Source: Octopus bimaculoides (lineage: Eukaryota). From it: DNA of 39,860 bases. The translations under genes and the position numbers were made by a program. The notes below the pieces were generated by a model that was given only the letters and a program-made list of their open reading frames with translations, had not been told where the DNA came from and made no database searches. The stretch covers positions 10,948,254 through 10,988,113 of the forward strand of contig NC_068991.1 in assembly GCF_001194135.2 (NCBI RefSeq), written 5' to 3'. Positions 1 to 39,860 of this stretch are shown piece after piece (the stretch's first letter is position 1; the number at the start of each line of letters is the position of its first letter).

Positions 1-147
1 ATATATATATATATATATATACACATACATATATATATGTATATGCATAAATATAACATTTGGAATTTTTTGTGATAAATAATTATTTTGCTCAATATGT
101 TTAAAATATATGTCTAACTGTGTTTTTCGTTTTCTTTTCAATTACAG

Positions 148-362
148 GTAGTGTATCACGCCGATTATACTCCGAAGGAGAAGATTCTAGCGTTTCACCA
201 CGCCAAGATCCACTGCCAGATTTGGTACCAGTACCACGGGACAGAGCGCACTCATTACCTGAGGTGCCTCTTCGTCGGCATGAACACATCCGTGCGATTG
301 GACAGGAACTTCGGAGAATTAGTGACGAGTATTACCAGAATCGTCACCATTCACACCACCAA
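148..362 (+). CDS. Internal coding exon of a BH3-only pro-apoptotic protein (BAD/BIM-like); gene incomplete in window
   Basis: Polypyrimidine tract plus TTACAG acceptor ends at 147; CAA|GTAAGT consensus donor at 363 (phase 1 in, phase 0 out). Open frame SVSRRLYSEG...RDRAHSLPEVPLRRHEHIRAIGQELRRISDEYYQNRHHSHHQ. IGQELRRISDEY (297-332) fits the BH3 pattern h-small-xx-L-xx-h-(G/S)-D-x-h (BIM IAQELRRIGDEF, BAD YGRELRRMSDEF). RDRAHSLP (237-260) fits RxRxxS and RxxSxP. Confidence 0.82.
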
Positions 363-2181
363 GTAAGTAGATGGAATATGCATGTCACTGCAAACTTGGT
401 CAATTTCAGTCTCACCTGCAGACTTTCAGCTAATTTCACTCTGATTTTGGTAATTGGAAATAACAATTAGTGCCAGCTAATTTACTACCTGTGATACCTT
501 TTTTCTAAACATAGAACGGAATGGAAATTAAAGGGAATTAAAAGAAAATTGGAGTGAAATCAAAGTTAAAACTAAATATAATAGATAATATCGGTGAAGA
601 ATAAGGAAATACCAAATGGCCAGAAGTCTTTCAAATATAATATTTGAATGCTAGAAATTGGCTCCATTTCTGAAAGTCCATTACAGTTTTGCTTTGGTGA
701 AATCCTTCACAGAGATGTTAATGAAACTTGTGTACAAAGAATTGAAGAAATTCTGGCTAAGACCCACTATCGTATGTCACGTGGAATTGCCAAAGCATTC
801 TTTGTGTCAGTTTCCAACTGTGTGTGTTACAGTTGTGCATTCATTGACTTTCTAAAGGCGGTCCCAGACAAGAAAGACTTTCTGCTACATGTTTCATGCG
901 GAATAGTAGCAGTGAATAGTCTCTGTTTACTGACAGCGGCACCGTGTATGCTGTGGCATAACCCTGACCTTTGGAAACTTCTGAAGGCTGAGAAAATCAG
1001 TCCTTGATTAATGTGATTCCGTAACTTCAGTTGTGATTCTGTTCCATTGGCGTTTAAAGAAAAATAAAACGATGGAGTTATCATTCCTGCTGCTATTTTT
1101 GGTAATGCCAGCCAACTCTATTGAAGCATTCCTATTGCACAAAGCTAACCTATTGAATGTTTTAGTGGGTGATCAACTCTACAAATTGAACATGTCAAGG
1201 GTGAGGTCGACTTTTAGACCTTTGATCCCTCTGTCAAATACATATATTACTTACCATACCTCTACTGGTGTTCTAATTCTTCAACCATAACAACATTTTG
1301 GAATTCAGAACATCTCTATGAGTTTATATCTAATATGATCTCCAGAGTTCAGCAACTAATTTTTACCGTTTTGCCTTAGGAAAAACATGGAATCAATTGG
1401 AAAATGCTCTTATTCATGATTCGATGAAACAATTCTTTTGAACAAAACAAGATTAATTGGTTTCTCAAGAAACTATCAGTCTGATGAAGAAGCAAAAAGA
1501 AAAGGAACTCTAAACAGTTTCAAAAACATTTTTCTTAACTTTTCCTTTTGGAAAATGCGTGATATTAATTAAGACTTTTTGTTATTTTTCTTTTATATTT
1601 TTTTTTAAATATAAATTTTATCTGAAAATAAATTAAATTCAAAATAAACTAACTAAAAACATTGTTTCAGACTCTTTTTACTAGTCATTAGTTTATAAGT
1701 TTACTCCTACATTTCATAACCCACCCACCCCGCATTCCTTTAAAATGGTTCACAGATCTCTTCAATGAGAATTTGCATAAATAGCAAATAAACAGGAGAA
1801 ACCAAATAAAATCTATTTGAAGGATGTTCTTATCCAGTTCTTCTAAAGAAAAAAACAAACAAACAAAAAACTGTACGGTTAACACACACACAAGTATTTG
1901 AAGTGGTTTTTGCCGTAGCCTTAAATTACAGGGTTTTGTTAAAGGGGACTCTTCTATACTTTATTTAGGGTCAGAGAAGGTCAGTGTTTAGGTACACAGA
2001 ATTAGTAGACACATGATGTTAAACAGATGAAATGATACTCCACTGGGATAGGAAGCTAGTCACGGAAACATAACAATTTGAACTGATTAAAGTACAAAAG
2101 ATGCTTTCTCTCTACAACACCATTGTCTCTCTTTTTCTCCCTCTTTCTCTTCCTCTCCCTCTCTATGTCTCTCTCTCTCTC

Positions 2182-2251
<70 letters not shown>

Positions 2252-2509
2252 NNNNNNNNNNNNNNNNNNNNNNNNNNNNNNNNNNNNNNNNNNNNNNNNN
2301 NNNNNNNNNNNNNNNNNNNNNNNNNNNNNNNNNNNNNNNNNNNNNNNNNNNNNNNNNNNNNNNNNNNNNNNNNNNNNNNNNNNNNNNNNNNNNNNNNNNN
2401 NNNNNNNNNNNNNNNNNNNNNNNNNNNNNNNNNNNNNNNNNNNNNNNNNNNNNNNNNNNNNNNNNNNNNNNNNNNNNNNNNNNNNNNNNNNNNNNNNNNN
2501 NNNNNNNNN

Positions 2510-2553
<44 letters not shown>

Positions 2554-2759
2554 CTCTCTCTTACAGCACCACTCTTGCTCTCTATCCCACTCTCTCTCTC
2601 TCAATTTCTCTTCTCTTTCTTCTCCTCCCCCTCTTGCTGCAGGCTCACAGGCAGGCTGACTGTAAGAAAGACTTAGTTTGCAGTAAATGCATATAATTGG
2701 TTAAACTAGCTGTAGCCCATCCATAAAAGAAACTTTTCCAAATGCTTAGCTGCTCAATG

Positions 2760-3370
2760 GACATAGTTGATAGCTTCTGTTACCTTGGTGACCAAAACTG
2801 AAGTGAATGAAGGCACTCCAAAAGTATAGTGAGCCAGAGTATGAGTGAGCTGGAAAAAGGTCAGAGAGCTATTGCTTCTACTGAGTGTGAGTGAAGAGTG
2901 GAGGGTATGATTTAAGCGTTATGAAGTGCTCTGTTGCATGGGTTGTAAAATACGAGCACTTAATGCAGAGGCAGGAAAGATGGGAAGAAATGAAGCAAGC
3001 ATGTTGCACTCAATATGTAATGTTAGTGAGCATGGATGATAAAAAGTTAAATGAGCTGAGAGATAAATTAGATATAAGAAGGGAGATGTTGTATGCAAGT
3101 GGGAATACTTTTGGTTGTATGGTTATGTGTTGTGTATGGAGGATGACAGTTGCCTAAAGAGGTGCCAAGTAACACAAGTTGAAGGGACCTGGAAGTGGAA
3201 GACCGGAGAAGACATGGGCTGAAGGATGGCAACTGATCTCCAGGCTGTTGTCACTCCTTTTGGCCAATAATCTCAAGAAGCTGTTATTAAGGGCTACAAG
3301 ATGAAGAACTACAAGTGGCAAGATGCTATGCTAAAGAACTCTCAGCCAACCTCTGCGAGAATGGTAAAAA
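2760..3370 (+). mobile_element. Decayed RTE-clade LINE, 3' part of ORF (RT end and C-terminal region), frameshifted and internally deleted
   Basis: Recognisable peptide blocks across frames: DIVDSFCYLGDQ (2760-2795, RT FxYLG motif), WKKVRELL, RNEASMLHSICNVS, WLYGYVLCMEDDSCLKRCQVTQVEG and GSGRPEKTW. These match the RTE C-terminal pattern (LRWxGHVxRM...GRGRPRKTW) from memory. Confidence 0.8.
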
Positions 3371-3967
3371 CATGAACTTGATGGTGATAGCGATGATAAT
3401 TATGATGGTGGTGATGACAGTACTGATGATGCTTGTGATGATGGTGATGACAGTAGTGTTTGTGGTGATGGTGGTGGTGGTGGTAGTGGTGGTGTTTGTG
3501 ATGGTGGTGGTGGTAGTAGTAGTGGTGTTTGTGGTGGTAGTGGTAGTGGTGATTGTGATGGTGGTGGTGATGGTGTCAAGATGGTTGTAATTGTGCTAAT
3601 GATAATTAATCTTGAATGTTAGTGAAGGTGATGTCAGCAAAATCGATTGTGCTGGCGCTTGTGATAATAGTGGTGATGATGATGATGATGATGTTGATGG
3701 TGATAAGGATGATGATGAGAATGATGTTGGTATAAAAAAAAAAATGATTACATATTATAAAATCACCAGTTTAAGAAAGACAAGAGTAACAAAAATCCTC
3801 TGAGAGAAATTGAACCATGTATCTGTCAGTTACTTGGGTGACCACTCAGATAAAAATATCATTGCAGCAGCTTATTTGTCTATAATCCCATCAAATTGTT
3901 GTTCATTTGCCTTTTTTGCCTTCTCAAGCGCCAATAAATCCTGTACATACATACATCATAACATATA

Positions 3968-4257
3968 CATCATCGTCGTTTAACGTCCGCTTTCCATGCT
4001 AGCATGGGTTGGACGATTTGACTGAGGACTGGCGAACCAGATGGCTGCACCAGGCTCCAATCTGATCTGGCAGAGTTTCTACAGCTGGATGCCCTTCCTA
4101 ACGCCAACCACTCCAAGAGTGTAGTGGGTGCTTTTTATGTGCCACCGGCACGAAGGCCAGTCTGGCGGTACTGGCAACGGCCACGCTCAAATGGTGTTTT
4201 TACATGCCACCTGCACAGACAGGAGTCAGTCCAGCGGCGCTGGCAACGACCTCGTTC

Positions 4258-4258
<1 letters not shown>
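3968..4258 (-). mobile_element. Non-autonomous retroposon with RTE-like 3' tail, minus copy
   Basis: Reverse complement closely matches 31155-31447, including GTTGGCGTTAGGAAGGGCATCCAGC and the end CATGCTAGCATGGAAAGCGGACGTTAAACGACGATG; (CAT)n tail on the left. Confidence 0.8.
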
Positions 4259-4319
<61 letters not shown>

Positions 4320-4321
<2 letters not shown>

Positions 4322-4556
4322 AGATCAAAATCACAATCAGAGTCTCAATCAACTTGAAACCAAAAATGGAAATTGTAGTTGTGGCCGATGCCAGTGCCAC
4401 CTGGCTGGTTCCCTGTGCCGCTGACATGTAAAAAGCACCATCTTCACAGATTAGATTGGAGTCAGGTGCAGCCTCCTGGCTTGCCAGTCCCCAGTCAAAC
4501 CGTCCTACCCATGCCAGCATGGAAAACGGGCATTAAACGATGATGATGATGATGAT
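4320..4556 (+). mobile_element. Same RTE-tail family, plus copy with internal deletion
   Basis: Contains GCCAGTGCC...GTAAAAAGCACC and ends CAAACCGTCCTACCCATGCCAGCATGGAAAACGGGCATTAAACGATGATGATG. Confidence 0.75.
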
Positions 4557-4751
4557 ATATATATTTATGTGTATATATGTATATTTTTGGTCATGTTTAT
4601 TTTTATCTTAGTGGTCATTCATTTATTAATGTTTTATTTCTGTACCTTTGAATTAAATTTGTGTTATCATCTTAATTATTCAATTTCAGATTTATACATT
4701 ATTTACATTATTTACATTTGACAGATATTTGCCCTCATCTTGTTTGTTGTT

Positions 4752-4797
4752 AACACAACTTTTCAGCTGATATACTCTCCAGCCTTCATCAGGTGTC
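4752..4797 (-). ncRNA. Second minimal hammerhead motif in the inverted arm
   Basis: Minus strand reads GACAC-CTGATGA-A-GGCTGG-AGAGTATA-TCAGCT-GAAAA-GTT-GTGTT; GAAAC has become GAAAA in this copy. Confidence 0.72.
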
Positions 4798-4876
4798 TTG
4801 GGGGAAATTTCGAACCTGGGTTCTCATTCCTAAGGCTTTTTCGATGTTATTATCATTATTATTATTATTATTCAGG

Positions 4877-4945
4877 GCATATCGCATAGTGGTTAAGAAC
4901 ATGGGCTACTAACCCCAAGATTCCGTGTTCAATTCCAGGCAGTGA
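4877..4945 (+). promoter_or_regulatory. tRNA-derived (Ser-like) SINE head with Pol III A and B boxes
   Basis: A-box-like TCGCATAGTGGT (about 4882-4893), anticodon-like arm GGG-CT-ACT-AA-CCC (4903-4915), B box GTTCAATTCC (4927-4936). The acceptor stem does not pair, so it is not a functional tRNA. Confidence 0.7.
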
Positions 4946-4992
<47 letters not shown>

Positions 4993-5040
4993 TTGGAAAA
5001 ATACCTTACGAATGAGAACCCAGGCTTGAAATTTCTCCAA

Positions 5041-5086
5041 AACACCTGATGAAGGCTGGAGGGTATATCAGCTGAAACATTGTGTT
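5041..5086 (+). ncRNA. Minimal type I hammerhead ribozyme motif (Penelope-like, dimer type)
   Basis: Stem I AACAC/GTGTT; core CTGATGA (5046-5052); stem II GGCTGG/TCAGCT; GAAAC (5074-5078); ATT as NUH triplet before the 3' strand of stem I. Stem III has no loop. The G of the palindromic AACGTT is an A in this copy. Confidence 0.75.
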
Positions 5087-5496
5087 AACAACAAACAAAA
5101 TGAAGACAAATATCCGTCAAATGTAAATAATGTAAATAACGTAAATAATGTACATAATTCCTCATCTCTTAAATATAGGACTGTATTATTCAGATTTATA
5201 ATTCAGTACCAGAATATTACTGGTACTAGCACTTCATTGACTTGAGAAACATTTTGCTTTTCTCTCTACCTTTCTGCAAGGTTTAACTGTTTTATTGCTG
5301 CAGCTAAGATGCAGTTTTATTTGATGTGTTGCTCCAGCTGGCATTAGTGGGCACTGTCATCTGAGAGTATACTGATACCCTCTCTTGATCAGCCTGTCCC
5401 ATGGTGCAATTTTAGTCAATTCAGAGTGAGTGTGGGTGTATGTGTGTGTGTGTGTGAGAGAGAGAGAGAGCTAGATGAAGAGAAAGAGAAGAATTG

Positions 5497-6293
5497 ATCT
5501 TAGAAGGATAAAAAGTAGGGTTGACCTCAGCAAGATTTGAACTCAGGGACCAGATGGCCAGATCCAGTACAACAAAGCATTCACGCCAATGTTCTGAAAA
5601 CTCTGCCAGTTTACAGAACTCAGGACTGTTGCTTAATGGCAACAACGACAACAGCAACAACAACAACAAAAACAAAGACACTGATGTCGGTTTCAAATTT
5701 TGGCACAAGGCCAACATAGTTAGAGGTGATAGGGCTAGTCAATCATATTGACCCCCCCCAGTGCTCGACTGGTACTTATTTTATCGACCCTGAGGGGATG
5801 AAAGGCAATGATGACCCTGGTGGAATTTGAACTCAGAGTGTAAAGATGGGCAAAATACCACCAAGCATTTTGTCTAGCATGCTACCAATTGTGCCACTGA
5901 CTGATTACAATAATAATAATGATAATGATAATTGTCTTAAATTTTGGTATGAGGCCAGCAGTTTTAAGGGGTCAGTTCATTACACTGACCCCTGTATTTA
6001 ACAAGCATGAGGAAGGGAAATATTAAAATGATGATGATGATGATGATGATGAGAATCTTCTGCACAGGGTTACATTCATTTCTACACTAGGCACAAGGCC
6101 TGAAATTTTTTGGGGAGGTTGAGACCAGTTGATTAGATCGACTCCAGTATGAAACTGGTACTTAATTTATCGATCCCGGAAGGATGAAAAGCAAAGTCGA
6201 CCTTGGCGGAATTTGAACTCGGAACATAAAAACAGATGAAATACCGCTAAGCTTTTTCGCCCGGTGTGCTACCGGTTCTGCCAGCCCACCGCC
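5497..6293 (-). mobile_element. Cluster of about four tRNA-derived SINE copies (about 5497-5620, 5690-5903, 5930-6000 partial, 6076-6293)
   Basis: Minus strand has B-box GAGTTCAAATT/TC, central block TTTGCCTTTCATCC...GGTCGATAAA..AAGTACCAG and tail GGCCTTGTGCC, the same as plus copies at 32072 and 34433-35303. Confidence 0.8.
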
Positions 6294-7182
6294 TTTGCAT
6301 AGGGGAACATTAAAACAATGACATCGATGACGTTGATGATGATGAAGATGATGATAGGCTTCTACACAGTTTCCATGCATCAAATTCCACTCATAAAATA
6401 AAAAAACATTGGTTAACCTACAGCTAAAAACAGCTAAAAATAAAAAAAAACAAAACCAGAAGGCACTCATCCAGATTACCCTGCTGTGGGTTTCAAAACT
6501 GAAAATCCCACAAATGGCTATGGAACGAAATTCTTATCAGAACAACCATTTCAAAAACAAAATATTATTTTTTCTTCCAACATTATTTGTCTTTGGTTTG
6601 CTCTTTCCCCCACCCCCTTAGCAGGTGGTGTTTATATTTGGCTTCAAGGGTTGGAGTGCGATGTATAGTTTTTGAATATTTTGTCTTGGTGGGGTTGTTT
6701 GTTCATTCCCTACCCCCTCCATACTCCTCTCATCCAAATTTTTTCCCCCAGCTTCGTTCCTTTCTCATTTACTTTCCTTCTTTCTTTCTTTCTTTCTTTT
6801 CTTCCTCCCCCCCCTCTCTCTCTCTGTTTATTTGCCTTACAACCAGCCCCCTCACACTCGTCTCTTATCTCTCAGTCAATCCGCTTCCAGCTTCTTATTG
6901 CGAAAGTGTTGGCTAGNNNNNNNNNNNNNNNNNNNNNNNNNNNNNNNNNNNNNNNNNNNNNNNNNNNNNNNNNNNNNNNNNNNNNNNNNNNNNNNNNNNN
7001 NNNNNNNNNNNNNNNNNNNNNNNNNNNNNNNNNNNNNNNNNNNNNNNNNNNNNNNNNNNNNNNNNNTGATGGGACAGCTCCCATTGTTTGTGACTATTCT
7101 GCAGTCCTGTCCGTCCTTCTGTCCGTTTGCTTGTGTATTTGTCTCACAATGATTGTCTGAATGCCTTCTTAGATTAATGATG

Positions 7183-7227
<45 letters not shown>

Positions 7228-7485
7228 CCATGATGATGATGATGATGATGATAATTATGATGATGATGATGATGGTGATGATGATAGCATATAGTTTTGG
7301 CAGTAGTGAGAATGATGGTAGTGATGATGATGATGATGGTAATGGTGGTGGCGGAGTTGACTGTGGTGATGATGATGGTGATGATGATGGTTATGGTAAT
7401 GATTATGATGGTGGTGGTGATGATGATGATGACGACAATGATGATGATTATGATGACGATGATGATGATGATTATGGTGGTGGTA
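7183..7485. repeat. (GAT/GGT)n compound microsatellite
   Basis: Direct inspection. Confidence 0.95.
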
Positions 7486-8861
7486 GTTACGACTGGGGTG
7501 ATGTGCTGACAATGCTGACGAGAGGGGACGACGTTAAAAGGTGGCATTGGCAGCGATAGGGACTTCTCCCTTCGTAACCCATCCGTCCGTCTGTCTGTCT
7601 GTCTGTCTGTCTGTCTGAATGTCACCCCTTTCGTTTGTGATGACGACGACGACGATGACGATGGTGGTGGTGGTGGTGACAATGCATGGCTGTCAAACGC
7701 GTGGTGTGCTGAGGCTTGCACCATGCTACTGCCAGTATGCGGCAGGCGGGCAGTGCAGTACGGTGCAATGTGGTGTGATGCACAATGGAATGGTGAGATG
7801 CATGGAAGGGTGGCGCCGTGTCGTAAGTCTTGGAATGGATTCCCTGTCTAACCTCATCTCCACCTGTATGTCTGTGTGCGAATGTGTATGTGTGTCTTTA
7901 TATATATATGTGTGTGTTTATGTGTGGGTGTGAGTGCGCATGTGTCTGCATATCTGTGTACATGTGCATATCTTCATGCATGTGAGTGTGTAGGTTTGTG
8001 TGTGGGTTTGTTTGTGTGTGTGTGTGTGTGTGTATGAGTTGGTATGTGTCTGTATGTTTATATGCATGTTCACATCTGTCACTCTGTGTATGTATGTGTG
8101 TGTGTGTGTGTGTGTTTCTCTACATCTGTTTGTGTCTGTGTATCTGCCTATACACGTACACATACACACACACGTACACACGCATACATATGTGTGTGTG
8201 TATGTGGATGATTGTCTCTGTACGAATGTCTCTGCGTCTGTCTATGTGTGTGCGTTTGTGTGTGTGGATGTTTGTCTCTGTACGNNNNNNNNNNNNNNNN
8301 NNNNNNNNNNNNNNNNNNNNNNNNNNNNNNNNNNNNNNNNNNNNNNNNNNNNNNNNNNNNNNNNNNNNNNNNNNNNNNNNNNNNNNNNNNNNNNNNNNNN
8401 NNNNNNNNNNNNNNNNNNNNNNNNNNNNNNNNNNNNNNNNNNNNNNNNNNNNNNNNNNNNNNNNNNNNNNNNNNNNNNNNNNNNNNNNNNNNNNNNNNNN
8501 NNNNNNNNNNNNNNNNNNNNNNNNNNNNNNNNNNNNNNNNNNNNNNNNNNNNNNNNNNNNNNNNNNNNNNNNNNNNNNNNNNNNNNNNNNNNNNNNNNNN
8601 NNNNNNNNNNNNNNNNNNNNNNNNNNNNNNNNNNNNNNNNNNNNNNNNNNNNNNNNNNNNNNNNNNNNNNNNNCTTCATCACTTCCCCCGCCCTACCACC
8701 ACCACTATCTGACTTTCTCTTGCTGTGTGCCCCTCCCCCCACCATTGCAACAGCACTCTTCCCCCTCCCACCTCTTCAACCCTTGCCATTCTTCTCCCTG
8801 CCTCTCTCTCTCATTGTTCCTTTCTCCCCTTCCACTTCACCTATTTCCATCTTTTCTTTCT

Positions 8862-8905
<44 letters not shown>

Positions 8906-9039
8906 TGTTTAAAGGGTTATGAATCTGGCGAATGGATGCTGGTGGTATAGGCGTTGGCGGCAGTGTGGTGCATTGGTTGTGATGGCTGTAGTTGCCACCG
9001 ATTGCCGTAGTCAGGGTGGTAGTGAGACAAATAGCTATG

Positions 9040-9466
9040 GTGAGGATGATGACGATAACGATGATAACTGTGATGGTGATGATGGTTATGACGACGTCGA
9101 TGATGATTACAACGATGGCGATGGTGATATTGATGATGATGATGATGTCGGCAGCGATGATGACAACGACAATGTCGACGTTATTTATGATGGCGATGAC
9201 AATGATGACAATGACAATCATGATGATGATGATGATGATGATGATAACGATGATGATGACGATGATGATGATGACAATGATGATGATGATGATGGTGGTG
9301 ATGATGATGATGATGATGATGAGGATGATGACGATGATGGTGGTGATAATGATGATGACAATGATGATGATGACAATGATGATGATGATGATGGCAGTGA
9401 CAGTGGTATTGGTCATGCAGCTGATGCTGATAATGATGATGACAACGATAGTAGTGGTGGTGGTGG
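9040..9466. repeat. (GAT/GAC)n compound microsatellite
   Basis: Direct inspection; source of the poly-D, poly-M and poly-H ORFs. Confidence 0.95.
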
Positions 9467-9974
9467 NNNNNNNNNNNNNNNNNNNNNNNNNNNNNNNNNN
9501 NNNNNNNNNNNNNNNNNNNNNNNNNNNNNNNNNNNNNNNNNNNNNNNNNNNNNNNNNNNNNNNNNNNNNNNNNNNNNNNNNNNNNNNNNNNNNNNNNNNN
9601 NNNNNNNNNNNNNNNNNNNNNNNNNNNNNNNNNNNNNNNNNNNNNNNNNNNNNNNNNNNNNNNNNNNNNNNNNNNNNNNNNNNNNNNNNNNNNNNNNNNN
9701 NNNNNNNNNNNNNNNNNNNNNNNNNNNNNNNNNNNNNNNNNNNNNNNNNNNNNNNNNNNNNNNNNNNNNNNNNNNNNNNNNNNNNNNNNNNNNNNNNNNN
9801 NNNNNNNNNNNNNNNNNNNNNNNNNNNNNNNNNNNNNNNNNNNNNNNNNNNNNNNNNNNNNNNNNNNNNNNNNNNNNNNNNNNNNNNNNNNNNNNNNNNN
9901 NNNNNNNNNNNNNNNNNNNNNNNNNNNNNNNNNNNNNNNNNNNNNNNNNNNNNNNNNNNNNNNNNNNNNNNNNA

Positions 9975-10305
9975 TTCCCAGACTGGGCGTTGTGAGTGTT
10001 GATTGAGCGAAGACACCTAAAGCTCCACGAGGCTCCGGCAGGGGATGGTGGCGAACCCTGCCGTACTCTTTCACCACAACTTTCTCCCACTCTTACTTCC
10101 TGTTTCTGGTGTGCCTGTAATTCAAAGGGTCAGCCTTGTCACACTGTGTCACGCTGAATATCCCCAAGAACTACGTTAAGGGTACACGTGTCTGTGGGGT
10201 GCTCAGCCACTTGCACGTTAATTTCACGAGCAGGCTGTTCCATTGATCGGATCAACTGGAACCCTCGATGTCGTAAGCGACGGAGTGCCAACAACAACAT
10301 AATCC
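9975..10305 (+). mobile_element. SINE-like interspersed repeat (5' part lost in gap), unclassified
   Basis: About 330 nt GC/CpG-rich block that ends abruptly in an (AAC)n tail. Recalled as a common octopus-type repeat; single copy here, so the family is not provable from this window. Confidence 0.5.
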
Positions 10306-10461
10306 TTATAATTCTTAGCCACGACCCATGTGGTGATAGCATTAATGTAGCAGAACAAGTAGAATGTAGAATTACATATTTCCTTCTTGTATTCTCTTTT
10401 CATTTCTCTTCGTTCTGATTTCAAATTTTGTCAGTGTTTACTGACAGCATATAGGCATTGT

Positions 10462-10547
10462 CGTTTTATGTCCATTTTCCCATGGCAGCATGGGTTGGAA
10501 GACTCTTCAGGGAAGCATCTTATGTCTGGATTTCCTTCCTGTTGTCA
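10462..10547 (-). mobile_element. Degenerate RTE-tail fragment
   Basis: TTTCCCATGGCAGCATGGGTTGGA and GGATTTCCTTCCTGTTGTCAAC resemble 3990-4010 and 4087-4107. Confidence 0.5.
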
Positions 10548-11765
10548 ACATTCAATGTATATCTCTTATAATATGCAGTGATACAGTGAACCACTTCTAA
10601 AACTGAGATACAGTATAACATCTGTCTGTCTGTCTGTCACACTCTCTCTCACACACACACATTTCTGTGATATATAAGATGTGACATAATATATGTGAAT
10701 GTGTGTGTGTCTGTCTGTCTGTCTCTTTCCCTCTCTCTCTATCTCTCTATCTATCTCTATAATATACATATATACATCTATGTGTATGTATATATCTGTA
10801 TTATTAAATATATGTATATATATGATAATAATAATTATAAATGATGATGCTATAAATATATAGAAATAAGTAATAATTATATATATATATTTTTATATAT
10901 ACACATATATATATTTATATATACACATATATCTACATATATTTACGTGTNNNNNNNNNNTATATATATGTGTATATATATATATATATCTGTATTATTA
11001 AATATATGTATATATATGATAATAATAATAATAAATGATAATGCTACAAATATATAGAAATAAATAATAATTATATATATATATACATATATATATGTGT
11101 ATATATATATATATATCTGTATTATTAAATATATGTATATATATGATAATAATAATTATAAATGATGATGCTATAAATATATAGAAATAAGTAATAATTA
11201 TATATATATATTTTTATATATACACATATATATATTTATATATACACATATATCTACATATATTTACGTGTGTGCTCCAACATGGCCACACATAAAGCAA
11301 TTCATACATACATACATATATATATATGTGTGTGTGTGGTGGGGGGTTGTATATACCTTGTAAGCAATAAATCATTAAATGAATTTCAAGCTGAGCGTTT
11401 GCTGTACGAAACTAACCACACAATTTTATTGTATCCCCTCACCCCCCTCACTTAACAACCCAAAACGCATTTCGCCTTTGTTGTGTGCACTGCAACACCG
11501 AGCTGATTGTGTAACATCAACAGTGCATTGTAGTGCAACTGTACTATTGACGTAACAATAGAACAGTGGGAAATCCTATTTCAATGCTGGCATTCTGTGC
11601 AGTCGCATGCTGCGGCATGAAATGCAGACTGATGCAGTGGCAGGACGTGTGAGTTTCCTGGTGTTTGTTGTTTAACTCCAAGAGAAGCTTCATTGAGTAG
11701 AGTTATGATCAAAGGCACTCTAACCATGACCATCCAGTTTTTTTTTTTTCCTTTTCTGATATACT

Positions 11766-12215
11766 CTTTACACTTTTACTTGTTTCAGTCATTTGACTGC
11801 GGCCATGCTGGAGCACTGCCTTTAGTCGAGAAAATCGATCCCAGGACTTATTCTTTGTANNNNNNNNNNTGGAGCACTGCCTTTAGTCGAGAAAATCGAC
11901 CCCAGGACTTATTCTTTGTAAGCCTAGTACTTATTCTATCGGTCTCTTTTGCCGAACCGCTAAGTTACGGGGACGTAAACACACCACCATCGGTTGTGAA
12001 GCGATGTTGGGGGGACAAACACAGATACACAAACACACACAGAGACACATATGTATATATACATATATACGACAGGCTTCTTTCAGTTTCCGTCTCCCAA
12101 ATCCACTCACAAGGCTTTGGTCGGCCTGAGGCTATAGTAGAAGACACTTGCCCAAGGTGTCATGCAGTGGGACTGAACCCTGAACTGTGTGGTTGGTAAA
12201 CGAGCTACTTACCAC
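11766..12215 (-). mobile_element. Near full-length tRNA-derived SINE with CORE-like domain, internal microsatellite and distinct 3' body
   Basis: Minus strand: GGTAAGTAGCTCGTTTACCAACC...GGTTCAGTCCCACTGC, GGCACCTTGGGCAAGTGTC (like the MIR/CORE GACCTTGGGCAAGT), TA/CA repeat, then a body matching 18362-18555. Confidence 0.8.
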
Positions 12216-12914
12216 ACCACTACCACAACCACCACTCACATCATAGTATATATTCTTAGATTAAGATCATGTGATTCTATCATTATCATTTTTGCTTCAT
12301 TTTGAACCCCTATAAGCAGACGTGTAATCAAAGGGCTTCAAGCCATGATTATCCCATCATATTTTCAGCTATAGTATATCTGGGACTGCATTAATCAACA
12401 TGATCCCATTTTTTTTTCTTACCTTTCTCAAGACTGAACAATAGAATTAAACTGGAGAAAGATTTCATTGCTATTTCTAGCAAGAAAAGCAACAACACAA
12501 ACGCCATCATTGTCTAAACAGTATAGATTAATACAACCGGTCAATTGTATATGTGTGTGTGTGCGCGTACTGCACCAATATTCAATCTGGTGCGATGCAG
12601 TAGTTCCGTGATCCACATACGGAAGAATATAATGAGGAATTCTCTTATGATGCAACAATAAAAATATATTGCATTGCAGCTGTATACTTTCTCCTCTGCA
12701 GTGGTATTTTTTCATATGGTGCAGCGGTATTTTTGTATCAATATACTCTACGAAGCGGTAGTATTTTCTCTAGTGCAGCAGTATTCTCTGGAATATAAAC
12801 AGCAGTATGTTTGCTGCTGTACAGCTCTCAACAGACTTGAGCTCCGATGCATTTCTGTCACTGTAACTATAACTAATATCTTTGGGAAAGAAATCAAAGC
12901 TACAATTCATTCCT

Positions 12915-13075
12915 TATGCCTATCCAAGACATGGTACAGATGGGTTAGTGTAAATTTGTTCAACCTCTGGTTTTCTGAGTTCAAATCAATGGCCGAAGTA
13001 ACTTTAGTTTTTCAATTCCTCTGGCATTTATTTGTTTAAATACCAGTAATATACTGGGTCTAATGTTATTCTGCC
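12915..13075 (+). mobile_element. Old degenerate SINE copy
   Basis: TTCTGAGTTCAAATC B-box, AATACCAGT...ACTGGGTC remnants of the central block. Confidence 0.45.
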
Positions 13076-13515
13076 AATATCATGAGTCTGTTTCTGTATG
13101 TGTGTGTTTGTATCTGTATATAAATACACACATACACACACACACACACATATATGCTCGCCCACATATACTTCCATATGTACACACACACACACACAGA
13201 GTGTCTCTATATGGTCACTTGGGCTGCTAGAAATAGAAGCACTAAATTCCCTCAAAGCTATCCCAGGATGTACAATGAGGTGGGAAGGTCGAAGCTGGAA
13301 AACTTTTGATTCTGGCTTTGTCTCTTCAGGGCTGGCCTGGGGTTAAACAATAACATCAGTACTACAAATACCAAATCACCACCACCACCACCACAACCAC
13401 TACCACTACCACAACCACCACTCACATCATCATCATCATCATCAGCATCAGCATCATCATCCAATATCCCATCTATTGTTGGGCCTGGACAGAAACACTG
13501 TTTGTATAACAGTAT

Positions 13516-13557
<42 letters not shown>

Positions 13558-14117
13558 GTAATGGTGGTGGAGGAGGTGGTGGTGGTGGTGGTGGTGATGA
13601 TGATGACGAAAATATCTTGCCCTTCCCGTCCCCACTGTCACAGTCGTTCACCACATAGAATATGAGGCAAGTAAACAATGTCTGGCTTTTGGAAGACAGA
13701 ATGGTGATGGCTGGGCGAGTGTCAGCCAGTGTGCGTGTGTGTGTGTGNNNNNNNNNNNNNNNNNNNNNNNNNNNNNNNNNNNNNNNNNNNNNNNNNNNNN
13801 NNNNNNNNNNNNNNNNNNNNNNNNNNNNNNNNNNNNNNNNNNNNNNNNNNNNNNNNNNNNNNNNNNNNNNNNNNNNNNNNNNNNNNNNNNNNNNNNNNNN
13901 NNNNNNNNNNNNNNNNNNNNNNNNNNNNNNNNNNNNNNNNNNNNNNNNNNNNNNNNNNNNNNNNNNNNNNNNNNNNNNNNNNNNNNNNNNNNNNNNNNNN
14001 NNNNNNNNNNNNNNNNNNNNNNNNNNNNNNNNNNNNNNNNNNNNNNNNNNNNNNNNNNNNNNNNNNNNNNNNNNNNNNNNNNNNNNNNNNNNNNNNNNNN
14101 NNNNNNNNNNNNNNNNN

Positions 14118-14193
14118 ATATATATATATATATATACATATATAGATAGATAGATAGACAGATATATATAAAAAATATATATATATAGATAGG

Positions 14194-14234
<41 letters not shown>

Positions 14235-14337
14235 GTGCTACTGAAGGAATGGTGAGACAAACAGGCAAAGAAATAGGTAGACAGACATGTAATGAAAAAA
14301 GAGCAGACGGAGAGAAAGGCAGTAAGAATTTGAGAGG

Positions 14338-14418
<81 letters not shown>
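14118..14418. repeat. (TA)n, (GATA)n and (GA)n microsatellites
   Basis: Direct inspection. Confidence 0.95.
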
Positions 14419-15254
14419 NNNNNNNNNNNNNNNNNNNNNNNNNNNNNNNNNNNNNNNNNNNNNNNNNNNNNNNNNNNNNNNNNNNNNNNNNNNNNNNNNN
14501 NNNNNNNNNNNNNNNNNNNNNNNNNNNNNNNNNNNNNNNNNNNNNNNNNNNNNNNNNNNNNNNNNNNNNNNNNNNNNNNNNNNNNNNNNNNNNNNNNNNN
14601 NNNNNNNNNNNNNNNNNNNNNNNNNNNNNNNNNNNNNNNNNNNNNNNNNNNNNNNNNNNNNNNNNNNNNNNNNNNNNNNNNNNNNNNNNNNNNNNNNNNN
14701 NNNNNNNNNNNNNNNNNNNNNNNNNNNNNNNNNNNNNNNNNNNNNNNNNNNNNNNNNNNNNNNNNNNNNNNNNNNNNNNNNNNNNNNNNNNNNNNNNNNN
14801 NNNNNNNNNNNNNNNNNNNNNNNNNNNNNNNNNNNNNNNNNNNNNNNNNNNNNNNNNNNNNNNNNNNNNNNNNNNNNNNNNNNNNNNNNNNNNNNNNNNN
14901 NNNNNNNNNNNNNNNNNNNNNNNNNNNNNNNNNNNNNNNNNNNNNNNNNNNNNNNNNNNNNNNNNNNNNNNNNNNNNNNNNNNNNNNNNNNNNNNNNNNN
15001 NNNNNNNNNNNNNNNNNNNNNNNNNNNNNNNNNNNNNNNNNNNNNNNNNNNNNNNNNNNNNNNNNNNNNNNNNNNNNNNNNNNNNNNNNNNNNNNNNNNN
15101 NNNNNNNNNNNNNNNNTTATATATATATTTATGCATGTATACACACATATACCAGCATGAAAAAATGGACATTAAATGGAGCTGATGATGACGACAACAG
15201 TGATGAGGATGATGATGATGATGTGTATTTGGGCTTGTCCACCACACTCATCGC

Positions 15255-15445
15255 TTGACAGCCAGTGTCGGTTTGTTTACATCCCTGTAAATGTAGTGGT
15301 TCAACAAAAGCGACTGATAGAATAAGGTACCAAACTTAAAAAAAAAAAAATGAAGAAATAAGCAAAGCTAAAATCTTAGACTTGATTTGTTTGACTAAAA
15401 CACCTCAAGGTGGTGCCCCAGCATGGCCACAATAGTCCAGTGACA
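15255..15445. mobile_element. SINE body fragments (15255-15340 plus; 15395-15445 minus)
   Basis: CGCTTGACAGCCAGTGTCGGTTTGTTTACATCCC...GATAGAATAAGGTACC and GGTGCCCCAGCATGGCCACA match 18362-18530. Confidence 0.6.
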
Positions 15446-16778
15446 CATGCGTGCCTTTGTGCGCATATATCTGCATGCACACATTTGTATGTGTTTGTGT
15501 GTGTGCATGTGTATGTGTTAATACATATGTTATGTATGTGTGCAGACAAGCTATACTAAAGTAGTTGTAAAAAATTCCACAGACATTAAATACAGAAAAA
15601 TAAACCAAAAAAACAAAATTTCCCAGACATGTCTTTCGTCAGTCTGTGACTCTTAAATGGGGATGGTATGTCACCTTAGAATGGAAAGATTTCGGGAATT
15701 TGGGTGAGCAGACAAGACAACCTCTATTTGTGGATGTATGTCGGTGTACGGATATGTTTTGGTATCTTTGTGGGTTGATATGTATGTCGTGTGTGTGTGT
15801 GTGAATCTGTCTGTCTGTCACTGTTTTCTGTTAGTGTGTGCATGCGTTTCTGTGTATGTGTGTGTGTGTGTGTGTGAGAGAGAGTGTATGTGTGAGAGAG
15901 TGTATGTGTGAGAGAGAGGGTGGAGTATGTGTCTATTTGTATACTTCTTTTATGCATCCGTATGTGTGTCTGCGGTGATGATGATGAAAAAGTGACAGAT
16001 AATTAAAATGAGAGAGAGAGAGAGAGAGAGGGAGGGAGGGAGGAGAGAGAAAGAGAGGAAGAGTGCGAGATGTTTAGGATAGTGAAGAGAAACAGTGAGA
16101 GACTTTGATAGTTAGTGAGATACAGTGAAGCAAAGACAAACAGACAGATAGACAGACAGACAGATAGACAGACAGACAGATAGATAGTTAGATAGATAGA
16201 GAGGGATAGTGAGATCATTAGGGCAACTGAGACAGATATATATCATATANNNNNNNNNNNNNNNNNNNNNNNNNNNNNNNNNNNNNNNNNNNNNNNNNNN
16301 NNNNNNNNNNNNNNNNNNNNNNNNNNNNNNNNNNNNNNNNNNNNNNNNNNNNNNNNNNNNNNNNNNNNNNNNNNNNNNNNNNNNNNNNNNNNNNNNNNNN
16401 NNNNNNNNNNNNNNNNNNNNNNNNNNNNNNNNNNNNNNNNNNNNNNNNNNNNNNNNNNNNNNNNNNNNNNNNNNNNNNNNNNNNNNNNNNNNNNNNNNNN
16501 NNNNNNNNNNNNNNNNNNNNNNNNNNNNNNNNNNNNNNNNNNNNNNNNNNNNNNNNNNNNNNNNNNNNNNNNNNNNNNNNNNNNNNNNNNNNNNNNNNNN
16601 NNNNNNNNNNNNNNNNNNNNNNNNNNNNNNNNNNNNNNNNNNNNNNNNNNNNNNNNNNNNNNNNNNNNNNNNNNNNNNNNNNNNNNNNNNNNNNNNNNNN
16701 NNNNNNNNNNNNNNNNNNNNNNNNNNNNNNNNNNNNNNNNNNNNNNNNNNNNNNNNNNNNNNNNNNNNNNNNNNNNNN

Positions 16779-16822
<44 letters not shown>

Positions 16823-17395
16823 TTCATAGATAGTTAGATGGATAAATTGATAGATAAATTGATATATATGGATGGATGGATAGATAGACATAGACAGAGA
16901 GAGATAGAGGGAGAGAAAGAGAGAGAGAGAGAAAATAGGAAAGTTGATTGGTTGGGATAGAGTTATAAGGAATATTTCCAGACATAAACAACAATAATTG
17001 GTATTTTGCCATTATGCAGGAATTTGGTTTACCTCAGGAATTTTTCATCACAGACACACGTACACAAAGACACACACACACACACACACACAGAGGCAAA
17101 GACGCACACACAGACACACATAAATTCAACTCACAGAAACTCACACACACACATATACAAACGGGCAAAGACGCACACACAGACACGTGTACACACAGAC
17201 GTAGACAGACAGACACTCACAGACGTAGACAGACAGACAGACGCATAGTTCTCTTCATCAAATATGAGTCAGCACAAAAGTTTTCCCTTCTTGTTTTTCT
17301 GTTCGATTTTCCTTCCGATTGTTGTTGTGATTGCCGTTATAGTGCTTGCTCTTGTTGTCGTCGTCGGACATTCTATTAACGCACACATGTCCAGC

Positions 17396-17429
<34 letters not shown>

Positions 17430-17717
17430 TTCATACATACATTATTCCTGATACTCTTTTACTGGTTTCAGTCACTAAATTCCAGCCATGCTGGAGCACT
17501 GCTGTGTGGAGTGTTATAACTGATCATATCAGTTACAACCTTAGTGGGTTATTTAAGCTTGCTCTTTACTTTATTGATCTCTATTTATCAAACTGTTAAG
17601 TTATATTTTGATATAAAGGAATGCGTCTCAATGCATCAGTTTACATAGGTCATCGTCATTGTCGTTGTCATCATCATCATCTGCATCATCATCACTATTG
17701 TTGTTATTGTCATCATA

Positions 17718-17880
17718 GGCGCAGGAATGGCTGTGTGGTAAGTAGCTTGCTTACCAACCACATGGTTCCAGGTTCAGTCCCACTGCGTGGCACCTTGGGC
17801 AAGTGTCTTCTACCATAGCCTCGGGCCGACCAAAGCCTTGTGAGTGGATTTGGGAGACGGAAACTGAAAGAAGCCTGTCG
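17718..17880 (+). mobile_element. SINE head plus CORE-like domain, plus strand
   Basis: Nearly identical reverse complement of 12060-12210 (GTGGTAAGTAGCTTGCTTACCAACC...GGTTCAGTCCCACTGCGTGGCACCTTGGGCAAGTGTCTTCTAC...GAAAGAAGCCTGTC). Confidence 0.85.
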
Positions 17881-17882
17881 TA

Positions 17883-17924
<42 letters not shown>

Positions 17925-18361
17925 TGACAGGCTTCTTTCAGTCTGCATATCTTCACTGTCGTTTTTTTCTGCTATTTTGGTGATGATTTTTTAAGTTAGC
18001 TTACCAATTATTGTTGGTAGTTAATTTATAATATATTGTTATTGAATATATATATANNNNNNNNNNNNNNNNNNNNNNNNNNNNNNNNNNNNNNNNNNNN
18101 NNNNNNNNNNNNNNNNNNNNNNNNNNNNNNNNNNNNNNNNNNNNNNNNNNNNNNNNNNNNNNNNNNNNNNNNNNNNNNNNNNNNNNNNNNNNNNNNNNNN
18201 NNNNNNNNNNNNNNNNNNNNNNNNNNNNNNNNNNNNNNNNNNNNNNNNNNNNNNNNNNNNNNNNNNNNNNNNNNNNNNNNNNNNNNNNNNNNNNNNNNNN
18301 NNNNNNNNNNNNNNNNNNNNNNNNNNNNNNNNNNNNNNNNNNNNNNNNNNNNNNNNNNNNN

Positions 18362-18555
18362 GTCCCCCCAACCTCGCTTGACAACTGATACTGGTGTGTT
18401 TACATCCCCTTAACTTAGTGGTTCGGCAAAAGAGACCGATAGAATGAGTACTAGGCTTACACAGAATAAGCTCTGGGGTCAATTTGCTCGACTAAAGGCG
18501 GTGCTCCAGCATGGCCACAGTCAAATGACTGAAACGAGTAAAAGAATAAAAGAAT
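18362..18555 (+). mobile_element. SINE 3' body
   Basis: Matches the reverse complement of 11770-12015 (GTTTACATCCCCTTAACTTAGTGGTTCGGCAAAAGAGACCGATAGAAT...GGTGCTCCAGCATGGCCACAGTCAAATGACTGAAAC). Confidence 0.8.
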
Positions 18556-18652
18556 GTTTTGCTCAAGAATACAACTCACCATGCAGTTCAGGTATTGAAC
18601 CTCTGATCTTGCAATTATGAGTGCAACACTGTAACCACTTGGTCACACACCT
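18555..18652 (-). mobile_element. Degenerate tRNA-derived SINE head
   Basis: Minus strand AAGTGGTTACAGTGTTG...GGTTCAATACC resembles A and B boxes. Confidence 0.45.
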
Positions 18653-18654
18653 TC

Positions 18655-19148
18655 ATCATCATTCAATATCGGTTGTCCATGCTGGTATGAGTTGGACAAT
18701 GTGACCAGAGCTGGAAAGCTGGGTGGGGCTGCACCAGGTTCCAGTCTGCTTTGGCATGGTTTCTACAGCTGGATGCCCTTCCTAATGCCAACCCCTTTAC
18801 AGAGTGTCCTGAGTGCTTATACAGGGCACCACACAAGCATTTTTATGTGGCACCTCACAAGTGCTTTTACATAGCACTACATGTCACCATATGGGCGCTT
18901 TTGCATGGCTCTGTATGGGCACTTATATGGGGCACCACACAGGTGCCTTTACATGTCGCTTGGTTACCTCACTGGTGTTGGTGCCCTGAGAAAAGCATCC
19001 AGCACACACTGTAAATTGGTTGATGTTTGGAAGGGCTTCTTATCAAAGAAGCTATGCCACAACTATCATTGGAGTTTCATTCAGCCCTGCAAATTGCTGA
19101 CCCTTGTCAAACCATCCAACCCACAACATGGGCATTAAATGACAATAA
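18655..19148. mobile_element. Head-to-head pair of RTE-tail retroposons (minus 18655-18960; plus 18975-19148) with about 21-nt internal repeats
   Basis: CCATGCTGGTATGAGTTGGAC...GGATGCCCTTCCTAATGCCAACC on the left; TTGGAAGGGC...GTCAAACCATCCAACCC...GGCATTAAATGAC on the right; repeated GTGCTTTTA-C/T-ATGGCACC-like units at 18810-18960. Confidence 0.65.
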
Positions 19149-20150
19149 TGAGGATTATGTATATATATATATATATNNNNNNNNNNNNNNNNNNNNNNNN
19201 NNNNNNNNNNNNNNNNNNNNNNNNNNNNNNNNNNNNNNNNNNNNNNNNNNNNNNNNNNNNNNNNNNNNNNNNNNNNNNNNNNNNNNNNNNNNNNNNNNNN
19301 NNNNNNNNNNNNNNNNNNNNNNNNNNNNNNNNNNNNNNNNNNNNNNNNNNNNNNNNNNNNNNNNNNNNNNNNNNNNNNNNNNNNNNNNNNNNNNNNNNNN
19401 NNNNNNNNNNNNNNNNNNNNNNNNNNNNNNNNNNNNNNNNNNNNNNNNNNNNNNNNNNNNNNNNNNNNNNNNNNNNNNNNNNNNNNNNNNNNNNNNNNNN
19501 NNNNNNNNNNNNNNNNNNNNNNNNNNNNNNNNNNNNNNNNNNNNNNNNNNNNNNNNNNNNNNNNNNNNNNNNNNNNNNNNNNNNNNNNNNNNNNNNNNNN
19601 NNNNNNNNNNNNNNNNNNNNNNNNNNNNNNNNNNNNNNNNNNNNNNNNNNNNNNNNNNNNNNNNNNNNNNNNNNNNNNNNNNNNNNNNNNNNNNNNNNNN
19701 NNNNNNNNNNNNNNNNNNNNNNNNNNNNNNNNNNNNNNNNNNNNNNNNNNNNNNNNNNNNNNNNNNNNNNNNNNNNNNNNNNNNNNNNNNNNNNNNNNNN
19801 NNNNNNNNNNNNNNNNNNNNNNNNNNNNNNNNNNNNNNNNNNNNNNNNNNNNNNNNNNNNNNNNNNNNNNNNNNNNNNNNNNNNNNNNNNNNNNNNNNNN
19901 NNNNNNNNNNNNNNNNNNNNNNNNNNNNNNNNNNNNNNNNNNNNNNNNNNNNNNNNNNNNNNNNNNNNNNNNNNNNNNNNNNNNNNNNNNNNNNNNNNNN
20001 NNNNNNNNNNNNNNNNNNNNNNNNNNNNNNNNNNNNNNNNNNNNNNNNNNNNNNNNNNNNNNNNNNNNNNNNNNNNNNNNNNNNNNNNNNNNNNNNNNNN
20101 NNNNNNNNNNNNNNNNNNNNNNNNNNNNNNNNNNNNNNNNNNNNNNNNNC

Positions 20151-20240
20151 CAAGACTTATTGAGGATCTTGTTTCACCAGCAGACTTCCAGTGAAGATGA
20201 GGAACCGAGAGATGAACCGCCTCCCTCGACACCACCTTAA
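20151..20240 (+). CDS. Candidate terminal coding exon (5' end hidden in gap): QDLLRILFHQQTSSEDEEPRDEPPPSTPP*
   Basis: GC-richer, non-repetitive open frame starting right at the gap edge and ending at TAA 20238-20240, followed by UTR-like AT-rich sequence. No acceptor is visible because of the N gap. Absent from the ORF track because there is no start codon. Confidence 0.33.
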   Translation, partial: QDLLRILFHQQTSSEDEEPRDEPPPSTPP

Positions 20241-21450
20241 AGAATGTTGGACTGTTTTTGATGCAACAAGACTTTCCTTTTCTTTGAGATAGCAAGAAGG
20301 GAAAAGAAAAGAAAAGAAAAAAAAAAAAAAGAAAAGGAAGATTCAGAAAGACAGGAAGAAAGGAAAGAAGGATGGAAGGAAGGAAAAATAGAAAGAAAGA
20401 AAGAATGATAAAGGAATGGAAAGGACTATGTAATAATGGCCACAGAATGTTTAAAAAATGGTTTAGGGTATTACCAATCTTTGGAATATTAATTGGTTTG
20501 AGTTGCTGTAAAGAATCACAGACAAGCACCTATAAATACATACACATTTACATGTGTATACATGCGCGCGCACACACACACACACGCTCATACACATACA
20601 TATATACATACATGTGTACAGACATACGTGAATACATACACACAGACATACGTGAATACATACACACATAAATACATACATGCATACTTACATATCTACG
20701 TATGCAGACACACAAACATATGAACTCTTTTTGCTCTCTTACTGGTTGCAGTGACTGGGTTGTGGCCAAGCTAGAGCACTTGCTTACAGGCAGAAAGTAC
20801 TCAGAGAGAGATGGATTTTTACGCCTGAAACAACATATGCGTCTATATATGCTGGTGTATATTTACGCGTGTGTATGGATTTGCCCTTCAACACTTGAAT
20901 ATATATATATTTTTTTTCAATCTATGTACATATGTATGCATGTGTATATGTATGATGCATAGATTAGTCTGTGTATATATATGCCTGAGTATGTATGTAT
21001 ATTTGCATAAACACACATGCATGTATGTTTATGCAAATGATGGGGTGCGTACATCGTCACACACCCTTGAGTATGTGTGTGTGTGTGTAAGAGGCGATAG
21101 TAAAATCTTGTGGGTCGTATTGAGGAGGGGTAAAAGATAATGCATTCCCCCCTCCTTTTTTTTTTTCTATAAACTAAATATTGTGTACTCCTCTTCTCCA
21201 CCCCCTCAATTGGGGTGGGGGGGTCACTTGCGACAACAACAACAACAACAACAACCACAACAGCAGCCACTCACTGACTGATTGGAAAATTAGCTACGAA
21301 ATACGAGTGGGGGTCAGAGTGTATGTTTTGTAAGCATGTGTGCGTATGTTTGAGTGTATGTTTGAGTGAGAGTGAAAGCATGATAAAGACTCACTCAGAG
21401 AATGTGATATGAGTTAAAGAAAAATTTGAAACAAACATACATACATGCAT

Positions 21451-21485
<35 letters not shown>

Positions 21486-22234
21486 AGGATATACACATAT
21501 ATCTACACACATATGGACTCACATGCATATATATATGTATATATATACACACTCACTCATACATTCAATAACTTGACTCACTCGCTCACTCACGCAGTAA
21601 CTGACTGACGCACTCAGCTGAGCCACTTGACTATTTTGAGTGCAACTTTCGAGTGAGCAAATCCGTGACACTTCACTTCAGATGAGGAAAGGAAAGAAGC
21701 TATCATTTGCCACAAACATTTTTTCTTTTTTCCTGAGTGGTGCTTGGTGGAATTGTCTTTGGTTCTTTGTTTTGTTTGATCAAAGAATAAGATTTCCATG
21801 GAAAAAGCGAAAAAAAAAAAAAAAANNNNNNNNNNNNNNNNNNNNNNNNNNNNNNNNNNNNNNNNNNNNNNNNNNNNNGAAAAAAAAAAAAAAACGAAAG
21901 AAAAAAAAAACGGGATAAAAATTTTGAACTGAAATGAAAAAACAAATATAAAATGGAATTTTTGTTTGAATAAAACAGAAAATGACTGACCACTCAAAAT
22001 GAGTTTGTCATTGAAATTATACTATTACAGGCAGGCAAGTTTACTAATAACAAAAGGTATGTTAAAATAATAAATTAAAAAAAAAAAAAATGAAAAATGA
22101 CGTTTTTTTTTTTTGCAAAATATTTACAAACAAACAACAAAAAACTGACCATGATATAAAAATAATAATAATAATAATAAAAATTATGTCAACAGAAGAT
22201 TGTTGACTGTGACAACTGTACTGTACCAAGCAAC

Positions 22235-22815
22235 ATGAGGCTAGCAACTAACTAGCTACCACTAAGTGACAATGTAGCAAATCACCAAGCAACAGCCTAG
22301 CAACTATGAAGCAACAATCAAGCAACTGACCAAGCAACTAACTACAAATCATTACCAAACGACTAATTGCAAGTGATTAGCAAGCAAAAAGCTAGCAACT
22401 ATGAAGCAACACTCAAACAACTGAACAGTAACCACTTATAGCAACTAAAATGAATAAGCAACAAAGAAGATGTGAAAGAAGCTAGCAACAACCCTCTAGC
22501 AATTCAACAGCAATCATCTAGCAACTTAAAACAAGACAAGAAACAATCTAGTGACTACCAAGCAACAAATTAGCAACTACCAAGCAACTATGAAGCAACA
22601 ATATAGCAGCCATCTTATAGCTATCGGGCAACACACAAGAATGAAGCAACTTAGATTCTACCAACTGCAACAATCTATCAAATATCAAGCAACATTTAAG
22701 CAACTACTAAGCGAAATTTGTGCAACAATTAAGCAACATTTAAGCAACTACAAAGAAGCAACAAAGCAACAACTTAATTTATTAGCCAGCAACTACCAAG
22801 CAACAACCAAGCAAC
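22235..22815. repeat. Degenerate minisatellite, AGCAAC core about every 11 nt
   Basis: For example AAGCAACAGCCT-AGCAACTATGA-AGCAACAATCA-AGCAACTGACCA-AGCAACT. Confidence 0.8.
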
Positions 22816-22969
22816 TCTTTTTATTTATTAATTTATTTATTTTATTTTTATTTTCATTTAAAAAAAAATTTTTTTTTTTTACATAAGCCATTCTCTAACT
22901 GGAAAAGCAGAATTTAAATGAAGAAAAGAAAAAAAAGATAACTTAAAACTAAGTATTGATAATATTAAT

Positions 22970-23014
<45 letters not shown>

Positions 23015-23405
23015 CATAATTGCAATAAATGAGGTGATGGTTTCGAACCATTCCTTTTTCACATCACATGCTAAATATACCTCTCACTACCACCACCACC
23101 ACCACCACCACCTCTAAACTCCCTACTCCCACTGGAACTAAAGAGGAGGAGGGTGCACCTGCAACCCCCCCCCCAAAAAAAAGAATATGAAAAATACAAA
23201 GACCCACAAACACAAAAACAAAAAGAAAAAAACCCCAAAAAACAAAACATGCACACTTACACAGACTCACTCACTCACACATACACAAACACACATGTGC
23301 AGACATGTGCACAGACACACACACATGCATTGCACATGTGTGCAAGTTCTTACGGTTTTCCCTTGATCTCAGATTACTCATTTACATTACGATTTTTTTT
23401 ATTAC

Positions 23406-23445
<40 letters not shown>

Positions 23446-23694
23446 TTGTGAAGTAGTAGTGGTGGTATTGGTGGTGGTGGCAGTGGTGTATGAGGACCTA
23501 CATGTTTCCCCTGGAAAAGATGGTAGAGCACATGGAGGACCCTAGAAACAAAAGACCACCCCCCACCTCCATGACACACCCCTCCCTTCACTTCCCTATT
23601 CCTGCTGCTCCCTCTGTTGCAGCAACGCAACTTTTGGTTTGCAATATATTTTAAACCTGGTCTTTTGGTTTTTCATCTACATTCTGGTTTAATG

Positions 23695-23850
23695 AGATAA
23701 GGTACCAACAGCAACCATATATCCCCAGGTGTATTTTGCCATTCAACCTTCCGAGGTTGATGAAACAAAATATTCACCTGTCTGAAGGTTGTGAAGAGGT
23801 GCTCCATCTCGGCCACAGTCCATTGATTAAAGCCAGTATAACGAATCCAA
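23695..23850 (+). mobile_element. Degenerate SINE remnant
   Basis: GCCATTCAACCTTCCGAGGTTGATGAAAC and GTGCTCCATCTCGGCCACAGTC match other SINE copies in the window. Confidence 0.45.
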
Positions 23851-25831
23851 GAATAACTGTAGGGGTGATACTGAAATGTCTGTGACCCCTTCTGTGGTCA
23901 TTTATAATTGTTTTGTTAGAACTAATAATTATTATTTTTATTATTCTTTTTTTTTTTTATTCCTGTTGGTATATGATTGTGGGTAAGATGATGACGGTGC
24001 TGTTGCCTGGTCTGTAACTAATGAAAAAGGAACAGAGCAGGCGTTTATTAGATGAGGGTGTTTATTTACGATTATTTAAAAAGAATATAACCCTTACTGC
24101 ATCTTTTTTTTTTTTAATGTTTTGGGGACAAACAAATCCACCACCAAAGACCACCATCACCACTTTCCCTCCACCAAAAAAACTATCCTACATGTAAGAT
24201 TGGAGNNNNNNNNNNNNNNNNNNNNNNNNNNNNNNNNNNNNNNNNNNNNNNNNNNNNNNNNNNNNNNNNNNNNNNNNNNNNNNNNNNNNNNNNNNNNNNN
24301 NNNNNNNNNNNNNNNNNNNNNNNNNNNNNNNNNNNNNNNNNNNNNNNNNNNNNNNNNNNNNNNNNNNNNNNNNNNNNNNNNNNNNNNNNNNNNNNNNNNN
24401 NNNNNNNNNNNNNNNNNNNNNNNNNNNNNNNNNNNNNNNNNNNNNNNNNNNNNNNNNNNNNNNNNNNNNNNNNNNNNNNNNNNNNNNNNNNNNNNNNNNN
24501 NNNNNNNNNNNNNNNNNNNNNNNNNNNNNNNNNNNNNNNNNNNNNNNNNNNNNNNNNNNNNNNNNNNNNNNNNNNNNNNNNNNNNNNNNNNNNNNNNNNN
24601 NNNNNNNNNNNNNNNNNNNNNNNNNNNNNNNNNNNNNNNNNNNNNNNNNNNNNNNNNNNNNNNNNNNNNNNNNNNNNNNNNNNNNNNNNNNNNNNNNNNN
24701 NNNNNNNNNNNNNNNNNNNNNNNNNNNNNNNNNNNNNNNNNNNNNNNNNNNNNNNNNNNNNNNNNNNNNNNNNNNNNNNNNNNNNNNNNNNNNNNAAGAA
24801 AAAAGAGAATTCTATATTATATTATATTATAAGAAGTGTATGTTTTTTTTCTTCTTTTCTCTTTCAAGAATGGATGAAGTGAAAAGCAAAAATCAAAGAA
24901 GTCCCACCTCATCCCTCTCCTCTAAATTTTTACCCAAACTTATCCATACCTTCTTTGATAAAAAAAACCTCTAAATGATTGTTTCAAGCACCTTCTTTCA
25001 CATACTCATACATAACTACGNNNNNNNNNNCATAACTACGAATATCCATACCCATACATACATACATACATACATACACATACATACATACATACACATA
25101 CATACATACATACATACATACATACATACATAAATACATATGCATACATAGATAAATGCATATATACATACATACATGCAGGCATACATGCCTACATACA
25201 TGCTTATATACATGCATACACATGCATGTATATAGGGTAATACAAGGTATAGATTTCATTGTGGTTACTAACAGTTTTTGTCAAACAACACACACACACA
25301 CACACACATATATATANNNNNNNNNNTACATGCATACATATGTACACACATACACACACAAGTATATCTTTGGTCTTTTTCCTGTATTTGAAAATCTTTG
25401 TTCTGAGGTGGATCTGGTGGAATTATCTGGAATATGATTGGTTGATTAGCAACAGCCATGTTGAGTGTTGATGTTGTTGATTAGCAACGACCAAAAGTTG
25501 ATATTGTTCTAAATGATGATAACGATGACGACAGCAAATGCTGACGATGTTGGTGAGGATGATCTTCGGGGTGACAGCATCACGACTCTGCTGAGGAGAA
25601 GACAGAGGAAGGGATCATTTCAGAAACAACACTAGTGATGATTATGGTTCTAGTTATGATGATGATGATGATGATGAAGAGAAAGAGGAGGAGGATCAAG
25701 ATGATGATGATGATGAGGAGGAAGAGGAGGAGGAGGTGGGTATCAATAATAATAATAATTTCTAGAACTGTTGAAATTGATGATGGTAACGATGTCTATA
25801 ATGTTGGTGTTGATGTTGTTCTCGTTCTAGT

Positions 25832-25862
<31 letters not shown>

Positions 25863-28829
25863 GATGATGATGATGATGACTTTGTACACAAATATTCTTT
25901 ATTTGTTTTTGTTTTTGTATTTTCAGTATATATGTAGGTCGATTTCTGTGAGTGTTTACCTGTGTGTGTATATCTATATATATACATGTATTTGTATGTA
26001 TGTGTGCATATGTGTGTGTGTGTCTATGTGTCTACTGATGTAGACAATGCATAATTTTTACCACACTGTTACAAATAGTTTCACCACCGTGTCAAAAAAA
26101 AAAAACAATAACTCAATTAATCATAGAAAGATATAAGACCAGCAATTTTCTATGAAGGCAGCCTTTATGGATAGTCACTGGTCCTATCGTATCTGATAAT
26201 TGGTCAGTTGTTTTTCCTGCAACTGTGTCATAGATATATAAGTAACAGTGCTAATTCATTGAGCGTGTATGTGTATGTTGCTCTACAATTGTTTCAAAAA
26301 CTCCATTTTTGTTTATGTTATTTCATCTACATTAATATGTATGTATACATCTTTCATATTTATCAAGTCTGTGTGATTGTATATATCATTGTTCTTGTAC
26401 CGTCAGTTTGAAGGACAACCTCTTAGGGACTTCGTTGGCATGTGCTCACCACTGTGATTGATGTTGGGTAGTTCTCAACAGGTGATGTATGGGTCGGTTG
26501 TCCTTTTAATGTTTTTTACCATCAGCCCACTGTTATTGCAGCCTGCCAGCTCAGTGCTCACTGGGAATTTTACTAAGCATGAGGGTGTGCTTGAAACTGG
26601 TAGATATGGCCCAGATTATGTTAGTTTACACTTGCGCACAGTGTTTAGCTGGCTTGGAGGATTCCATACTTAGAGCAAGACATTGGGACATATATTGTTC
26701 TTGTAGACCATTCACAGGTAAAAGTGTTATAAGTGAAAATATAATAAGCAAAGCTTTTCCTAAGTGAAACTGTTATGTATACAGAACTGGACTAGTGTTA
26801 ATTTTTGTAAAACAGCCTTCATAGCATACATATTAACTGTATTATTGATTGTAAATGCATAACATGTTTATACTTGAGTGTCATACTCATGTTATTTTAT
26901 AGTGTAATTATGCAAATTACTTAACTATTCAGAAACATCTGTAATCTGAAGCATTTCTGGTCCCAAGCATCTTAGATAACAGATTATCAACTGTAATGAT
27001 TATAACAGAAATAAGTTTCCAGCTGGTACTGAGAAACTCAACAAAGGAGGGTAATTGGGATTTTTGCTTTGTTTTGAACTGGTTTAGTTTCTGTTTTTTG
27101 TTTATGTATTACTATGACATACTTACACACATCCATATAGTTATGTATATAATTAGATCTATGTAAAAATTTATATAATCCATAGATATGAACACAACAT
27201 ATGAGCCTACAATATGAAGAAAAATTTTTGAACCTAAGACCATAAAAGTAAGGTAGTTTTAAAACTTTTGATTGCTATGACCTGATTGTCCTAAAAGACT
27301 ACACCACAGTGAAGATAAGCCATGATTAAGTGTTGCAGTTCAATGCCTGGGCCAGTGAATCTGTATATGATCTGGTTCTAGCAGAACAAATAAATGTCAT
27401 TGCTAGGGCATGAACAGTGAAATGAGAATTATCTACTCCTGTGGTTTGAATAAAGGGTTTAGTTTGAAATTCCAACAACGATACCAAATATAGCAGACAC
27501 CTGAAAAAAGGCTCCTAGGATACAAAAGATGAAACACTGTGACTTTAACAACTGCTATGATATACTAGTCCAAAGAATTCTTTGTATAGCATACAAATCT
27601 GTTATTATATAGACAAATATGTTAATGGATATGTTATAACGAACTTTTCTATATATATATAATGGAAATATATAAAAACTGTACCTTCCACTTAGTTTGA
27701 AGTAGAGAAGTGAAAAGGAAGAACGACCCATCACACATGGTTTTTATTTATTTATTTATTTATTTTAATTTATTTTATTTAATTTCTAAACTACAGTTAA
27801 ACAAAATATTGTTTTGAGATTTCTGTCTCAGACATTTAAAAGGCCAGTAAAAACGTTTTAGCTTTTCCAGGTTAAGACATCACACTATCATGTGATCAAA
27901 ATAGGAATGCTGGGAAATATTGAAGACAGATCTTTTTTTTTAATTACTTGTTTAAGTGTTATTAAGTGTTACGTTTGTGCTTATCAGCTTATCAATGAAT
28001 AAACATATATTCAGTAAAATATGTGCATATACTTATAAGTATACATGCATATATATACATACATACATGCATACATACACATATATATATGTGTGTGTAC
28101 ACATATNNNNNNNNNNNNNNNNNNNNNNNNNNNNNNNNNNNNNNNNNNNNNNNNNNNNNNNNNNNNNNNNNNNNNNNNNNNNNNNNNNNNNNNNNNNNNN
28201 NNNNNNNNNNNNNNNNNNNNNNNNNNNNNNNNNNNNNNNNNNNNNNNNNNNNNNNNNNNNNNNNNNNNNNNNNNNNNNNNNNNNNNNNNNNNNNNNNNNN
28301 NNNNNNNNNNNNNNNNNNNNNNNNNNNNNNNNNNNNNNNNNNNNNNNNNNNNNNNNNNNNNNNNNNNNNNNNNNNNNNNNNNNNNNNNNNNNNNNNNNNN
28401 NNNNNNNNNNNNNNNNNNNNNNNNNNNNNNNNNNNNNNNNNNNNNNNNNNNNNNNNNNNNNNNNNNNNNNNNNNNNNNNNNNNNNNNNNNNNNNNNNNNN
28501 NNNNNNNNNNNNNNNNNNNNNNNNNNNNNNNNNNNNNNNNNNNNNNNNNNNNNNNNNNNNNNNNNNNNNNNNNNNNNNNNNNNNNNNNNNNNNNNNNNNN
28601 NNNNNNNNNNNNNNNNNNNNNNNNNNNNNNNNNNNNNNNNNNNNNNNNNNNNNNNNNNNNCTTCCTTTTAATAACAGTTAATATAGTTTATTTTACAAGT
28701 TTTCTTAGTTTCATTCTGTTCAACCTAATACTTGCAGTTTAAAGATTACTTTGTTAAAAAGTAATAATAATAATGATGATGATAATAGTAATAATAATAA
28801 TAATAATAATTATTATTATTATAATAATC

Positions 28830-28872
<43 letters not shown>

Positions 28873-29399
28873 CTGTAATAATAAGGGTGTTTGAACTGAC
28901 AGAATATGTAAATTGGTGGCAGATAAAATAGTTTACAGTATTTTGTTTTAGTTTCATACCTAAACAGTCAGGGTTCAAGTCCTCGCTTCACATTTCTATT
29001 GGCTCAGCATTGTTAAAAGGAAAAACAAAAGGGACCTAATAGAATCAATTATAAGAAATAGATTTCACTCTGCAACTCACACACATACATGCACACAAAT
29101 TTACATATATGCACATTTACATATATGCACATGGACATACACATGTGCACACATGTGCACACATGCACACACGCAAACATGAATGTATGTGTGAGAAATC
29201 TGACAAGCAACAACACGCATATACATGTATGTGTGTGCATGCNNNNNNNNNNTGTGTGTGCATGTACGCAGATATGCTACCATAATTCAGACAAGAAGTT
29301 TAGGTATTTGGGAAACAAACATTTCAATACAACAATAACAATAACAACAACAACAAATTTTGATAACTTCAAAGTATCTGTACTCCAATGCCATCTCTA

Positions 29400-29930
29400 C
29401 GGCCACCCCCACCACCACCACCATTACCAGCACCTTGACCACTGCCGTTTGCACCACTGTCTCCCCAATCCAACCAATACCACTGCCTCTTATAGCACGA
29501 CTATCACCTGAAACACCACCACTACCACCACAACCACTATCATCATCTTCACTGTTACCATCTCAACCACCACCTTTACCACCACCACCACCACCACCAC
29601 AACCACCATCACTACCAGTACAATCATCTACCATCATCTCCATCACCAACACCACCTCCATCACCATCACCACCACCATCTCCTCTTGTCTGACTACCAC
29701 CCACATCACTGTCACCATCACCACCACCATCACCAGCCATCACTGCTCTTGTTACTGCTCTTGCCACCAAAATTGCCAAACCACTGCCAAATGTTTCACC
29801 ACCACCACCACTACCGCCACCACCACTACCACCACCATTCCCATCTCACCCATAACCACCACCACCACCACCACCACCACCACTGCTAACAGCACTACTA
29901 GCACTGTAATCCCCATCATCAACCTCACTC
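29400..29930. repeat. (ACC/ATC)n degenerate microsatellite
   Basis: Direct inspection; source of the Thr/Pro/His-rich ORFs. Confidence 0.9.
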
Positions 29931-31077
29931 CTATATCAGCTCATGTATTTTGCCCCTCCNNNNNNNNNNNNNNNNNNNNNNNNNNNNNNNNNNNNNNNNN
30001 NNNNNNNNNNNNNNNNNNNNNNNNNNNNNNNNNNNNNNNNNNNNNNNNNNNNNNNNNNNNNNNNNNNNNNNNNNNNNNNNNNNNNNNNNNNNNNNNNNNN
30101 NNNNNNNNNNNNNNNNNNNNNNNNNNNNNNNNNNNNNNNNNNNNNNNNNNNNNNNNNNNNNNNNNNNNNNNNNNNNNNNNNNNNNNNNNNNNNNNNNNNN
30201 NNNNNNNNNNNNNNNNNNNNNNNNNNNNNNNNNNNNNNNNNNNNNNNNNNNNNNNNNNNNNNNNNNNNNNNNNNNNNNNNNNNNNNNNNNNNNNNNNNNN
30301 NNNNNNNNNNNNNNNNNNNNNNNNNNNNNNNNNNNNNNNNNNNNNNNNNNNNNNNNNNNNNNNNNNNNNNNNNNNNNNNNNNNNNNNNNNNNNNNNNNNN
30401 NNNNNNNNNNNNNNNNNNNNNNNNNNNNNNNNNNNNNNNNNNNNNNNNNNNNNNNNNNNNNNNNNNNNNNNNNNNNNNNNNNNNNNNNNNNNNNNNNNNN
30501 NNNNNNNNNNNNNNNNNNNNNNNNNNNNNNNNNNNNNNNNNNNNNATGTGAGCATGTATAAAATTCATATATGTGTGTGTGTATGTGTTAGCATGTATAT
30601 AATTTATATTTATATATATTCCTGTAAAATTCTTTTTCCTACAGTTCTTCGTTAGCTAATATGGTTTACAATCTGATGCTTATCCTTCCCTGGTTTTGTT
30701 TTGGGGGCTGTTGTTTGTTTTGTTTTCCATCATCTGTTTCAAGTGATGCCTTATAACATCACAAAGAACAGAATATGTATGGGGGTTTTAGCTAATGCTG
30801 AGTTTGCTGAAAAACTGTCTGTCCATCTGAGCTGACATTTGATGATGCTGCCGATTGACTAAGTGTCTTACAGCGACCAGTTTCTGTCTCCATACATTTT
30901 AAGTTCAAATCCTACCAAGAACAACCATGCCTTTAATTTCTCTAGTCATCTTTTTGAAGAGAACAATAGACTTTGCTTCTCCTGGACATCACATATCTGA
31001 GGCCTTGTGTCAAAATAACAAATTATCCTGATCATCATTATTATTATTATTAATATTATTATTATTATTATTATGTA

Positions 31078-31447
31078 GCGAAAGCGAAATCGTTATGACA
31101 GCTGTGGCCAGCATCGCCTTCCTGGCACTTGTTCCAGTGGCACATGTAAAGACATTCGAGCGAGATCGTTGCCAGTGCCGCCGAACTGGCTCCTGTGCAG
31201 GTGGCACGTAAAATACACCATTTCGAGCGTGGCCGTTGCCAGTACCGCCTGACTGGCCCTCGTGCCGGTGGCACGTTAAAGCACCCACTACACTCTCGGA
31301 GTGGTTGGCGTTGGGAAGGGCATCCAGCTGTAGAAACTCAGCCAAATCAGATTGGAGCCTGGTGTAGCCATCTGGTTTCACCAGTCCTCAGTCAAATCAT
31401 CCAACCCATGCTAGCATGGAAAGCAGACATTAAACGACGATGATGAC
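31078..31447 (+). mobile_element. RTE-tail retroposon, most complete copy, with about 67-nt internal tandem units
   Basis: TTCGAGCG recurs at 31155 and 31222; GTGGCAC..TAAA recurs three times; ends GACATTAAACGACGATGATG. Confidence 0.8.
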
Positions 31448-31744
31448 ATTAATGATGTAAGCCCTTGTGGCCAATAAAAGAATTAATTACTATCATTATT
31501 ATTGCTATTGTCATTGGTTTGCCAAATTGGCAGAGCATCAGACAAAATATACATTATTTAATTATTTTCAAACTGACGTAGCTTTTCATACTTTTGGGAG
31601 TTAAAAAAAAAAAGAGAAGTCCTAGGTTTGATATAATCCCTTATTTTTCCTCTCACTAAAATCCCTGGCCCTTGTTAAAAAAACAAAGATATTTGTTAAA
31701 AATCCTTGGTGGAATCTGATTTGTGAAAAATAAAATATTTTGTC

Positions 31745-31840
31745 GTTGAAATATTCGATGTCGCTCCATGTTCTGCCAAGGTGGTTCACATTGCCTTTCA
31801 TTTGTCTGGATTGATAAAATAAAGTACCACTCACATGTAG
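31745..31840 (+). mobile_element. Degenerate SINE remnant
   Basis: GCCAAGGT...TTGCCTTTCAT...GATAAAATAAAGTACC central block. Confidence 0.45.
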
Positions 31841-32001
31841 GAGGTGGGATAATATAATAAGCTATAAACTACCCAAAATGCATGGCCTTCTGTTTCTATT
31901 TGAAATTCAATTTCTATATAAACCTCCCCGCACATTTAGTAATCTCCCCCTGCAGTGCACCATCATCTATTGCCCTTTTGGCACTAATAAAGAAAAGATT
32001 A

Positions 32002-32066
<65 letters not shown>

Positions 32067-32071
32067 GTTAT

Positions 32072-32300
32072 GAAGGTGGTGAGCTGGCAGAATCATTAAC
32101 ATACCTTGCAAAATACTTAGTGATATTTCGTCTGTGTCTACATTTTGAGTTCAAATCTCCACCGAGGTTGACTTTGCCTTTCATTCTTTCGGGGTTGATG
32201 AAATAGGTACCAGATTCACACTGGGGTTGATATAATCGACTAGCTCCTAACCCCTAAATTTTAGGCCTTGTACCTTTAGTAGAAAGGATTATTATTATTA
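32072..32300 (+). mobile_element. Full-length tRNA-derived SINE flanked by (ATT)n
   Basis: Head GAAGGTGGTGAGCTGGCAGAATC, B box GAGTTCAAATC, central block, tail GGCCTTGTACCTTTAGTAGAAAGG then (ATT)n. Confidence 0.85.
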
Positions 32301-32606
32301 TATGTTTGACTTTTGCTTTGCATTTCTACAAGTTGACTCCAAGTCTCACCCAGAGACCTCAAAAGACAACAAGTTAGAAGTTCCTGTTGGTTTTATGCCT
32401 AGGGTGTCATATATTTGGTTTCGTACGTAGTATTGTTCTAGAGAATGTTTAAAAAAACCATAAGAAGATTATGAGTTTGTTTTAGAGTTTAAGATTACAT
32501 AGACAGTATTTTACGTAGGATATGGGCAGTTCCCATGAGCACTATCTTTTGAATTTCTGCCATTTTGGGATTTCCTGGTATCTGAGCTAGGTAGCAATCA
32601 GCCCAC

Positions 32607-32608
<2 letters not shown>
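32301..32608 (-). mobile_element. 5'-truncated R4/Dong-like (RLE-type) LINE 3' end
   Basis: Minus frame 32608-32495 reads KWADCYLAQIPGNPKMAEIQKIVLMGTAHILRKILSM*, matching the R4-clade C-terminal IQKxxLLGTAHILRKxL pattern from memory. About 190 nt of 3' UTR follows; both flanks are (TAA)n on the element strand. Confidence 0.75.
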
Positions 32609-32642
<34 letters not shown>

Positions 32643-33140
32643 CATTGTTGTTGTTGTAGCCAATTTCTCATATGTTTCCCTAATTTTTTTTACGGCTTCT
32701 AGAGAAATTATTTGGTTCATTTATATAGACATTAAATGTCTTTCATTTAAAATTCTTCGATATGATTTTTTTCCAGGCATGCTCTGTATTTTGTGTCTTC
32801 CACATTTCAAATAATTGTCTTGTGCTGGTGTTATTGTTGTTGTTGTTGTTCTTGTTGTTGTTGTTTTTGTTATAATTGCTGTTATTGTTGTTGTTGTTTA
32901 TTGTTTATTGTTTTTTTTTATTGTTGCCCCCTTTCCCTTGTTTTCTTTTTCTCATCACATCCCACACCCACCTTCTCTTTCTTCTTGCAGTACAAAGTTA
33001 TTTACAAATAAATAAATAAATATAGAAAGAAAGAAAGAAAGAATGAAAGAAAGAATAGAAGGAAGAAAAACAACAAATAAAAGTATAATGAACCATAATG
33101 CATTGTGGTCCACATTGTTGATTGTGTGTGTGTATATATC

Positions 33141-33176
<36 letters not shown>

Positions 33177-33253
33177 ATAAATATATCTACATGTGTGTGT
33201 ATGTGTGTGAGTACATGATATATATATCATCAGTAGTAGCAGTAGCAGTTGTT

Positions 33254-33287
<34 letters not shown>

Positions 33288-34269
33288 ATGTGCACATATT
33301 CAAAAAATGTAGATAGATAGATAGATAGACAGATATATACATATACATAATATACATATATATATACATACATATATATATATATATATANNNNNNNNNN
33401 NNNNNNNNNNNNNNNNNNNNNNNNNNNNNNNNNNNNNNNNNNNNNNNNNNNNNNNNNNNNNNNNNNNNNNNNNNNNNNNNNNNNNNNNNNNNNNNNNNNN
33501 NNNNNNNNNNNNNNNNNNNNNNNNNNNNNNNNNNNNNNNNNNNNNNNNNNNNNNNNNNNNNNNNNNNNNNNNNNNNNNNNNNNNNNNNNNNNNNNNNNNN
33601 NNNNNNNNNNNNNNNNNNNNNNNNNNNNNNNNNNNNNNNNNNNNNNNNNNNNNNNNNNNNNNNNNNNNNNNNNNNNNNNNNNNNNNNNNNNNNNNNNNNN
33701 NNNNNNNNNNNNNNNNNNNNNNNNNNNNNNNNNNNNNNNNNNNNNNNNNNNNNNNNNNNNNNNNNNNNNNNNNNNNNNNNNNNNNNNNNNNNNNNNNNNN
33801 NNNNNNNNNNNNNNNNNNNNNNNNNNNNNNNNNNNNNNNNNNNNNNNNNNNNNNNNNNNNNNNNNNNNNNNNNNNNNNNNNNNNNNNNNNNNNNNNNNNN
33901 NNNNNNNNNNNNNNNNNNNNNNNNNNNNNNNNNNNNNNNNNNNNNNNNNNNNNNNNNNNNNNNNNNNNNNNNNNNNNNNNNNNNAAAAAAAAAAAAAAAA
34001 AAAAAAAAAAGAAAAGAAATTATTCCTCCTGCTGAAATTGAACCTGCTTCACTGAATCAACCTGCTGGGAACTTAACCACCATATTACAATACTTACCAT
34101 CCTTTCAACACAATAAATGTCTTTTACTATGTAAATTATTTGCAATTCATTGCTTTTGATCTCATCTATTGGAAAACTTTCACCTGATCTCATTAGAATT
34201 ATTTTGCTGGATTTGAAAGTTGAAGAATATTATTATTGTTATTATTGTTATTATTATTATTATTATTAT

Positions 34270-34381
34270 AAATTTAGTACAAGTGAAATTCTGGGGGTCG
34301 TTGTAATTGACCAGTCTCCTCCCCAAAATTTTCAGGCCTTGTGCCTATAGTAGAAAAGGATTATTATTATTATTATTATTA

Positions 34382-34433
<52 letters not shown>

Positions 34434-35110
34434 GACAGCGAGCTGGCTGAACAGTTAGCATGCTGGCCAAGATGCTTAGCAGCATTTTGTCTGTCTTTAC
34501 ATTATGAGTTCAAATTCCGCCAAGGTTGAGTGAGTTTGCCTTTCATCATTCTGGGCCACAAGTGCCATTTCAGTACTGGGGTTGATGTAACAAACTTACC
34601 ACTCTCCCAAAATTACTGGCCTGGCGCCAAAGTTTGAAACCATTATTATTAGTATTTTATGGTGGTGCATTGGCAGAATCTTTAGAGCAACAGGCAAGAT
34701 GCTCTATGGTATTTAGTTAGGGATCTTTATGTTCTGAGTTCAAATCCCACCAAGATCAACTTTTCTTTTCATCCTTGGGGGACGGGGAAGTTAACAAAAT
34801 AAAGAACCAATTGTTTACTAAGACTACACCCCTACATCATACGCCTTGTTCCTATATTGGAAATCACTATTATTATAAAGGTTGGTTGGAATCGGAAGGG
34901 ATGCATGAAAATTGCTTTGCTGTATTAAATCATGTAAATTTTACCTTCTGAGTTCAGTTCAACCCAGAATCATTTTTGCCTTGTATTCCACCTGGGTCAA
35001 TTAAAATATAAAATCAAGTCTTGGAATCAATACTTGATTTCTATAATCTTCCTCTTTCAATATCTGTTAACCTGTGCCAATGATAGAAGTAATTAGTATC
35101 ATTATTGTTA

Positions 35111-35154
<44 letters not shown>

Positions 35155-35303
35155 GTTCTGAGTTCAAATGCCGCTGAGGTTGACTTTGCCTTTCATCCTT
35201 TCGGGGGTCGATAAATTAAGTACCAGTGAAACACTGGGGTCAAGGAAATCGATTAGTCCCCTCCTCCAAAATTTCAGGCCTTGTGCCTTTAGTAGAAAGG
35301 ATC
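34270..35303 (+). mobile_element. Head-to-tail array of about five SINE copies (34270-34360, 34433-34645, 34660-34870, 34880-35095, 35155-35303)
   Basis: Repeated GAGTTCAAAT B-box, TTTGCCTTTCATC central block and GGCCTTGTGCC..AGTAGAAAGG tail, each separated by (TAT)n. Confidence 0.8.
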
Positions 35304-36272
35304 ATTATTATTATTATTTTTATTATTATTACAATTATTATTGTTGTTGTTGCTGTTGTGTCTTTCGTGTAACTAGACTGTTTTCTTTGAAAAAATTTTT
35401 ACTACCATTTTTAAATAGCCAACGCAGCATCACATTGCCAAATTCTTCATCGTTGTCACCATTGTTGTCATCGTCATCGTTTTCATTGTCATTGTCATCG
35501 TCATCATCATCATCATCATCATCATTACTATGATGTTTCTTGTTGGGATCTCATCTATCTCCCCCCTCTCCCTGCACACTGGCATGTGTCGAACAGACTT
35601 GGCTCCTGTCATTACCAGCATCGCTATCCCTACCAACGCCACGAGCATCACCAGCACCACCAGCACCACCACTTACCACTACCACCACCGCCACCGCCAA
35701 AACTACCACCAGTACCACCATGACCACCACATCTACCGTCACCATCATAACTATGACCTAAACCACCACCACCACCACCACCACCGCCGCCACCGCCGCT
35801 GCCACCACCTGTCACCTCTACTACTGTTATCTGCTATCATATTCATGCACNNNNNNNNNNNNNNNNNNNNNNNNNNNNNNNNNNNNNNNNNNNNNNNNNN
35901 NNNNNNNNNNNNNNNNNNNNNNNNNNNNNNNNNNNNNNNNNNNNNNNNNNNNNNNNNNNNNNNNNNNNNNNNNNNNNNNNNNNNNNNNNNNNNNNNNNNN
36001 NNNNNNNNNNNNNNNNNNNNNNNNNNNNNNNNNNNNNNNNNNNNNNNNNNNNNNNNNNNNNNNNNNNNNNNNNNNNNNNNNNNNNNNNNNNNNNNNNNNN
36101 NNNNNNNNNNNNNNNNNNNNNNNNNNNNNNNNNNNNNNNNNNTGCTAAATATGTCTGTACAGAGCTGTAAATAAAATGTAAATAAACAAGTTTTTTTCTT
36201 TTTTTTCCATTGATCTCCTTACTGTCAATTTGATCTCTCATCTCTTTTGAACTCTGCCCTCCCTCCTCCCTC

Positions 36273-36309
<37 letters not shown>

Positions 36310-36315
<6 letters not shown>

Positions 36316-37190
36316 AACACTTCTGTACATACCTCTAAATGCATTTCTACATGTCTCTTTAGACATCTGTACAGATTCCTAAATACATCTCTGTAGACCA
36401 CTAAACACACCACTACAGACAGCTAAACACGTTCCTTCAGATCTCTTACTACACCACAACAAGCTTCTTCTAAACACATTCGTACAGCTCTCTAAACACA
36501 TCTCATCTGACCTTTCAACATGTTATTACAAATTTCTCCACATCTTTCCATAGCTTTCTCACGACAGCCTGACTGGCCTCTTAAACACATCTCTGTGAAA
36601 CACTAAACATATTCCTACAGATCTGCAGACACCTAAACACATACCTAAAGATCTCTGAAAAAAAAAAATTTTAAAGATCTCTAAACATATCTCTACAGAC
36701 ATTTAAACAGATCTCTAAGTCTCCTAAACATTTCTCTATTGATCTCTCTACAAATGTCCTTAGATATTTAAACACATCTTTACAGATTTCTATATATTTC
36801 TGTAGATCTCTAAACACATAGATAACTAAACTCACAGATATCTAAACACTATAGATCTCTAAGCACATTTCTACTGATCCCTAAACACATTTCACCAAAA
36901 TTTCTAAGATCTCTAAGCATATTTCTACCCATTTCTAAATATATATCTATAAATTTCCAAACACTACAGATCTCTAAGCACATCGTTTGAGGTTTCTAGA
37001 TGCTTCTATACATCCCTGAACACATCTCTACAGATCTCTAAACACTTTGCTACAGATCTCAAAACACATTGCTACAGATCTCTAAATATGTCTCTACAGA
37101 TTCATTAATGTTTCCATAGATCTCTAAACATCATTACATCTAAACACATCTCTACAGTCTAGCAAACACATTTTCACAGATTGCTAAACA
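36310..37190. repeat. Degenerate minisatellite of about 21-22 nt (TCTCTAAACACATCTCTACAGA)
   Basis: Dozens of diverged units with CTAAACAC and CTACAGA cores alternating. Confidence 0.85.
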
Positions 37191-37594
37191 GGTGTCTTTA
37201 GAGCCATGGCTGTCAACTCTCATCTGAGAGGTAAAAAACTTTCTTCACCCCCTCTACCTCATTTACAATAAACATCTAAACATTCTGACCCCTTCCAACA
37301 ATCATTGATCTCCATGATGCACCCCTACCTTCTACAATCTTTATATATTGATCTCAGTCACTGTACCCCTTAATTTCCTCACCATTCACTTCTGACCGTT
37401 CCAATGATCTTTCTACTAATACTACTACTCATTTCTCCTCCTCCTTCCCTCTTTGTGGTACCTGGCTTTAGAAATATATTATATTACTTTCACCTGATGT
37501 TTCAACATCACCTTTACTTTCTCTCTCATTCTCTCTCTTGACTCTGCTTTATATATTTCTATAATATCATCCTGATTCTATGTACAAATTTACA

Positions 37595-37596
<2 letters not shown>

Positions 37597-37669
<73 letters not shown>

Positions 37670-38183
37670 TTTATATATAAATATATGTACATATGCATGT
37701 ATATGCACGTACACACATGCATTTGAGTTTAACAAGCAAAAGTAACAAGTACTCAATACAATGTAGTAGAGTCCAACCATTTATTCATTCCCTACATTGC
37801 TAGCTTGACTCACTTTTCTTTCTGTTTTTCAAAGCACTGAGAAAAACGGAACAAAGCTATTCAGAGTAAAAATGGATGACAGCCCATCCTCAAACAAATG
37901 TATTCATATATACTTATATATAAATTCATCCATATTTCTAAAGGTATATATATATGTATATGTATATATAGAGCTTGTTTTTATGTGGAATTATATATTA
38001 AAAGAACATTAAACTGAAGGATCTCTCAATTTTATTTGTAGAGTACATATTTATTAATTCTTTTACGGGGAAAAAACTGAGAGTGACTTTGAAGTGTTGT
38101 CTTACTACGCAGCCTGTTAACAGCCAGTAGACCAAAGCTTTAAAGTCACTGTCAATCTTGTCATATATATACATATATATACA

Positions 38184-38279
<96 letters not shown>

Positions 38280-38499
38280 AATATATATATAATCTAATTA
38301 TAATTACACAAATTAATTTGACCCTAACTAAAGTCTATTCATGTTCATTTTTTGCTTACAATTTTTTTGCTTATTATTGGTTTTGTTTTTATTTCCCTGT
38401 TTTATTGAATTTTGTTTCGTTTTATTTGTTTCTGAAACCTTTTTGTTAATCATTGACTTTCATAAACCTTGATGTTATGGTCAGTCATCATTATGGATG

Positions 38500-38530
<31 letters not shown>

Positions 38531-38533
38531 CAT

Positions 38534-38571
<38 letters not shown>

Positions 38572-38753
38572 CCATCATCATCATCAGTTATACTCATTAC
38601 TGACATCCTTGTCATCACGATCGCCATCATAATCATCATCGTCATCATCAACATCTTCATCGTCATCCTCAACTTCAACTTCACCATCATTATCATCGTC
38701 ATCACAATCACCATTATCGACAACACCTAAACATTGCCTATCATGTATTATAT

Positions 38754-38793
<40 letters not shown>

Positions 38794-39081
38794 CACAACA
38801 TGCACACACACCCACACACAAATATTTATGTATGTGTGTGTATATATGGACATATATATATATATGTATATGTATACATATATCCATATAAATGTATATA
38901 TATATATATATACAAAATCACACACATATAGATACATATATACATGCATACATACCTCATGTAGGAACAACATGGCCAAACGGTTAAGCACAAGGATTTT
39001 GAACTGCAAGGGCCTTTGTTTGATATAACCTGAATTGAGTACATTTTGTTTTTTCTCTTTTGCTAAATGAAAGGTATGTGC

Positions 39082-39131
<50 letters not shown>

Positions 39132-39352
39132 GCATACCTACATACATACATAGATATATATATGTGTGTACGTATGTATGTATGCGAATATTGTGTATGT
39201 ATGTAAGTTTGTTTGCGCATATGTGTGAGTATGTGCATGTGTGCGTATATGCATAGTTGTCTGTATGTGTGTTCGTCATTCATATCTAATTGTGAGTATG
39301 CAAACATAAGTCTATATATATGTACACATGTGTGTATGGGTATGTATGTATG

Positions 39353-39419
<67 letters not shown>

Positions 39420-39626
39420 TTATGTGTGTGTGTGTATATATATATATACATATATATACATGTATATATGTGTATATATATGTGTCTATATATATATATA
39501 TATAAACTACATATTTTAATAAATAGCTATGAATGTCTGTATGCATGTATAAATTATGTCCGTCTATCAACTGATCTCTCAATATATCCATCAGTGTAGC
39601 TTTCTATTTAACCTAGCTATATATAT

Positions 39627-39657
<31 letters not shown>

Positions 39658-39726
39658 GAATCATATGTAATCATTTGAACATCCATTAACCACTGTATAT
39701 ACTGATATACACAAATAAATGCATAC

Positions 39727-39758
<32 letters not shown>

Positions 39759-39860
39759 GTATAATACACACACACACACACACACTCACACAGTCATATT
39801 TGTATCAACCATCAACTTCACATCAACTCGCCCATCATTATCACCACCACCACCACCACC
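37597..39860. repeat. Microsatellite-dense block: (TA)n, (CAT)n, (CA)n
   Basis: (TA)n at about 37597-37666, 38190-38270, 39085-39128 and 39360-39410; (CAT)n at about 38498-38720; (CA)n at about 38760-38790. Confidence 0.95.

Follow-up and report, generated by a model that had tools for sequence, protein, structure and literature searches.

Structure of the locus

The window, that is, the whole stretch of 39,860 nucleotides of Octopus bimaculoides DNA that we analyzed, contains a coding exon of the gene LOC106874024 at positions 148-362 of the + strand. The exon is entered in phase 1 and left in phase 0, and its frame 3, which starts at base 150 and has 71 full codons, is free of stops and encodes SVSRRLYSEGEDSSVSPRQDPLPDLVPVPRDRAHSLPEVPLRRHEHIRAIGQELRRISDEYYQNRHHSHHQ. 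Frame 1 is also open, without conservation support. Upstream lies the 3' end of an intron (121-147, + strand) with a pyrimidine-rich tract and an AG acceptor at 146-147, and a GTAAGT donor at 363-368 directly follows the exon. The encoded peptide was identical to the O. bimaculoides RefSeq protein XP_014777070.2 (100% identity across 100% of its length), and the acceptor junction at 147/148 agrees with the RefSeq protein sequence, with ...SSTG on one side and SVSRRL on the other; the upstream coding exon(s) are outside the window. The Argonauta hians gene has a matching exon at the corresponding position with identical AG/GTAAGT signals, and a genomic contig of a gastropod shares the intron phases and has an AG at the equivalent place. 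Comparison with Argonauta gave 31 synonymous and 9 amino-acid-changing codon differences (binomial P ~5e-12), and the exon is under purifying selection. The initial annotation of this DNA, made from the letters alone, had proposed a cleanly spliced exon encoding the peptides RRLYS, RDRAHSLP and IRAIGQELRRISDEYY in a probable cephalopod. All three peptides are present in frame 3, the splice signals, the RefSeq identity and the Argonauta codon pattern bear out the exon, and the exact match to O. bimaculoides bears out the cephalopod. The exon encodes a putative regulatory region and the predicted BH3 motif of the LOC106874024 protein. That non-coding DNA might here be open by chance and carry accidental splice-like signals could be argued from the two forward frames of three that are open across the 215 bases and from a window that is rich in repeats and 17% N, but the probability of this is practically nil: the exact RefSeq match, the Argonauta codon differences, the homologous gastropod exons with the same intron phases and a family of 64 cluster representatives (see below) refute it.

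In LOC106874024, exon 148-362 stands next to last among the coding exons, and in the isoform that leaves the donor unused it runs on into the last coding exon. The read-through frame after the donor (363-470, + strand) encodes VSRWNMHVTANLVNFSLTCRLSANFTLILVIGNNN, ends with the stop TAG at 468-470 and forms the tail of RefSeq isoform X1. This tail is identical to Argonauta at 93 of 108 nucleotides, shares the stop and shows 8 synonymous and 6 non-synonymous codon differences, and identity between the two genera collapses past the stop. RefSeq isoform X2 has a short alternative last exon at 1380-1427 (+ strand), located after ...ttgccttag and encoding EKHGINWKMLLFMIR with the stop TGA at 1425-1427; because a blastn search of the Argonauta locus gave no match for it, its significance is doubtful. 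A conserved last coding exon, used by neither RefSeq isoform, was found when the Argonauta C-terminus served as a tblastn query (E=1.8e-10), and its DNA aligns to the Argonauta last exon. The 3' part lies at 20151-20240 (+ strand; QDLLRILFHQQTSSEDEEPRDEPPPSTPP, stop TAA at 20238-20240), and the 5' part is swallowed by an assembly gap, a run of N at 19177-20149, at the corresponding place of which Argonauta has ...QHGQQSGLAFSFPGANRIH. Plausibly, this gap explains why the RefSeq models lack the conserved octopus C-terminus. The conserved last exon (...DLLRILFHQQTSSEDEE...) is not hydrophobic, and the read-through tail has one short hydrophobic run, FTLILVIG. Gastropods have a different last exon from cephalopods, which is more hydrophobic in caenogastropods; a gastropod last exon used as a tblastn query had no match in the window, where the cephalopod one was located with the Argonauta protein. 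A search for Rfam families found none, and a repeat search of the whole window returned mainly N-run and microsatellite artefacts.

RefSeq calls the product of LOC106874024 (XP_014777070.2) "transcription factor mef2A-like", while an earlier RefSeq version had 'uncharacterized protein LOC106874024'. This product name is the sole support for a MEF2-type transcription factor, an identity that we consider extremely improbable and reject, as Pfam searches at E<=1 detected no MADS/SRF-TF or MEF2 domain in either isoform and the orthologues elsewhere are all 'uncharacterized'; runs of Q, H, N and D in the protein probably drew a composition-driven name match. The present analysis thus corrects the RefSeq name. 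A short BAD-like protein, as the initial annotation had envisaged, was not what we found either: the O. bimaculoides RefSeq proteins have 533-553 aa and the Argonauta protein has 702 aa, with BIM/BMF-type motifs upstream. The product is probably a long (about 550-700 aa) and mostly disordered protein with the BH3 motif in its C-terminal part, disorder being judged from an AF2 run on the exon alone and from the low-complexity sequence of the full proteins.

The BH3 motif

The proposed BH3 motif, IRAIGQELRRISDEYY, is encoded at 288-335 (+ strand). Its hydrophobic positions are I50, L54, I57 and Y61, the invariant aspartate is D59, and S58 stands in an RRxS context. The exon pattern is thus I-x3-L-x2-I-S-D-x-Y, and IRAIGQELRRISDEY fits the BH3 spacing h1-x3-L-x2-h3-[G/A/S]-D-x-h4 exactly; the peptide spanning the motif is EVPLRRHEHIRAIGQELRRISDEYYQNRHH. 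AF2 modeled the exon as a helix at residues 42-71 (pLDDT 84-97) with the remainder as coil. Among 45 non-redundant family segments, the leucine and the aspartate were each present in all 45, as was I, L or M at h3, and the residue before the aspartate was serine in 41 and glycine in 4.

With the exon alone as the phmmer query, the PDB returned nothing but a chance match to a ribosomal protein. The family profile placed BH3 peptides in essentially all of the top places, led by those of BAD (1g5j_B, 5.7e-6), BIM (1pq1_B, 2.2e-5) and PUMA (2roc_B, 2.6e-3), with weaker E-values for BIK (0.09) and BMF (0.3-0.7). In Pfam, the only match of the window exon was PF08945 (Bclx_interact, the BIM BH3 model), with 17.6 bits and E=0.0036 against a gathering cut-off of 25; the best relatives reached 24.4-24.7 bits, just below that cut-off, and the model matched 20 of 30 family members (best 8.7e-6), all under Pfam cut-offs. 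PF10514 (Bcl-2_BAD) matched 21 of the 30 at E<=1 (best 6.4e-6), all of these matches being judged below its gathering cut-off of 28.2 (13.9-22 bits among the ten relatives listed individually), and gave no match at E<=10 with the window exon alone. The Pfam PUMA model (PF15826) gave weak matches to two of the 30 members and to the octopus protein, the latter at E 0.17. The BAD and BIM matches, although sub-threshold, bear out the mixed BAD/BIM character that had been suggested from the sequence. As for BH1, BH2 and BH4, no match to PF00452 or another Bcl-2 fold appeared at E<=1 in the full-length proteins of O. bimaculoides, Argonauta and 29 relatives, so that no BH1/BH2 was found that would make this a multi-domain Bcl-2 protein. 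With a canonical BH3 and a profile whose PDB matches are BH3 peptides alone, the protein holds up as a candidate BH3-only protein, as initially proposed.

Putative kinase-site serines and the PLPDxVP motif

Two serine motifs precede the BH3 on the same exon. The first, RRLYS (site A, 159-173, + strand), aligns with the family motif R-x-R-x-x-S-[ED]: arginine at -3 is present in 43 of the 45 segments, the serine in 41 and the following E/D in 40. In cephalopods, the -3 arginine is kept and the -5 arginine is absent. Site A aligns with IRSRHSS of human BAD, in a low-confidence stretch of an alignment that used a provisional BAD sequence. The second, RDRAHSLP (site B, R-x-R-x-x-S-x-P, 237-260, + strand), has the form of a basophilic (AKT-type) kinase consensus and of a mode-1 14-3-3 site and aligns with RGRSRSAP of human BAD. 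Its conservation is tighter, with R(-5) in 43 of 45, R(-3) in 45, serine in 44 (one Thr) and P(+2) in 43. Between the two sites, PLPDLVP (210-230, + strand) represents a motif nearly invariant in the family (PLPDxVP; L 42/45, P 42/45, D 44/45, P 38/45), which hhalign sets on PLPASFP of human BMF, again in a provisional sequence. Together with the serine inside the BH3, the conserved serines are collinear with the regulatory ones of human BAD, which lie in IRSRHSS, RGRSRSAP and RRMSDEF of its provisional sequence. Conservation of RxRxxSxP and RRISD, which the initial annotation had left to be checked in relatives, was observed in several phyla, the serines being kept in 41-45 of 45 segments. 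Conservation thus supports the putative phospho-switch architecture, and the LOC106874024 protein may be regulated by kinases and 14-3-3.

A family of uncharacterized proteins

Searched as a single sequence against a set of 5.8 billion proteins, the exon recovered just one relative, and profile searches were needed for the rest. With a two-sequence exon profile, 64 cluster representatives were obtained at E<=1e-3 from 1.84 billion sequences searched. They come from molluscs, a brachiopod, an annelid and a sea cucumber, and include Argonauta, Babylonia, Haliotis, Mytilus, Lottia, Aplysia, Physella, Lymnaea, Mya, Tegillarca, Batillaria, Lingula, Owenia and Apostichopus. The gene had been supposed to be possibly unannotated in molluscs; in fact, gene models exist in many of them, the named members all being labelled 'uncharacterized' or 'hypothetical', and the octopus gene carries a misleading name. 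The full proteins have 280-830 aa without BH1/BH2, and RxRxxS-E, PLPDxVP, RDRSxSLP and GRELRRISDEF are nearly invariant. Usually one gene per species was detected among the matches seen, and no separate BIM-like or BMF-like family was obvious in these species among the matches of the profile search. When the full-length alignment was the query, low-complexity word matches dominated the search; only 8000 candidates were scored, among them the O. bimaculoides RefSeq entry and neither BIM nor BAD of vertebrates. Microsynteny around the gene in Lottia, Lingula and Owenia showed a single neighbor at up to 10 kb, a large DYRK/HIPK-like kinase, which could not be equated with the neighbors considered for human BCL2L11 (BIM), BMF or BAD and so does not settle orthology.

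Upstream of the exon, the full-length family proteins carry a BIM-like SGY..SPA and a near-invariant TQT, which lie outside the window and are known from the RefSeq and Argonauta proteins only. T-Q-T is conserved at >=90% in 29 full-length proteins, and O. bimaculoides has RRTIGTQTYP. It is of the type of the dynein-light-chain (LC8) motif of BIM and BMF, and its function as such here is putative. The upstream peptide of the octopus protein around TQT is ELRRTIGTQTYPMF. Bim_N (PF06773) was not reported at E<=1 in octopus, Argonauta or the relatives.

We compared the family with human BAD, BIM and BMF by hhalign, using provisional versions of the human sequences throughout. The P values with these versions were 3.9e-9 for BAD (site B, the BH3 and a C-terminal Trp region), 1.3e-8 for BIM (TQTP..CQ and the BH3) and 1.7e-5 for BMF (TQT, RLFYGNAG, PLPASFP and the BH3). 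After removal of the BH3, BIM still scored 30.1 against 11.2+/-1.8 for shuffled sequences (z ~10, near TQT) and BMF 18.1 against 10.7+/-2.0, scores that none of 100 shuffles reached in either case, while the remaining similarity to BAD was an 8-column motif reached by 3 of 100 shuffles.

Relation to earlier reports

An octopus BH3-only candidate had not gone unnoticed, contrary to the initial suggestion: Banjara et al. (2022; PMC8998228) described echinoderm and lophotrochozoan proteins as potentially BH3-only, and the legend of their Fig. 5 lists O. bimaculoides, Lottia, Crassostrea, Mizuhopecten, Lingula and Capitella. They termed the lophotrochozoan cases 'potentially present' and displayed the BH3 region alone, and their sea-urchin and starfish proteins are long (350-373 aa) and disordered with the BH3 on a single exon (PMC8998228). 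Their candidates and ours form one protein family; BSL78_20638 agrees in both length and species with their 118-aa Stichopus/Apostichopus sequence, and their octopus entry may be LOC106874024 (PMC8998228). Phosphorylation, 14-3-3 and dynein light chain have 0 occurrences in that paper (PMC8998228). The mollusc literature still states that no BH3-only protein has been identified (PMC8917759), and molluscs possess the partners Bcl-2, Bax, Bak and Bok (PMC11463336). In the literature searched, we found no report of binding, phosphorylation or killing by any family member. The conserved regulatory architecture is what is new here, and it suggests a single ancestral gene of BIM/BMF/BAD type.

A mosaic BH3-only candidate

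We consider it likely that LOC106874024 encodes a long, BH3-carrying protein of mosaic BIM/BMF/BAD type, belonging to a lophotrochozoan and ambulacrarian family. Judged by its motifs, the BIM/BMF side of the mosaic would be the N-terminal SGY..SPA and the LC8-type TQT, and the BAD side would be RxRxxS and RxRSxSxP before the BH3 with a further serine within it (RRIS-DEF). What tells against this reading is that BH3-like motifs are also known from proteins with no part in the apoptosis pathway and that convergence can produce short linear motifs of the RxRxxS or TQT kind. We infer the binding partners, the kinases and a killing activity of the protein. The BH3 helix would insert into grooves on pro-survival Bcl-2 proteins, perhaps on Bax/Bak as well, and would promote mitochondrial apoptosis. 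Survival kinases could restrain the protein in two ways: phosphorylation of RDRAHS-LP would create a 14-3-3 docking site, and phosphorylation of the RRIS-D serine would directly block groove binding, as in BAD. Through the upstream TQT, the protein might be sequestered on LC8 as BIM and BMF are.

One could regard the gene more narrowly as the cephalopod BAD orthologue, with other or no invertebrate counterparts for BIM and BMF and with the BIM-like motifs coincidental. The BAD BH3 is the best PDB match of the exon profile, Bcl-2_BAD is the Pfam family that matches most members, BAD has the lowest hhalign P of the three human proteins in their provisional versions, and the three collinear serines include the Ser-before-Asp that is a hallmark of BAD. 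We nevertheless find this orthology unlikely, since without the BH3 the strongest similarity is to BIM and that to BAD is weak, BMF is collinear across 123 columns, BAD is not known to have a TQT and is three to four times shorter than the family proteins, and no separate BIM-like or BMF-like family was obvious in these species among the search matches. Quite improbable, in our view, is that the BH3-like and kinase-site-like stretches are short linear motifs of a disordered scaffold protein that works mainly outside Bcl-2-regulated apoptosis, for example in LC8- or 14-3-3-dependent signaling or metabolism, and that the resemblance to BAD and BIM implies no groove binding. BAD itself is generally known to have non-apoptotic metabolic roles, every Pfam score is sub-threshold, the proteins combine great length with much low-complexity sequence, and the literature searched holds no functional reports on the family. 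Against this stand twelve consecutive residues (G-x-ELRR-x-SDEF) that match BAD or BIM almost exactly, the four hydrophobic positions and the Asp that are invariant or nearly so across phyla, top PDB matches that are essentially all groove-binding BH3 peptides, the additional collinear motifs common to BIM, BMF and BAD, and the existence of the Bcl-2, Bax, Bak and Bok partners in molluscs (PMC11463336).

Extending the mosaic reading, we tentatively propose, at somewhat short of an even chance, that one pre-vertebrate gene, apparently single-copy in molluscs, brachiopods, annelids and echinoderms, represents the ancestor of BIM, BMF, BAD and perhaps PUMA, and that this ancestor already had the LC8-type TQT, two AKT/14-3-3-type sites, the PKA-type BH3 serine and the BH3. 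BH3-only proteins commonly count as a polyphyletic assemblage of mainly vertebrate members. The human genes of the paralogues named in this proposal are located in 2q13, 15q15, 11q13 and 19q13, regions usually counted as one whole-genome-duplication paralogon set, near which BUB1/BUB1B, PLCB2/PLCB3, MERTK/TYRO3/AXL and EHD1-4 are found. If the proposal is true, control of BH3-only proteins by survival kinases and dynein predates the protostome-deuterostome split, and each vertebrate paralogue kept a subset of the ancestral controls. A well-conserved BIM/BAD/BMF-type gene across lophotrochozoans and ambulacrarians has been hidden by the names 'uncharacterized' and 'mef2A-like', with kinase-site and LC8-type motifs as conserved as the BH3 itself. 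The family makes the triggering of mitochondrial apoptosis in molluscs accessible to concrete tests and bears on the common ancestry of BIM, BMF and BAD.

Comparison with PUMA, BMF, BIM and BAD

PUMA (BBC3) resembles the family in its BH3 type (IGxQLRRMxDD), and its peptides formed the third group of PDB matches, but the matches were much weaker and no common upstream motifs were seen. With the provisional sequence of BMF (Bcl-2-modifying factor), the 123-column collinear alignment runs through R-P..TQT, PLPASFP/PLPDxVP, the BH3 and a Trp-containing tail, RLFYGNAG is set on RLRxxSEGE of the family, and the upstream part outscores all 100 shuffles; the BH3, however, is much less similar, as the PDB E-values of BMF peptides indicate, and this BMF sequence lacks the serines of sites A and B. 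BIM and the family have in common the BH3 sequence I-x-QELRRI-x-DE[FY]. The family [GAS]TQTP..CQ aligns with the BIM dynein-light-chain motif STQTPSPPCQ, significantly so without the BH3, and Y.TD.SPA resembles FDTDRSPAP. The family differs from BIM in having Ser in place of Gly before the Asp in 41 of 45 segments, no detected Bim_N, an insert of 40-60 residues with the two BAD-like phosphosites and PLPDxVP between TQT and BH3, and a conserved last exon apparently without a BIM-like C-terminal hydrophobic helix. BAD is a small protein of about 170-200 aa and is not known to have TQT or SGY..SPA, both of which the three to four times longer family proteins carry; the Pfam BAD model stays below its cut-off and leaves the octopus exon alone unmatched, and site A of cephalopods is without the -5 arginine. 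Nevertheless, the BH3 core G-R/Q-ELRR-x-SDEF is nearly identical to that of BAD, including the Ser before Asp in RRxS, the two upstream basophilic serine sites are collinear and similarly spaced, RxRSxSxP has the same form as the BAD 14-3-3 site RSRSAP, and many family members have a Trp-containing C-terminal region after the BH3, as in BAD.

The exon and its splice signals

The coding exon at 148-362 (plus strand), when read from base 150, contains 71 sense codons, SVSRRLYSEGEDSSVSPRQDPLPDLVPVPRDRAHSLPEVPLRRHEHIRAIGQELRRISDEYYQNRHHSHHQ, and all three peptides quoted in the initial annotation are present in this frame. On the same strand, a pyrimidine-rich tract with an AG acceptor at 146-147 lies 5' of the exon, and a GTAAGT donor starting at 363 lies directly 3' of it. 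The homologous exon in a gastropod-like genomic contig has the same intron phases as the octopus exon, 1 on the 5' side and 0 on the 3' side. In a profile search, the exon peptide was found at 100% identity and 100% coverage in RefSeq XP_014777070.2 (O. bimaculoides, 533 aa, "transcription factor mef2A-like isoform X2"). The closest named relative was a "hypothetical protein" of Argonauta hians (GAB1609605.1, 702 aa), whose locus comprises three coding exons: a long first one, the counterpart of the octopus exon, and a last exon ~10.5 kb further on. Between the two species, 31 codons of the exon differed synonymously only and 9 changed the amino acid (P about 5e-12 in a binomial test with a neutral expectation of 1:3), so the exon is under purifying selection; identity was 76% in the exon and about 52% in the upstream intron. 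Both the RefSeq peptide and this selection confirmed the exon at 148-362. Logan contigs of 1.6-2.2 kb encode cephalopod-like proteins of 447-516 aa that are uninterrupted over both exon junctions (P0023, P0068-70). Because the octopod locus covers tens of kilobases, these contigs are most simply read as spliced transcripts.

Frame 1 of 148-362 is also stop-free across 71 codons (VVYHADYTPKEK...); this ORF was without homologues or conservation support and was taken as a chance one. The window is AT-rich with abundant microsatellites and contains 20 N runs totalling 6898 bases (17%), many of them next to microsatellites of the type (AT)n, (GA)n or (CA)n. Where long "ORFs" and "repeats" were reported to extend over these N runs, they were rejected as artefacts.

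Identification as a BH3-only-type protein

The sole Pfam match of the exon alone was PF08945, the BIM BH3 model (E=0.0036, 17.6 bits; cut-off 25 bits). Among 30 family members, PF08945 matched 20 (best E 8.7e-6) and PF10514 (BAD) matched 21 (best E 6.4e-6), all below the respective cut-offs, which bears out the mixed BAD/BIM character proposed from the sequence. When a profile of 45 non-redundant exon segments was searched against 177,635 distinct PDB sequences, groove-binding BH3 peptides occupied essentially all top places, including those of BAD (1g5j_B, 5.7e-6; 2bzw_B, 1.8e-5), BIM (1pq1_B, 2.2e-5, and many further entries), PUMA (2.6e-3), BIK (0.09) and BMF (0.3). AlphaFold2 on the same alignment gave a single helix at exon-peptide residues 42-71 (pLDDT 84-97), the remainder being coil (about 60). 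A Pfam search found a Bcl-2-fold domain in no full-length member. By sequence, the octopus gene product is a BH3-only-type protein, as the initial annotation had held at its core for a cephalopod. Judged by these profiles, it fails the Pfam thresholds for BAD and BIM, and calling it an orthologue of one or the other alone would be unwarranted.

Family and motif conservation

A two-sequence exon profile searched against 1.84 billion cluster representatives retrieved 64 proteins at E<=1e-3, 20 of them at E<=1e-10. Named members came from gastropods (Haliotis, Lottia, Aplysia, Physella, Lymnaea, Babylonia, Batillaria), bivalves (Mytilus, Mya, Tegillarca) and, beyond molluscs, the brachiopod Lingula, the annelid Owenia and the sea cucumber Apostichopus; all are called "uncharacterized" or "hypothetical". 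The motifs are conserved across the 45 segments, with conserved positions distinct from variable linkers. Site A (159-173 in the window) reads R-x-R-x-x-S-[ED], with R(-3) in 43/45 and Ser in 41/45. It is followed by PLPDxVP (L 42/45, P 42/45, D 44/45) and by site B (237-260), R-[DE]-R-S-x-S-[LA]-P, with R(-5) in 43/45, R(-3) in 45/45, Ser in 44/45 plus one Thr, and P(+2) in 43/45. The BH3 (288-335), V-G-R-E-L-R-R-I-S-D-E-F, has G in 44/45, L and R in 45/45 each, I/L/M in 45/45, S in 41/45 (G in 4/45), D in 45/45, and F in 42/45 (Y in 3/45). The BAD-like set of phosphosites claimed earlier is therefore conserved at all three serines. The octopus sequence retains all of these features except site A, RRLYS, which has arginines at -3 and -4, not -3 and -5.

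Full-length relatives (278-832 aa) share, in order, an N-terminal RDSGY-x-TD-x-SPA...FTFD motif, an acidic stretch, S-x-P-I-x-I-x-RP-x-AP, FRPI..R..[GAS]-T-Q-T-P (with T-Q-T conserved in >=90% of the sequences), the content of the octopus exon and, in most lineages, an SFPG....W..LR-type tail. In the O. bimaculoides protein, SFDSSYATDDSPSN and RRTIGTQTYP are both encoded upstream of the window. In Lottia (L003, 1-8530), Lingula (L004, 1-8579) and Owenia (L005, 1-4605), the BH3 gene and that of a large protein kinase (1248-1957 aa) are arranged head-to-head, a conserved microsynteny over three phyla (mollusc, brachiopod and annelid). For the Lottia kinase domain, the best matches were DYRK2 and HIPK2 (E about 1e-35); we know of no neighbour of human BIM, BMF or BAD that could be matched to a DYRK/HIPK-like kinase.

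Gene model and alternative C-termini

The initial annotation had considered that the gene might be unannotated and its product short. RefSeq does annotate it, but under a misleading name and with an incorrect C-terminus, and the octopus isoforms are long (533 and 553 aa). The first RefSeq version named it "uncharacterized protein LOC106874024". Because a Pfam search found no MADS or MEF2 domain in either isoform (XP_014777070.2 and XP_052827458.1) and Q, H, N and D runs are abundant in the protein, the name "mef2A-like" is probably a composition artefact of these low-complexity regions.

The Argonauta C-terminus (...FSFPGANRIHDLLRILFQQ...PPPSTPP) matched window positions 20151-20237 by tblastn (E=1.8e-10). 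The 3' part of the conserved last coding exon thus lies at 20151-20240 on the plus strand, with 29 codons and a TAA stop at 20238-20240, and within the window the gene therefore extends from 148 to at least 20240. The 5' part falls in an N run (19177-20149), so that, in this assembly copy at least, half of this exon is missing. Both RefSeq isoforms end elsewhere, without the ...FSFPGANRI.DLLRILF...PPPSTPP C-terminus, which is present in Argonauta and a third cephalopod-like transcript. In the gastropod group of Babylonia, Batillaria and relatives, the last exon differs, ...AALHAELNGVAAFFLTGVRRF.YRNFAGYFRHVFNWTRR... (L001 872-1048; P0012, P0014, P0016, P0017, P0019, P0086), and is more hydrophobic or more amphipathic than the SFPG...W..LR tail found in other lineages, so the C-terminal module is not uniform within the family.

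In isoform X1 (XP_052827458.1), the donor at 362/363 is read through to a TAG at 468-470, and an ORF at 120-470 spans the exon and this read-through. The block at 363-470 (plus strand), the first 108 intron bases, forms the X1 tail of 35 in-frame codons (VSRWNMHVTANLVNFSLTCRLSANFTLILVIGNNN) before the TAG; its remaining frames carry stops. It is 86% identical to Argonauta, above the 76% of the exon, with the TAG placed identically in the two species, and identity falls to 57% and then 35% immediately after it. Its codon differences number 8 synonymous and 6 non-synonymous (P about 0.01). The block looks like a conserved alternative C-terminus produced if the donor stays unused; alternatively, it might be an element that controls splicing. 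Isoform X2 ends in a short exon at 1380-1427 (plus strand) with a good acceptor and a 15-residue tail, EKHGINWKMLLFMIR, before the stop. No counterpart was detectable in the Argonauta locus, and this exon may be confined to the species, or else represent a splice form that is minor or spurious.

Two further blocks inside the 19.8-kb intron, at 1624-1703 and about 16945-17050, are about 78-81% identical to and collinear with Argonauta; since they carry stop codons in all six frames, they are conserved non-coding elements. Short interspersed repeats at 12070-12159 and 17784-17880 (in opposite orientation) and at 3961-4123 and 31295-31446 each have several copies in the Argonauta locus at 80-95% identity, with at least 5 such copies of the 12070-12159/17784-17880 repeat, which indicates repeat families common to both octopods. 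These repeats give spurious ORF and tblastn matches.

Previous reports and a proposed mechanism

Banjara et al. (2022; PMC8998228), who seeded BLAST searches with human Bim, Bad and Bmf, described such proteins as "potentially present in Lophotrochozoa", and their Fig. 5 legend names O. bimaculoides, Crassostrea, Mizuhopecten, Lottia, Lingula and Capitella; the octopus gene is probably already among these candidates. Their alignment was limited to the BH3 region, and phosphorylation, 14-3-3 and dynein are nowhere mentioned. According to a mollusc paper of the same month (PMC8917759), BH3-only proteins "have yet to be identified in molluscs". In the open-access literature we found neither a functional study of the family nor a proposal of a common BIM/BMF/BAD ancestor with these motifs. 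The octopus gene encodes an uncharacterised BH3-only-type protein.

The octopus protein has three serines in BAD-like contexts plus TQT; RDRAHS-LP fits RxRxxS and R-x-x-pS-x-P, and RRIS-D fits RRxS. In BAD, two RxRxxS-type sites are phosphorylated by AKT, RSK and PKA, followed by 14-3-3 binding, and phosphorylation of a serine within the BH3 by PKA blocks Bcl-xL binding. In BIM and BMF, the TQT motif tethers the protein to dynein or myosin light chains. The best-supported model is that the octopus protein would act as a disordered pro-apoptotic BH3 ligand. Motif conservation is established by the alignments, and we infer the binding, the kinases and the killing activity. Survival kinases with 14-3-3 would keep the ligand inactive, LC8 binding might also hold it, and a fall in these inputs would release it to engage Bcl-2-family grooves. 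Bak, Bax and Bok occur in molluscs, as do several Bcl-2 proteins of the pro-survival type (PMC11463336).

Similarity to the human proteins BIM, BMF and BAD

We compared the alignment of full-length relatives with human BAD, BIM and BMF by hhalign, using human sequences entered by hand, so that the values that follow are leads, not database facts. BAD (P=3.9e-9) aligned at RGRSRSAP, the BH3 and a Trp-containing tail. BIM (P=1.3e-8) placed STQTPSPPCQ on GTQTP...CQ and, after a gap across the phosphosite region, aligned at the BH3. BMF (P=1.7e-5) gave 123 collinear columns including TQT, with RLFYGNAG on the family RLRxxSEGE and PLPASFP on PLPDxVP. With the BH3 and everything C-terminal to it removed, the upstream regions were scored against 100 shuffles: BIM scored 30.1 (shuffles 11.2+/-1.8; 0/100 reached it), BMF 18.1 (10.7+/-2.0; 0/100) and BAD 14.9 (10.4+/-1.9; 3/100). 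In a greedy alignment of the exon segments with human BAD, IRSRHSS fell at site A, FRGRSRSAP at site B and RRMSDEF at the BH3 serine, in the same order and with similar spacing. Taken together, the shuffle scores and the site alignment suggest that the family has its most secure non-BH3 similarities with BIM and BMF, and that its BH3 and phosphosite pattern is closest to BAD. The x-TQT-x sequence corresponds to the motif by which BIM (DKSTQTP) and BMF (DKATQTL) bind the dynein light chain (LC8). It is quite conceivable, though we would stop short of calling it probable, that BIM, BMF, BAD and perhaps PUMA go back to one ancestor, which this family represents and which already had the regulatory motifs; the human paralogous regions would fit such an origin.
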